From: Promethearchaeota archaeon
Lineage (GTDB): Archaea > Asgardarchaeota > Lokiarchaeia > Sigyniarchaeales > SOKP01
DNA: 53,558 nt
Reading direction: 5' to 3'
Assembly: GCA_013375475.1 (NCBI GenBank)
Contig: JABXKD010000014.1
Location: forward strand, 1-53,558
Shown here: piece after piece, positions 1 to 53,558 of the stretch
How the letters are laid out: every line of letters starts with the position of its first letter
Position numbering within the stretch: position 1 is the stretch's first letter
The notes under the pieces: model-generated
What the model was told of the DNA's origin: nothing
Seen by the model: the letters and a program-made list of their open reading frames with translations, nothing else
Databases searched by the model: none
Translations under genes and position numbers: made by a program

Positions 1-501
1 AATTACCCCCGAGATGTTCCCGAAGGATACTTAAAATCAAATTATGGGGATATGAATCAAGGACGATGGCGAGATTATTATTTAGCATATTATGGGATGG
101 GTGGAGATATAACTAAAACATTTTGGACTGATCCAGGCTTTTGGTGGTATGCGTGGTTTAATTTAGCTTTTACCTATAGTGAAGATGTAGACTACTGGAT
201 AGGTCGTATGTTTATGTCTAATGTCACGGAAAGAGCTACTTGGATAAGCAAAGTTGTTGATTTTGAACAAAATGACCAATATGCACATCTTTATGTCTCA
301 CAAACCGACGAAGGAATCCCCGTTTGGAAAGATTGGGAAGCCAGTATGTTCTATGGAGATATTAATTGGGCTTTACTTCGCTACGTAGGATTACCTTCCG
401 GTTATGAAGAAATTCCCGGTTTCACGACAGCATTCATAGTAGGTTCCATGTTCGTTACAATGGTTGGAATAATAGTTGTAATGCAAAAGAAACGAAAATA
501 A
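1..501 (+). CDS. C-terminal part of a secreted/surface protein with PGF-CTERM-like (Loki-CTERM) sorting tail; 5'-truncated
   Basis: Frame is open from base 1 (NYPRDVPEGYLKSNYGD precedes the ATG at 52); ends EEIPGF + hydrophobic helix + KKRK. Confidence 0.75.
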   Translation, partial: NYPRDVPEGYLKSNYGDMNQGRWRDYYLAYYGMGGDITKTFWTDPGFWWYAWFNLAFTYSEDVDYWIGRMFMSNVTERATWISKVVDFEQNDQYAHLYVSQTDEGIPVWKDWEASMFYGDINWALLRYVGLPSGYEEIPGFTTAFIVGSMFVTMVGIIVVMQKKRK

Positions 502-519
502 TAAAAATTTAAATTATTC

Positions 520-541
520 TTTTTTTTTTCTAGTTTTTTTT
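520..541 (+). terminator. Oligo-T archaeal-type terminator
   Basis: T10 and T8 runs starting about 19 nt after the stop at 501, in a convergent gap. Confidence 0.5.
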
Positions 542-618
542 CTGTAGTTAAGATGTCTTAATTATTTAAGAGAAAAGTTGGTAATGCTGAAAAGAAATTA
601 AGTAATTTACACTGGTTT

Positions 619-2832
619 CTAAAATCGATAAGCACCTTTCCCAATATTTTCATAAATAATTTCTGAAAGAGGAACGTATTCTTTACTATCAGGTAGAAGA
701 ATATAGATGGGATCATCTATTTTTTCGATGTCAAACGATTCTTTTTTCATTTTTAACTTCTGTATTTTGAAAGTGCTTGTCGTGGATAATTCGCAAAGAA
801 AGCGGAGAAATTTAGGTATTGCGTATTGAGGTAAATTTGCTTTAAGTACTGACAGAAGACCGTCAAAGTCAAAATTTTCACAAGTTTCCGAAGTAATAAT
901 CGAAGCCATACCCGCACGCCCATTAGTTCCCGGAATTTCTACGCCATAAACAGAAGTGTGCTCAACTTGCTTAAAGGAAGAAATGACATCCTCAACTTCT
1001 GAAGTAGATACATTCTCTCCTTTCCAACGAAATGTATCTCCTAAGCGATCGACAAATTGAGCGTGGTAATAACCTATATTTCGGATCATATCACCAGTAT
1101 TTAGCCAAGACTCTCCATTACCAAATGGATTTTTAATGATCTTTTTGATGGTTGCTTGTTTATCAGTATATCCCGCAAAAGTAGTTGGATTAACGATTTT
1201 CATTAGCAACAATCCCGCTTCACCTTCCTCAACCCTTTGAAAAAATCCTTTTTCGTCTCGAATAGGTGCATCAGCGGCGATATCGTATTTAACGAGAGCG
1301 TAAGGGTCAAAATTGAAACCAATAGTACAATCTCTATTAAAATAATTACAAAACATTCCCCTTATCTCTGTTGCTCCAAAATGTTCGTATACATTTCGAA
1401 TCCCAAATCTCTCCTTAAATTCTTTCCAAATCTCAGGACGAAGTCCATTCCCACAAATCTTATACACGCTATGGTTTCGATCTTCTGAACTGGGGGGTTG
1501 ATTTAATAGATACCGACATAATTCACCAATGTAATTAAAACAGGTAGCTTTGTGCTTTCTTACATCGTTCCAAAAATTAGATGCACTGAACTTTCGCGCC
1601 AAGGCTACAGCTGAACCATTACGCAAAGCACTAGCCCATCCTATATGTATTGCATTACTATGAAAGAAAGGGAGAGAAATGTATATGACATCATCAGGTT
1701 GCATATTCAGCGCAAACACACCCCACCCATAAGTTGAGCCCATCATATGAATGTGTCTCATAGGTGCTGCTTTAGGGAGTCCCGTTGTTCCTGATGTAAA
1801 AACATAGGCGTATGGATCTATTCCTTTAATTTCTTTTATTGTTGATGGTGTGTCCGTCTCTTGATCTTTAATTTTCTCCATTAAATTGATGAATCCTTTA
1901 GGAATTTCGATTTCACCCCTATCTATTAAAAAAAGGAGTTTATCTTTACTACTTATTCCTAGATCACTCATCACGTCGTGAAAGTTTTGAAAGAGTTCTT
2001 CACCAATTACATAAGCTTTTACTTTATTACTTTTAAAACTATGAATTAGCGATACGGACCGCTGTTTAGTGTTAATTAATGATGCGATCGTTCCAATTTT
2101 TGACATAGCTCCGATAATAATCATCAATTCTGGTCGATTTTCCAAAAAGACATTAATGATATCTCCCTTTTTTAACCCTATAGAACGAAAGTAATTAGCA
2201 TAACGGTTCATCTGTTCATTTAGCTCTTTGTAGGTATACTTCGTATCTTCATATAGAAGAGCAGGTCTATCGCTATAATGTTCCGCATTATAATCTAAAA
2301 GATCTCCAAAAGATAGATAGTTATCGGGGTTTAGTTCACCTATCCTTTCTCCTGCGTCAAACATCACATCTAAACGCCAATCAACTGAAAGTAGACCAAA
2401 CAAATAATCTTTATAACTTAGTGCGTATCCAGATAAAGATTTAGAATAACTCATATTTTTTTTTGTGGATCCTCCAAGTATCTCGTCAAAGGTGTCTATT
2501 AGGCGATCTCTGAGCCGTCTTAGAAGAAGTTTGTTCTCAATGCGCTTCATAAGCTCGTCTTCGCCTTCCTTAGTTATTTTATAATAGACTTTATTGTCAA
2601 GCTTATAATCTTCGATAAGATGGCTGCTTTTTAATTCAGATGCCCATTTATGAAATATTTTCTCGTCCATCCGATTTTCAATAGGAATGGTAGGGTCGTT
2701 TACTAACTCTATCAATTTATGAGGGCCATAAACTGCTAATGCAAAAAGAATAATATTATCGTACTTTTTTTTTACCAATTCGCGTATAAGACTTTTTGGA
2801 ATTTTATGAGGGATCGTGCTTACTAAAGTCAT
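619..2832 (-). CDS. Long-chain acyl-CoA synthetase (FATP/SLC27-like) with N-terminal winged-helix domain
   Basis: AMP-binding YVFTSGTTGLPKAA, FNYIGELCRYLL, FATP signature DRLGDTFRWKGENVSTSEVE; first ~120 aa end in YYKITKEG, typical of a wHTH wing. Confidence 0.9.
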   Translation of the reverse strand: MTLVSTIPHKIPKSLIRELVKKKYDNIILFALAVYGPHKLIELVNDPTIPIENRMDEKIFHKWASELKSSHLIEDYKLDNKVYYKITKEGEDELMKRIENKLLLRRLRDRLIDTFDEILGGSTKKNMSYSKSLSGYALSYKDYLFGLLSVDWRLDVMFDAGERIGELNPDNYLSFGDLLDYNAEHYSDRPALLYEDTKYTYKELNEQMNRYANYFRSIGLKKGDIINVFLENRPELMIIIGAMSKIGTIASLINTKQRSVSLIHSFKSNKVKAYVIGEELFQNFHDVMSDLGISSKDKLLFLIDRGEIEIPKGFINLMEKIKDQETDTPSTIKEIKGIDPYAYVFTSGTTGLPKAAPMRHIHMMGSTYGWGVFALNMQPDDVIYISLPFFHSNAIHIGWASALRNGSAVALARKFSASNFWNDVRKHKATCFNYIGELCRYLLNQPPSSEDRNHSVYKICGNGLRPEIWKEFKERFGIRNVYEHFGATEIRGMFCNYFNRDCTIGFNFDPYALVKYDIAADAPIRDEKGFFQRVEEGEAGLLLMKIVNPTTFAGYTDKQATIKKIIKNPFGNGESWLNTGDMIRNIGYYHAQFVDRLGDTFRWKGENVSTSEVEDVISSFKQVEHTSVYGVEIPGTNGRAGMASIITSETCENFDFDGLLSVLKANLPQYAIPKFLRFLCELSTTSTFKIQKLKMKKESFDIEKIDDPIYILLPDSKEYVPLSEIIYENIGKGAYRF

Positions 2833-2979
2833 AAATCATCAATTTTCACTTTAACTAGGATGAAAATACCTTATATTAATATAAACTGTATATTTATATA
2901 AAATCCTAAATAATTTAATAATAATACTAAAAAAATTAATTGAAAATATTTTGAAAATAATAAAATAGGTGAATTATGT

Positions 2980-4251
2980 TTGAAAGAAGTGTACTTAGTT
3001 GATTACGCTCGTACAGCATTTTCTCGTTCACGACCGACTCAACCTGAGAGGGATGTGTTTGGAGAGATAAGAGGGGATGCGTTACTAGCTGAATTATTGA
3101 TGAAGTTTTTTGACGGAAGATTAGCAGATAAAGGGATAGAAAAAAAGGAGATAGGGGAAGTATCAGTCGGAGTCGCCGCGGGGGTATTAGAAAATTGGAT
3201 ATATGGGGGACGAATTCCGTTATTTTTAGCGGGGTTTCCTTTTAATGTTCCGGCTTTCTCTATAGATCGACAATGTGGTTCAGCAGGTAGCGGTATGCAT
3301 GTTGGCATTATGGAAATTATGACTGGACATACTAAAACCGCATTAGCAACGGGTTTTGAGCACATGACTCGCGTAAGAGGTAAAGGGACAGAGCCCAACA
3401 CATCGACAGCTAATAAAAACAGTATATTTTACAGACCAGATTTAGATTTGCAAACGACTTTTAACATGCTACAAACAGCACAGAAGTTATACGAAGAAGA
3501 AGTACCGACATTTACTAAAGAAGATCTAGACAAGTTTGGCGTGAGAAGTCATAATCTTGCTGTTAAAAGTCACGAAGATGGTTTTTTCAAAGGCGAAATA
3601 ATACCCATTGAAGGACACGCTCCCGGAAATGTTGAAGAGAAAATGATTATCGATAGGGATATGAACGCTCGAAAATCTACTCTAGAAGCTGTTTCTCAAC
3701 TGAGAAGATTATCACAACCTTTTTACCTCGAAAAAAATGGGGGAAAAGAAGGGTATGAAAAACGAGAAGGAACTTTAGAGGGCGTAATTACTGCCGGAAA
3801 TTCTTCTCCTCTAAATGCTGGAGCTACAGCAGCAGTGCTTATGGAAGCCGAAGAAGCTAAGAAAAGGGGAATTGACCCATTAGCAAAAATCGTATCAATT
3901 GGATGGGCAGGGGTAGATCCTACCGTAATGGGAAGAGGCCCAGTTCCAGCTACTAAAAAAGCGTTAGAATATGCGAACCTCACTGCTGAGGATATCGATT
4001 ATTGGGAAATCAATGAGGCTTTCTGCATTGTTGCGTTAAATTGTATGGATAAGTTTAACCTTCCTGAAGAAAAAGTAAATATCATGGGTGGTTCCACTGC
4101 TATCGGGCATCCATTAGGATCAACAATGGTACGGTTAACAGGCACCGTTGCAAGGATATTAAAAGAAAAGAATGCGAAATACGGTGTAGCGAACGCGTGC
4201 GTGGGAGGAGGACAAGGGGTAGCGACTATTGTGGAAAATCTCGACGCCTAA
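2980..4251 (+). CDS. Acetyl-CoA C-acyltransferase (thiolase)
   Basis: DRQCGS nucleophile, EINEAF, GHPLGS, CVGGGQG; SD AGGTGA before TTG start. Confidence 0.95.
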   Translation: MKEVYLVDYARTAFSRSRPTQPERDVFGEIRGDALLAELLMKFFDGRLADKGIEKKEIGEVSVGVAAGVLENWIYGGRIPLFLAGFPFNVPAFSIDRQCGSAGSGMHVGIMEIMTGHTKTALATGFEHMTRVRGKGTEPNTSTANKNSIFYRPDLDLQTTFNMLQTAQKLYEEEVPTFTKEDLDKFGVRSHNLAVKSHEDGFFKGEIIPIEGHAPGNVEEKMIIDRDMNARKSTLEAVSQLRRLSQPFYLEKNGGKEGYEKREGTLEGVITAGNSSPLNAGATAAVLMEAEEAKKRGIDPLAKIVSIGWAGVDPTVMGRGPVPATKKALEYANLTAEDIDYWEINEAFCIVALNCMDKFNLPEEKVNIMGGSTAIGHPLGSTMVRLTGTVARILKEKNAKYGVANACVGGGQGVATIVENLDA

Positions 4252-4505
4252 AAAATATCCCGAATGGTCAGTTTAGTTCAAACTAATATTAAAGGATATA
4301 AAAAATATTTTTAATTATCCATCTATTTTTTTTTAATGAATTTATTTCTATATTTGTAATTTTATTAAAAGAAAGCTATATAACGGAAAAACTGAAAGAA
4401 GGGTATAAGAACTAGCTGAACTATTGCTTTTATCTAAAAAAAGTAAAAAAATGTTAAATATTGAGCTTCTAGTAATGATAAAAAAAATAAAACTATTAAG
4501 CAATC

Positions 4506-5567
4506 TTATTTTAAGTAACTAGCGGCTGTTTTCAATCGTTTTTCAGCATCTTGAACAATTTCTTCAACGATAGCTCTAACTTTTTTCATATCGTCGATTA
4601 GACCAATACTCTGCCCAAGTAAAACCGCACCCGAATTAGTATCACCTTTATAGGCTGCTTCGTAGGCTTTTCCTTCCTTAATTATGTCTGCTTGAGTCAT
4701 TTGCGCTTCTTCAGCCATTTTAGCTTCTTTATCTGATACAAGACCGTGATGTAGCGAATACTCGTTTTTCCATAGCCGAATAGGTCCAAGCGCTCCAGTT
4801 GCTAAAATAGTATCTTGAGCCTTAGAAGTAGTAGGAATATTTTTATATTCTTTGGAAAATTCGCTTTCCTCTGATGCTATAAATCGTGAACCCATAGCAA
4901 CAGCCCCGGCACCTAACGCTAATGCGGCAGCAAGACCTTCACCAGTAGCAAAACCACCACAAGCAATTACTGGAAGATCTGGATGCTTTTTCATTACTTG
5001 TTGAAGTAAAACTAACGTACTGACCTGTTCGTAGGATTGGTGTCCCCCTCCCTCTGTTCCGGTAACGACTACACCATCGACACCAGAGGCCACACACTTA
5101 TCTGCAAGCCATAAAGCAGGAGCAACGTGGAAATGTTTTATTTGTGATCCACTTTCTTTTAACTTAAGATAAGCTTTAGATTGCGGTAAGGTTTTTGAGG
5201 ACCCAGCGCTAGTAATGGCATAAACGCATTGTTCCTTTAATTTTGGATTTGACATTATGAATTCAGGAATCTGCTTTACCATTATTGGTGCTTCAACTTC
5301 CCTTCTAGAGGTTCTTATATTAAATCCAAAAGGTTTATCTGTATGCTCAACAACCTCTAACATGTTATCTTTCAAAATTTGAACGGGATTTTTTCCAGCC
5401 ATGTAATCGCTAATTAAAGCAGAATGGCTCAACACACCTAGCCCTCCAGCTTCGGAAACAGCGATTGTTAATTGGGTTGTATAGAAAGGACCCATTGGTG
5501 CTGCGACGATTGGATGTTTAATCCCAAACATTTTAGTAATATTCGTTTCTAAAACCATATAATTCAC
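4506..5567 (-). CDS. Nitronate monooxygenase / FabK-type enoyl reductase family flavoprotein
   Basis: HPIVAAPMG, AVSEAGGLG, GTEGGGH, IACGGF, MGSRFIASEE; true start may be the ATG at 5558. Confidence 0.88.
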   Translation of the reverse strand: MNYMVLETNITKMFGIKHPIVAAPMGPFYTTQLTIAVSEAGGLGVLSHSALISDYMAGKNPVQILKDNMLEVVEHTDKPFGFNIRTSRREVEAPIMVKQIPEFIMSNPKLKEQCVYAITSAGSSKTLPQSKAYLKLKESGSQIKHFHVAPALWLADKCVASGVDGVVVTGTEGGGHQSYEQVSTLVLLQQVMKKHPDLPVIACGGFATGEGLAAALALGAGAVAMGSRFIASEESEFSKEYKNIPTTSKAQDTILATGALGPIRLWKNEYSLHHGLVSDKEAKMAEEAQMTQADIIKEGKAYEAAYKGDTNSGAVLLGQSIGLIDDMKKVRAIVEEIVQDAEKRLKTAASYLK

Positions 5568-5753
5568 ATCATTAATTATTTAATTTGTAGTTAATGACAC
5601 AAATTAATGAAGGCTAATAAAATTTTACTGGTGTAGGAAGTACATTTTCAGTCGTTATAGGTTTATATGATGATCTAGAGCGTCAAATCCTCAATAAATT
5701 GACATCTTACATTTAAAAGAAATCTTTAAATAGTGCTACGTTGAACAATACTT

Positions 5754-7784
5754 ATGTCAAAAAAATCTAAAACAATAATTGCAATTCTTTTATTAGTAAT
5801 AGGTGGTGGCCTAATCCCAACTGGCATGATATTAAACGACACCATGCGATCTGAAGTCTATGATGGAGTTCCTGATGCTTTATTAGGTATTAGAGCACAA
5901 GCAATCCCTACCATAGAGGAAACAATACCAATCTTAGGAACCCCAGAAGTGCTTAAAGGAATTTTTGATGAAGCCTCTGCAGGTGTAGAACCGCTGTTAA
6001 AAGTAAAGTCAACACCTGACTCGCTCTTGGGTCTAAAAGCTAATATTAATGCATCTATTCCTGATTTAATAAACTTCGCAACAACGGCGCAACTTATTGC
6101 GACTTCCTTTGACTGGATGAATACTACCTACGGCTTCGATGTTGGAACTGACATATTCTTTAACGATCCGACTTTCGTTGACCCCTTTACAGGATTACTT
6201 GGCGTTTCTAATATGACAGGAGTTTCTCAAGGTTATACTTTAGCTGCTCGAACAAATCTACTACTCAATACTATACACGATGATTATATTGATCCCTTCG
6301 ATTTTCACGGTCTTATTACAGATCTTACTACAGGAAGTGGAGTAGGGGAGATTTATAATATCTTTTATTATATGGGGATATTAGGTGGTGATGTTTACAC
6401 AAATGTCGCACTCCCAGCAGCGTACAATATTACATTAGCTCAGGTAACCGATATATTTAACTATTTATGGACCATTATTACCTACTATGTTCCAGGCGCA
6501 TTCTCATATGCTTATGGCATTTCCACAGCTGAAGCAGCAGCAACGGGGTTTTACAGGCAATGGGCAAACGGTACTTTTGTTCCAGATGGAATTAATATAG
6601 GTGGAGGTTTAAAGGGTTTTGAAGTTGGAGTTCCAGAACCTACAAATATATCAGTCTCTACTTGCATAGATTTATGGAATCCTCTGCTTCCTTATACGTT
6701 TGTAACTGAAGCAGGATTAATGGCGTGGCTTGGAGCTGCAGCTGGTGATACCGGGCTCCAAACTCTTTTAATGTCGACTTTTAGCCTAACACCGACTCAA
6801 TTAAACATGTTACTAACATGGCTAGGGAATTTTATAGAGAATATCACTCCCGCACTTGTTTTAGGGAGTACTGGAAAGACTGTTAGTGAGCTCGCAACAT
6901 TAGCGTTCTTTGAACAATGGGCTAACGGTACAATCTTTGGTGAAGTGGTTCTCCCAGACGGATTTTTAGGTGAAGTTACATCCTCTTGGGCAGGAGCACC
7001 ATACTTTGAAGTAGGTTTACCAACTGCGAGTGGCCTTTCACTTTATGAATGTATAAGTCTTTGGAATCCCTTGGGCGATAAAACATTTATATACGGTGAG
7101 AGTTTTGAAAACTTATGGCTTCCTGCAATGCAGGGTAATTCAACGAGTCAAGGTACACTAATCGCAATCTTTGGAATTAGTCCTGGGGAATTAACAGCAA
7201 TTTTGACATGGATTGGTAGTTTAATTGGTCTAGATCCAACAGCGGGTCGCATTGCAGATATCATCGAATACAATACTGGTTTTACTGTACTCCAAATTGC
7301 CACATCATATTTCTATGACCAATGGGCTAATGGAACGGTGGAAGGGGAAGATTTTCTACCTGAAGGCTTCCTAAGTCAGCTAGATCCTCCAATTGAAGGT
7401 CCACCATACTTTGAAGTCGGTTTGTTTTATCCTACAGGGATTACTATTGCGCAAACTCTAGCACTTTGGGACGAAACTAGTGAGTATTCTTTAGTTACTG
7501 AGAGCGGTATTTACAAATGGTATCAAGCAGTTGAAGGAAATTTAAATTACACTACTCTAAAAGAACAAAATGGCGATTTAAGCGACCTACAAATGACTGG
7601 ACTTTTAGCATGGTTACCACAATTTAGAGATGTCATCGTCAATAAACTCGCAAAAGCTGATATGGGTCTGCCTCAAGAGCCTTATGAATTAGGACAAACG
7701 TTAGCTCTCAGCTTAGGCATAGCAGGAGGAATTCTCGCAGCCTTAGGTGTAATAGTGCTCTTATTAGCTAGAAGGTCATTCTGA
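5754..7784 (+). CDS. Membrane protein with N- and C-terminal TM helices and 3 (plus 1 degenerate) QWANGT repeats; possible CD36/LIMP-II-insert relative
   Basis: N-terminal KKSK + hydrophobic helix; C-terminal helix + RRSF; repeats FxxQWANGT...FEVG...LW at about 6558, 6915 and 7320; many NxS/T sequons. Confidence 0.75.
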   Translation: MSKKSKTIIAILLLVIGGGLIPTGMILNDTMRSEVYDGVPDALLGIRAQAIPTIEETIPILGTPEVLKGIFDEASAGVEPLLKVKSTPDSLLGLKANINASIPDLINFATTAQLIATSFDWMNTTYGFDVGTDIFFNDPTFVDPFTGLLGVSNMTGVSQGYTLAARTNLLLNTIHDDYIDPFDFHGLITDLTTGSGVGEIYNIFYYMGILGGDVYTNVALPAAYNITLAQVTDIFNYLWTIITYYVPGAFSYAYGISTAEAAATGFYRQWANGTFVPDGINIGGGLKGFEVGVPEPTNISVSTCIDLWNPLLPYTFVTEAGLMAWLGAAAGDTGLQTLLMSTFSLTPTQLNMLLTWLGNFIENITPALVLGSTGKTVSELATLAFFEQWANGTIFGEVVLPDGFLGEVTSSWAGAPYFEVGLPTASGLSLYECISLWNPLGDKTFIYGESFENLWLPAMQGNSTSQGTLIAIFGISPGELTAILTWIGSLIGLDPTAGRIADIIEYNTGFTVLQIATSYFYDQWANGTVEGEDFLPEGFLSQLDPPIEGPPYFEVGLFYPTGITIAQTLALWDETSEYSLVTESGIYKWYQAVEGNLNYTTLKEQNGDLSDLQMTGLLAWLPQFRDVIVNKLAKADMGLPQEPYELGQTLALSLGIAGGILAALGVIVLLLARRSF

Positions 7785-7808
7785 AAAGTTCAAAAAAATT
7801 AATTAAGA

Positions 7809-7820
7809 TTTTTTTTTTTT
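7809..7820 (+). terminator. Oligo-T terminator
   Basis: T12 run 25 nt after the stop, in a convergent gap. Confidence 0.5.
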
Positions 7821-7923
7821 CTTGTTCTCTTTATACGATTAATCGTTTTTTTATAGTGAAGTATAAAATTGAAGTTCACCTTACTTAATGCTTTTTCTTG
7901 TGTTGAAGAAAACAAAGCTCGAT

Positions 7924-10425
7924 TTATATCGAATGCGATTCTCGAGCTATTATTTCGTCTTGCAATTCCTTACCAATGGCGTTGAAATAAGCGTTATAGC
8001 CCGTGATTCGAACTAGGAGGTTGGTATACTTTTCTGGATGTAATTGGGCGTCCTTTAACATTTCTACATCGAGCATGTTGACTTGTAAGCAAGTTCCTCC
8101 GTTTTCAATGTATCCCCTCAAATAGGATTTAAATTTTTCTTTATGCTCTGGAGTTTTAAGAATTGCGGGATTAAATGTTATCGTATGGCTTGCTCCGTTA
8201 GGCAAATAGTTAATAAATTCTCCATCTTCTGTTTTTCCGCCAAGTGCGATACCCACCGAATTTGTAACTGCTGTAGGACCTTTAAGATCTGCTCCATTTG
8301 ATGGGCAAATCGCGTTTGAGAGAAAGGTTCCCTTTCTTCGGCCATTTGGAGTGGCTATAGTCAAACTGGCGTCAGCTCCTGCCCAATAATTCCATGATAG
8401 CATTCCAGGTCGAAATTGAAAATCAGTGGGAGTTTTATATTTCCACGTTTCGTCAGCCCACACTTCCATTACTTTTTGAGCTAATTCGTCAGCGTCATCG
8501 ACGTCGTTTCCATATTTAGGCGCTCGATTTTTTAAGATTGTTTGAATCACAGCGTATTCTTCTCCTTCAAAATCGTTAATCAAGGCATTTTTAATTTGGG
8601 ATATGGTGTATTTTTTATCGTCGTACACAAATTTTTTAATTGCCAATAAAGAATCGACAGTAGTAGCAAAACCCACGCCCTCAATAGTGATAAATCTTAA
8701 CTCAGGACCACCACATCTGATATCTAATCCTTTTTCAATGCATCCTCGAGTTAAAGTCGATAAGTATGGAGTAGGGAAGTATTCTGCTCTAAGAGATTCA
8801 GTTAAATTATATGTTTCTACAGTGTACTTAATGAGAAATTCTACTTGTTTTTTCCAAGCATTCCAAAATTCATCCCAAGTGTTAAAATTATCAGAATTGC
8901 CTGTTTTCGGCCCAACTTGCTCGCCCTTCTTGGTAGCGACATCATTACCGGGCATATTCTTCCCGTTCCAAAGAGTCAATTCAATGCTTTTCGTTAAGTT
9001 TGGGTTACAATTAACGGTGCCAGATCTATCGTTTCCTTGCATTGTATTTTCTAAACATCCAACGCAAGCGTAATCCCAAGCGTCTTCGGGAGATATTCCT
9101 TCTGCAATCATTCCGGCTATACTTCTTTCATCGAAATTTATAAGAAATGGTGCACCTTGAGATCGAGAAACCATGTCGACTATGGTATTTAACAATTTTT
9201 CGGGAGAATTCCTATGAAGTCTAATGTTTGGTTTTGGTTCTAGGATGGGAGACCACTCGTCAATAACTTCCAAAATGGTGTATGTTAACTCGTTAGTTAA
9301 ATCTTCGCCGTTGGGCCCACATCCACTAAGAGTCATCAATTGTCCGAACGCCGCAGTAATACCCTGTTTTCCTACTCTAATTTGTGCGTCATAGGCAGTA
9401 TTACAATGAAACCAAAAACTACCTAAAATATCTTTTGCTAATTCTTTTGAAATATTTTTTTCATCAATTACATCTTTTTTATACAAATCCCAGAGGTGTT
9501 GATCAGTTCGACCAAATGAAGTGCCTGGCCCAGGATAAGATTCTTCGGCCATTATTAGCATATGAGTTAACCAAATAGCTTGAATCCCTTGCCAAAATGT
9601 TTCAGCAGGCTCCCATGGAACCCTTTCAAGGTTTTTAGCCATCTGTTCTAATTCTTCTACTCTTCTAGGTGTGCTTGCTTTTTCTTTAAGTCTCCTACAT
9701 TCTTCAGCGTATTTTTTTGCGAATTCTCTTGGTATTTCCGAAGCTTCTAACATTGCTCTTAATTCTTGACCTTTAGAACTATTTTTTTCTCGTTCTGGTA
9801 ATTGTTCGTACTTAGCTTTTATTTTTTCATGAATATACTTAAAGCCTTTTGTAATTATGGTTTCGTGATCTGGGATAAGGTGACCTCCCGTTGCTCCTGT
9901 ATTTCCAAACCCTGATTGATGAAATTTGTAAAATTTATGCCTAGTACTCAAATTTTCTTTCCAATATTTTTTAGTTTCTTTTTCAGTCAAACAATCGCTC
10001 AATTGAGTGTTAAACCTACCGCCAGCAATTAAATCGTTCTCAGATATGATCTCGTGCGGTACGTAATCGAGTATTACTGTTTTAAAGAATTTAACCTTAC
10101 GTTCGGGTAAAGATAAGTCCCAGAATCCATCAGGTAAAGATACTGGAATAGCCACAGACCTCAAACAACCCTCAAAGACTCCCTTACCTTTATTTCCTAT
10201 GTAAAAATAAATCTCAGGAGTCACATAATAATCAGTTTCGCACCAAACTATGTCCCAATCAGTGTCCGTGGTGAAGGACATGTACTCGTTGTTCCATTCA
10301 CGTTTAACTCCTTTGAAGTAATAATTCCTTAACCATTCTGATCTTTTGGATAAATGGTGAGGCTGAGCGATATTATATTTTGGTTCTTCTTTCTTGGTTT
10401 CTTCTCTAAGTTTAGAATTGCTCAT
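7924..10425 (-). CDS. Glycyl radical enzyme (PFL-like family, substrate unknown)
   Basis: C-terminal Gly loop LLVRITGYNAYF, Cys loop ACVGCLE, PKYGND, SFGRTDQHL. Confidence 0.92.
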   Translation of the reverse strand: MSNSKLREETKKEEPKYNIAQPHHLSKRSEWLRNYYFKGVKREWNNEYMSFTTDTDWDIVWCETDYYVTPEIYFYIGNKGKGVFEGCLRSVAIPVSLPDGFWDLSLPERKVKFFKTVILDYVPHEIISENDLIAGGRFNTQLSDCLTEKETKKYWKENLSTRHKFYKFHQSGFGNTGATGGHLIPDHETIITKGFKYIHEKIKAKYEQLPEREKNSSKGQELRAMLEASEIPREFAKKYAEECRRLKEKASTPRRVEELEQMAKNLERVPWEPAETFWQGIQAIWLTHMLIMAEESYPGPGTSFGRTDQHLWDLYKKDVIDEKNISKELAKDILGSFWFHCNTAYDAQIRVGKQGITAAFGQLMTLSGCGPNGEDLTNELTYTILEVIDEWSPILEPKPNIRLHRNSPEKLLNTIVDMVSRSQGAPFLINFDERSIAGMIAEGISPEDAWDYACVGCLENTMQGNDRSGTVNCNPNLTKSIELTLWNGKNMPGNDVATKKGEQVGPKTGNSDNFNTWDEFWNAWKKQVEFLIKYTVETYNLTESLRAEYFPTPYLSTLTRGCIEKGLDIRCGGPELRFITIEGVGFATTVDSLLAIKKFVYDDKKYTISQIKNALINDFEGEEYAVIQTILKNRAPKYGNDVDDADELAQKVMEVWADETWKYKTPTDFQFRPGMLSWNYWAGADASLTIATPNGRRKGTFLSNAICPSNGADLKGPTAVTNSVGIALGGKTEDGEFINYLPNGASHTITFNPAILKTPEHKEKFKSYLRGYIENGGTCLQVNMLDVEMLKDAQLHPEKYTNLLVRITGYNAYFNAIGKELQDEIIARESHSI

Positions 10426-10642
10426 TTATAATGGCACATCAATTTTTTTTTGTAATATGAAAGTCGAAGTAAATAATTGATTATATTTAATCTTAAATCA
10501 ATAATAAATATTCAAATTATATCATATAATTTCCGATCTTTTCTAATTTAACTAACATTATATAATTATTTTTAATTTAGAAACCATTTAGTTAAATTAT
10601 TAGCAGCTTTTTTTCTTAAACAGAAAGTATTAAGGGTTTTTT

Positions 10643-11590
10643 ATGGAAACACAAGATTATAAATGTGAAGTTCTAATAATAGGAGCGGGGGCTGCGGGAT
10701 TAAGTGCAGCCGTTTATTGCGGTAGAGCAAATAGAAATGCGATTGTATTAGAAGGAAAAGAGCCTTCCTCTCTAACCAAATCGCAAGAAGTTCAGAATTG
10801 GCTTGGTGAAATTGATACAACAGGGTTGGGACTTTTGAAAAAGTTTAAAAAGCACGCAGAAAGCTATGAAAGCGTTACAATAATGGATGGGGATGTAATT
10901 GCCTTAATGTTAGGGATGGGAGTGAATATGATTTCAACAAGAACGGCAAATATCACTGCTGACGTTGTGGTTATTGCCACGGGCACAGGGCAACGAAAAG
11001 AGGTCATAAAAGGGGAAAACGATTTACTTGGATATGGTGTTTCCTACAGTGCATTATACGATGGATCGTCATACAAAGATAAAATAGTTTATTTATACGG
11101 AAGAGACGAAGAAGTGATGGAAGATGCTTTAGTTCTAAATCAGATGGGATGTATAGTCCGTGTTATTTCTGATGTGGGAATTGATGAACTACCTGAAACG
11201 GTTAATAAAGTCAAAGATGGTGGTATCGAAGTGATTGAGAAAATGAAAGTAATTGAAGTAGTTCCAGATTCGGAGGGTATGATTCAAAAAATTATATGTA
11301 AACCGACTGAATCTGAATCAGAAGAAAACGAAAAAATTAAGGAATTTGAATTAAGTTGCTTATTTATTTTATCTCATATATCTTCTAATTCAATATTCAA
11401 AAAGGCTGGAGTAGAATTAGACGATATGCGAAATATTAAAGTGGATGACGAACAGAAAACAAATATTAATGGAGTTTATGCCGCTGGAGATTGTACTGGG
11501 GGCCTTTTTCAAGTTGTTTTTGCGGCAGCAGAGGGTGCACGAGCAGGAATAAATGCTTGCAAATATCTTCGTCACCAACAAAAAGAATGA
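10643..11590 (+). CDS. Thioredoxin-reductase-like flavoprotein lacking the CxxC motif
   Basis: GAGAAG, IATG and YAAGDC FAD motifs; GVSYSALYDG where TrxR has GxSYCAxCDG. Confidence 0.85.
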   Translation: METQDYKCEVLIIGAGAAGLSAAVYCGRANRNAIVLEGKEPSSLTKSQEVQNWLGEIDTTGLGLLKKFKKHAESYESVTIMDGDVIALMLGMGVNMISTRTANITADVVVIATGTGQRKEVIKGENDLLGYGVSYSALYDGSSYKDKIVYLYGRDEEVMEDALVLNQMGCIVRVISDVGIDELPETVNKVKDGGIEVIEKMKVIEVVPDSEGMIQKIICKPTESESEENEKIKEFELSCLFILSHISSNSIFKKAGVELDDMRNIKVDDEQKTNINGVYAAGDCTGGLFQVVFAAAEGARAGINACKYLRHQQKE

Positions 11591-11697
11591 ATTTATAGAA
11601 TTCATTTTATCAATAGAAATATGAAAAAAAATTTAAATTATTAATATGATTATTATGCGTAATTTTAATTATACCTACAAAAAAATGGAGATTAAAA

Positions 11698-12642
11698 TTG
11701 TCTGATAAAAACGAATTTGATCTTGTAATTATTGGTGGTGGCCCTGCAGGATTAACAGCTGCAATTTATGGGGGGAGAATGGGTTTAAAGACTGCTCTTT
11801 ATGAATGCAAAGCATTTGGAGGTTTAGCTGGAACAGCTCCCAAAATTGAAAATTATCCCGGATTTGAGAGCATCAATGGACTTGAATTAACAGAAAAGAT
11901 GAGGAAACAAGCTGAAATATATGGAACAACCTTTTTTTATAATGAAGTCTCAGCAATCAATCCGAAAGAACTGACTGTAACTACAAGTAAAGGTGAAACA
12001 AAAGCAAAATCTATAATTATTGCTACTGGTTCCAAGCATCTAACACTTGGATTGCCTAACGAATATAAGTTAATAGGGAACGGAATATCTTACTGTGCTA
12101 CTTGCGATGGACCTTTATTTCGAGATCAAGTAGTTGCTACAGTTGGTGGTAGTAATGCCGCGGGTCTAGAAGTAATTTATCTATCAGGTTTAGCAGAAAA
12201 AGTTTATCTTATTCATAGACGGCATTGTTTGCGAGCAGAAGCATGTATTGTTGATGAGGTTGATTCATTACCCAATGTTGTACCAATGTATAATTGTACT
12301 ATTGAAGAAGCTATACCTAAAGATAACAAATTAGGAGAACTAAAAATAAAAAATATTGAAACCGGTGAAATAAGTAATATAAGTGTAAGTGCTCTATTTA
12401 TTGCTATAGGTGTTGAGCCACAGAGTGATTTAGCGAAGAGGGCAGGGATAGAACTTGATGAGGATAATAATATTAAAGTTGATAAAAATCAGGAGACTAG
12501 CTTTCCTGGTATATATGCGGCAGGAGATGTAACAGGTGGAATACGGCAGGTAACCACTGCTACTGGTGAAGGAACCACTGCAGCTATGAATGCCTATCTC
12601 TTCATCAAACAAGGTTGGTATGGAGAACGAAAGAGTAAATAA
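11698..12642 (+). CDS. trxB: Thioredoxin-disulfide reductase
   Basis: GGGPAG, IENYPG, GISYCATCDG, GGSNAA, HRRxxxR, YAAGDV. Confidence 0.93.
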   Translation: MSDKNEFDLVIIGGGPAGLTAAIYGGRMGLKTALYECKAFGGLAGTAPKIENYPGFESINGLELTEKMRKQAEIYGTTFFYNEVSAINPKELTVTTSKGETKAKSIIIATGSKHLTLGLPNEYKLIGNGISYCATCDGPLFRDQVVATVGGSNAAGLEVIYLSGLAEKVYLIHRRHCLRAEACIVDEVDSLPNVVPMYNCTIEEAIPKDNKLGELKIKNIETGEISNISVSALFIAIGVEPQSDLAKRAGIELDEDNNIKVDKNQETSFPGIYAAGDVTGGIRQVTTATGEGTTAAMNAYLFIKQGWYGERKSK

Positions 12643-12708
12643 ACAAAATTATCACCTCTCTTAATTTTATAGGACAATTAATAAAAAAATATAATTGATA
12701 TTATCTGC

Positions 12709-12732
12709 ATATTACACCGTATTATGTAATAT
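12709..12732. promoter_or_regulatory. Perfect 8-bp inverted repeat ATATTACA-N8-TGTAATAT upstream of the recombinase gene
   Basis: Read directly; ends 21 nt before the ATG at 12754; function inferred. Confidence 0.4.
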
Positions 12733-12753
12733 CACGATGTTATTTTTTCTATT

Positions 12754-13683
12754 ATGGTAGATTATAAGGTATCAGATTTTATCGATGATTTTCTAATTTC
12801 AAAGGAAGTTGAGGAGGGATGTGCGCCCTCAACTATTAAAGCGTATCGATACGATCTTGAAAAATTTATAAGCCTTGTAGGAGACTTAGCTCTTGAGTCT
12901 CCAATGGTGCGTCAGAGAGTTAGATTATTTTTAAAGCAGCTGAAGGATTTAGGATATACTAAAAAAGGTGTAAGCCGAAAAATAGCCACCTTGAGATCTT
13001 ATTTTAAGTTTTTGACACTCAATGAATTTATAACTAAAAACCCTATGAGCACAATAAAATCTCCCAAAATAAAATTAGAAGAAAGTCTTCCCAAATTTCT
13101 TGATATTTCTGATATCGAAGTAATTTTTAATAAGTTAAAAGACCGAAAATTGTTTAACTCCAGGAAGAGTCAAAGATATTATTTAATTGTAAGGCTCCTT
13201 TATTCTACTATGGCTCGTGTAAGCGAATTGTGCGATATTAGGATAAGAGATATTGATTTTAACAAAGGCTACATAAGACTAAAGGGTAAAGGAAGCAAAG
13301 AAAGAATTGTGCCCGTTGATTATAATACATTAAATCTTTTTAACGAATATCTAGGTAATCGAATATCGTACAGTACTGAGGATTATCTCTTGGTAAACAC
13401 AAGAAATCAAAAATTAAATCCGCGTGTAGTCCAGGCAGATATAAAATCAATAAAGGAGAAGTGTGGTTTCCCCGTTTCTAAAATTATAACGCCTCATGTA
13501 TTTAGGCATACTGGAGCTACGCATCTTAGAAGGTCGGGAATGGATATTAGTGAATTACAGGATATTTTAGGGCACAGCTCTCCAAATACAACTCGTATCT
13601 ACGCCAAGAATGATATAACCAAGTTAAGACAGTCTTATTCTGTGATGCATCCATTAAATAATGATAACTTAAAACTGCGGTAA
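12754..13683 (+). CDS. xerA: XerA/XerC-D family tyrosine recombinase
   Basis: N-terminal SAM-like domain (STIKAYRYDL, LRSYFKFL); catalytic R (ARVSEL), K (GKGSKER), HxxR (TPHVFRH), LGH, Y (TRIY). Confidence 0.88.
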   Translation: MVDYKVSDFIDDFLISKEVEEGCAPSTIKAYRYDLEKFISLVGDLALESPMVRQRVRLFLKQLKDLGYTKKGVSRKIATLRSYFKFLTLNEFITKNPMSTIKSPKIKLEESLPKFLDISDIEVIFNKLKDRKLFNSRKSQRYYLIVRLLYSTMARVSELCDIRIRDIDFNKGYIRLKGKGSKERIVPVDYNTLNLFNEYLGNRISYSTEDYLLVNTRNQKLNPRVVQADIKSIKEKCGFPVSKIITPHVFRHTGATHLRRSGMDISELQDILGHSSPNTTRIYAKNDITKLRQSYSVMHPLNNDNLKLR

Positions 13684-13831
13684 GTAATTAATTATAAAAC
13701 TTTTATAACATCTTAAGTCAATTATCTATTAATATTCTAGTAAAAAGTTTAAAGTATAAGAAAGTTTAAACTTAATTTGTTCTATAATTACTTATATATC
13801 ACTAAAAATTTCAATTAGGAGCAAGCCAATC

Positions 13832-15025
13832 ATGGACGAAGATGATTTTAGAAAGCCTTTCATGCAAAAGTCAGTTTTTAAGCAAGCCAGCTCGCTTGAT
13901 ATGAGCTATTTACCCGATAAATTGTATTGTCGCGATGAAGCAATAAAAACCTTAATTTTCAACTTTAGAAGGATTCTTGATGAAGAAGAGCAACCTTCGA
14001 TCAACTGCTTAATTTTGGGAAAAGGAGGAGTTGGAAAAACTTGTACCGCGAGATGGTTTGGTAAAAATTTCAAAAATGTTGCCTTGGAAAAAGATGTTTA
14101 CTTGTTTACAGAGTATTATAATTGCATAAATTTTCGCTCAAAAAGTAAGATAATACGTGAACTTTTAGCCAAGCATACACACGGAAGTGGTAGGGGCTTT
14201 TCAGATGACGAAGCACTCAAACTAATTCTGAAACAGTTAATTAGAGAAAAGACCTATATGTTGTTAGTTATCGACGAAGTTCATCTATTAAAACCAGATG
14301 AGATTTTAGCTCTTTTAGATATAGCTGAAACGTACGGTCATCAGAACGCAAAGCTATCAATAATACTAATCTCCAGAAACAAAGATTGGATGAGAATTGA
14401 AACTGAAAGAATTTTAAGTAGATTAAACGAGAAGATTAAGCTTAAACCTTATAAGTACGAAGAATCAAAACAAATTTTGGAATATAGAAGCGAGCTCGCT
14501 TTTAAAGAGTATGTTGTAGATGATGATATTCTAAATATGGTTGGCCAGATTGTTACTGATCATCAAGATATGCGTCACGGAATCGAGATTTTAAGAAAAA
14601 GTGGTCTATACGCTGACAAAGAAGGATTAGATCGGATAAATGCAGACATTATTAGAGGGGCTTCAAATGACGTGTATCCCACATTTAGAGCAGAGATCGT
14701 GGATCAACTTAACGATCAAGAACTTTTTGCATTATTTGGAATTGCTAGATCCTTAATAAATAAAGACGAACCTTTTACATTGGTTGACGAAGCTTTTGAA
14801 GAGTATCAGATAATTAGCGAGACATATTCAGTAGAACCTCACGTTAAAATGAGCTTTCGAAAATATATACGAACGCTTAACCAGTTAAAGATTATCGCGT
14901 CGAAAACTGTCAGAATCGAAGAGGCAGAGAGAGGAAGACATTTAGAAATTACACTATTAGATATCCCCGCTGGCAAATTGGAAGAATTTTTAATTGAGAT
15001 TTTCAATAAAAAATTCGGTTCATAA
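13832..15025 (+). CDS. cdc6: Orc1/Cdc6 replication initiator
   Basis: YLPDKLYCRD, Walker A GKGGVGKT, YNC, Walker B LLVIDEVH, RILSRL, PY...IL.YR, C-terminal wHTH. Confidence 0.92.
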   Translation: MDEDDFRKPFMQKSVFKQASSLDMSYLPDKLYCRDEAIKTLIFNFRRILDEEEQPSINCLILGKGGVGKTCTARWFGKNFKNVALEKDVYLFTEYYNCINFRSKSKIIRELLAKHTHGSGRGFSDDEALKLILKQLIREKTYMLLVIDEVHLLKPDEILALLDIAETYGHQNAKLSIILISRNKDWMRIETERILSRLNEKIKLKPYKYEESKQILEYRSELAFKEYVVDDDILNMVGQIVTDHQDMRHGIEILRKSGLYADKEGLDRINADIIRGASNDVYPTFRAEIVDQLNDQELFALFGIARSLINKDEPFTLVDEAFEEYQIISETYSVEPHVKMSFRKYIRTLNQLKIIASKTVRIEEAERGRHLEITLLDIPAGKLEEFLIEIFNKKFGS

Positions 15026-15175
15026 GTTCCGTTCCAAATCCATGACTAGATTCGTTCTATTCTAATATTTTAGGTACACTTTTTAAGAAACAGCAGAAAA
15101 TATTAAACACACCTTTAATTCAATTATCTAAGGGATATTTTTAACACTTTTACTTAACTCTAATATAAATTTTTT

Positions 15176-16168
15176 ATGGAAAAAAAGAAAGTTTTATTAA
15201 CTGGAGCTTCTGGCACAGTTGGTAAAGAAGTATTTAAAGAATTGTTAAAGAGGACCAATCATTACGAGATTAGTTTATTTCTAAGAGGATCGCGTAAGAA
15301 TAAAAAGCTATTCAAGCGATACATGGACAAAATTAGGATTTATTGGGGGAATATACAGAATTTTGAAGAAGTCAAAGAAGCTGTGAATGAGCAAGATGTT
15401 GTTATCCATGTAGCAGGTGCTTTAGCAGATGTAGCATTTAAAAATCCTGAAGTTGTAGTTTCCACAAATGTAGACGGTACTCAAAATGTAATAAATGGTA
15501 TGGAAAACCAGATAAATCCTCCCAAACTTATCTTTACCTCCTCCGTTGTCGTTTATGGTGATCGACGGGAAAACCCCACCATTAAACTATCTGACCCAAT
15601 AGATGAAGATACGAAAGATCTATATGCCGCTACTAAAATTAAAGCTGAAAGCCTAATTAAAGAATCTAATCTTGAGTATTGCATTTTTAGAGTTACTTTT
15701 GTTGTCGCGACAGAAGTATTGAAATTCAGACCGATTATGTTCTATATTTCTCTAGAAACAAGTGTAGAGGCTATCCACTCTAAAGATGTTGGGTTAGCTT
15801 TAGTTAATGCCATAGATTCGAAAGAGGCATGGAACAATACTTTCAACTTGGGGGGAGGAAAACAATGTCAAATGTCATATCGAGATAATATGGACAATAT
15901 TTTTGAAATTATGAGCTTTGGAAGAGGATTCTTGCCTGATGAAGCCTTTTCAAAAGAAGATTCTCATTGCGGTTTCTTTGACGAGCAAGAAACAAGCTAC
16001 ATTCAGAGCATTTTAAGGTTTCAGAATTTCACTTTAGAGGATTTCTATAAAGAAGTTAAAAAGTGGATTGGGATAAAGAGATATTTGATTCCACTAGTAA
16101 AACCAATTCTACGATGGTTTATTCTCCGGAAATCTGAATTTTATCAAGACTTTAAAAACAAGAATTAA
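15176..16168 (+). CDS. Extended SDR, NAD-dependent epimerase / 3-beta-hydroxysteroid dehydrogenase-like
   Basis: TGASGTVG, VIHVAG, TNVDGT, TSSVVVYG, YxxxK (YAATK). Confidence 0.85.
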   Translation: MEKKKVLLTGASGTVGKEVFKELLKRTNHYEISLFLRGSRKNKKLFKRYMDKIRIYWGNIQNFEEVKEAVNEQDVVIHVAGALADVAFKNPEVVVSTNVDGTQNVINGMENQINPPKLIFTSSVVVYGDRRENPTIKLSDPIDEDTKDLYAATKIKAESLIKESNLEYCIFRVTFVVATEVLKFRPIMFYISLETSVEAIHSKDVGLALVNAIDSKEAWNNTFNLGGGKQCQMSYRDNMDNIFEIMSFGRGFLPDEAFSKEDSHCGFFDEQETSYIQSILRFQNFTLEDFYKEVKKWIGIKRYLIPLVKPILRWFILRKSEFYQDFKNKN

Positions 16169-16194
16169 ACATAGAAAAATTAAAGAAATTCAAC

Positions 16195-16953
16195 TTAATA
16201 TACTAGTGGAATTAACGCTCTTCTGTTTTTAGGGTAATCCGGGAAAGTTTCAAGATACCATTTATGATGAGAAAGCGCTCGAGGTGCTAAATTGGCAAAT
16301 GTCCAAGCAACAAATACTAATCCTGGAAAGGACCAGGTTAATATTGCCCATCCCACCCACTCCGTAATCTCTCCAAAATAACTCGGACTACTCACCCACC
16401 TGAACATACCTCCATAAGGTATTTTATACTCAGTCTCTCCGGGTTTGCGTAATCTTCGAATAATGTTATCTGAATGAAGATTGATTATTATACCAATTAT
16501 AAAAATGCTCGCTCCAATTATAAAGAAAGGAGAAAAAATCCATTCGTTCGGATAAAGTGCTGATAAAGTATAAATCCAGCGAGCTTGTAAATAAGTATTA
16601 ATCCCGTTGAAAATAAATCCAAAAGATATGATTGTCAATGGCATTGGTTCTTTTCCTCGAATTAAGAAAGGAAAGATAAATGTTCGTTGCCCATAATGGA
16701 CCATCCATATGATTAAAAAGAATATAGAGATAATACTCGTTGTTCTTCCTCCTATAAAATATAAAATAAGAAAAATTACAACAGTGGGAATTTCCATTAA
16801 AAACCAACCCAGTTTATTATTAATGTTTGGCCCCCACCCTTTCCTAATATGTTGGCCATAAGGGGCTGATATAAAAAAAAGAAGAATAAAAACGCCAGCT
16901 CCTAGGATACCAAAGAATATCATAATAAAATTGAAAATTGCAATTTCACTCAT
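16195..16953 (-). CDS. Steroid 5-alpha-reductase family protein (SRD5A1/2, DET2-like)
   Basis: APYG, GWFLME, HYGQR, HSD..LRKPGETEYKIPYGGMF, YFGEITEW, NLAPRALSHHKWY, DYPKNRRALIP; multiple TMs. Confidence 0.92.
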   Translation of the reverse strand: MSEIAIFNFIMIFFGILGAGVFILLFFISAPYGQHIRKGWGPNINNKLGWFLMEIPTVVIFLILYFIGGRTTSIISIFFLIIWMVHYGQRTFIFPFLIRGKEPMPLTIISFGFIFNGINTYLQARWIYTLSALYPNEWIFSPFFIIGASIFIIGIIINLHSDNIIRRLRKPGETEYKIPYGGMFRWVSSPSYFGEITEWVGWAILTWSFPGLVFVAWTFANLAPRALSHHKWYLETFPDYPKNRRALIPLVY

Positions 16954-17054
16954 AATATCCCCAATTTTCTAGTTAGAATAAGAAAAATTTTCTCACTTAA
17001 GAAGAATTTAAACTAACTTACAAGAATGATTTGTAGGGTAAATTAAGGAATCAA

Positions 17055-17285
17055 TCAATAATTCTTTTTTTCGTCCTTACTTTTACTGTACCAATCAAGC
17101 CATTCTTTTCTTTTGTTTTTTGCTTTCTGTACCTCATCTGCATCAGATCCCCGTTCATCTCGTAATTTACTCCAAGTGCGATCTAATTCGTAACGAGATA
17201 ATGACAACCCACATGAACTACATACCATAAGACGATTGTCGGGGTTGTATTTCATATTTCCAGCACATTCTGGGCAACGAGCCAT
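17055..17285 (-). CDS. Small zinc-ribbon protein
   Basis: CPEC...CSSCG followed by a charged helix; 76 aa. Confidence 0.7.
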   Translation of the reverse strand: MARCPECAGNMKYNPDNRLMVCSSCGLSLSRYELDRTWSKLRDERGSDADEVQKAKNKRKEWLDWYSKSKDEKKNY

Positions 17286-17439
17286 ATTTTATTCTCTTAT
17301 TTGTAATTTTTCTTATCTCTAATTATAATAGAATTAAACACCGTTAAAATAATTAATGCAAATCAGATAATCTCTAAATTTATTTTTAATGCTAAATTAA
17401 GTTAATAATACATTAGATTATATTTGTTGAATTAATTAG

Positions 17440-18684
17440 GTGAGATATTTGAAGTCAGAAGTATATTATTTTACAGCGCGCACATTTAGTCATGAAGAAA
17501 GTCTAAGTAAAGTAAAAGGACCTTTAGCTCTTGAGAAAATTGGTTTTAATAGTAAAGTGAATAATGGAGATAAAGTCGTAATTAAAACTCATTTTGGTGC
17601 TCTAGAGAATGTAAGATATTTGCGTCCTAGTTACATTAGATTTTTATGCGATCACGTAAAAGCAATAGGAGCAGTACCCTATGTAGCAGAATCTTGTGGT
17701 TGGGGTGCTCCAGAAGAGGTTACTGGAATACATACTGAATATAGTGGACGAGCTGCTGAAGATGAATATTTAGAAACTGCTAAGATACATGGTTTTACTA
17801 AAGAAACCATGGGAGCTGAACTTCTAATGCTTGATGGTAGCGTGGGAGCAAATAGTATTAGGCATAGTTTCAAGGGAAAACGATTCAATGAAGTCTTAGT
17901 TGCAGGAAGGTTGAAAGAATTTGATCACATGGTTGTAGCCACCCATTTTAAAGGACACATTGGTGCTGGGTTTGGGGGCGCAATTAAAAATCTTGGGATA
18001 GGATGTGTAAGCAAGGGCGGAAAAGTTCAAGCTCATTTAGGAAAAAAATTCGAATTTAATTTTGATGCTCCTATCTCTGATTACGAGGCTTGTTTGAAGA
18101 TATGTCCCACAGGAGCATTAAAAGAGGGTTCAGATGGTAAATTGATACGCGATGAAGAAAAATGCAAATATTGTTACATGTGTAAATCCGTATGTAAAAA
18201 CAATGTAATTGATACTGGATCATCGACACAGGAGGAATTCGTTGTTCAAATGGTTGACAATGCAGCAGGAGTAGTAGATTATTACGGAAGTGATAAAATT
18301 TATTTTTTAAATTATGTTATTGACGTAACATGGCAATGTGATTGCACTGGTGGTTCTGATGTGCCATTCGTAAGTGATATTGGTATTTTATCTTCGAAAG
18401 ATCCAGTTGCAGTAGATCAGTGTGCAGTTGATTTAATCCATTTATCTTACATGAACCCTCATTCGATTTTGGGGAATATTGAAAACATTTCCAAAGAAAA
18501 ACCAAAAGAATGGTTTTCATTTACACCTAGATTTGATTCAAAAAAAGATAAATTGGATTTAAATCCTTCTGGGAAAGAATCTAAACACTGGGAGATACAG
18601 TTAAAAGCAGCTGAAGATATTGGATTAGGATTTCGAGACTATAATTTAATAGAAGTAAACATAGAAAGCAAGAAAGAGAGCTAA
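17440..18684 (+). CDS. DUF362-domain Fe-S protein with ferredoxin insert
   Basis: IKTHFG, THFKGH..AGFGGAIKNLGIGC, CxxCxxCxxxC, CDC, SKDPVAVDQ; start may be the TTG at 17449 after AGGTGA. Confidence 0.88.
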   Translation: MRYLKSEVYYFTARTFSHEESLSKVKGPLALEKIGFNSKVNNGDKVVIKTHFGALENVRYLRPSYIRFLCDHVKAIGAVPYVAESCGWGAPEEVTGIHTEYSGRAAEDEYLETAKIHGFTKETMGAELLMLDGSVGANSIRHSFKGKRFNEVLVAGRLKEFDHMVVATHFKGHIGAGFGGAIKNLGIGCVSKGGKVQAHLGKKFEFNFDAPISDYEACLKICPTGALKEGSDGKLIRDEEKCKYCYMCKSVCKNNVIDTGSSTQEEFVVQMVDNAAGVVDYYGSDKIYFLNYVIDVTWQCDCTGGSDVPFVSDIGILSSKDPVAVDQCAVDLIHLSYMNPHSILGNIENISKEKPKEWFSFTPRFDSKKDKLDLNPSGKESKHWEIQLKAAEDIGLGFRDYNLIEVNIESKKES

Positions 18685-18792
18685 ATTATTATTAAAAACA
18701 ACCTTTTTTTATCGATCTTATTTAACAAAATTTTTATCATAAATTAAATTAAAGATATAACTTAACCTTCTTTTAAGATTAAAGGTGAAAAA

Positions 18793-20520
18793 ATGAAACC
18801 AGTTTTGACTTTTGAAGAAGTTAGAAATGCAGTTATTGGTCAGAATTTCATGTTCCAGACTCCTTATGGAAAACGGTTACTTCTTTATGCTGATTACACC
18901 GCATCAGGTAGATCTATTAATTTTATTGAACAATTTTTAATTAAAATTCAAAGGGAATATGCAAATACTCATACTGAAGACAATGTAACTGGTCGACAGA
19001 TGACAAAAATCTTGGATCAAGCAGAATTGACAATAAAAAAAGCTCTCAATGCCGAAAAAAATTGTCGAATTATTACCACAGGTACAGGAGCAACGGGAGC
19101 AATATCCAAATTCCAAGAAATTATAGGTATACGTTTACCGCCAGCAACAAAAGAACTAGTGAAGACGATATTAAATAAGTCAGCAATAAATAAAGTTTTA
19201 GATCAAACTTTGAGCAACACCCTCGAGGAAGAAATAAATCGATTGAAACCTGTTGTTTTTATCGGTCCTTACGAACATCACTCTAACGATATAATGTGGC
19301 GTGAAGCGATAGCTGAAGTTGTTACTATTCAACTTACTCCTGAGGGATACATCGACTTAGTGGATTTAGAACAGCAAATTTCAAATCCCAAGTATAAAAA
19401 TAGATTAAAAATTGGTTCTTTCTCTGCTGCTTCCAATGTAACTGGTTTGAAGTCACCCGTTTATGAAATTTCCAATATCCTACATAAACATGGGTGTTTG
19501 GTTTGTTTTGATTTTGCTGCTAGCGCTCCTTACGTAAAAATTGATATGAATAAGAGTAATGATACATTTTTTGATGCTATTTTTATATCTCCACATAAAT
19601 TCGTGGGAGGTCCAGGATCCTCAGGAATCTTAGTGTTTAATGAACGAGTTTACAAAACAACTCTTTCTCCAACTTCATCAGGGGGAGGAACAGTTAACTT
19701 TGTAAGTTCTACTTCAGTGGATTATTCAGAAGATATTGAAATAAGAGAAAAAGCTGGAACTCCTGGAGTCTTACAAATTATAAAAGCGGCATTAGCTATA
19801 GATTTAAAGGATGCTATTGGAATTGAAAATATTGAAGCTAAAGAATTAGAATATACAACAAGAGCGCTGGATCGCTTATCTAAACATCCAAAAATCGAAA
19901 TTCTAGGACCAATTGATCCCGAAAATCGTATTTCAATTATGTCTTTTATGATTAAACATGAAGATAAGTACTTACACCCAAAATTTACTACAAAATTGCT
20001 CAACGATCTGTTTGGAATTCAAAGTCGTGCAGGTTGCATGTGTGCAGGACCATATGGACATTTATTACTCAATATTGACGAAGAAAGATCTCAAAAATTT
20101 CGATGTATTACTCAGCAGGGGAAACTTGGATTTAAGCCCGGATGGTGTCGTGTTAATTTTCATTACTTAATTTCAGAAATTGAGTTCGAGTTTATCTGTA
20201 AAACTATCGAATTTGTTGCAGATTATGGATATTTATTTCTAAATGAATATTCATTTGATATCCACTCTGGAGAATGGACACATCTCTATTTCGAAGATAC
20301 TAACCGTATTAACAACCCCGATATCAAGTCAATACTCTCCTCAGATTTACGAAATTGTTTTGATGAGGAAACTATAAATCGAAATGCTGAATTTACGAAA
20401 TATTTGAACGGAGCTAATAAAATTATCAAGGATTTTAATGAATCAAAAGAATATCAGCAGTTTGATGATCCTGAAGTCGAAGAACTAAGGTGGTTTAATT
20501 TTTTACACCTAACCAAATAG
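18793..20520 (+). CDS. Class V PLP aminotransferase (cysteine desulfurase-like)
   Basis: ADYTASGR, YANTHT, GPYEHHSN, AASNVTG, SPHK (PLP Lys), RAGCMCAGPYGH. Confidence 0.88.
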   Translation: MKPVLTFEEVRNAVIGQNFMFQTPYGKRLLLYADYTASGRSINFIEQFLIKIQREYANTHTEDNVTGRQMTKILDQAELTIKKALNAEKNCRIITTGTGATGAISKFQEIIGIRLPPATKELVKTILNKSAINKVLDQTLSNTLEEEINRLKPVVFIGPYEHHSNDIMWREAIAEVVTIQLTPEGYIDLVDLEQQISNPKYKNRLKIGSFSAASNVTGLKSPVYEISNILHKHGCLVCFDFAASAPYVKIDMNKSNDTFFDAIFISPHKFVGGPGSSGILVFNERVYKTTLSPTSSGGGTVNFVSSTSVDYSEDIEIREKAGTPGVLQIIKAALAIDLKDAIGIENIEAKELEYTTRALDRLSKHPKIEILGPIDPENRISIMSFMIKHEDKYLHPKFTTKLLNDLFGIQSRAGCMCAGPYGHLLLNIDEERSQKFRCITQQGKLGFKPGWCRVNFHYLISEIEFEFICKTIEFVADYGYLFLNEYSFDIHSGEWTHLYFEDTNRINNPDIKSILSSDLRNCFDEETINRNAEFTKYLNGANKIIKDFNESKEYQQFDDPEVEELRWFNFLHLTK

Positions 20521-20549
20521 AATTGAAGATAAAAACAATTAAAAAGAAA

Positions 20550-21878
20550 TTAAGAAGACACATTCAAGTTTTTAAACGCCATATACGGAAAGAGAGTATT
20601 TTCGGTAAATTCGCGCTCTTTTGAGATAAATAGGCAATTTTTCACCATTTCAAGAACATTACCACTAACATTTCCGAGTTTAATTGGATTTTGGAACTCG
20701 CCGTTCTTTATGTAATAACCATTTCTTATTTCAGCTCCAAAATTACCCGAGACCTCTTCTGGATTCAACCAAGAAAATTGCTCGATGTAATACCCTTCCT
20801 TAATATTCGAAATCATCTCTTCGAAGGAAATATCTCCAGGTGCTATTTTGAAATTACTCATCCCATTAACAACCGTGCCGTTTTCTGCCCTTCTTGCGTT
20901 TCCCGTTGATTGTTTACCTTCCAGCATTGCATACATTTGATCGTATAACCTATTTTGAAATACACCATTCTTTATGACTTCTGTGATCTGATGAGGATTT
21001 CCTTCTGAATCCCATGAATTGGAATTCAGACCACCTTCTAACAATCCATCATCAATAATTGTGATGTTCTCGCTTGCTATTACATCTCCTATATTGAAGC
21101 GTGAAATTTTTTCAGCATGAGCTTTACCAAGCGCATGAACTCCAATAACGGGATTAATAGCCTGCTTTAAAACGCTTGGAGAAAAAATGACTATGGCATC
21201 ATCAGAAGGCTTGGGTTCTACCGCTGTAAGCGTGTCCTTAGCTTTTCTGGCCCAGCTAGACACTCTCTCGTTTAAATTCAGGTGTTCTTTTTCTTTGTAA
21301 TACCCTTCATTCCAGAACTCCGATAGTTTACCATTTTCTTGAGCTTTTAAGGAAAATTCTATAAAAAAATAGGTCTTTTTCGCGTCTAACTCTACATCAT
21401 TACTGTTTCTCAAATAGCTATGATTGCTGTGTACTCTAAATCGCAAAAATGTAGGTAAGACATCTTTTTGTTTTCTCACTTCAAAGATTAAATCTTCTGC
21501 TAAGTTATTCTTAATCTTTAGAGGATCGCTTAATATAGTTTTATCAGCCGTGGTAATGGGAGAAATGCTTACTTTTGAAGGAAAATCGTACTTAGAGCTC
21601 GAATTAATTTTTGATAATAGAACACAAGTATCGATGTTTTTCTCGATTTGGCTAGCCTCAAGTGAATTCCCTTTAACTACCCCTATCCCCGTCTTATTTT
21701 CCTTTTGAGTAAGAATTCTTATGAAATATTCAAAATCAGATATCTCACGCTCGTTCTCAGGCTTATCCTTTAAAAAAATAGTTTCGAAGATACTCTTTTC
21801 GACGAAATATATCTCAAATTCTTGTATTTTTTTCGATTTTAAAACAGCTTCGATTTTATCTAACCTTTCAATTGACAC
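20550..21878 (-). CDS. pmbA: TldE/PmbA family protein
   Basis: WDSEG, STGNARR, SGNF; no HExxxH; 8 nt downstream of tldD. Confidence 0.85.
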   Translation of the reverse strand: MSIERLDKIEAVLKSKKIQEFEIYFVEKSIFETIFLKDKPENEREISDFEYFIRILTQKENKTGIGVVKGNSLEASQIEKNIDTCVLLSKINSSSKYDFPSKVSISPITTADKTILSDPLKIKNNLAEDLIFEVRKQKDVLPTFLRFRVHSNHSYLRNSNDVELDAKKTYFFIEFSLKAQENGKLSEFWNEGYYKEKEHLNLNERVSSWARKAKDTLTAVEPKPSDDAIVIFSPSVLKQAINPVIGVHALGKAHAEKISRFNIGDVIASENITIIDDGLLEGGLNSNSWDSEGNPHQITEVIKNGVFQNRLYDQMYAMLEGKQSTGNARRAENGTVVNGMSNFKIAPGDISFEEMISNIKEGYYIEQFSWLNPEEVSGNFGAEIRNGYYIKNGEFQNPIKLGNVSGNVLEMVKNCLFISKEREFTENTLFPYMAFKNLNVSS

Positions 21879-21886
21879 TTATTCCA

Positions 21887-23269
21887 TCACCCCGGGCTTA
21901 CCAAAGTGTTTTTAGCTCTAATATAACTACCTCCAGATGTCACGGGAACCATATCTTCGCTGCCTTTTCCACATGTACCTCCATCTAGGGCTAAAGAATC
22001 CTTACTTATAGCGTCGATATTTTTAAGCATCTCAAGTACATCTCCACTTAACGCAGTAGCTTTAAGAATTTTTGTTTTCTCTCCGTTTTCAATTAGATAA
22101 GCTTTTTTCGAGGTACATTGCATACCCCCACCTAGAGGATCTTCCATGCCAAAGTATCCATGAATCAATATTACTCCTTCTTTAACCTCTCCAATCATTT
22201 CTTCTAGTTCATAGTCTCCAGAACCAAAATAGGTATTAGACATCCTAACATTGACAGGATGAGCAAAACTTTCTCTTCTTCCGTTTCCTTGAGGAATAGC
22301 ATTAAGTTCTGATGCCGTTCTTCGATCGTATATGAAGTTTTTTAATATCCCATTTTCAACTAAGATGTTGTGTCCAGCCTTTATTCCCTCATCGTCGAAA
22401 AAGTATGATCCTAATTTCTTTTCTATAGAAGGTGTGTCATAAATTGTGCATATATCAGAAGCAACTTGTTTGTTAAGGTGTTGTTTCAAATAACTGCGAT
22501 TTCTCAATATTTGATCTGCTTCCAAACCATGCCCAAAACTCTCATGAGCAATCAATCCTACCATATGGGAGTCTAACACAACAGTATTTCTCCCTGCAGG
22601 TGGTGCTTCAGCTTTTAACATTTCAAGCGAATTCTTAACTGTTTGATCTAAAACACTATTTTCAAAAAAATCGAAAATCTCAAATCCGACTTCTCCTGAT
22701 TTAATAATATAATCAAAATCTACTACGCTTCCTTCCTTAGCGATAGGTGTAACGAAAACACGACTCCTTGGAATTAGTTGCCTTAATTTGCACCCTTCGT
22801 TATTGACGAAGATTCGTTCAAGTAGGTACTCTAAATATTTCACTTGGACATTGATAATTCTTTCATCTGCGTTTTTGACATAATTATAGATTTCCCTTAC
22901 TTTTTCAATCTTTTCATCAATAGAAACATTAACGGGATCGATCTTAACTTTAATTTCTTTGTTTAAACTCCAACCGTCGAATTCATCAAGGAGATTTCCT
23001 TTATTAGATACCTTCGGTATTTTTTTCTTAACTCCATTCAAATCTCCATTCGCTTCAATTGCTACTTCTTTCCACGAGTCTAAAAAGCTGCGAGCGACAA
23101 TACCCGACGTTTTAGTATTCACTGAAAAATTCTCAGCAGAAGGGGTTTTCACTATGCTTGTTGACGAAACTGAATCGTACAAGATATCAAAGTATTGATC
23201 GCTTCGATTATAATGGTTAGAAATTTCTTCAAATTCAGTAAAAATTTCTTCATATGATTTATTACTCAT
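21887..23269 (-). CDS. tldD: TldD metalloprotease
   Basis: HESFGHGLEAD, FDDEG, GNGRRE, RMSNTY, GTCGKG. Confidence 0.92.
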   Translation of the reverse strand: MSNKSYEEIFTEFEEISNHYNRSDQYFDILYDSVSSTSIVKTPSAENFSVNTKTSGIVARSFLDSWKEVAIEANGDLNGVKKKIPKVSNKGNLLDEFDGWSLNKEIKVKIDPVNVSIDEKIEKVREIYNYVKNADERIINVQVKYLEYLLERIFVNNEGCKLRQLIPRSRVFVTPIAKEGSVVDFDYIIKSGEVGFEIFDFFENSVLDQTVKNSLEMLKAEAPPAGRNTVVLDSHMVGLIAHESFGHGLEADQILRNRSYLKQHLNKQVASDICTIYDTPSIEKKLGSYFFDDEGIKAGHNILVENGILKNFIYDRRTASELNAIPQGNGRRESFAHPVNVRMSNTYFGSGDYELEEMIGEVKEGVILIHGYFGMEDPLGGGMQCTSKKAYLIENGEKTKILKATALSGDVLEMLKNIDAISKDSLALDGGTCGKGSEDMVPVTSGGSYIRAKNTLVSPG

Positions 23270-23421
23270 CTATGTCACTAAAATTTAAACTTTGGTTTAG
23301 TATCAAGTTGATTAAATATCATTAAAATTATGGTAGAAATAATATATCTAACAATATATAGGTTTAGTTATCGTCTTCCACTACTATTCGTAAACTTAGG
23401 TCAAGGGAAGAATTAAGAAAT

Positions 23422-24300
23422 TTATTTATCTTTATTGTTCTCTTCTAAAAACGAAATTCTTGTTTCTAAAATGCTCATTGTCTCAATAATATTATTTATC
23501 GTATTCTGAATTTCCTTTACTCCATTTTGGAGTTCGCCCATTTGATCTAAAATAAATGACATAACATCTGGTCTTTTTACAGGTTCAGTTAACCAATTAA
23601 GAACATTTTGTAAAAATTTTTGATTGTCTAGTGAATTAATTCCTATATTATCATCACTGCAGAAAATATCAATATCACCGAGAGCAATTACTTTTCCTTG
23701 TCCAAAATTTGAATATGCAGCAATAATTTGTTGTTGTTCTTTATCTTTTGTCCATTCTTCAAATGTATTGTTGTAAATTTCTGACCAAATGTTATTTTCA
23801 TCCGTTAGTAATAGAGGTTTTGCCCCTTTTTTTAAGAAAAGAGAACAAGCACCTCCAATTATTACTTCTCTTAACCCATTTACGATTTCATGACGCGGGA
23901 ATTTTTGAATATGAAGAATACTAGAACAGTTTTGATTATGTGAATTTTGTTCTTTAATTAAATTCTTCTCAAAAAAAAAACCAAAATTCGTAGCTAAATC
24001 GTTTAGATTTGTTTTTTGAAGGAAATCTGCTCCGTATTCGCTGACGAGTATTAAATTTCCCCCTATTCTTACGTAATCAACAATATCCTTTATCTCGATA
24101 TTTGAGAAATAGTCGTCAATCGGGTTTCCCAATACTAAAACATCAACATTTTCTAAAAGTTTTTTAGTTAAATCCTTATTTTCATTTTTTATAATATTAA
24201 GATTGAGATTTTTAAGGAGTTTTAAAAATTCAGAAAATTCGTCGTCTAATGTCAACATCTCGCCATGAGAAAGATCGATAAGTATAACCTTACTTTGCAT
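23422..24300 (-). CDS. GIFT (GldG/IFT52, DUF4350-like) domain protein with C-terminal coiled coil
   Basis: ILIDLSHGE, DVLVLGNP..FS..EI..I.DYV..GGNL, TNLN.L...FG, GQGKVIALGD.DIF, DNQKFLQNVLNWL; no signal peptide. Confidence 0.75.
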   Translation of the reverse strand: MQSKVILIDLSHGEMLTLDDEFSEFLKLLKNLNLNIIKNENKDLTKKLLENVDVLVLGNPIDDYFSNIEIKDIVDYVRIGGNLILVSEYGADFLQKTNLNDLATNFGFFFEKNLIKEQNSHNQNCSSILHIQKFPRHEIVNGLREVIIGGACSLFLKKGAKPLLLTDENNIWSEIYNNTFEEWTKDKEQQQIIAAYSNFGQGKVIALGDIDIFCSDDNIGINSLDNQKFLQNVLNWLTEPVKRPDVMSFILDQMGELQNGVKEIQNTINNIIETMSILETRISFLEENNKDK

Positions 24301-24489
24301 TACAATAAGAAAGACAAAAATACACCTATAAAAATGATTCTATAACTAAAACTTTAACAGATAAATTTTATAAAGATTAATGAATACTCCTTTTTGGATT
24401 ATGTTTTATATGTTTTAGATAAAAAAAATAAGATAATAATCCCGTATCACTAAAAAAAAACTTATAAGGTTAACGTAGTTAGCGGTCTG

Positions 24490-25806
24490 TTGATTATGAG
24501 TAAAAATTCAAACACGATTGCAGTTTGTGGTCTTTCCTGGGGTGACGAAGGTAAAGGAAAGATAACTGATTACTTAGCGCAAAAAGCCGATATTGTTGTA
24601 CGATATAACGGAGGGAATAATGCGGGACATACTATTATTGCTAATGGAATAAAATATAAATTCAAACTAATTCCTTCCGGAGCACCGTTGGAGAAAGAAG
24701 TGGTTATTGGGAACGGTTGCGTTGTTGATCCTAAGGTTTTACTAGACGAAATTGACAACCTAAATAAATTAGGCAAAAAAGTTAATTTGAAACTAAGTTC
24801 TACAGCTCACGTAATTTTCCCCTTTCACATTGCTCTAGATGGGTTAGAGGAAAAAACGAAGGGAAAATTTAGCGCGGGGACTACAAAAAGAGGAATAGGT
24901 CCAACATATTCAGACAAAGCGGGTCGGTGGGGAATAAGAATCTACGATTTAGCCCACCCAGAGATTATGAAGCCGAAATTGGAGAAATTATTCCGAATTA
25001 AAAAAGATTTGATTAATGTATACAATCCTGATTGGGATATGGATTTCGAAGCTATTTTCGAGGAATACAAAGCTTTCGGCGAGAAATTAAAACCCTATAT
25101 TACAGATACAGCTTATTACTTGAATAAAGCAATTGATTCGGGAAAAAAAGTAGTTTTTGAAGGTGCTCAAGGAAATTTACTGTGTATAGACCATGGAATG
25201 TATCCGTATGGAACCTCATCAAATCCCAATGCTTTGGGAATTAGTGCGGGAACTGGAATCCCTCCTAAGAAAATCGGGAAAATAGTTGGCATAATAAAAG
25301 CATATACTTCTAGGGTAGGGGAAGGTAAGTTTCCTACAGAATTATTTGGCGATATTGCAGTGCAAATTAGAGAACAGGGGCATGAATACGGAACGGTTAC
25401 CGGACGCCCAAGAAGAGTGGGCTGGCTTGATCTTTTTAACCTCAAATATGGCGTAATGATAAACGGGATCGACACCGCAATCATCACCCTATTAGATGCA
25501 CTTCACGGAATAACTCCGATTAAAATGTGCACTGGATATGAGTTAGATGGAAGAACGCTTGAAAGCTGGCCTATTCAACATGAAATAATCGAAAAATGCA
25601 AGCCAATCTATAGAGAATTCGAAGGTTGGAAGAAAATAACCGATGAAGAGTGGTCTGAACTTGCTAAACAGGGATATGACGCTTTACCTGAAACTATGAA
25701 AGTGTATCTTCAAGCTATTAAAGAAGAACTTCAAATTGATATTGCAATGGTTTCTATTGGGCCAAAAAGAAACGATACTATTGTTTTAGACGAGAATTTG
25801 TTTTAA
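24490..25806 (+). CDS. purA: Adenylosuccinate synthetase
   Basis: WGDEGKGK, GGNNAGHT, GTTKRGIGPTY, FEGAQG, EYGTVTGRPRRVGW. Confidence 0.97.
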   Translation: MIMSKNSNTIAVCGLSWGDEGKGKITDYLAQKADIVVRYNGGNNAGHTIIANGIKYKFKLIPSGAPLEKEVVIGNGCVVDPKVLLDEIDNLNKLGKKVNLKLSSTAHVIFPFHIALDGLEEKTKGKFSAGTTKRGIGPTYSDKAGRWGIRIYDLAHPEIMKPKLEKLFRIKKDLINVYNPDWDMDFEAIFEEYKAFGEKLKPYITDTAYYLNKAIDSGKKVVFEGAQGNLLCIDHGMYPYGTSSNPNALGISAGTGIPPKKIGKIVGIIKAYTSRVGEGKFPTELFGDIAVQIREQGHEYGTVTGRPRRVGWLDLFNLKYGVMINGIDTAIITLLDALHGITPIKMCTGYELDGRTLESWPIQHEIIEKCKPIYREFEGWKKITDEEWSELAKQGYDALPETMKVYLQAIKEELQIDIAMVSIGPKRNDTIVLDENLF

Positions 25807-25826
25807 TTTTTTTTTTCTTTTTTTTT
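25807..25826 (+). terminator. Oligo-T terminator
   Basis: T10-C-T9 immediately after the purA stop. Confidence 0.55.
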
Positions 25827-25986
25827 GATTTAAATCAATGTTTTCATATATTGATTTTTATTTTTTCAATTAGCAAAATTATTCCTAAAAGTTCATGAAA
25901 GGCATAAGCTTTTTTTAATAAAAAACAATAAATAGAATATAAAAAAATTAAATAATTCTTATAAAGAGATTCATTAAATTTGAGAC

Positions 25987-26640
25987 GTGAATAAATTGAA
26001 ATTGTTAAAAGATAAGAAGAATGAATTAGACGAAATTAACAAGCAATTTTTAGCCGAAACTTTGAATGGTTCAGCTTTATTACATGAAGCTCTCTCAACT
26101 TTTATTGAGGATAAATTAAAAAAAGAATCAATAGAAGGTGTAATCCAAACAGAAAGAAAGTGTGATGAGCTTAAAGAAAAATATACTCAGGTTTTATTTA
26201 AAGATAAGAGGGCACTTCCCTTTTTAGTAGAGGATAGATACAATATACTCATGATGATTGACTCGGTAAACGATAAGATGGAATTTTTTGCTAGATTCTT
26301 AGATGTTTATCCATTCAAGCTTTACAAGGAAATTAATGCGGAGTTCAGAGCCTTGTGTAGTGCGTGTGGTCAGAGTGTAGAAGAATTGGTCGATTGCGCC
26401 ATTTTAATTGAAACAGATTTTGATGGAGCGTATAAGAAGACCTTTGAAATTGAAGAAAGGAAAAGAGAAGCACGAACAGCAAAGTTTAACCTGCTTGGTA
26501 AGTTGTACAAAATGAAGGATGATCCTACAAAAGTATATTTGACCTCTAAATTAGTGACATATATTTATGACATAGTATCGTGGGTAGAGGAAACATCAGA
26601 TTATCTAAGAGGATTAATTATAAGATATCCCAGCAGATAG
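25987..26640 (+). CDS. DUF47 / PhoU-like phosphate transport regulator
   Basis: All-helical, ERKCDELK, LPF..EDR; directly upstream of a Pit gene. Confidence 0.82.
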   Translation: MNKLKLLKDKKNELDEINKQFLAETLNGSALLHEALSTFIEDKLKKESIEGVIQTERKCDELKEKYTQVLFKDKRALPFLVEDRYNILMMIDSVNDKMEFFARFLDVYPFKLYKEINAEFRALCSACGQSVEELVDCAILIETDFDGAYKKTFEIEERKREARTAKFNLLGKLYKMKDDPTKVYLTSKLVTYIYDIVSWVEETSDYLRGLIIRYPSR

Positions 26641-26650
26641 AAAGGGACGG

Positions 26651-27646
26651 ATGGAAAAAATGGCGTTAGAATACATTATAATCGTATTTTTAATAATATC
26701 TATAATAATTAGTTTTGGAATTGGAGCTAACGATGAAACGATGGCTCCGCTTTATGGATCACGGATCCTCAATATGAAACAAATCCTTATCTTAGCAGCG
26801 ATTTTTGCTATCACGGGAGCGCTATTATTAGGAGAAGGGGTTGCTAAATCAGTAGGTGCCAAGATACTCTTATTAGACTATGAAACTTTAGGCATTAACC
26901 AGAATGCTGTTGTTATGACTATTTTGATTTCAACAGCTATTGTGTTAATATTATCTAGCGCTTTAGGGCTTCCAATTTCCTCAACTCATGCTACAATAGG
27001 AGGAATTATGGGTTTAGGGATGCTATTAGGAGGTCTAGAGGGTGTAAATTGGATTACAATACTAGAAATGAGTATGTGGTGGTTGGCTTCTCCCGTGGTC
27101 GGTTTTGTAGTAACATATGGCGTTGTTAAATTACTTAATAAACAAAAAGTCAAGTTTTTCAAGGGATTCAATGATTATGAAAGATCAGAGAACACTTATT
27201 CCTATATAATCTTAATTATTATATGCATTACAGCCTTTTCTAGAGCAGGAAATGACAGTTCTAACTCAGTTGGAATAGTAGTTGGAGTTGGAGGTGACAT
27301 TAATATAATTTGGTTATTAATCATAACTGGGCTTGGCTTAGCAAGTGGAATTATTGTTTTAGGAAGAATTGTTATTAAAAACTTAGGTAAAATGACGGAA
27401 CTTCGGCCGAGCACTGCGTTTGCTGTGCAATTACCAACAGCAGCCGTCATGCTTATTGGAACCATTCAAAAAATACCACTTTCGGGTTCTCATTTGCTCG
27501 TAGCATCATTTGTAGGGCTTTCAAAAGCAAGTAATATTCCAATGCAGAAAGGATTATGGAAAATCATCGCAGTTTGGTTATTAACTTTTCCAATTGCAGC
27601 ATTTCTTTCAGTTATACTATACTTTCCTATTAATCTTCTGCTCTAA
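26651..27646 (+). CDS. Inorganic phosphate transporter (PiT family)
   Basis: GANDE and GNDSSN signatures, GLPISSTH, IPLSGSH; many TMs. Confidence 0.92.
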   Translation: MEKMALEYIIIVFLIISIIISFGIGANDETMAPLYGSRILNMKQILILAAIFAITGALLLGEGVAKSVGAKILLLDYETLGINQNAVVMTILISTAIVLILSSALGLPISSTHATIGGIMGLGMLLGGLEGVNWITILEMSMWWLASPVVGFVVTYGVVKLLNKQKVKFFKGFNDYERSENTYSYIILIIICITAFSRAGNDSSNSVGIVVGVGGDINIIWLLIITGLGLASGIIVLGRIVIKNLGKMTELRPSTAFAVQLPTAAVMLIGTIQKIPLSGSHLLVASFVGLSKASNIPMQKGLWKIIAVWLLTFPIAAFLSVILYFPINLLL

Positions 27647-27745
27647 TTCAAAGAATTTAGCGAGTAATATCATATCTATAAAATCTTTTTTATTTATTTA
27701 AAAAGTCTCGATTAAGGTTTCAGTTAAAAATAAGAACAGGCGATA

Positions 27746-28720
27746 ATGACAGAATTTAAATTTTTGAATTACGATGGAATATCTCTCTTTTCCAATTGTC
27801 TTGTGTATCAAAATGAAAAAAATGTGCAAGTTCATTTGTTACCCGTAATTCATATCGGAGACACACAGTATTATGTTAGTTTATTAAACTATATTCAAAA
27901 CCGAATCTGTATTTTTGAAAAGATTAATCTCACTCCTCCAGATGTAACCCAACAGAAATTTGCGAAAAGTCTTGATGAGTATTTAGAAATCGCTTCTCCC
28001 GGGATAGACGGATTCTGGGATCAATACAAGAAGCTTTTAAAAAAATTTTACAAGAAATTCCTTACCCGAGAGGTAAAGTCTTTATGTAAAACGGTTAGAA
28101 AACAAATTAAAAACTTTGACGAAAAGATTAGAACAATTTACGATGATTGCATAAAATCTGGCTTTGGAATTCAAAATATGTATCCTATCCAATTATATCT
28201 ATGCGAAAGTTTGAATTTGAACCATCAAATAATAGCAATTGATTATATTAACGATATCCCTCGTCGCACCAACTGGATCCATACAGATTTAGATTTTGGA
28301 AGTATCACAGAAAATGTGGACCTAAATGAGTTAATAGAAGAAATGTTAACGGAACCCTCACCAGAAATACTTGATATGCTCATGAAACAAATTATACTTC
28401 TTTTAACAAATATTCTCGGAATGGTGGAATTTAAAATGACATCCGAAATATCTGAAAGAAGAGAACTATTAGCGAGTGAATTAGTTCATTTCCTAAGTCA
28501 ACGGTTTGAAGAAGTTATAAACAGCACGCCAGAATATATATTGGAGGGGAGAAATTCGATGGTCGAAGAACAAATTTTAAAATTAATCGAAGAACACGAG
28601 GAAATCGTAGTTTTTTACGGAGTAGCGCATATGGGAGCAATAGAAAGATTTTTATTAGGACAAGGTTTTAGCCTTAAAAATCAGCAAGGTTTTAAGGCTT
28701 TTAAAATTGAAGATAATTAG
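27746..28720 (+). CDS. Hypothetical protein, possibly TraB/TIKI-like fold
   Basis: Motif order PVIHIG..YY, FE, RN, FYGVAHM resembles the TraB/GumN/TIKI superfamily. Confidence 0.5.
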   Translation: MTEFKFLNYDGISLFSNCLVYQNEKNVQVHLLPVIHIGDTQYYVSLLNYIQNRICIFEKINLTPPDVTQQKFAKSLDEYLEIASPGIDGFWDQYKKLLKKFYKKFLTREVKSLCKTVRKQIKNFDEKIRTIYDDCIKSGFGIQNMYPIQLYLCESLNLNHQIIAIDYINDIPRRTNWIHTDLDFGSITENVDLNELIEEMLTEPSPEILDMLMKQIILLLTNILGMVEFKMTSEISERRELLASELVHFLSQRFEEVINSTPEYILEGRNSMVEEQILKLIEEHEEIVVFYGVAHMGAIERFLLGQGFSLKNQQGFKAFKIEDN

Positions 28721-28721
28721 G

Positions 28722-29702
28722 TTAAGAAATATAGCTTTCAACGAATTTCCTAATACTCTTCCAGGCATCCATGCTTTCCTCTAACTCATTAGCATATCTT
28801 TGGAACACATGTGTCATTCGTTCGTATATTTCTAGTGTTGTGTCAACTCCAAAGGATTTTGCTTGTTCTGCTAATAATATTGCTTGGTCCCGTATGACTT
28901 CAATACCCCCCGCTTGGATTAAAAGGGGCGGTAAGCCCTCAAGATCAGCGTAAATAGGAGAGATGTATGGATCCTTCTTGTTTTTGGTTCCAGAATATAA
29001 CACAGCTATTATCTCCAGCAAGGAAGCTAATACAGGCTCATATTTATAGAATTCTTCAAAAGATTTTCCAGCATTTATTAGATCGACCCATGGAGATTGC
29101 ATAACGGCTGCCGCGGGCATCGGTAGCCCTAATTCTCGAAGTTTTAACATCGTTGCCATCGTTAAACCTCCACCAGCGGATTCTCCGCATATGATTATAT
29201 TCTTTGGATCAAAATCTTGAGTTAATAGCCACTTATATGCGGAAATAGAATCTTCCAAAGCATTAGGGTAGGGATGTTCAGGTGCAAGTCGATATCCTAC
29301 ATTTAAACATCGCAAGTTAGCTTCTCTTGAGTATAATAATGGTGACCAGCGACGGCTATCAAGATTTCCTATTATATAACCTCCTCCGAATAAATGAAAG
29401 AAGACTTTTTTATCATCAGCATTAGAAACATAAACCCATTCCGATTCCACGCCTCCTGCATCAACTCGTTTGAATGTAACATCTTCCGGGATATTTTTGT
29501 TGGTTTCGAGTGCAGTAACCGTATCTATGTATCGATGCATACCTAACAAAAGAAGTCCATTTACCTTCTTAATAGTTAGGTCTTCTACACTTACTCCATG
29601 CTTGGCAGCGAACTCTTCTGCAGCTTTAGCGCTAATTTCAGCGTCTCTTTCTAATAGTTTTCCTAATTTAGGATGTATTTTTGACACTTCGAGATATGAC
29701 AT
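28722..29702 (-). CDS. Alpha/beta hydrolase (HSL-family esterase)
   Basis: FGGGY oxyanion loop, YRLAPEHPYP, GESAGG, SPWVD, HVF; start moved to the ATG at 29702 after GGGGT. Confidence 0.9.
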   Translation of the reverse strand: MSYLEVSKIHPKLGKLLERDAEISAKAAEEFAAKHGVSVEDLTIKKVNGLLLLGMHRYIDTVTALETNKNIPEDVTFKRVDAGGVESEWVYVSNADDKKVFFHLFGGGYIIGNLDSRRWSPLLYSREANLRCLNVGYRLAPEHPYPNALEDSISAYKWLLTQDFDPKNIIICGESAGGGLTMATMLKLRELGLPMPAAAVMQSPWVDLINAGKSFEEFYKYEPVLASLLEIIAVLYSGTKNKKDPYISPIYADLEGLPPLLIQAGGIEVIRDQAILLAEQAKSFGVDTTLEIYERMTHVFQRYANELEESMDAWKSIRKFVESYIS

Positions 29703-29971
29703 GACTACCCCTAATAATAAGTAAATGGTTAGAGTGGAAAATATATCATTCAATATTAATTCTTACATCAATGTTCTCGAGTTTATATGACTTAGAACCA
29801 TAATGGGTGATTTTAATAAGGATTGATTTTTAGTTGTTTATATATTCAGATTTAAGTCTAAGTATAACACTTGGTTGATTTTCTCATAGATTTCAACTTC
29901 TTAAATTAAATTAAGATAGATATAATTGTAAGTAAATTTAAATAGTTATTGAAAAAAAGAGAAATCCTCAA

Positions 29972-31387
<1,416 letters not shown>

Positions 31388-31591
31388 TTATAGATCTTCA
31401 AAAAGATTTTTGAATTTTATGCCCATATATTTCCCATTCAAGTAAAATTGGGGATTATCTATAATTATTCTCACTCCTAAAAATAACCGGTTTTAAACCC
31501 AGCTAAGGATATGATTTAGATTTAGCGTTGAGCTCTACTAATACGTTATCTCAGTCCCCTCTCAATTAAAAAGCTATTTAAAAAGTAATAT

Positions 31592-32011
31592 CTAAAATTC
31601 TTTGCTTCTTAAATCGCTTATTGAGTCAGCAGATCCAATTAACACAGCATTTTTCATATTTAGATTTTTGAAATTCAAAGAACTATCTTTAGCAACGACA
31701 CAGTTCTCTAGTTTAAAGTTCTCTCCAATTACTGCATTTTTAAATATGATTGTGTTAGAAATTTCGACATAATCTTGAATTTCTGAATTGGCACCTATAT
31801 ATACATTTGGTCCTAAAAGAACATCATCTCCGATTTTTACATTATCTTCTAAATAGACGGGCTCTATAAAAGTTGGATAATCTCCTATGTAGTTTTCAAG
31901 ACGGTTAGTTACTTTTGTAAAGAATCTCTGTATGAGTTCCTTAATATCTGATTTTTCAATATCATCAATATTTCCTATGATTTCTTCTATATTAGCTAAA
32001 ATTTCTTTCAT
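31592..32011 (-). CDS. Stand-alone left-handed beta-helix (hexapeptide repeat) protein
   Basis: PVYLEDNVKIGDDVLLGPNVYIGANSEI; resembles the C-terminal domain of NDP-sugar pyrophosphorylases. Confidence 0.75.
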   Translation of the reverse strand: MKEILANIEEIIGNIDDIEKSDIKELIQRFFTKVTNRLENYIGDYPTFIEPVYLEDNVKIGDDVLLGPNVYIGANSEIQDYVEISNTIIFKNAVIGENFKLENCVVAKDSSLNFKNLNMKNAVLIGSADSISDLRSKEF

Positions 32012-32029
32012 AAAATTTCACTTGTTTTT

Positions 32030-32755
32030 TCAAAAACCCATTAAATTCATTAATTTTTCGACATTCTCCCCAGTTTTTGCGCTTGTTGTAATTACTTCTA
32101 TATTGGGGTTAATTTTTTTAGCATCAGAGATCATTTTATCGACATCAGTTCCAAGACGTTCCTTTAAATCAACTTTATTTATAACTGCAATGTCTGACAT
32201 TTTAAATAGCATAGGATGTTTTTCTACTACCCATTCTCCTTCTGTAGTTGAGACTACAATTATCCTTTTATCAGTCCCTAAAATAAAATCTGAAGGGCAT
32301 ATCAAATTTCCTACATTCTCAATAAAAACAACATCATAATTTTTTAAGTCTTTATTTTTGATTATTTGATGGATGTGATATGCATTTAAGGCGCATTCTC
32401 GACCGGTATTGATCTGAACGGTTTCTGCGTTGTGTTTTTCAATACGATCGGCGTCCAATCGTGTTGTTATATCCCCACAAATGACTAGCACTCGATATTT
32501 TGAAGTTATTTTTTCAGATATCGCTTCTAATAAAGCAGTTTTACCTGCTCCGATAGCACCTACAATATCAAATGATTTAATATTATTGTCTATAAATTTT
32601 TGGTGGACTCTATCAGCTAACAAGTCGTTATCTTTTTCTACAGCCTTTTTAGTCTCGATGACTTCGTTTCTAATATCATCTCGAGCCAAATTAGTACTTT
32701 CAATTTCTTTTATTCTTGATATTATTTTTTCTTCCTTTTCTGACACTGAGAACAC
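32030..32755 (-). CDS. hypB: Hydrogenase nickel incorporation GTPase HypB
   Basis: GAIGAGKT, QINTGREC, ENVGNLICP, NKVD, SAKTG. Confidence 0.92.
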   Translation of the reverse strand: MFSVSEKEEKIISRIKEIESTNLARDDIRNEVIETKKAVEKDNDLLADRVHQKFIDNNIKSFDIVGAIGAGKTALLEAISEKITSKYRVLVICGDITTRLDADRIEKHNAETVQINTGRECALNAYHIHQIIKNKDLKNYDVVFIENVGNLICPSDFILGTDKRIIVVSTTEGEWVVEKHPMLFKMSDIAVINKVDLKERLGTDVDKMISDAKKINPNIEVITTSAKTGENVEKLMNLMGF

Positions 32756-32851
32756 TTTGCTGTTTTTGTTTTATTAATATTTGAAATAATTTCAATTTTG
32801 TGAAATTATAAAAAAAATATAAAAAGAATATTTCTAAATAGCGAGCTTCTT

Positions 32852-33763
32852 TTATTTGGAATATTTTAACATAATATAATTAGATAAAAGAACTAAAACT
32901 CCGCCTATAACGGTGAATATAGAGAGATTCTTTAAGAAAATCGCTGTATTAATCGTTGCCATGACAGGTTCAATGTACGATAAAATCACAATGTTTCCTC
33001 CCTTATCTTTTTTCACTCCAACATTATACAATGTAAATGCTAAAGCAGTAGGAATGAGCCCAAGCATTAAAATAATTATTAGGTCAAAAAATGTGATTCT
33101 AAATAAATCTGTAATACCAAATGGTAGGAATGGAAAAATTAAGAATAAGGTTGACCATAAAGTTAGAAAAACATCAAAATTTTCATTCGAATTAATTTTT
33201 CCTCTATTTGTATATATTTTTTTTTTAGAAAAGATCAATATACCTAAGCAAAAACCCGAAAAAATCCCAATAACTATTCCTAATATTAAAACCTGACCTG
33301 TCCAAAATTCCATTATAATGGATATCCCTACGATTGCTAAAATGAAACTAATAAAGTTGATCTTTGATACTTTTTCTTCTCTCGTTATTACTAAGAAGAA
33401 CAATAGGAAAATTCCACTAGTATATAATAAAAATGCTGCAAAAGCGTAACCTGTGAGAGCTATATTCAAAAAGTAAAGAAATACCACTAGTGGGGTCATT
33501 ATTGCTAATAGAATTAAAAGTTTCCAGTGTATTTTGAAACACTCTTTAAAGAAAGTAAATGAAAAGGATCTTGTTATTATCATAAAAAGAATTAGAAAAA
33601 CGGTTCCAAAAATACCTCTGAACAAGACTATTGAATAAATAGGATACCCACTTAATAAAGAAATAAATATCCCCACATTACCCATAAAAATCCCTGATAA
33701 GAACATGCTTATTTTAGGAATTGCTAGATTAGTAGGAGATTCATTTAAATCCTCTATGGTCAT
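32852..33763 (-). CDS. EamA/DMT family transporter
   Basis: About 10 TMs, PTALAFTLYN.G, SYIEPV. Confidence 0.85.
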   Translation of the reverse strand: MTIEDLNESPTNLAIPKISMFLSGIFMGNVGIFISLLSGYPIYSIVLFRGIFGTVFLILFMIITRSFSFTFFKECFKIHWKLLILLAIMTPLVVFLYFLNIALTGYAFAAFLLYTSGIFLLFFLVITREEKVSKINFISFILAIVGISIIMEFWTGQVLILGIVIGIFSGFCLGILIFSKKKIYTNRGKINSNENFDVFLTLWSTLFLIFPFLPFGITDLFRITFFDLIIILMLGLIPTALAFTLYNVGVKKDKGGNIVILSYIEPVMATINTAIFLKNLSIFTVIGGVLVLLSNYIMLKYSK

Positions 33764-33930
33764 TGTATTGGAAAAGTTATCATTGTTTTAATTTTATTGG
33801 AATTAAATAATTTACAAACAAAATAGATGTTTATCTAATAAGTGTGTGGTTTTATTACAATACTTATCAATTTCGCATCAATCAGAAACAGAAGGAACAA
33901 GATACTAATGAATCCATGTTTTTTAATTGA

Positions 33931-35298
33931 TTAGTTCTTAAATCCACACTTAGGACAAGTAGAAGCGCCGATAAGCGTTTGACCGCACATTTTACACAAT
34001 TTAACGGTACTTCTTCTAGGAGGTCTTAACGTAGTGATTGAGATTTTCTCCTCTGTCTTCGTTGAACCTTCGGTATCACCCATGACTGATTCAGTTGTAG
34101 GAGAGATGAAATTATTACCTGAACCGTTAGGTTTCACAGCTATTTCTTGACCAAAATATCCTCCAACTCTAACTTTTTTAGTTGGAGTTACCAATGTAGG
34201 AGGTTTACTCAAACTAGGTGGTGATTTAAGTTTTTCGGGATTGAGAATATCCTCACCTATAACCACATGTTCGTGATCCTGTTCAAATACCTGCTCCTCA
34301 AATTCGCTTTCTTCAATATATTCTTCTTCTATTTTCTCCTCAACACTTCCATGTGAAACAATTTCTATTTCTGGTTCTTCTTCGTATTCTTCTTCGTATA
34401 TCATATCTACATATTCTTCATCCAACTTCAAAAGAGTTTGGCAATTTAAACATCTGAAGATATGGTGAAATCCGATATTATTGTTAATAGAATAATCTGC
34501 GGCACAACAAGCGTGATATCTCACATTACAATTAAAACATTTGTGAACTTCATCAGAATAAGCACTACAAATAGGGCACACTTCTTTTTCGCATATATCA
34601 CACTTTTCTTCTTCATCAGGATCTAATGAAATTAAATCTACAGCTAATTTTTCGTAAAATATTTTATCTTCTTTCAAAATTTGACTACTTGCTTCCGGGT
34701 GAACAACATTAAATTCGGATTTACTCTGAACTAGGGACATTAAAATATTAAAAAACGATTTTGCATCATTACAATAGAGTACACCTCCATGAGTTTCACT
34801 GGTTACGACTTTTAATTTAACATCGTCGTTGTAGAACTGTTCTTCTCCTACACGAATAATATCAATAAAAGTATCGAATTTCTTAGCTTTAATTAAAAGA
34901 TCGTAAAGCGCATTATGATAGTCCTCAGATAATGTACTGGGGGTATCAGAGATTATAATTATCCTATAGTTTTTTCGAGCATCTCTACTTCGTCTAAAAA
35001 CATAAGCTAATATTTCAAATAAACCATTTTCAAAAAAACTTCTTTTTATTTCTCTAGTATCCCACTTTTCAGTTATGATTTCGGTAATTGCATTAAAATC
35101 AGTCTTATCATATAATGTTACAGGATTATCGTCAGATTGAAAAAGTAACAATCCATATGAACTCAAAGTATTAAACTTATCTTTTTCTTTGATGAAAGAA
35201 CCAATATTTTTGATAAAGTTCTTTTTCTTAATAAAATCGGTTGTAAGATCGATGTAAAATATAAATTCTTCTGAGCTTATCGAAGTCTTCTTAAACAT
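33931..35298 (-). CDS. vWA domain + PHD/RING-like finger + acidic linker + C-terminal zinc ribbon protein (paralog B)
   Basis: vWA elements FYIDLT, RIIIISD, FIDIIRVG, SETHGG; CDIC-CPIC-CFNC-x4-HACC-CLNC; CKMC..CPKC. Confidence 0.75.
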   Translation of the reverse strand: MFKKTSISSEEFIFYIDLTTDFIKKKNFIKNIGSFIKEKDKFNTLSSYGLLLFQSDDNPVTLYDKTDFNAITEIITEKWDTREIKRSFFENGLFEILAYVFRRSRDARKNYRIIIISDTPSTLSEDYHNALYDLLIKAKKFDTFIDIIRVGEEQFYNDDVKLKVVTSETHGGVLYCNDAKSFFNILMSLVQSKSEFNVVHPEASSQILKEDKIFYEKLAVDLISLDPDEEEKCDICEKEVCPICSAYSDEVHKCFNCNVRYHACCAADYSINNNIGFHHIFRCLNCQTLLKLDEEYVDMIYEEEYEEEPEIEIVSHGSVEEKIEEEYIEESEFEEQVFEQDHEHVVIGEDILNPEKLKSPPSLSKPPTLVTPTKKVRVGGYFGQEIAVKPNGSGNNFISPTTESVMGDTEGSTKTEEKISITTLRPPRRSTVKLCKMCGQTLIGASTCPKCGFKN

Positions 35299-35440
35299 AT
35301 TTAGATCCAGATTTAGTATAAATTTTATCCAAAAATGAAGTGATTAAATGATAAGAGAATTTTTATTTATTTTTATTGATCTTTGTTAAGTTCTCATTAT
35401 TAAAGACCATAAATTTACATGAAAATAGAATAGAGGAATT

Positions 35441-36838
35441 TTAAATTTCTAATGTATGTCCGCAATAAGGACAAGATTGTTTATCATTATTCTTTTCATC
35501 AATCTGGGTACCACAACTAGGACAATTTATAACGCTCGGTTTTTCAACACTTCTATTAGCGCTAAAATCGTTTCCTGATTGACTCGAGAGTTGTGGTATC
35601 TCGACTTTATTAGGTTTTGGTTCTGAAATTAAATCATTTTTTCTTTCGTAAGCATTATTATTCATTTCAGACTCATTGGATGTAGTTACTTTTTGATAGA
35701 CGAGTTTATCGCCTTCTTTTTTAATAGTATATGTCTTTCCAAAAAAACCCCCGATCCTAACTTTTTGGAGATTATCTTCATACGATTCTCCAATTGCGAT
35801 ATCAGGAGTTCCTTTAGTTTCTATGTAAGATTCTTCATTATAAAATTGCTCTGGTTCCTCAAAAGTAGGGTTTTCCACCAAATTTGTAGCAATTTCTTCC
35901 TTCTCTAAATAGTCTTCAACCGATTCAGTTACAGATTCATAAGGTTCGACAATTTCATCTTGATCGATTTTTAAGAGAATATCACACTTAGGGCATCGAA
36001 AAATGTGGGGTATTCCAATATTATTTTGTATCGTATAATTAGTCACACAGCAATTATGAAACGCAGAATTACAACTTTCACAAATCTGTAATGTATCGTT
36101 TATATCGGCACAACAGGGACAAATCTCTTCTTGGCAAAGATGACACTTCAATCCCACCTCATTTGTATTTGATGGTATTAATCTTTTAGCTAAGCGAGAA
36201 TAAAATTCATAGTCTTCCATCTTAATTTTGATCTTATCTGGTTGTTCTTCTAGTGCTTTCACTTGTTGTTTGGATTTGATTAGGTTTTTTATTATTGTTA
36301 TGAAATCTTTTTTTTCTGATAAATAAAACATTGCACCATTAGTATCGCTTGCCAAAATATTTAATTTGACATCATCTCTAAAAAACCGTTCTTCTTTTTC
36401 TGAAACTCTTATAATATCTATGAAAGTTGGTATTACTTTGATTTTAGACACTAACCCAAATAATGCTTCAGTATAATCCTCAGATAGATCGCTAGGGGTA
36501 TCAGTTATTATGATAATTCTATTATGTCTTGATTTTTTTCTTACAGTTTCTGCTATATATGAAAATATGTAAAAAAGCCCGTTTTCGAAGAACGATTGTT
36601 TTTTAGGACGAGTTTTCCAGTTTTCTTCAATGGCATTTTGAATAATTTCAGAGTCTTTCTTATCTGTTATAAATATAGGATTCCCTGCGTCTTGGAAGAT
36701 AAGTAAACCATAATGTCCTTTAATATTTGTTTTATTTCTTTCAGAAATATAGTACTTAATGGCTTTATTGACTTCTTTCTTCTTTAAAATATCCTTGGTT
36801 AAATCTAAGTAGAAAAAAATATCTTCATAGGGGCTCAT
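35441..36838 (-). CDS. vWA domain + PHD/RING-like finger + acidic linker + C-terminal zinc ribbon protein (paralog A)
   Basis: FYLDLT, RIIIITD, FIDIIRVS, SDTNG; CHLC-CPCC-CESC-x4-HNCC-CPKC; CPSC..CPYC; clearly paralogous to 33931..35298. Confidence 0.75.
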   Translation of the reverse strand: MSPYEDIFFYLDLTKDILKKKEVNKAIKYYISERNKTNIKGHYGLLIFQDAGNPIFITDKKDSEIIQNAIEENWKTRPKKQSFFENGLFYIFSYIAETVRKKSRHNRIIIITDTPSDLSEDYTEALFGLVSKIKVIPTFIDIIRVSEKEERFFRDDVKLNILASDTNGAMFYLSEKKDFITIIKNLIKSKQQVKALEEQPDKIKIKMEDYEFYSRLAKRLIPSNTNEVGLKCHLCQEEICPCCADINDTLQICESCNSAFHNCCVTNYTIQNNIGIPHIFRCPKCDILLKIDQDEIVEPYESVTESVEDYLEKEEIATNLVENPTFEEPEQFYNEESYIETKGTPDIAIGESYEDNLQKVRIGGFFGKTYTIKKEGDKLVYQKVTTSNESEMNNNAYERKNDLISEPKPNKVEIPQLSSQSGNDFSANRSVEKPSVINCPSCGTQIDEKNNDKQSCPYCGHTLEI

Positions 36839-36953
36839 AATAATATTTAAAACCTAACGTCTTTATAATTTAGTGTAGAGAGTTATAGTTTAAATATTTT
36901 CTTTAATCTAAAAAACTTTAAAAAATAGATATTGATATTACTTATTATTAAAA

Positions 36954-38936
36954 GTGAAAAGGAATGAGACCAATATGGAAGAATTATTAAAAAACATCCA
37001 ACTTTCAGATAGAGGAATCGAATTATACTTGCGATGTATTGGTCAACAACCATTATCTTCATTTGAACTATTCTCTCTTTTGCCAAATGTTTCTCAGGAA
37101 GAATTTTCTAATACTATAAAAGAGCTTGTTGAATTTGGTTTATTCGTGCCTATAAAACTTCAAGGATCAAATTTACCTTCACAATATCTAGCATTACCTC
37201 CAATTAATCCTATTTTAAATTACTATAGTAATATAAACGCTAATTTAGAAAGCATTAAAAATCAAGTACAAATACTTATATCGAATTCTCTAATCTCAAT
37301 ATTCCAAAAAAATAAGATTATTGAATTAGATACTATGTTTGAAGCTACACAAGAATTAAGGAAAGATATTGAAGAAGATGTAATAATTCAGAAACAAGAT
37401 ATTGATGACATCGTACAAGGTATAGAAAACCTGAAAGTTGTAAAAACTGTACTTGAAGATCTACGTCAATCAACAAAAAGCGTTATCCAAACTCAATTCT
37501 CGTATCTAATCAAATTAATCACTAATATAAAGAAAGATATCAACAATAAAGTCGAATCTTTAGAATTAAAAAAAACGGAGAAAGTTGTAAAAGACGCGAT
37601 CGAAGAAGTATTTAAAGAGAATTTTAATAAATTTTTAGGTGATTTTACCGCTAATTTACACAAATTAATAGAAGAAGAATTTAACAATACGATCGAATCT
37701 CTTAACAATATAATTGATTCAACTTTCCAATTTCGGAACGATTTTCAAATGGTTTTACTTAATATGTTAAACAGCAATGAGACGAAGATTAATACAATAA
37801 TTGAATTAATTAAAACAAAACGAATTAGCCTAGGAGACGATCTTAACAAATTTGAAAATGTGATTTTAGATAATTTCAAAGAAATTGTTTATAATTCTGT
37901 TGATTCTGTTGCTGCTTTAAATAATCCCATTAATACAGCCTTAGAGAGCTACTTAAAGGCAGTTATACCTTCAGAAGAGAATGATTTCTGGCAAGTAAAG
38001 AGTATCTCAAGAGTAAACGAAGAAATAATGCTTAGGATTTCCGAATCAAAACAAAAATTATTGATCATTGTTCCCAAACTTGAAGATCACATTGCTATAG
38101 ATGATTTCAAGAATATTTCAAAAAACCTTAAAATTGAAATTGCGTCTTCAGAGCCTCATACTAATAGCCATGTTAAAACAATAAAAGAACATAAAAACCT
38201 CGAGTATCGGACTCTTAAAAAAGATAATGTTATTATTTGTAAAAGCGACGATAACTATTTTCTTGTTGGAATGCTAAGAGGAGATTCGCAAAATTCGCAG
38301 GAAGATTTTATAGGATTTGCAACAAGTAATAAATTTCTGATTAAATTATTCCTTTTTGTTGTTAATGCCGTTTGGGATACTGCTAGTTCTAGTTTACATG
38401 AAACTCCAAGATCTCTCGGTATTAGTGCCCCCACAGAAGGGAAGGGAATAAAAACTTCACACCCAATTACTTCAACTCACTTTACAACACTCCAGAAAAA
38501 ACCTGTTCCCCCATCTATTGAAATTCCAGTAAGTATCAAAACTCAAGCTTCGGATGAGGTCAAAACAAACGAAAAAATCCCAAACATATCAGAAAAACTC
38601 CAGGGAAAAATTGAAAAACCTGTTAAGCCAATAGATACTAATTCAGCACCTAAGAAGACAATAGAACCCATTAAATCAGATGAAGACGCAGCAGTTCTTA
38701 TCAAGAACGCTTTTAAAGATTTAATACAAAAACTCCACAAACTTAATGGAGAAGAATTCAGTAAAGAAATGGAAACTATTGCAGATTTAATATTGGAAAA
38801 GAAGGGATTCAGCGTAACCCTACATAAGATAAGGAGTAAAATCAATCAATATAAAACTCATTTAGGCCATCTCAACGATACAGATATTAACCATATAATT
38901 GAGAGTATTGAAGAATGGGAGAATCACATATTGTAG
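36954..38936 (+). CDS. TrmB-like wHTH + long coiled coil + PLD-like domain + C-terminal helical domain protein
   Basis: N-terminal LS..GIELYL..L.E.GL..YLALPP; ~230-aa helical region; ISESKQKLLIIVP...D....LVG; P/T/K-rich linker. Confidence 0.65.
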   Translation: MKRNETNMEELLKNIQLSDRGIELYLRCIGQQPLSSFELFSLLPNVSQEEFSNTIKELVEFGLFVPIKLQGSNLPSQYLALPPINPILNYYSNINANLESIKNQVQILISNSLISIFQKNKIIELDTMFEATQELRKDIEEDVIIQKQDIDDIVQGIENLKVVKTVLEDLRQSTKSVIQTQFSYLIKLITNIKKDINNKVESLELKKTEKVVKDAIEEVFKENFNKFLGDFTANLHKLIEEEFNNTIESLNNIIDSTFQFRNDFQMVLLNMLNSNETKINTIIELIKTKRISLGDDLNKFENVILDNFKEIVYNSVDSVAALNNPINTALESYLKAVIPSEENDFWQVKSISRVNEEIMLRISESKQKLLIIVPKLEDHIAIDDFKNISKNLKIEIASSEPHTNSHVKTIKEHKNLEYRTLKKDNVIICKSDDNYFLVGMLRGDSQNSQEDFIGFATSNKFLIKLFLFVVNAVWDTASSSLHETPRSLGISAPTEGKGIKTSHPITSTHFTTLQKKPVPPSIEIPVSIKTQASDEVKTNEKIPNISEKLQGKIEKPVKPIDTNSAPKKTIEPIKSDEDAAVLIKNAFKDLIQKLHKLNGEEFSKEMETIADLILEKKGFSVTLHKIRSKINQYKTHLGHLNDTDINHIIESIEEWENHIL

Positions 38937-38988
38937 AAAATTTAACATTAATTTTTTTAATAATTTGATTATATTCCTATATCCTCAT

Positions 38989-39768
38989 TTATACTTCTTT
39001 CCTTCTTTTTGCAAGTAAATTAAGTATAAACGAATGTAAGAGTACCCATCCAAATAAAAGAATAAACAACATTAAAAAAATAATTGAAACCGTAAGAGAC
39101 ACTAAAGGTGTCGGATTCAAGATTCCAATAAGACCGAATATGGGGGATAAGGGAGCAAATAATATAAATATAACATATACAATTTTACTTTTTTCACCAA
39201 ATTTAATATGAGTAGTGATATTTAACCACCCAATAAAGATTAAAAGGAAAGGTACAAAATAATAGGAAAAGTCTAAGAAAGGGTAATTCAAACCACCCAA
39301 TGCAAATGCGTGGAAATAGTTGCTATAAAAGTAACCGATCATTAGAAGACAACTTACTGGCGTTGGTACTCCTGTATAACCAGGATCTGCTATAATATTA
39401 AACCTTGCTAACCTCAAAATCGCGCCTAACGCAAAGCAGATACTTCCGATTACAAGAAAATAATCGTAAATTGTCCCAGTTTTAAATGCCTGAAAAGTTA
39501 AAACCGCTGGTACTATACCAAATGTAAGTGAATCGCTTAAAGAATCAAGTTCTTTTCCTATTTCGTTTACCGTTCCAGTTTTCCTCGCGATATATCCATC
39601 TATTAAATCAGTCCCTAATGTGATTGAGATTAAAAAAAAACCTAAAGATACAGCATCTCGGGCTCCAAATGAACCACATATCAACGCGATTATACCGATT
39701 GTGGTCCCTGTTAGCGTCACATAATCCTTTATTTTTAATAAACTGGGTATCGTTGATTTAGTTGACAT
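38989..39768 (-). CDS. pssA: CDP-alcohol phosphatidyltransferase, PssA / archaetidylserine synthase type
   Basis: DLIDGYIAR...GKELDSLSDSLTFG, LRLARFN, YTGVPTP. Confidence 0.85.
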   Translation of the reverse strand: MSTKSTIPSLLKIKDYVTLTGTTIGIIALICGSFGARDAVSLGFFLISITLGTDLIDGYIARKTGTVNEIGKELDSLSDSLTFGIVPAVLTFQAFKTGTIYDYFLVIGSICFALGAILRLARFNIIADPGYTGVPTPVSCLLMIGYFYSNYFHAFALGGLNYPFLDFSYYFVPFLLIFIGWLNITTHIKFGEKSKIVYVIFILFAPLSPIFGLIGILNPTPLVSLTVSIIFLMLFILLFGWVLLHSFILNLLAKRRKEV

Positions 39769-39932
39769 TTTTTTCCCACTTCCTTGATATACTATAATTA
39801 AAATCTTAGTTTAATTAAAACATTTCTTTATACTGTATGTAGAATTTCCAAGCTATCCTTACATTTATTAGACTAAATTGATTATTGATGATTAAAACAT
39901 AATTAAAATATAAAATTATTATAGTTGATTTT

Positions 39933-40712
39933 ATGAATTGTCCGAATTGTGGGGATCCCGTTGATGGTGAATCCCAAAAATTCTGCGAAAAATGCGGCAC
40001 AGATTTACGATCAGTTAAACAAGCGGTTAAAAAGGATGAAAAAATTAGCTTAACCTCTCCTCCAAGTCAACATCCTATAGAAAACAGTGATCTTTTTGAT
40101 TTAAACAGAAACTATTACGTAATTAAAGAACGCATGTGGGATATGGGTTACGGCGATATTATGGATGAAGAAGGTAAACTTATTGGTCGTATGAATCGTA
40201 TATTATTTAGCATAAGAAGACGAGTGGAACTTCAAGAATTGGATGGCACTGTCGTTGCCACTATTCACAGTAAGATAGTTTCCGCGCGTGGTGCTCAAGA
40301 TTTAAAGACGCCAGACGGGGAACTAATAGCTAGAATCAAAAAGAAAATACTAACCTTCTTTAAATCTAAGTTTTATTTGGAAGACCCGCTCGGTACGCGT
40401 TGGTTTGAAGCCGACGGAGACTTTTTTGGCTGGTCGTTTAAAATCTACGATTTAACTACGGGAAAATTAGTAGCAGAAATAGATAAAGCTGATCGGTGGA
40501 GAGATGTCTTCCTCGGGGGAATTTTTGACTTTGCTGATAGATATGCTCTAAGAATTTTAGATAATGAAACTGACAGAAGGATTTTATTAGGTTTTGTTTT
40601 GTCTATTGATAATGTGATGCACGATGCTAGCGGTGGCAGGGGAATGATGGGCGTTCCTTTTGGTCGTGGAAGACGTCCTGGTCCATTTGGAGTTCTTGGT
40701 CGTCGAATGTGA
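39933..40712 (+). CDS. Zinc ribbon + LURP-one/scramblase (Tubby C-like) domain protein
   Basis: CPNCG..FCEKCG; repeated I.DE.G..IG units, GDFFGWSF.I, D.YAL.I, C-terminal helix LLGFVLSID. Confidence 0.8.
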   Translation: MNCPNCGDPVDGESQKFCEKCGTDLRSVKQAVKKDEKISLTSPPSQHPIENSDLFDLNRNYYVIKERMWDMGYGDIMDEEGKLIGRMNRILFSIRRRVELQELDGTVVATIHSKIVSARGAQDLKTPDGELIARIKKKILTFFKSKFYLEDPLGTRWFEADGDFFGWSFKIYDLTTGKLVAEIDKADRWRDVFLGGIFDFADRYALRILDNETDRRILLGFVLSIDNVMHDASGGRGMMGVPFGRGRRPGPFGVLGRRM

Positions 40713-40765
40713 TTAGGATATTCTAAAGATTTTTTTTTGTTTGCCAGTCATATAAATCTTTTTAT

Positions 40766-41257
40766 TTATATTTTATTTCCACAATTTCTACAGAATTTCC
40801 AACTCGGATCGAATTCTTCTCCACAATAACTACAAATATTAGGATCCTGCTCTATTTTAGAAACATTAGTGCTTGGGGACATATTTTTTCTATTGTTTGA
40901 GAGTATGGTTGTCGAATTTATCAATCCATTTAAATGTATACTCCCTTCTTTTCCTATATTTTTTGCATTAGCTGTCGTTATTGAGAATAAATGACCATCT
41001 CTGGTCTCAATTTTTACGATATAAATTCCCTGGACTAATTCATTGTGAGATTTTTTAATATGAGTTAACGGAATCACGAAACCTTCTTTGAAATCGTCAA
41101 CTGAAGTCCCCAATTCGGTAAGGCTTATTTTTGATTTTTTCATAAGTGATAGTTCTTTGTCTGTTAGAATTATCTTCCCTGAATCCATTTTATATTTCCA
41201 ATCTCTTTCCACTTCGCCTTCACAGAAATACCCGTCTGTGTTATAAACTAAGGTTAT
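40766..41257 (-). CDS. Putative PH-like domain + C-terminal zinc ribbon protein
   Basis: G.IILTDK.L, IPLTHI, KIET; CSYCG..FCRNCG; frame stays open upstream of the GTG at 41212 to an ATA 8 nt after GAGGT. Confidence 0.6.
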   Translation of the reverse strand: MTLVYNTDGYFCEGEVERDWKYKMDSGKIILTDKELSLMKKSKISLTELGTSVDDFKEGFVIPLTHIKKSHNELVQGIYIVKIETRDGHLFSITTANAKNIGKEGSIHLNGLINSTTILSNNRKNMSPSTNVSKIEQDPNICSYCGEEFDPSWKFCRNCGNKI

Positions 41258-41437
41258 GATGATTTACCTCTATACAGTGATTATTTATTAAGAAGTTTAG
41301 TTGGTTTGTTATATTATTTGTAGATTCTCCTATTTATAAATTCTATTTAGTCCAATTTTTATAAAGAGCAAAAATATTTAAAGTCGAACTTTAATATTAA
41401 ATTTAAAAATTTAAAATAAAGAATAAGAGAGAAAATT

Positions 41438-41977
41438 ATGTCACTTCAAAAAACACGTGAGTTCATGTTAAATGAAAAAATGATTTCTTTAACAGATAAA
41501 GGTGAAATCAAGAACTTAGAGGGCGAGTTACTTGGCACATTTCGTGGAAATTTAATTAAGATTGGTAATACCTACCGTATAAGAGATCTTAACGATGTTC
41601 CCATATTAACGATTCATGAAAAGATAATCTCTCTTCGCTCAACTTATACATTTTATAGAGGTGGAGAGCAAGAGGACGATAAATTCATTGGGAAACTGAA
41701 ACAAAAAATTGTGGCATTTCCAGCTAAATATTGGTTTGAGGATCCTAATGAGAATAAAGTTTTCACGATGAAAGGAAATGTCATGACGCTTAAATTCAGG
41801 ATTTTTAAAGATGGCCAGGAAGTTGCCGAAATACGAAAAAAATTATGGAAAAGTCTTTTAAAGAATACATTTGGAATAAAAATGTCTCCAGACCTTGATG
41901 ACGATTCCGCAATGCTCATTCTTGGTATAGTCATTATGCTCCACCACGAAAAAGAGGAAAATCGGAAAAGACATTAA
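41438..41977 (+). CDS. LURP-one/scramblase family protein
   Basis: EKMISL, repeated hairpin units, MKGN..LKF.I.KDG..VAEI.KK, TFGI, C-terminal helix LILGIVIML. Confidence 0.82.
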   Translation: MSLQKTREFMLNEKMISLTDKGEIKNLEGELLGTFRGNLIKIGNTYRIRDLNDVPILTIHEKIISLRSTYTFYRGGEQEDDKFIGKLKQKIVAFPAKYWFEDPNENKVFTMKGNVMTLKFRIFKDGQEVAEIRKKLWKSLLKNTFGIKMSPDLDDDSAMLILGIVIMLHHEKEENRKRH

Positions 41978-42006
41978 GAATCAAAAGTTTAGTTTGGTAC
42001 TAATTA

Positions 42007-42030
42007 TTTTTTTTTTTCTATTTTTTTTTT
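42007..42030 (+). terminator. Oligo-T terminator
   Basis: T11 and T10 runs 30 nt after the stop at 41977. Confidence 0.5.
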
Positions 42031-42180
42031 AACTGATATTTTTAATGACAGTAAGTAAGTTTTTAAATAGATTTTAATATTGGAAATTTTATATTTTGGT
42101 AGAAGACTATTTTAGTTAAATTAAACCCTAGTTAAATATAAAACCTAAATACTGGTTCAAACATAAAAGTGTGTAGATAT

Positions 42181-43077
42181 ATGACTGAAAGCTACGAAGA
42201 GTTCATAGTATATGACCTTGAAAACACAGGAGAACGAAAAAAGTTAAATGTTAAACCCGAAGAGCTTCAGAATTATTTAAGTCCAGAACAAGTGTTAATT
42301 ATTATAAGAGAAGACCTCAGAAGAATATTTATTTGGAAGGGGTCGAAATCTCCTGTAAGGAAGAGATTTATTAGCTCTAGAGTAGCACAAGAGTTACAAC
42401 GGGACTTAATTCAGGACTCTCGTTATCATAGGTGTAAAATTATCTCCATTGATCAAGGAGATGAGTTACAAGAATTCTTACACGCCTTCAGGTTGGAATC
42501 TATGGAAGTAACTGAAAAACTTCCCGATATGCGATACATCAGAAACATTGAAAGAGACCGTCTTTTAGAAGTAGAACGCCTTGCAAAAGAACAAAAAGTA
42601 GGAGTACAAAAGGATGATGAGGAATATTATTCTCCAGGCTTAGAGGCTGATGATGTAGTTATTTCTTCGTTTACGAGAGATACACCAACAAGGAAAAAGA
42701 AAGGAACAGCAGAACTAACTGATTTGCTCTCAGAAGAAGATAAAAATCGAATTAAAGAAAAAATATTAAATATAAGCGTTCCAAAAAGCTTAGAACGTCA
42801 AAACTTAATTCTTGGGCATAAATTATATGGAGCAGTTTCAAAAGTAACGGATGTGTTTGGAAAAAATGTTGAGGATATAGTTTGGGAAGAAGTAAAAAAG
42901 CTTCCTAGAGGAGTAATGGAATTGGATGATAATGTGTTTAGAGTTTATTTTGATGACAAAAAAGGAATAGTTGAGGCAGTAGAAGTTTTAAAGAAAGGAG
43001 TTAAACCACCCAAAGGCGATGTTGAGAAACCTAATCCTACATCTGGTAGAAACTTACCAAAAATTCCAAGTAAGTAA
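42181..43077 (+). CDS. Gelsolin-domain protein with C-terminal extra domain (Asgard 1DGelX-like)
   Basis: Gelsolin motifs L..E.VLII, IFIWKGSKS..RKRF, IDQGDE..EFL; second domain RQNLILG..LY...W...R; ATG at 42181 preferred over GTG at 42169. Confidence 0.8.
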   Translation: MTESYEEFIVYDLENTGERKKLNVKPEELQNYLSPEQVLIIIREDLRRIFIWKGSKSPVRKRFISSRVAQELQRDLIQDSRYHRCKIISIDQGDELQEFLHAFRLESMEVTEKLPDMRYIRNIERDRLLEVERLAKEQKVGVQKDDEEYYSPGLEADDVVISSFTRDTPTRKKKGTAELTDLLSEEDKNRIKEKILNISVPKSLERQNLILGHKLYGAVSKVTDVFGKNVEDIVWEEVKKLPRGVMELDDNVFRVYFDDKKGIVEAVEVLKKGVKPPKGDVEKPNPTSGRNLPKIPSK

Positions 43078-43116
43078 AGATTAACTTTTAGACGGTAGTA
43101 TTTATTATTTTAAGTT

Positions 43117-43800
43117 TTAAGCCTCGTCGTCGGGTTCAATTTCTTCCAAAACTTCTTCTTCTTCGGAATCTTCTTCTCCTTCAGCTTCTTCCTCGCTCTC
43201 GCTAAATTCAATTGTTTTTGGTTCTACTTCATCAGGTTCTGATGGCTTTTCAATAGGTTCTCTGTATTCCGCTTCAATTTTTTCAGGTATATTTTTCTTC
43301 TTGATTTTTTTTAAACCTTCTATTGCTTCCTTCCGCACTATTGGGCTTTTATCCTTCAAAGCTTTGGCTAATATATCCAACGAGTGGGGGTGATGATAAT
43401 CTCCTAATTCATCAGCAGCCTCTTTACGAACTAATTCATCGGAATCGTTCATTAAAATGTAAGCAAAAACGCCTAGAACTTCTGCTTCTCCTAAATCTCC
43501 TAAGGTGTCAACAGCATCCTTTCTAACGCCAGGATCAGGATCAGTTAATGCTGTATTGGCCAATTCTTTTAAAGTCCTATCGGAATATCCTAATGGCCTT
43601 ATAGAACTTAAATCCACTCCGCAGAATTTACAAAAATTATGACCAATTTTAATTACTTTACCACACGAAGGGCAAATACGCTGAGTATCAAAATTAATAC
43701 CATCTTTTGCAAAACTCGTGGGAGCTGGCTCATGTTCAGGCTCTCTATTTACCCTATAAGGATTTTTCCCTTGATTTGGATTATGTTTATTGTATCCCAT
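43117..43800 (-). CDS. Zinc ribbon + HEAT (PBS-lyase type) repeat protein with acidic tail
   Basis: CPSCG..FCKFCG; three D..VRK.A...LG repeats; E/D-rich C-terminus. Confidence 0.82.
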   Translation of the reverse strand: MGYNKHNPNQGKNPYRVNREPEHEPAPTSFAKDGINFDTQRICPSCGKVIKIGHNFCKFCGVDLSSIRPLGYSDRTLKELANTALTDPDPGVRKDAVDTLGDLGEAEVLGVFAYILMNDSDELVRKEAADELGDYHHPHSLDILAKALKDKSPIVRKEAIEGLKKIKKKNIPEKIEAEYREPIEKPSEPDEVEPKTIEFSESEEEAEGEEDSEEEEVLEEIEPDDEA

Positions 43801-44049
43801 TTTTTATACTCTTTTTTTTATTTCTCTATATTGCTTCTTTTAACTTAAGATTATAATAGAATTTAGTTTTAATTAACTTAATGTAGACCAATTTTTTATA
43901 ATTTTTCAATAAAATTATTTATCCATCGATTGATAGGATACTTTCTTTTCTTAAAAGAATCGACATTCTGAAAGAAAAAATAATTTTGATTAAAAAAAAA
44001 TTAAATATTCGTATAAAAAATAAATAGGTAAAAAAAAATTTGTTTTTTG

Positions 44050-45111
44050 TTAAGCTATGGTTATGTCTTTAGATAAATATACATCTTGTACGGCGTTAAG
44101 AATTCTAATTCCCTCGGGAGTTGGTTTCTTAAACGCTTTTCTACCTAAAATGAGTCCCATACCACCAGAGCGTTTATTGATCACTGCAGCTTTCACAGCA
44201 TCAGCTAGATCGTTTCCACCCGTTTCTCCACCAGAATTAATCAATCCAACCCTTCCCATATAACAATTAGCGACTTGATAACGGTTCCATTCGATGGGAT
44301 GATCTGTTGCTAATTTGTCGTAAACGAGTTTGTCCGTCTTACCGTAGTTTAAATCTAAGAACCCTCGATTTAAGGTAGAAAGCTTTTGTTTTATTATATC
44401 TGCTTCTATTGTAACTCCAAGATAATTAGCTTGGCTTTCTAAATCGTTCGCCGTGTGATAATCTTTTCCATCTTTAATGAACTCTTCTTTGTTCCTAAGA
44501 TAAGTCCATAATACACACACAAGTCCAAGCTCATGGGCGTATTTAAAAGCTTCAGATGTTTCTTGTATTTGTCTTCGCGAATAATCAGAACCAAAATAGA
44601 TTGTTGAACCGACCGCCGCAGCTCCCATATCCCACGCTTGATCTACGCTTGCGAACATAGTCTGATCAGATAAATCCGGTTTTGTAAGCAATTCGTTATG
44701 GTTTAATTTCACTACAAATGGGATTTTGCGCGCATATCTCCTGCTAACTGAGCCTAGAACCCCTAGAGTGGATGCAACACCATTGCATCCTCCGTCTATT
44801 GCTAGCTTAATTATGTTCTCGGGATCAAAGTACCGAGGATTTACCGCAAAACTGGCTGATGCGGTGTGTTCTATCCCTTGATCTACGGGAAGTATCGAAA
44901 TATAACCGGTACCCGCTAATCTACCTCGCTGGTTAAACATCCGCTCCATATTGTTTAGCACTAAATTATTGCGATCAGAGTGCTCCCAAACTCTCTCCAT
45001 ATAATCTGGTCCTGGAGCGTGAATCATCTCCTTGGGAATTCCTGTGCATGTATGATTTAAAAGGTCATCCGCATCTTTACCAAGTAATTTTTTAATTTCT
45101 TCAAAATTCAT
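44050..45111 (-). CDS. fbaB: Class I fructose-bisphosphate aldolase (DhnA/FbaB type)
   Basis: [45 protein letters not shown]. Confidence 0.95.
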
Positions 45112-45208
45112 ATTAAATTCATCAGATTTTTTAAATTGAAACTAAAAAAGAAATAGGAGTCCTACTATAAAATGTTTTTCTTTTAAAACTTCAACAAAGG
45201 ATAAACTG

Positions 45209-45493
45209 TTATTCAGATGGAGAACTAGGGCTAAAAAATTCTTTTAACAAATCAGAAAGAAGGTGATAGTTATTTGAATTAATGTTGGATTTCCCACATT
45301 CTAGTTTTAATAAAATTTTTCGCTTTTCAGCGCCATTAGTTTCTAATTTTACCACTAGTTTCTTGCTAATATGTTTGGAATTTCCTTCTATTGTCGAGCT
45401 CCTACCCCATAAATCTTCTAGATGGTCCATAGCTCGCTCTTTTTTCTTAACATTCTTACTGGTGCTAATTGTTTGAACCTGAGGTTTCTCCAT
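45209..45493 (-). CDS. Small hypothetical protein
   Basis: 94-aa ORF with GTGA upstream; fills the gap between neighbours; no recognised motif. Confidence 0.45.
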   Translation of the reverse strand: MEKPQVQTISTSKNVKKKERAMDHLEDLWGRSSTIEGNSKHISKKLVVKLETNGAEKRKILLKLECGKSNINSNNYHLLSDLLKEFFSPSSPSE

Positions 45494-45640
45494 TTACTTC
45501 ACAGTTTTTAAAACCAAATTAGTTTTGATTCTACTTACTTCTTTACATCCTTCTATAAAAAGCCCATTAATCTTTTTGCTGATCAGTAGATTTTACTACG
45601 ATATAAAAAAACTTTAATTTCTTCTACCGTTGTATATCTT

Positions 45641-45979
45641 ATGCCAGATGAGTTTGATTTTAAAAATTACAAATCAATGGAAGAATATAGCCAAAGTTTG
45701 GAGGGGACAAAATATTTGCACGATCTTTATTTAAAAGCTGTTAATCATCCTGTAAGAAGGGAGATATTAGAAATAGTTAATAAGAACACGAAAATTGCTA
45801 GAAAAGAGCTACTTAAGATATTAATTGAAAAAAAAATAATTAAAGAAGAAAACCAATTAGTCTATAATGTTGATTACTTAATCAAAGCTTTTTGTATCAA
45901 TTCCATCAATGATGATAGCAGTGGAGAAATCTTTTATGAAATCACTCAAAGTGGAAAAGTAATTGAATATTTTGAATAA
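45641..45979 (+). CDS. ArsR-like winged-helix protein
   Basis: KAVNHPVRREILE, L.YNVDYL, YEITQSG. Confidence 0.75.
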   Translation: MPDEFDFKNYKSMEEYSQSLEGTKYLHDLYLKAVNHPVRREILEIVNKNTKIARKELLKILIEKKIIKEENQLVYNVDYLIKAFCINSINDDSSGEIFYEITQSGKVIEYFE

Positions 45980-46006
45980 TCTCTTTCCTTTATCCTTGAA
46001 AATCAA

Positions 46007-47290
46007 TTATAAAAAAGTAATACTTTTTTCTTTACTTGAAAATAAATCATCTTCGTTAGTATCTGATAACCTTCGAAAGTCCATAACTTTCGAAGAGGCA
46101 AAGTATTCGAAATCAAAATCTACAATGTCACCTGCGTTTCTATCAGGGATAGGCATAAGTCGAGCAGTAAGTGGTTTATTCAATCTTAAAGAGATGGTAC
46201 ACAGATCTAATAAGATATAAAACAATTCTCGTTCAGATATATTACCTGGTAAAGGAACGCAATCTAATCCCGTCCCACAAATAGTCGCGTACAGTAGTAA
46301 TGTATCTAAATTAAAATTATTTTCTGATAAACTATTTGCGATTGTATAATCTTCAAGGACGGAGGGCATAAAACCTGAAAAACCAATAACTTTTTTCCTC
46401 TTAGGTATAGCATTTTTTATCATAGCTACTCCTATTAGAGACCCTGGGGCTCCAAAATATTCGAAATTTAGTTTTTCGAACGCAGTTCCAATACTTTTCT
46501 CTGCGGTAGGATACGGCGCAGGAGAAAAATCAATTCCTTTAAATTCAATACCGTTCTTAGTGGCTACTTCTTCGCAAATGTTCAACAGAAAATCGTAAAT
46601 TTCGTTAAACCTTACTCCTAAGCGTTCATGTGCGTCTTCAAAACTTTTGGAAGATTCAAAAATCCGAACGACCTCATCAGCCATTTCCAGAGCTAAACCG
46701 AATGAAGCTCCTTCTGACAGGTGATAAGCTGCGGGAAAGAAGGGAGTATCGGGAGGGACGTTACTACTCACGCAAAAATTTAGATTATGGAATGGATCTG
46801 GTTGAGATAATGCTTTAATAATTTTTGCACTTGACCGAAGCGCAGAGAGATTAAGCCCGTTTTCTTTTGAAGCCACTTGTACAGAAGTGAAAAATTTCTC
46901 TCTTCGTTTGATGAAATTAGGAATCTCATTTAATAATAATTTCTCATAAATACCATATTTTTGTATTTGTTCGTCAGCTATGACCGTACAAGAAGCAAAA
47001 TAATCGAAATCGTACTTAGATAGGATATTTTCCAAAATACCTAATTGGTCGTGTATTCTTGTTAAAGTTTCGTTCAAATTTTTCGAGTAAAATTGCGGGT
47101 CATAGGATAAAATCGGTTGAGAACACAACCTTTTAGTCTGTACCTCGATACCTATATTGTTGAGTTTTTGAATGAGGTCATTATTGAAAGAAGAAAACCT
47201 TTGAAGTTTCTGTTCCATATAATTCTCGAGTTCTTTATCTTCTGCTAAATATGGAACTTTCTGTCCAATTGTAATAGCACGAACTTTCAT
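46007..47290 (-). CDS. DUF711 family protein
   Basis: KVRAIT, PFFPAAYH, GIDFSPAP, GFSGFM.SVLED, ICGTGLDCVPLPG, KPLTARLMP. Confidence 0.88.
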   Translation of the reverse strand: MKVRAITIGQKVPYLAEDKELENYMEQKLQRFSSFNNDLIQKLNNIGIEVQTKRLCSQPILSYDPQFYSKNLNETLTRIHDQLGILENILSKYDFDYFASCTVIADEQIQKYGIYEKLLLNEIPNFIKRREKFFTSVQVASKENGLNLSALRSSAKIIKALSQPDPFHNLNFCVSSNVPPDTPFFPAAYHLSEGASFGLALEMADEVVRIFESSKSFEDAHERLGVRFNEIYDFLLNICEEVATKNGIEFKGIDFSPAPYPTAEKSIGTAFEKLNFEYFGAPGSLIGVAMIKNAIPKRKKVIGFSGFMPSVLEDYTIANSLSENNFNLDTLLLYATICGTGLDCVPLPGNISERELFYILLDLCTISLRLNKPLTARLMPIPDRNAGDIVDFDFEYFASSKVMDFRRLSDTNEDDLFSSKEKSITFL

Positions 47291-47361
47291 AATTTCTCAT
47301 TGCAAAATATAAATTTATGTAGTTTATATAAGAAAAGTAGCTTTAAAATCCTTATATTTCT

Positions 47362-49761
47362 TTATAATTCGTTTAACTTTGCTTTTTTTTTCTCCTTTCC
47401 TTTCTTTGTTATTGATGATTTCGTGAATTCTCCTGGTTTAATTGGACCTAATTTTACTAGTTCAGATTTAAAATCTGATATTACTTGGGCAAATTTTTCA
47501 CCCTCACCTGCTGAAATACTTTCGATTTTAATGCGATTCATTTTTATTCCAGCCTCACCGAGTAATTCTTTAATGCTTTCAAATCGATTGGCTGCTTTCG
47601 TGAATCCTGTGTCGTAGTGACAATCTTGAGGGTGACATCCCGCAATTAGCACTCCATCTGCGCCATTAAAGAAAGCTTCAAATACTAAAGAGGGATTTAA
47701 CATAGCAGTACACATAACGTGTATAGATCTAACATTGCTAGGGTAATTTAACTTACTTGTACCAGCAAGATCCGCACCTATATAAGAGCACCAATTACAT
47801 AGGAACGAAACTATTAAGGGATATTCACTTTTTTGCTTCAAAATTGTTTTTATCTGAGCATTTATTTGTTTTTTAGTAAATCCGGGAATTGAAAGTGCAT
47901 CTGAATGGCACATCGCCGCGCATGCGCCACAACCAGTACAGTTAGCTTGAATAACGTTTAATTTATCGTTTTTTATTTCCAAAGCGTTGTAGTCACATAT
48001 ATTTTCACATAATCTGCACATGTCACACTCCGCGGGATTAAAATAAACGACATGGGGGTCTAATTCAACAAATTCTTTTGACATTAAAGCAATTGCTTTA
48101 GCAGCAGCGCTTTCTGCATGGGCGATACTATTAGGAATATCTTTAGGTCCTTGGATAACTCCTGCTAGAAATACGCCGCTCACGGATGTTTCAGATGGTT
48201 TAATTTTCAGGTGTTTTTCAAGTAGAAAACCGTAAGGACCTTGGGAGATGTTTAGTAACTGACTAAGTTCTTCTGTACCTTCAGCAGGTTCAATTCCTAT
48301 GGCTAAAACTGCGATATCTGCTCTGTTCTCAAAAATTCGGTCGTCAATAACGTCTTCACCTCTTATTAACAACTCTCCTGTTTGAGATAAGTCGTCCTTT
48401 AAAATCGCAGATATATTACTTTTGATAAATCTTATACCAAAAGTTTCTTGAGCTCTGTTATAAAATTCTTCGCAATTTTTCCCCATAGCGCGTATATCGT
48501 TATAATAGATGTTGATATTTATTTCAGGATATTCTTTTTTTAACAAAACTGCTTGCTTGATTGATACATTACAACACACTTGACTACAATAATCGTGGTG
48601 AATTGCTTTATTCCTCGATCCAACACACAACACAAAAGACACGCTTTTAGGTATCTTCCCATTAGACGGTCTTACCACTTTTCCGTGGGTAGGTCCATCA
48701 TTATTTAGCAATCTTTCCATCTGCATGGTTGTAATTACGTCTGTGTATCGCTGGTAATTAAACTCACCTAATAAACTAGGATCAAAGGTTTTTAAGCCGG
48801 TTGCAGCTATGATCGTGCCCACATTGAATTCAATCGTTTCAACTTTTTGCTCAAAATCAATAGCGTCTCGGTCACACGCTTGAGCGCAAGCTTTACATCC
48901 AATACAGTATTCTTCTAAAATATTTGGGTAAAGAGGTATAGCTTGAGGATAAACTACATCTATTGCTTTACGTGGAAAAAAAGTATCCTCGACATCAATT
49001 GGACAAACATCTCGACATAGATTAAAGCAACCTACACAGGTTTCTTCGTTTACGTAACGAGGATTCTTTTTAACTTTTATATTAAAGTTTCCAACATAGC
49101 CATCTACGCTTTCGAGTTCGCTATATGTAAGCAGTTCAATATTCGGATGATCTTTAATTTCTAACATTAACGGTCCGAGTATGCAGATGGAACAGTCTAA
49201 CGTAGGAAAAGTTTTATCGAAAAGAGCCATTTGTCCTCCAATTGTTAAATCTCTTTCCACCAAATAGACCTTGTACCCCGCATCAGCAATAACTAACGAG
49301 GCTTTAATCCCCGCAATTCCACCACCAATAATTAATGTCGCGGGATTTACTTTAGCACGTTGAACTTCTAAAGGCTCGAGGAGCTTAACATATTCAATTG
49401 CCATATTAATTTGATCTATTGCCTTTATCGTAGCTCTTTCAGGTTCGTTATCGTGAACCCACGAATTTTGTTCTCGAATATTCGCAAAAGAAATAAGAAA
49501 TCTGTTAATGCCCGCTTTTTCGATGGTTTTTCTAAATAAAAAACCATGTAACTTAAATGAACAAGCAGCAATAACCACGCGATCTATCTTATTTTCTTTA
49601 ATCTCGTCAGTAATTTTGTTTAAACCTAATTCGGCGCATAGGTATTGATCTCCTATGACATGAACATCCGGATAATCGCGGTAATATTCTATTAATTTAT
49701 TGTTATCAATAACCCCGCTTATATTTTTGCCACAATCACAAATAAACAAGCCAATTTTCAA
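47362..49761 (-). CDS. hdrA: Heterodisulfide reductase subunit A fused to MvhD
   Basis: ICDCG.NI, ANIREQ.SWVH, GGGIAG, DKTFPTLDCSICIL, CSQVCC, ferredoxin motifs; C-terminal LCNWCSY..AD.AG, GCHPQDCHY; TTG start after GAGGT. Confidence 0.95.
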   Translation of the reverse strand: MKIGLFICDCGKNISGVIDNNKLIEYYRDYPDVHVIGDQYLCAELGLNKITDEIKENKIDRVVIAACSFKLHGFLFRKTIEKAGINRFLISFANIREQNSWVHDNEPERATIKAIDQINMAIEYVKLLEPLEVQRAKVNPATLIIGGGIAGIKASLVIADAGYKVYLVERDLTIGGQMALFDKTFPTLDCSICILGPLMLEIKDHPNIELLTYSELESVDGYVGNFNIKVKKNPRYVNEETCVGCFNLCRDVCPIDVEDTFFPRKAIDVVYPQAIPLYPNILEEYCIGCKACAQACDRDAIDFEQKVETIEFNVGTIIAATGLKTFDPSLLGEFNYQRYTDVITTMQMERLLNNDGPTHGKVVRPSNGKIPKSVSFVLCVGSRNKAIHHDYCSQVCCNVSIKQAVLLKKEYPEININIYYNDIRAMGKNCEEFYNRAQETFGIRFIKSNISAILKDDLSQTGELLIRGEDVIDDRIFENRADIAVLAIGIEPAEGTEELSQLLNISQGPYGFLLEKHLKIKPSETSVSGVFLAGVIQGPKDIPNSIAHAESAAAKAIALMSKEFVELDPHVVYFNPAECDMCRLCENICDYNALEIKNDKLNVIQANCTGCGACAAMCHSDALSIPGFTKKQINAQIKTILKQKSEYPLIVSFLCNWCSYIGADLAGTSKLNYPSNVRSIHVMCTAMLNPSLVFEAFFNGADGVLIAGCHPQDCHYDTGFTKAANRFESIKELLGEAGIKMNRIKIESISAGEGEKFAQVISDFKSELVKLGPIKPGEFTKSSITKKGKEKKKAKLNEL

Positions 49762-50024
49762 TTTAAAACCTCTAAACAATGTTGACTTTTCGCAGATCTA
49801 TGAATAATATATGACCTTGCCTATATTAATTGTTCTTAATATCGGATTACAATTAATTTTAACCATTGATAAGAATAAAGATTTTGTGTCAATTACTTGT
49901 TTAGCATATCTTTTATTAAGAAATGACCCTTCCTAAAAAATATGATTAACAAATCATAACATTTGTTGGAATAGTAAATATAAAGTCTGGAAAGTTTGAA
50001 ATTTTCCAACCAAAAATTTTGAAA

Positions 50025-52202
50025 TTATGATTTTTTTAACCTTTTACTTACAAGGATTACAGCAACCGAAAGAATGGAAAACAAAAAGAATAGATTATAT
50101 CCTGGAATTATAGGAATGTCGCTTTGACCATAAGTACAAGTACCATTATCACTAAAAGAATTTCCTTGACAATTATCTTCTATTATACACTCCCCATTTC
50201 CGATTAATGTATTTCCCGAAATAAGGTTTTTATTACTATCGTACAAAGCAATTCCATAATAGAAATTGTGATTTGCAGTGTTTCCCAATATATCATTATT
50301 ATTACTGTTTCCTAAAGATATGCCCCTATCATTATTGTAATTTGCATTGTTTCCCGAAAGGGTGTTATAATCGCTCCTATATAATTGTATCCCATTAAGA
50401 GTATTTTGGTTTGCGGTGTTCCCCGAAATCGTGTTGGTATTACTATATCTTAAATCTATTCCACGATAGTTATAATTTGCGGTGTTTCCCGAAATCGAGT
50501 TATTGTTGCTATAAATCAAATATATCCCTACCCAAATATTATGACTTAAGGCGTTTCCTGATATATTGTTATTATTACAATAATATAATGAGATTCCTAT
50601 GGTGCTGTAAGATGTTATTAGGTTTGATATTACTGAATCATTACAATTTACTAAGATCACTTGCCCAGCATTCGTAAAATTGCTTGAGCCCAAATCAACT
50701 TCATTTGCATAATAGTAAAAAGGTTTTCCATTTACGAGATTTGTAGTATCGATATGATGGGAACATAAAAGTTCGTATGAACCTGATAATCCTACCCCAC
50801 ATTCACTCATACTATTTCCCGAGAGTGTGTTAGCATAACTTTCCCCTAAATATATCCCCTCCCAAGAATTATAATTTGCGGTATTTCCTAAAAGATTGTT
50901 ACTATTACTGTCTTCTAAATGTATCCCATAATAGTTGTTATTTACGGTATTTTCCGAAAGAGTGTTAATATTACTTTTTTCAAAATATATCCCATAAAAG
51001 TTGTTATTTGCAGCGTTTCCCCAAAGAGTGTTATTATAACTGTCTTCTAAATATATCCCATACCAGTTTTCATTTGCTGCGTTTCCCGAAATATTGTTAG
51101 TAATACTATAAAACAAATATATTCCCACCCAATTATTATCATTTACAGTGTTTTCTGATATATTGTTATTATTGCAATAGTATAATGAAATTCCGTTATT
51201 ACTATAAGATGTATTTAAGTTTGATATTACTGAATCACTACAATTTACTAAGATCACTTGTCCAGCATTCGTAAAATTGCTTGAGTCCAAATCAACTTCA
51301 TTTGTATAATAATATAAAGGTTTTCCATTTACGAGGTTGGTAATATCTATATCATGGGAATGTAGATCTTCAAAAGATCCTGATAATCTTAACCCACATT
51401 CATTCATGCTATTTCCAGAAAGGGTGTTAGCATTACTATCTCTCAAATATATTCCATCGCCAAATTTACAGAGTACGGTGTTTTCCGAAAGAGTGTTAGT
51501 ATTACAATATCTTAAAATTATCCCATCCCCGTTGTCATTAACATTGTTTCCCGATATATTGTTATTATTACTATTCTTTAAACATATCCCTGCCTCAAAA
51601 TTTTCATTTGCAGTATTTCCCGAGAGACTGTTATTATTACTATTCTGTAAACATATCCCTGCCCCAAAATTTTCATTTGCAGTATTTCCCGAGAGACTGT
51701 TATTATTACTGTTCTGTAAATATATCCCATTTATAGAGTTATTTGAAAAAGTATTGTTCAATAAAGTACCATTATTTACGTTTTCCAACTTAATTCCCGC
51801 ATCTTGATAATCACCACCTTTATTTAACACTGTGACATTTTGAATTATAAAGTATTTGGTTTGGGAATTTTTTACGTGAATTCCACTTCCCACAGGAGCA
51901 CCAAAGCCCCCAATTGTAATGTTTTCAATAATGTAAGGATTGCTCCACGATCCGTCACCCTTACACCAATCATTTTCGCTTACCATTTTGCTCCAATCAT
52001 AATTAGGATTGGAATCATCAATAAAGATCGGAGCTCCTGTAAGATCCCAATATTCCGCTCCTTTTAAATCTGACTCGATGTCAACATCCAAATTTTCTTT
52101 ATTATATGCTCCAAAATGGCAAAAATTTACCGCAATATGTATGGGAAAGGCAAATATTAGTATAAGTAAAATTAACGCTATTGTTTTTGTATTTGATTTC
52201 AT
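50025..52202 (-). CDS. Secreted right-handed beta-helix (NosD/CASH) protein with IPGY sorting tail
   Basis: Signal-like N-terminus from the ATG at 52202, G.G...PYIIEN, many GIYL..S.NN.I.GN repeats, IPGY + TM + KRLKK. Confidence 0.88.
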   Translation of the reverse strand: MKSNTKTIALILLILIFAFPIHIAVNFCHFGAYNKENLDVDIESDLKGAEYWDLTGAPIFIDDSNPNYDWSKMVSENDWCKGDGSWSNPYIIENITIGGFGAPVGSGIHVKNSQTKYFIIQNVTVLNKGGDYQDAGIKLENVNNGTLLNNTFSNNSINGIYLQNSNNNSLSGNTANENFGAGICLQNSNNNSLSGNTANENFEAGICLKNSNNNNISGNNVNDNGDGIILRYCNTNTLSENTVLCKFGDGIYLRDSNANTLSGNSMNECGLRLSGSFEDLHSHDIDITNLVNGKPLYYYTNEVDLDSSNFTNAGQVILVNCSDSVISNLNTSYSNNGISLYYCNNNNISENTVNDNNWVGIYLFYSITNNISGNAANENWYGIYLEDSYNNTLWGNAANNNFYGIYFEKSNINTLSENTVNNNYYGIHLEDSNSNNLLGNTANYNSWEGIYLGESYANTLSGNSMSECGVGLSGSYELLCSHHIDTTNLVNGKPFYYYANEVDLGSSNFTNAGQVILVNCNDSVISNLITSYSTIGISLYYCNNNNISGNALSHNIWVGIYLIYSNNNSISGNTANYNYRGIDLRYSNTNTISGNTANQNTLNGIQLYRSDYNTLSGNNANYNNDRGISLGNSNNNDILGNTANHNFYYGIALYDSNKNLISGNTLIGNGECIIEDNCQGNSFSDNGTCTYGQSDIPIIPGYNLFFLFSILSVAVILVSKRLKKS
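50509..51454. repeat. Internal duplication of ~350 bp at 597-bp spacing inside the beta-helix gene
   Basis: CAATTTACTAAGATCACTTG at 50644 and 51241; TNLVNGKP.YYY.NEVDL.SSNFTNAGQVILVNC occurs twice. Confidence 0.9.
51560..51728. repeat. Near-identical 69-bp tandem repeat (~2.4 copies) inside the beta-helix gene
   Basis: CAAAATTTTCATTTGCAGTATTTCCCGAGAGACTGTTATTATTACT at 51596 and 51665. Confidence 0.9.
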
Positions 52203-52487
52203 TTTATCGTTGAAAAAAAATGTTGTTCTGAATATTCGGTCGCATCTATAATATAGTTTTTTGTTCATTTAAAGTTGATGATAGCTGTTGTTAATAATAA
52301 GGGAACTGGAGAATCTAATCATCTAACATGTCTTTAGATAAAAAATAATCCTAATTCCTCCAAATTTTTCCTTAAAAGTTATTTTATGCTTTTAAGGTAA
52401 TCAAAGGGAAGAATGTTATTGAACCCATAGATATACAGAATTTCTAATTTGCTAAAATTGATTAATTAAAAACTATTTAACTCCTTA

Positions 52488-53558
52488 ATGGAACATCTTA
52501 ACTATATCCCTGAATGGGCAAAGACCGCGATCGTATATCATATATATCCTTTAGGTTTTTTTAATGCTCCTAAATATGGTCAAGAAGAGAGTGGTACGAC
52601 TAATCGATTATTGGAAATTAGAAATTTTTATGATCATTTCACAAAATTAGGAGTCAATGTGATTCAATTTGGACCCTTATTTGAATCTGTATCTCATGGA
52701 TATGATACGATAGATTATATGAAAATAGACCATCGTTTAGGAACTAATGATTTGTTCAAACAAATTACTACTGAGCTTCACAATATGAATATTAGAGTTA
52801 TAATTGATGGAGTGTTTAATCATGTTAGTAGGGAATTTGAGTCCTTTAAAGATATTCAGATTCATAAGGATGAATCCTGGCGCCGACATTGGCATTTTAT
52901 TGACTTTTCAAAAGATAATCCTTACAAGGATGGTTTGGATTATCAAAATTGGGAAGGGCATTATGAACTTGTAAAATTAAACCTAAATGAAAAAGATGTA
53001 AGGGATTATCTTTTTTCAGTAAGCAATTATTGGTTAAAAGAAATCGGAATAGATGGTTGGCGTTTAGATGTAGCATATCTTATTGGTACCAATTTCTGGC
53101 GAGAATTCAGGCAAGCATGTAAAAGAACTAAACCCGATTGCATTTTAATCGGAGAAATGATTCATGGTCCTTACGACAAATGGATTGGTCCAGATTTATT
53201 AGATGCGGGGACGGGATACCAAGTTTATAAATCAATTTGGAGCGCAATTAATTCCAATAATATGTACGAGCTTAAATCTATTTTAGAGAGGTCCTTTCAT
53301 CAAGAATGGGGATTATTTAAGAATATTACTTTATTAAATTTTCTAGGAAATCACGATTCTACGAGGATTCGTTCTATTTTAGAAGATGATAGGTATATCT
53401 TACCTGCATTTTTATTCCTTCTTACCACTAATGGTATTCCTAAAATATATTATGGGGACGAAATTGGCCTCAAAGGAGTTAAAACAGAGCAATCTGATGA
53501 AGAAGTAAGGAAACCGATGCCAAAATCATCTGATGAATGGCCTTCAATGGGTATTGAT
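52488..53558 (+). CDS. GH13 alpha-amylase family enzyme (cyclomaltodextrinase/neopullulanase-like); 3'-truncated, not in the ORF track
   Basis: Translated by hand from the ATG at 52488: WAKTAIVYHIYPLGF, HGYDTIDY, DGVFNH, DGWRLDVA, GEMIHG, FLGNHD, IYYGDE. Confidence 0.9.
   Translation, partial: MEHLNYIPEWAKTAIVYHIYPLGFFNAPKYGQEESGTTNRLLEIRNFYDHFTKLGVNVIQFGPLFESVSHGYDTIDYMKIDHRLGTNDLFKQITTELHNMNIRVIIDGVFNHVSREFESFKDIQIHKDESWRRHWHFIDFSKDNPYKDGLDYQNWEGHYELVKLNLNEKDVRDYLFSVSNYWLKEIGIDGWRLDVAYLIGTNFWREFRQACKRTKPDCILIGEMIHGPYDKWIGPDLLDAGTGYQVYKSIWSAINSNNMYELKSILERSFHQEWGLFKNITLLNFLGNHDSTRIRSILEDDRYILPAFLFLLTTNGIPKIYYGDEIGLKGVKTEQSDEEVRKPMPKSSDEWPSMGID

Follow-up and report, generated by a model that had tools for sequence, protein, structure and literature searches.

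A gene of an Asgard archaeon very probably encodes a relative of the CD36 apex module that lacks the β-barrel of CD36 itself. The gene lies at positions 5754..7784 (+) of a 53,558-nucleotide stretch of archaeal DNA (hereafter the window), and its product, P0001, is examined here by means of the ORF list and translation, its homologues and an AlphaFold2 model. We will compare P0001 with the CD36 proteins of Asgard archaea and with the class B scavenger receptors of protists and vertebrates. The profile derived from its repeats connects the Asgard CD36 proteins, the long-form amoebozoan and oomycete receptors, and a barrel-less archaeal family. A preliminary description of the same gene had proposed a link to CD36/LIMP-II inserts; this overall interpretation is supported, and each of its testable parts held.

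Results and Discussion

The ORF spans exactly the positions given above, with an ATG start and 676 aa. In a Kyte-Doolittle scan, hydrophobic 19-mers are confined to aa 4-29 and 646-676, apart from a marginal stretch at 469-487, and the membrane helix predicted earlier for each end is thus borne out. The N-terminal one (aa ~7-27, 5772..5834, +; hydropathy) is preceded by a lysine-rich, putatively cytoplasmic tail, while the C-terminal one (aa ~650-672, 7701..7769, +; hydropathy and model helix 643-674) is followed by a short arginine-containing tail. With three lysines before the first helix and two arginines after the second, an N-in/C-in arrangement fits the protein, placing the ectodomain outside. 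Hydropathy and model together give the hairpin topology typical of CD36, i.e. one membrane helix per end, a large ectodomain and short tails. All 12 N-x-S/T sequons of P0001 lie in the ectodomain, compared to 4.4 expected from its composition, in agreement with the sequon-rich ectodomain noted before.

Following the first membrane helix is a helical stalk (aa 28-129, 5835..6140, +), assigned from the model, the sequence and the alignment with P0117, an Asgard CD36 protein discussed below. It is composed of units of roughly 24 aa, which can be made out directly in the sequence; longer relatives, e.g. P0019, have more of them. The stalk is followed by a domain called R0 and then by three repeats: repeat 1 (aa 255-373, 6516..6872, +), repeat 2 (aa 374-508, 6873..7277, +) and repeat 3 (aa 509-640, 7278..7673, +). 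Their lengths of 119, 135 and 132 aa reproduce the 119-135 aa given in the preliminary description. The repeats are 34-37% identical in pairwise BLASTP comparisons (E 1.1e-24, 2.1e-21 and 3.5e-24), a likeness far above chance, and they constitute three full-length matches to the repeat profile, with E-values of 5.2e-41, 3.1e-35 and 7.2e-45, respectively. Each contains a conserved QWANGT sequon (at aa 269, 388 and 523) as well as conserved Trp and Phe residues. A sequon at the QWAN-x-T place is kept in 346 of the 368 repeat units from which the local HMM for the Asgard CD36 ORFs was built. The QWANGT repeat is a domain without Pfam coverage.

R0 (aa 130-254, 6141..6515, +), delimited by collinearity with P0117 and by hhalign, had been described as a degenerate upstream copy of the repeat. 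This is marginally supported: the last 46 columns of R0 align with the C-terminal helices of the repeat in hhalign (P 4.6e-4, probability 33%), but the rest of the domain does not take part in this alignment and BLASTP finds no significant match between R0 and the repeats.

The AlphaFold2 model of P0001 is confident (pLDDT 90.5) and all-helical, with no β-sheet domain. Its terminal helices comprise residues 3-37 and 643-674, and a single helix extends from the membrane helix to aa 126. A repeat modeled alone consists of five helices (pLDDT 94.4). Using the whole model, Foldseek gives no match in the PDB at E<=1e-3, and VIA-align against 48,161 chains returns only helical hairpins matching the stalk and anchors (top match Z 9.0, 71 aligned residues, rmsd 1.8), from which no fold assignment follows. 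For the single repeat, the best VIA-align match is a homeodomain-like set of three helices (Z 4.4, 66 aligned, rmsd 2.8), no chain reaches Z>=5, and Foldseek again gives none at E<=1e-3; as judged from the model, the repeat appears to have no relative among solved structures. The ESM Atlas yielded no usable match. The sole match of the repeat profile among PDB sequences, CD36 and LIMP-2 included, is a WD40 protein at E 0.34, which we dismiss as chance.

We now turn to the relationship with CD36. P0001 matches no Pfam or NCBIfam family at E<=10, and neither this search nor the model reveals the PF01130 β-barrel. In the absence of a barrel no lipid tunnel is possible, and P0001 can have no role as a lipid conduit. 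There is likewise no barrel to carry the module at the apex position, which in CD36 proteins is marked by a break in the Pfam profile at ~123-156. Residues 84-394 are, on the other hand, collinear with the apex insert (206-512) of P0117 (30% identity, E 3e-27), as would be anticipated for the insert-only relative suggested previously; within this alignment, stalk residues 84-129 pair with 206-250. P0117 itself has 1033 aa and matches PF01130 with E 3.6e-82 in a profile interrupted at about position 146; an ORF from an Asgard genome shares 90% identity with it. The similarity also includes the anchor: residues 1-44 of P0001 share 45% identity with residues 25-68 of a CD36 protein from the same Asgard genus, and a local HMM of the N-terminal part of CD36 matches positions 19-60 of ~40 barrel-less members (E 1e-4 to 1e-7). 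Local HMMs of the barrel halves match the barrel-less relatives only at this N-terminal anchor segment. In the CD36 proteins the repeat unit stops where PF01130 resumes, with Pfam positions 123-126 onward overlapping the last 24-37 residues of the unit in 6 of the 8 ORFs computed.

To establish the distribution of the repeat, its profile was run exhaustively against 1.84 billion proteins, giving 280 matched proteins at E<=1e-3, of which 160 reach E<=1e-10. Parts of the CD36 barrel are present in 31 of the best 150 matches, and all 24 scanned matches pass the Pfam PF01130 cut-off. The named taxa come from these best 150 of 280; the remaining 130, at about E 1e-11 to 1e-3, may include more eukaryotes. 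On the archaeal side, the named taxa include Hodarchaeales, Kariarchaeaceae and Loki-type genomes, and on the eukaryotic side Cavostelium and Nematostelium (Amoebozoa) and Aphanomyces, Thraustotheca and Pythium (oomycetes). The search suggested in the preliminary description thus does recover CD36 proteins from oomycetes and from two Amoebozoa, and the protist link is supported in that the repeat unit sits inside the CD36 inserts, the Cavostelium unit carrying the motif pattern that had been tentatively ascribed to the insert of Dictyostelium LmpA. P0001 and the Cavostelium insert are 30% identical over 184 aa (BLASTP, E 8e-21). Fish LIMP-2c, a short-form animal member, is not matched by the profile, and a word-index search with the Cavostelium protein found only the protein itself and one weak match.

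Asgard proteins having both repeat and barrel, which had been named as something to look for, do exist. Of 400 genomes from the window's phylum, 28 have PF01130 genes, representing 10 of 85 genera, and according to the local HMM all 20 ORFs fetched carry the repeat in the insert. The unit is full in 3 of them (E 1e-22 to 1e-28), and in the other 17 the match comprises roughly the C-terminal 75 positions (E 1e-10 to 1e-15). The combination of barrel and module is found in families f1, f12, f14, f15 and f17, Hodarchaeales, Kariarchaeaceae and eukaryotes. The barrel-less family is present in about 83 of the 400 genomes, all belonging to the window's order (families f1, f3 and f4). The window's own genome, 100% complete by markers, has one repeat gene and no PF01130 match, which means that the repeat gene is independent of the barrel. 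P0001 has 117 homologues, the named ones being all Asgard MAG entries called 'hypothetical protein', and an alignment with 55 orthologues (43-89% identity) contains 59 invariant columns.

It is instructive to compare P0001 with known members of the family. The Asgard CD36/SR-B proteins with apex inserts, such as P0117, MHA2363615.1 from Hodarchaeales (1628 aa) and MHA2249150.1 from Kariarchaeaceae (1648 aa), are all annotated 'hypothetical protein'. They share with P0001 the two-TM hairpin, a homologous N-terminal anchor, and the collinear stalk, R0 and repeat unit (P0001 84-394). They differ in having the PF01130 barrel (E down to 1e-89) around a module with usually one full or split unit, whereas P0001 has three units and no barrel. 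In the long-form class B scavenger receptors of protists, the apex insert contains this ~130-aa unit as well, and its motif pattern is the same; these proteins are eukaryotic and, unlike P0001, possess the barrel. The two amoebozoan proteins, from Cavostelium apophysatum and Nematostelium gracile, score 82.6 and 59.4 bits with the local repeat profile, while the giant proteins of Aphanomyces, Thraustotheca and Pythium (2200-2700 aa) have up to 10 matched stretches each, the units being mostly partial (profile positions about 36-125). Vertebrate LIMP-2 (SCARB2 in human), CD36 and SR-B1 have the hairpin topology in common with P0001, and their ectodomain is glycosylated, but they contain a barrel with a lipid tunnel and an apex of only three helices. 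This apex is the site of ligand docking. The same view of the LIMP-2, CD36 and SR-B1 apex is found in the discussion of Boohar et al. 2023 (PMC10715195).

That paper describes the amoebozoan and oomycete apex 'sequence expansions', and its passages on them regard these as lineage-specific, having arisen independently and showing no homology to known domains; archaea are not mentioned (0 occurrences; PMC10715195). LmpA (DdLIMP) of Dictyostelium discoideum, as characterized by Karakesisoglou et al. 1999 (PMC2148220), is 779 aa long and hydrophobic at both ends; it contains 19 sequons, and 'several insertions' fall within about aa 160-640. By this published description the insert position is that of the Asgard and Variosea proteins; LmpA differs from P0001 by its CD36 barrel. 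No paper on archaeal CD36 relatives was found in the literature searched for PF01130, or for CD36, LIMP-2 or scavenger receptors together with Asgard archaea, and the PF01130 literature consists, among the matches listed, of animal studies or Boohar et al.

How the barrel-less proteins arose was addressed with two trees. In the tree of units, 37 of 38 barrel-less units form one clan (SH-aLRT 81), which indicates a single origin, and repeats 1, 2 and 3 cluster by position. In the unrooted barrel tree, the Asgard sequences group in a single clan (SH-aLRT 91). This clan divides in two, with the Loki-type sequences in one clade (100) and f14, f15, f17, Hodarchaeales and Kariarchaeaceae in the other (95). 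Evolution could have run in either direction, by loss of the barrel or by a free module being inserted into CD36. The latter would make the repeat an independent mobile extracellular module, inserted into the CD36 apex, with P0001-type proteins as its original carriers. We find this quite improbable: tandem arrays do work without a barrel, long-insert CD36 proteins hold just one full unit, and the two kinds of units fall on separate sides of the unit tree, a result compatible with either direction; yet the homology reaches past the repeat to the membrane anchor and juxtamembrane segment, the stalk plus R0 is collinear with the CD36 insert, and the barrel-less form is phyletically narrower than barrel plus module. 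Another option considered is that Asgard archaea acquired their CD36 genes, and hence the barrel-less offshoot, by horizontal transfer from a eukaryote, in which case these genes would have no bearing on eukaryote ancestry. The patchy occurrence of PF01130 given above and the short Asgard branches would suit such a transfer, and the unrooted barrel tree cannot separate nesting from sisterhood. We nevertheless hold it to be unlikely, as a single Asgard clan with two supported clades is expected of old residence, the Asgard sequences lack a close relative among the sampled eukaryotes, and the CD36 genes sit on long archaeal contigs, one of which (271,561 bases) carries a P0001 orthologue in addition to a CD36 gene.

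The genomic neighborhood offers no functional clue, the neighbors not being conserved. In the window, the gene is accompanied by acyl-CoA-synthetase-like, thiolase, NMO and glycyl-radical enzyme genes. A lipid-uptake operon involving the first three was rejected, since an NMO or glycyl-radical gene stands beside a homologue in 0 of 29 loci (1.5-kb flanks only); a weak AMP-binding match does so in 1 of 29 (1.5-kb flanks). Short contigs from four RNA-library runs of two studies match parts of the gene, including 7076-7771, with 95-100% likeness. As RNA libraries may contain DNA, this is weak evidence for expression, and uncovered parts of the gene carry no meaning.

As to function, we consider it reasonably likely that P0001 is a hairpin-anchored surface glycoprotein of a Loki-type Asgard archaeon, its two ends lying in the cytoplasm and its ectodomain facing the exterior, and that it represents an offshoot of the CD36/SR-B receptor family in which the barrel is absent and the apex modules serve for binding. 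It would have retained the apex ('tip') module, which here consists of one R0 domain and three tandem ~130-aa five-helix repeats, together with the helical stalk and both membrane anchors. The modules would be displayed on the cell surface in N-glycosylated form and, in analogy to CD36, LIMP-2 and SR-B1, where ligands dock at the apex, may attach to a ligand, to a partner cell or to a polymer of the surface, serving in binding or adhesion without a lipid tunnel. To the specific choice of a binding or adhesion module over an inert coat we give, on this analogy, slightly less than even weight.

The passive alternative is that these proteins make up the principal glycoprotein coat of Loki-type cells, be it a glycocalyx or a substitute for an S-layer, the repeats being thickness spacers with no specific ligand. 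The 119 barrel-less relatives vary in the number of repeats (2 to 6) and of stalk units, the ectodomain is rich in sequons, and many genomes have several copies, with up to 6 profile matches per genome, a count that multi-repeat proteins may inflate because one of them can yield several matches. The RNA-contig word depth over 7076-7771 also exceeds that of the flanking genes, although depth cannot rank genes. Known archaeal S-layer proteins are β-rich and have a signal peptide and a single anchor, in contrast to the all-helical fold with two membrane anchors seen here. No S-layer family of Pfam or NCBIfam is matched, and the structure searches gave helical hairpins only (Z<=9.0) or, with Foldseek, nothing at E<=1e-3; the missing fold match is compatible with a coat role. 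The same module is, however, found on the ligand-binding apex of receptors, and its Trp, Gln and Glu positions are strictly conserved across Asgard archaea and eukaryotes, which suggests a specific surface. A coat is in our view rather unlikely.

Conclusions

Through its apex module, the CD36-type lipid receptor family is linked to the archaea related to eukaryotes. Two issues now become directly testable, namely whether the CD36 family was inherited from Asgard archaea and which ligand the stand-alone apex module has. A tentative and somewhat less probable proposal is that the QWANGT module is an autonomous extracellular domain of ancient origin, older than eukaryotes, and was already present on a CD36-type receptor of the Asgard lineage that founded them. 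The amoebozoan and oomycete expansions would then be retained homologues and the three-helix apex of animal CD36, LIMP-2 and SR-B1 a reduced remnant, while the module alone would be functional at the archaeal surface, perhaps in contact with partner cells. If this is true, the apex expansions of Amoebozoa and oomycetes would not be independent inventions, contrary to what has been published.

Results and Discussion

The open reading frame at 5754–7784 (+) encodes a protein of 676 aa, here called P0001, whose hydrophobic 19-mers are confined in a hydropathy scan to residues 4–29 and 646–676, plus one marginal window at 469–487. The first membrane helix has a lysine-rich tail in front of it and the second an arginine pair behind it, consistent with a hairpin whose two ends are cytoplasmic, and the ectodomain carries 12 N-x-S/T sequons, compared to 4.4 expected from its composition. 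The QWANGT motif occurs three times, and residues 255–373, 374–508 and 509–640 are tandem repeats with mutual identities of 34–37% (E 1e-21 to 1e-24). The hairpin with a sequon-rich ectodomain and the three repeats given in the preliminary description are thus borne out, while its degenerate upstream copy, residues 130–254, matches the repeat only marginally (hhalign P 4.6e-4, 46 columns aligned).

The protein is strongly conserved, with 59 invariant columns in an alignment of 55 orthologues, and the repeat sequon is kept in 346 of 368 units. The AlphaFold2 model built on this alignment (mean pLDDT 90.5) is helical throughout, with a single helix running from the membrane to about residue 126, followed by helical bundles and a terminal helix at 643–674; a single repeat is modeled as five helices (pLDDT 94.4). 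P0001 has no match in Pfam or NCBIfam at E≤10. The β-barrel of the CD36 ectodomain is accordingly absent, as had been suggested. Fold searches with the whole model and with one repeat gave no convincing relative among solved structures.

A word-index search returned 117 homologues, with 2 to 6 repeats per family member. Every named one is a 'hypothetical protein' from an Asgard MAG (Promethearchaeota, Lokiarchaeota, Thorarchaeota, Hermodarchaeota). The weakest of the 117, P0117 (1033 aa), matches the CD36 profile PF01130 with E 3.6e-82, the profile being broken at about position 146, and its insert at 206–512 is collinear with residues 84–394 of P0001 (30% identity, E 3e-27). An ORF of G056, a genome from the same phylum as the window, shares 90% identity with P0117, which is therefore archaeal. 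The N-terminal anchor is also shared, residues 1–44 of P0001 being 45% identical to residues 25–68 of a CD36 protein from the same genus.

We now turn to the CD36-domain proteins of Asgard genomes. A PF01130 search of 400 genomes of the phylum gave matches above the curated cut-off in 28 genomes and 10 of 85 genera, distributed over families f1 (20/134), f12 (1/1), f14 (2/3), f15 (4/12) and f17 (1/2). There was no match in 14 control genomes, nor in the window's own genome (100% complete by markers, 6.4% contamination). The matches are split (profile positions ca 3–170 and ca 123/156–462) within single stop-free frames of 780–1370 aa. A local HMM (368 repeat units) finds the repeat in the insert of all 20 CD36 ORFs taken, which provides the Asgard proteins combining repeat and barrel; the full unit is present in three of them (E 1e-22 to 1e-28), and in the other 17 the C-terminal ca 75 positions are matched (E 1e-10 to 1e-15). 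The Pfam match restarts at profile position 123–126 in 6 of the 8 ORFs for which this was computed, overlapping the last 24–37 residues of the unit, and the unit's long last helix would therefore, as judged from sequence, take the place of the canonical CD36 apex helix. Two genomes have two CD36-domain genes each, in tandem in G264 (C33, 2974–8298) and 15 kb apart on one contig in G274 (C4, 21474–41032).

P0001 itself has matches in 89 of the 400 genomes at E≤1e-8, many with several. Six of these lie outside the window's order, in f14, f15 and f17 (G042, G043, G050, G051, G056, G079), and in the five other than G050 the match falls within the CD36 ORF itself. This leaves the barrel-less form in about 83 genomes of the window's order only: 77/134 in f1 plus the window's genome, 4/14 in f3 and 1/4 in f4. 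In the window's genome, P0001 is the single repeat gene. At two of the 20 CD36 loci (L024, G208:C27; L032, G213:C246), the CD36-domain gene has a divergently transcribed neighbour encoding a 570-aa barrel-less two-repeat protein.

A HMMER profile from 41 repeat units, run over 1.84 billion representative proteins, matched 280 at E≤1e-3, 160 at E≤1e-10 and 74 at E≤1e-30. Among the best 150 of the 280, CD36 barrel parts are found in 31 and not in 119; all 24 matches scanned with PF01130 pass it, so that the search for CD36-insert relatives is positive, protists included. Organism names, taken from cluster look-ups, comprise Hodarchaeales and Kariarchaeaceae MAGs, the oomycetes Thraustotheca clavata, Aphanomyces cochlioides ('scavenger receptor class B'), A. 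astaci and Pythium insidiosum, the amoebozoans Cavostelium apophysatum and Nematostelium gracile (Evosea, Variosea), and a transcriptome entry for the ciliate Muranothrix gubernata. The oomycete carriers are giant proteins (2200–2700 aa), with as many as 10 stretches matched in one protein. The unit of Cavostelium covers profile positions 5–126 (82.6 bits) and displays the motif pattern that the preliminary description attributed to Dictyostelium LmpA; by BLASTP, the three P0001 repeats match the Cavostelium protein with E 8e-21, 3e-15 and 6e-11. The repeat profile has no match in fish LIMP-2c or among PDB sequences.

In a barrel tree of 46 rows (quick search), the Asgard sequences are gathered in a single clan (SH-aLRT 91) with two parts, a Loki-type clade (100) and one comprising f14, f15, f17, Hodarchaeales and Kariarchaeaceae (95). 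Separate clans with long branches hold the oomycetes (100) and the Amoebozoa together with two unnamed proteins (98). With its arbitrary root and thin, biased eukaryote sampling, this tree cannot tell inheritance from transfer. The Muranothrix protein (P0287, 860 aa, EukProt), filed under an anaerobic ciliate, lies outside the Asgard clan; it scores 216 bits with the Asgard barrel HMM, much nearer than the amoebozoan proteins (99–133 bits), and may stem from the ciliate itself or from contamination of its transcriptome. In a unit tree of 57 rows, one clan (81) holds 37 of 38 barrel-less units, and repeats 1, 2 and 3 cluster by position, which indicates that the three-repeat build is old within the P0001 subfamily.

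Several other genes of the window deserve mention. A 3-oxo-5-alpha-steroid 4-dehydrogenase family protein (16195–16953, −; PF02544, E 1.9e-51) adjoins an NAD-dependent epimerase/3-beta-HSD-like gene (15176–16168, +). Polyprenol reductases acting in the dolichol pathway belong to the PF02544 family, and the gene could be relevant to N-glycosylation. Two genes (39933–40712, +, E 2e-11; 41438–41977, +, E 4.5e-14) match the LURP-one-related (LOR, PF04525) family, named after a plant protein group, and a 292-aa protein (23422–24300, −) matches the IFT52 GIFT domain at residues 5–111 (PF23355, E 1.1e-10). A tyrosine recombinase (Phage_integrase, E 1.9e-39) immediately 5' of a Cdc6/Orc1-type gene (12754–15025, +) could mark an integrated element or an origin region. 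The stretch 33931–38936 holds three large ORFs (455, 465 and 660 aa) with no Pfam match and lies in the part of the window lowest in GC (0.28–0.31, compared to ca 0.34–0.39 in the rest).

P0001 is probably N-glycosylated and exposed at the surface, where it may serve as a module for binding or adhesion that transfers no lipid; nothing in its gene neighbours points to a lipid pathway. RNA libraries of two studies include short contigs that map on the gene, a hint of its expression, not a proof.

Conclusion

Apex 'sequence expansions' at α4–α5 have been described in SR-Bs longer than 500 aa, including LmpA and Phytophthora proteins, and were regarded as lineage-specific, independently arisen and not homologous to any known domain; archaea and prokaryotes are nowhere mentioned in that work (Boohar et al. 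2023, PMC10715195). For LmpA (779 aa, 19 sequons), insertions are placed between about residues 160 and 640 (Karakesisoglou et al. 1999, PMC2148220). Our literature search found no published account of archaeal CD36 relatives. The match of residues 84–394 to the P0117 insert, together with the missing barrel, supports the proposed reading of P0001 as an insert-only relative, that is, a CD36-family offshoot consisting solely of the apex module. More broadly, the results imply an apex module common to Asgard archaea, Amoebozoa and oomycetes.

Follow-up and report, generated by a model that had tools for sequence, protein, structure and literature searches.

Tandem vWA and RING/PHD-finger paralogs with a TFIIH p44-like layout in one order of Asgard archaea

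The DNA analyzed here (the window, 53,558 nucleotides) comprises positions 1-53,558 of the forward strand of contig JABXKD010000014.1 from a Promethearchaeota archaeon (GCA_013375475.1; GTDB lineage Asgardarchaeota; Lokiarchaeia; Sigyniarchaeales; SOKP01). Two adjacent open reading frames on the minus strand, gene A (33931-35298, 455 aa) and gene B (35441-36838, 465 aa), share a single layout: an N-terminal vWA domain, a RING/PHD finger, a linker rich in acidic residues, a short beta motif and, at the C-terminus, a zinc ribbon; A carries in addition a conserved S-I-T-x-L-x-P-P stretch before the ribbon. The two proteins are 36% identical over ~470 columns (BLASTP E 2e-90), far beyond chance. 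Searches with B recover 372 homologs at E <= 1e-3, and its orthologs in 80 species-level genomes are 49-96% identical, a level that points to strong purifying selection. Neither A nor B reaches the cut-off of any Pfam or NCBIfam model in a direct search of both, and literature searches found no publication describing this vWA-finger family. Upstream of B lies a divergent gene, N660 (36975-38936, plus strand, 653 aa), which encodes a weakly TrmB-like winged helix, a long coiled coil, a middle domain and a C-terminal helical domain. The AT-rich intergenic region of 136 bp (36839-36974) contains weak inverted repeats and presumably holds the promoters of both genes.

The vWA domain occupies residues 1-190 of B (36269-36838, minus strand, as for all features of A and B below) and the aligned residues 1-192 of A (34723-35298). 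In the AlphaFold2 model of B, strands and helices alternate over residues 4-186 (block pLDDT 59-91 for residues 1-190, mostly >70), giving the Rossmann-like alpha/beta fold of ~180-200 residues that characterizes vWA domains. VIA-align, for which Z 8 is the guide value and lower scores are flagged by the tool itself as common, finds 103 chains at Z >= 8; among the matches listed, vWA domains score Z 14-18.8 over 159-191 aligned residues. The closest are TFIIH p44 (Z 18.8, 180 residues, rmsd 2.8) and Ssl1 (Z 18.3/18.0), with Rpn10 (Z 17.8, 177 residues, rmsd 2.6) within tie range of p44, followed by archaeal ArnB (8s05_B, Z 17.2), p34 (Z 16.1) and an ArnB paralog (5a8j, Z 15.1). Foldseek ranks p44, Tfb4 and Ssl1 first (E 3e-9 to 1e-7; p44 2.8e-9), other vWA proteins reaching ~1e-6, and these top alignments of 335-364 columns span both the vWA domain and the fingers. 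The MIDAS signature DxSxS...T...D is missing, B reading D12-L-T-K-D and A D17-L-T-T-D. Throughout the alignments used to score conservation (33 B-type and 34 A-type rows) every row has a degenerate MIDAS and the first Asp is the only invariant position of the motif, while the second and third positions vary. A further invariant Asp lies downstream in a D-T-P-S segment (D113 in B), and the invariant residues of the A domain are D17, D118, P120 and S121. A and B thus each have a vWA fold that has lost the metal-binding DxSxS. At the level of sequence profiles, B scores 14.5 bits against VWA_2 (cut-off 27) and A gives no match to it, with VWA_2 matching 4 of the 33 B-type rows (best E 0.013). Ssl1 (PF04056), Tfb4 (PF03850) and C1_4 (PF07975) give no match to A or B at E <= 1, and neither Ssl1 nor Tfb4 is among the 25 most frequent of the 74 families found for the B-type rows. 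The vWA homology of A and B is established solely through two paralogs, C and D, described below.

The finger spans residues 228-296 of B (35951-36157) and 229-297 of A (34408-34614). In B it reads C232-x2-C235-x4-C240-x2-C243-x9-C253-x2-C256-x4-H261-x-C263-C264-x17-C282-x2-C285, and A shows the identical pattern shifted by one residue. These Cys and His are invariant or nearly so in both alignments (invariant in A: C233, C236, C241, C244, C254, C257, H262, C264, C283 and C286), and the 11 conserved ligands are enough for the two zinc sites of a RING/PHD finger plus a probable third. The C4HC3 spacing of PHD fingers is found in B as C240-x2-C243-x9-C253-x2-C256-x4-H261-x2-C264-x17-C282-x2-C285, with the aromatic F280 two positions before ligand 7; judged by the alignment with C and D, the first ligand pair may be C232/C235 instead. 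Pfam PHD (PF00628) has no match listed for A or B, and the best PDB sequence match of the B-family profile is the KDM5D PHD finger (E 0.036). A cross-brace binuclear zinc fold is indicated by structural alignments of the domain model (B residues 196-302, pLDDT 84), whose 50 listed matches are nearly all RING, U-box or PHD domains (Z 6.8-4.2, 48-76 residues aligned). RINGs (matches at Z 6.8-5.1) lead this list: FANCL in an E2-E3 complex (6.8), listerin (6.5/6.3), Deltex2 (6.0) and APC11 (5.6). The p44 RING (Z 5.3, 58 residues), together with Ssl1 and the p34/p44 minimal complex (both Z 4.7), falls below these best RINGs and below Z 8, and the PHD fingers of PHF7 and VIN3 score 5.3 and 4.2.

The acidic linker, residues 297-355 of B (35774-35950), is predicted to be disordered and varies in length: pLDDT is <50 over residues 302-356 and the alignment columns are gapped. 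DNA contigs from a related population skip 177-181 bases at this point. It is followed in B by a conserved beta-hairpin motif, KVRIGGFFGK-Y-VKKEGDKLVYQK (residues 356-383, 35690-35773), with invariant G363, F366, G367 and Y381 and strands predicted at low confidence over 358-362, 368-375 and 378-383. The A counterpart, KKVRVGGYFGQEI (residues 374-390, 34129-34179), has invariant G380, F382 and G383. In a six-frame translation of the 3.92-Mb genome, the cores KVRIGGFFG (B) and KVRVGGYFG (A) give two matches, B and A themselves. Both chains end in a C4 zinc ribbon, at residues 436-465 of B (35444-35533; invariant C439, C442, C456 and C459) and 432-455 of A (33934-34005; invariant C435, C438, C448 and C451), and Zn_ribbon_3 matches 23 of the 33 B-type rows (best E 8e-7).

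The architecture given in the preliminary description of this DNA is thus upheld throughout. It had taken A and B for adjacent, diverged paralogs with a degenerate MIDAS (DLT rather than DxSxS), and the DLT is present in both chains. The finger pattern CxxC-x4-CxxC-x9-CxxC-x4-HxCC-x17-CxxC is exact in both, and the cross-brace on which that description had staked its reading beforehand is borne out by the model and its RING matches. The acidic linker is disordered in the model of B and gapped in the alignments, the KVR[VI]GG[YF]FG motif is shared by the pair and unique to it in the genome, and the terminal ribbon has four invariant Cys in each.

Where do these proteins belong? Profile comparison with two canonical Lokiarchaeial vWA-PHD-RING proteins encoded elsewhere in this genome (G000), C (contig C210, L089:5703-6887) and D (contig C236, L090:4911-6110), gives an hhalign probability of 99.3 (E 7e-21) across the vWA domain, linker helix and finger 1. 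This places A and B, as diverged members, in a Lokiarchaeial vWA and RING/PHD-finger family together with C and D. The canonical members are about 395-400 aa long and keep DxSxS (as D-x-S-R-S). They differ from A and B in that a second, C-terminal finger replaces the acidic linker, beta motif and ribbon, and in being neither tandem nor beside N660. Both exceed the Pfam cut-offs for VWA_2 (C 57.9, D 65.7 bits) and Ssl1 (40.2 and 32.0; cut-off 27), VWA_2 scoring higher than Ssl1 in each. Tfb4 on D stays under its cut-off (20.9 bits vs 27), C1_4 has no match listed for either, and the first finger of C passes the PHD cut-off (27.8 bits vs 24). The C/D profile matches a BatA-like bacterial vWA (1e-15), Rpn10 (4e-14) and p44 (4.5e-14) nearly equally; the second finger of these paralogs matches the RINGs of Arkadia and RNF13 (E 2e-6 to 6e-5). 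Across the phylum, Ssl1 exceeds its cut-off in 75 of 301 genomes. Some Ssl1 match (E <= 0.001) is present in 76, a single one of which falls outside Lokiarchaeia, the class of the window.

The A/B type was found only in the order Sigyniarchaeales, in 73 of 75 sampled genomes; the 223 genomes that represent 26 further families of the phylum have none. The tandem pair is largely limited to one family. The gene order is conserved: among 80 loci with B, an A-type gene follows directly downstream on the same strand in 74 (median gap 166 bases), and N660 lies divergently upstream in 78. At five of the six exceptions to the former the contig ends within 119 bases, and at the sixth (L058) the 3.4 kb that follow B contain no A-type gene. 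In three of the genomes retrieved there is just one A/B-type gene; two of these belong to a sister family (f2) and the third to genus g4 of the same family as the window. The single-gene loci of the sister family have no N660 neighbor, so there is no strict need for either a partner paralog or N660. The family with the tandem pair is the only one in which full-length N660 (E < 1e-130) was found. Translation of N660 probably begins with the ATG at 36975 and not with the GTG at 36954, since orthologs start at the equivalent Met. The suggestion that this neighbor is TrmB-like holds weakly: no Pfam model matches the N660 protein of the window itself, whereas 2 of 21 orthologs match TrmB (PF01978; best E 0.0061) and one of 21 Regulator_TrmB (E 0.004), all weak, and within its atlas clusters the share of proteins with Pfam TrmB is 25-33%.

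We infer the function of A and B from these features; their nearest known look-alike is TFIIH p44, and they are confined to a single archaeal order. The best explanation, which we favor tentatively, is that A and B form a lineage-specific, tandemly encoded pair of zinc-dependent scaffolds that works with the TrmB-like N660 as an adaptor and not as an enzyme. By analogy with p34, p44, Rpn10 and BABAM1, the MIDAS-less vWA domains would serve as metal-independent docking sites for proteins. The fingers, beta motifs and ribbons would supply second and third contacts, yielding an A-B hetero-oligomer in the manner of p44/p34. N660 could be either a third subunit that takes the complex to DNA or a regulator of the B-A operon, and the complex would have a role in regulation linked to transcription or chromatin. 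From docking, hetero-oligomer and N660 together would follow the proposed role as a regulatory adaptor. In favor of a scaffold, the closest structural matches (p44, Ssl1 and Rpn10, Z 18.8-17.8) have partner-binding vWA domains, and the p34 vWA domain, whose MIDAS is likewise disrupted, is reported to bind the RING of p44 (PMC4094531; PMC5737387). The paralogy, the finger model with its RING matches, the kinship with C and D, the conserved gene order, the confinement of full-length N660 to the tandem-bearing family and the strong purifying selection count in its favor too. Against it stand the genomes with a single A/B-type gene, locus L058 and the weak TrmB assignment of N660, and the adjacency of A and B can simply reflect a recent duplication.

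The main rival, possible though rather less probable, is that A and B serve a eukaryote-like ubiquitin system of this archaeon as RING-type E3 ligases, or as a pair of one active and one inactive RING. The finger would recruit E2~Ub while the vWA domain and tail motifs pick substrates, as in plant RGLG and WAV3. In this genome the genes for ubiquitin, an E1 (ThiF), an E2 (UQ_con, 93 bits) and a deubiquitinase of the JAB type cluster on one 6.3-kb contig (C37). It bears no RING gene, so the gene for the E3 has to lie elsewhere. Four positions past the sixth ligand, an aromatic residue (Y268 in B; Trp in both C and D) occupies the place of the E2-contacting Trp of RING-H2 ligases. The resemblance of the second finger in C and D to Arkadia and RNF13 fits a ligase as well, and vWA-RING ligases are described in eukaryotes. 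That the best fold matches of the finger (FANCL, listerin, Deltex, APC11) are RINGs of E2-binding ligases favors this role over that of a scaffold. Every one of these matches, however, stays below Z 8, in the range that the tool flags as common, and the Asp or Asn after the last Cys is not the usual linchpin Arg. Ligands 3-4-5 are spaced as in PHD fingers (C-x2-C-x4-H), most of which are not known to be ligases. Furthermore, no component of the ubiquitin operon occurs among the 23 neighbors scanned around A and B, and the A/B type is found in one order whereas ubiquitin systems have been reported in several Asgard lineages.

A genuine archaeal kinship of A, B, C and D with p44/Ssl1 and p34/Tfb4, with an equivalent heterodimer that would bind and regulate XPD and/or XPB in repair or transcription, is improbable. 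The likeness to p44/p34 raised in the preliminary description survives insofar as p44 and Ssl1 are the nearest look-alikes by Foldseek and VIA-align. Atlas clusters agree as a lead only: after the Lokiarchaeial clusters the nearest named ones are those of eukaryotic p44 (0.86-0.88), and with Tfb4 the range is 0.88-0.81. The Ssl1 scores of C and D and the Ssl1 matches elsewhere in the phylum point the same way, as do two XPD-type (DEAD_2) genes in the genome. So does the order of vWA and zinc finger with a degenerate MIDAS, as reported for p34 (PMC4094531). The likeness fails on specificity. Rpn10 lies at most one Z unit from p44, C and D score higher with VWA_2 than with Ssl1 and match bacterial, proteasomal and TFIIH vWA domains near-equally, and A and B match neither Ssl1, Tfb4 nor C1_4. 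The two XPD-type genes are found on contigs C277 and C44, without linkage to the window, and no XPD or XPB gene lies near A and B. Since A and B duplicated within a single order, theirs cannot be the p44/p34 duplication, and the restricted distribution, with the tandem mostly in one family, weakens any link to the origin of TFIIH. It is likewise improbable that the family is the archaeal sister group of p44/p34 and that A and B independently rebuilt a p44/p34-like heterodimer, in which one chain would grip its partner's cross-brace finger with a MIDAS-less vWA domain, to work with the winged-helix coiled-coil protein, and possibly XPD/XPB, in transcription or repair. If true, this would provide the first prokaryotic model for the origin of the non-enzymatic TFIIH core. 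There is little likelihood, finally, that the pair is a chromatin reader whose PHD-type finger recognizes the basic N-terminal peptide of a histone or another protein, a tailed histone being a putative substrate in this lineage: the KDM5D, PHF7 and VIN3 matches, the C4HC3 spacing with its aromatic and the PHD score of C speak for it, but in the fold search RINGs are both more numerous and better placed than PHD fingers, and the 23 scanned neighbors include no histone gene.

Whatever their role, A and B differ from each known system that they resemble. Like p44 (GTF2H2/Ssl1), they place zinc fingers including a cross-brace RING-like domain after an N-terminal vWA domain. In p44, however, the finger is C4C4, whereas that of A and B is C4HC3 with three extra ligands, and A and B add the linker, beta motif and ribbon. 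The p34 subunit (GTF2H3/Tfb4) shares the disrupted MIDAS with the first Asp alone kept and has a C-terminal C4 zinc module; it is reported to pair with a paralogous vWA-finger protein (PMC4094531; PMC5737387). Unlike A and B, p34 has no RING/PHD finger, and the pairing of A with B is our proposal. The Sulfolobus ArnB/ArnA system also joins an archaeal vWA protein to a zinc-finger partner (ArnA, with an FHA domain) in gene regulation. ArnAB differs in keeping finger and vWA on separate chains, in having no RING/PHD finger and in a phosphorylation-driven interaction. Rpn10/PSMD4 resembles A and B in its vWA fold; it carries ubiquitin-interacting motifs and no zinc fingers. Plant RGLG and WAV3/SOR1 combine one vWA and one RING per chain; their RINGs are of the HC or H2 type, and that of WAV3 is N-terminal.

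Proteins with vWA domains and RING/PHD fingers are central eukaryotic adaptors (TFIIH p44/p34, plant RGLG/WAV3), to which the Rpn10 vWA domain is closely related, and their prokaryotic roots are poorly documented. Here, one Asgard order carries a four-member family of this kind, two members of which lack the metal site and form a fixed tandem beside a winged-helix coiled-coil gene. Should A and B prove to be a p44/p34-like heterodimer or the missing archaeal E3, they would offer a tractable prokaryotic model of a eukaryotic-type assembly; their narrow distribution limits what can be said about eukaryogenesis. In one metatranscriptome, A, B and N660 are each covered by one contig at 98.5-100% identity, a weak hint, given possible DNA carry-over, that all three genes are expressed.

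Genes A (33931-35298, minus strand, 455 aa) and B (35441-36838, minus strand, 465 aa) form a genuine gene pair of the vWA-plus-RING/PHD kind that is conserved but uncharacterised. The two share an architecture, are homologous to paralogs that keep a MIDAS, are strongly conserved, are restricted to one order and sit in a nearly fixed three-gene arrangement. The two ORFs are separated by 142 bases and their products share 36% identity across the whole length (BLASTP, E 2e-90), in keeping with the preliminary description of adjacent, diverged paralogs. All the elements it had listed were found, and they are conserved across 33 B-type and 34 A-type orthologs. Where a DxSxS motif would stand, the first strand of the N-terminal domain reads D-L-T-K-D in B and D-L-T-T-D in A, and the FENGLF and D-T-P-S segments are invariant in the ortholog set. 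The conserved finger (C-x2-C-x4-C-x2-C-x9-C-x2-C-x4-H-x-C-C-x17-C-x2-C) contains 11 conserved Cys/His residues, the linker is acidic and gapped in the alignment, and the terminal CxxC...CxxC ribbon is conserved in both types. The motif KVRIGGFFG (B) or KVRVGGYFG (A) gives two matches in a six-frame translation of the genome, both of them A and B themselves. DNA contigs from sequencing run X2, a related population, skip 177-181 bases within the acidic linker of B (window 35758-35949), so the length of this linker differs among strains.

No Pfam, NCBIfam or PADLOC model scored over its cut-off on A, B or the neighbouring gene N660, and there were zero defence-system matches. Full-text literature searches on Asgard or Lokiarchaeota vWA, RING, PHD, TFIIH and ubiquitin turned up no description of the family, and the supplementary tables of Asgard genome papers may list it. 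A computational survey of prokaryotic RING fingers, reportedly the basis of the Pfam Prok-RING families, may already mention vWA-RING fusions.

Eighty loci, drawn from 80 species-level genomes, were compared for gene order. In 74 of them B is followed immediately downstream, on its own strand, by an A-type gene, with a median B-to-A gap of 166 bases (3.8 kb in one locus); of the other six, five are on contigs that end at most 119 bases past B and one has 3.4 kb without an A-type gene. N660 (36975-38936, plus strand, 653 aa) is divergent and upstream of B in 78/80 loci, the remaining two contigs stopping there. The longest ORF of N660 begins at a GTG at 36954; orthologs start at a Met equivalent to the ATG at 36975. 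The description of this neighbour as TrmB-like stands in part: N660 orthologs and atlas clusters give a weak signal of a TrmB-type winged helix and a Regulator_TrmB domain, but the window's own N660 has zero Pfam hits. Its sequence profile against the PDB returned two chance-level hits alone (E 0.24 and 1). Full-length N660 (E < 1e-130) is found only in the family with the tandem pair, where weaker paralogs are abundant. It is part of an enlarged group of proteins of 600-1,000 aa in the window's own family (f1) that have its N-terminal, middle and C-terminal parts in common, and several f1 genomes have 3-5 matches.

Beyond N660, a CDP-alcohol phosphatidyltransferase is present in 67/80 loci and a zinc-ribbon/LURP-one-related protein in 64/80. 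In the window the former (38989-39768, minus strand) adjoins two LURP-one-related (tubby-like) proteins (39933-40712 and 41438-41977, both plus strand), one with an N-terminal zinc ribbon. None of the 23 other neighbours scanned belongs to ubiquitin, repair or transcription systems. The 136-bp B-N660 intergenic region contains inverted repeats, 76-85% complementary, within AT-rich DNA. In one metatranscriptome A, B and N660 are each covered by a single short contig, the uncovered parts of the three genes being uninformative. This gives only a weak hint that they are expressed, since the contigs reveal neither strand, transcript ends nor co-transcription and DNA carry-over is possible.

A HMMER search with A against 1.84 billion representative proteins returned 147 proteins at E <= 1e-3, and a Pfam scan of 15 of the more distant ones gave VWA_2, VWA, Ssl1, Prok-RING_1 and PHD matches. 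The Pfam Ssl1 model led to two more genes in the same genome, C (contig C210, L089:5703-6887, plus strand, 394 aa) and D (contig C236, L090:4911-6110, minus strand, 399 aa). In each, a canonical D-x-S-R-S MIDAS is accompanied by a first, PHD-type finger as in A and B and by a second, C-terminal RING/PHD finger. C scores 57.9 for VWA_2 (cut-off 27), 40.2 for Ssl1 (cut-off 27) and 27.8 for PHD (cut-off 24); the corresponding values for D are 65.7, 32.0 and 22.3, the last below its cut-off. The profile of the B family aligns with that of the C/D family over 276 columns taking in the vWA domain, linker helix and finger (probability 99.3, E 7e-21). By this profile comparison, A and B are diverged, MIDAS-less members of the vWA-plus-finger family. 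The longer relatives P0228 and P0234 (~1100 aa) and P0232 and P0241 (~620-730 aa) combine a vWA domain, a finger and a double zinc ribbon with several hundred extra residues after the ribbon, one with a weak sialyltransferase-like match. Many f1 genomes also have a third A/B-like paralog of ~380-390 aa (matching the B profile at E 1e-28 to 1e-36; for example G183:C74:71152-72090 and G276:C16:37790-38722, as genome, contig and positions), which is not present in the window's own genome.

The taxonomic range of A and B is narrow. When 300 other genomes, sampled evenly across the phylum, were searched with the profile, matches were found in 66/68 genomes of f1, 7/7 of the sister family (f2, same order) and the single f4 genome, where the gene is of the C/D type; the single f3 genome and all 223 genomes of 26 other families had none. 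Most public homologs are named Lokiarchaeota or Promethearchaeota and a few carry other Asgard labels; the Thor-, Odin-, Hod-, Hermod- and Heimdallarchaeota names among them suggested a family shared by several Asgard classes. That reading was rejected because the sampled genomes with a match were those of the window's own order plus one C/D-type cross-hit (0/223 in the 26 other families), and the labels were not relied on because they are at odds with genome-based taxonomy. Ssl1-positive C/D-type genes exceed the cut-off in 75/301 genomes, over the same range as A and B. There are about two C/D-type genes per genome throughout the window's class; elsewhere in the phylum sample they were not found.

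Among the genomes listed, those of f1 mostly have two or more A/B matches, while one is found in g4 (a genus within f1) and in most of f2. Three of these single-copy genes were fetched; they share the A/B architecture, with 34-40% identity to A and to B alike. In a tree of the first 320 residues, covering 47 selected rows of A, B, single-copy forms and C/D, the A/B type separates from C/D with support 100/100 and the single-copy genes group with B (96/100), on long branches flagged by the program; the g4 single-copy protein bears A-type motifs. In g4 genomes there is a 500-aa relative of N660, which lies ~2.4 kb from the single-copy gene in the one locus fetched. The A/B duplication is internal to the order and therefore cannot be the eukaryotic p44/p34 duplication, from which it is distinct.

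The AlphaFold2 model of B (25 aligned sequences, mean pLDDT 62.5) shows residues 1-190 as a confident alpha/beta domain, gives the finger moderate confidence and predicts residues 302-356 and 386-433 to be disordered. Foldseek against the PDB placed TFIIH p44, yeast Tfb4 and Ssl1 at the top (E 2.8e-9 to ~1e-7), with alignments that take in the zinc fingers, as they span 335-364 columns; other vWA proteins (ITIH1, ANTXR1/2, Rpn10, Ku80 and BABAM1) followed at ~1e-6. VIA-align, a search independent of Foldseek over 48,161 representative chains in which rows at most 1 Z unit apart count as tied, ranked p44 (Z 18.8, 180 aligned, rmsd 2.8), Ssl1 (18.3 and 18.0), an Entamoeba lectin (17.9), Rpn10 (17.8), archaeal ArnB (17.2) and p34 (16.1). 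p44, one of the two TFIIH subunits proposed earlier as a likeness, leads both searches of the model, but it is only nominally the best fold match of the predicted B vWA domain and is inseparable from Rpn10, their Z scores falling inside the tie range. Modelled alone (residues 196-302, 48 sequences, pLDDT 84), the finger gave nothing below E 0.06 in Foldseek, in a list mostly of RINGs. VIA-align matched it to FANCL RING (6.8), listerin (6.5 and 6.3), Deltex2 (6.0), NSE1 (5.8), APC11 (5.6), PHF7 (5.3), p44 RING (5.3) and Slx1 (5.1), all under the tool's guide value of Z 8, as is usual for domains this small. All of these are cross-brace binuclear zinc domains, and the best PDB sequence hit of the family profile is the KDM5D PHD finger (E 0.036). 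We therefore infer a RING/PHD-type cross-brace domain, as anticipated in the preliminary description; a third zinc site is possible.

How might the pair work? In TFIIH the vWA domain of p34 holds the p44 RING, with a second contact through the p34 C-terminal zinc domain (PMC4094531, PMC5737387). Domains of this kind without a working MIDAS, as in p34, would act as docking platforms independent of metal, and those of A and B could do the same. By this analogy A and B would form a hetero-oligomer joined by vWA-finger and tail contacts, with TrmB-like N660 as a DNA-bound partner or as a regulator of the operon. We put this forward tentatively, as the most economical reading because A and B each bear all three kinds of module. 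Complex prediction with full-length B and A as alignments scored 0.00 in both runs (mark 0.32) and weighs neither way on binding.

Alternatively, A and B may be a RING E3 for the otherwise E3-less eukaryote-like ubiquitin gene cluster on contig C37 (L091:67-6164), which encodes a ubiquitin-like protein, a leucine-rich-repeat protein, E1 (ThiF), E2 (UQ_con) and a JAB deubiquitinase; no RING gene lies on this 6.3-kb contig. The best fold matches of the finger point this way and vWA-RING ligases have eukaryotic precedents, and we regard this role as rather doubtful.

True kinship with TFIIH p44/p34 would be suggested by p44 being the first look-alike by three methods, and the genome has two XPD-type genes (contigs C277 and C44). 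However, the p44 signal is unspecific. The C/D profile matches a bacterial BatA-like protein (1.3e-15), Rpn10 (4e-14) and human p44 (4.5e-14) almost equally, and the Ssl1 match of C and D is therefore without p44 specificity. In the protein atlas, where scores under 0.9 are leads only, C/D clusters score 0.94 and 0.93 with Ssl1 on 76-92% of members, eukaryotic p44 clusters 0.88-0.86 and Tfb4 0.81. With the narrow range and independent duplication also against it, such kinship is improbable, and the likeness to p44/p34 is intriguing but unproven. That the finger is a PHD-type reader, of the kind its KDM5D hit would bring to mind, is likewise improbable.

Elsewhere in the window, a 292-aa protein (23422-24300, minus strand) matches the GIFT domain of IFT52 (41.5 bits, cut-off 27.2), and a small protein (43117-43800, minus strand) carries both a zinc ribbon and HEAT repeats.
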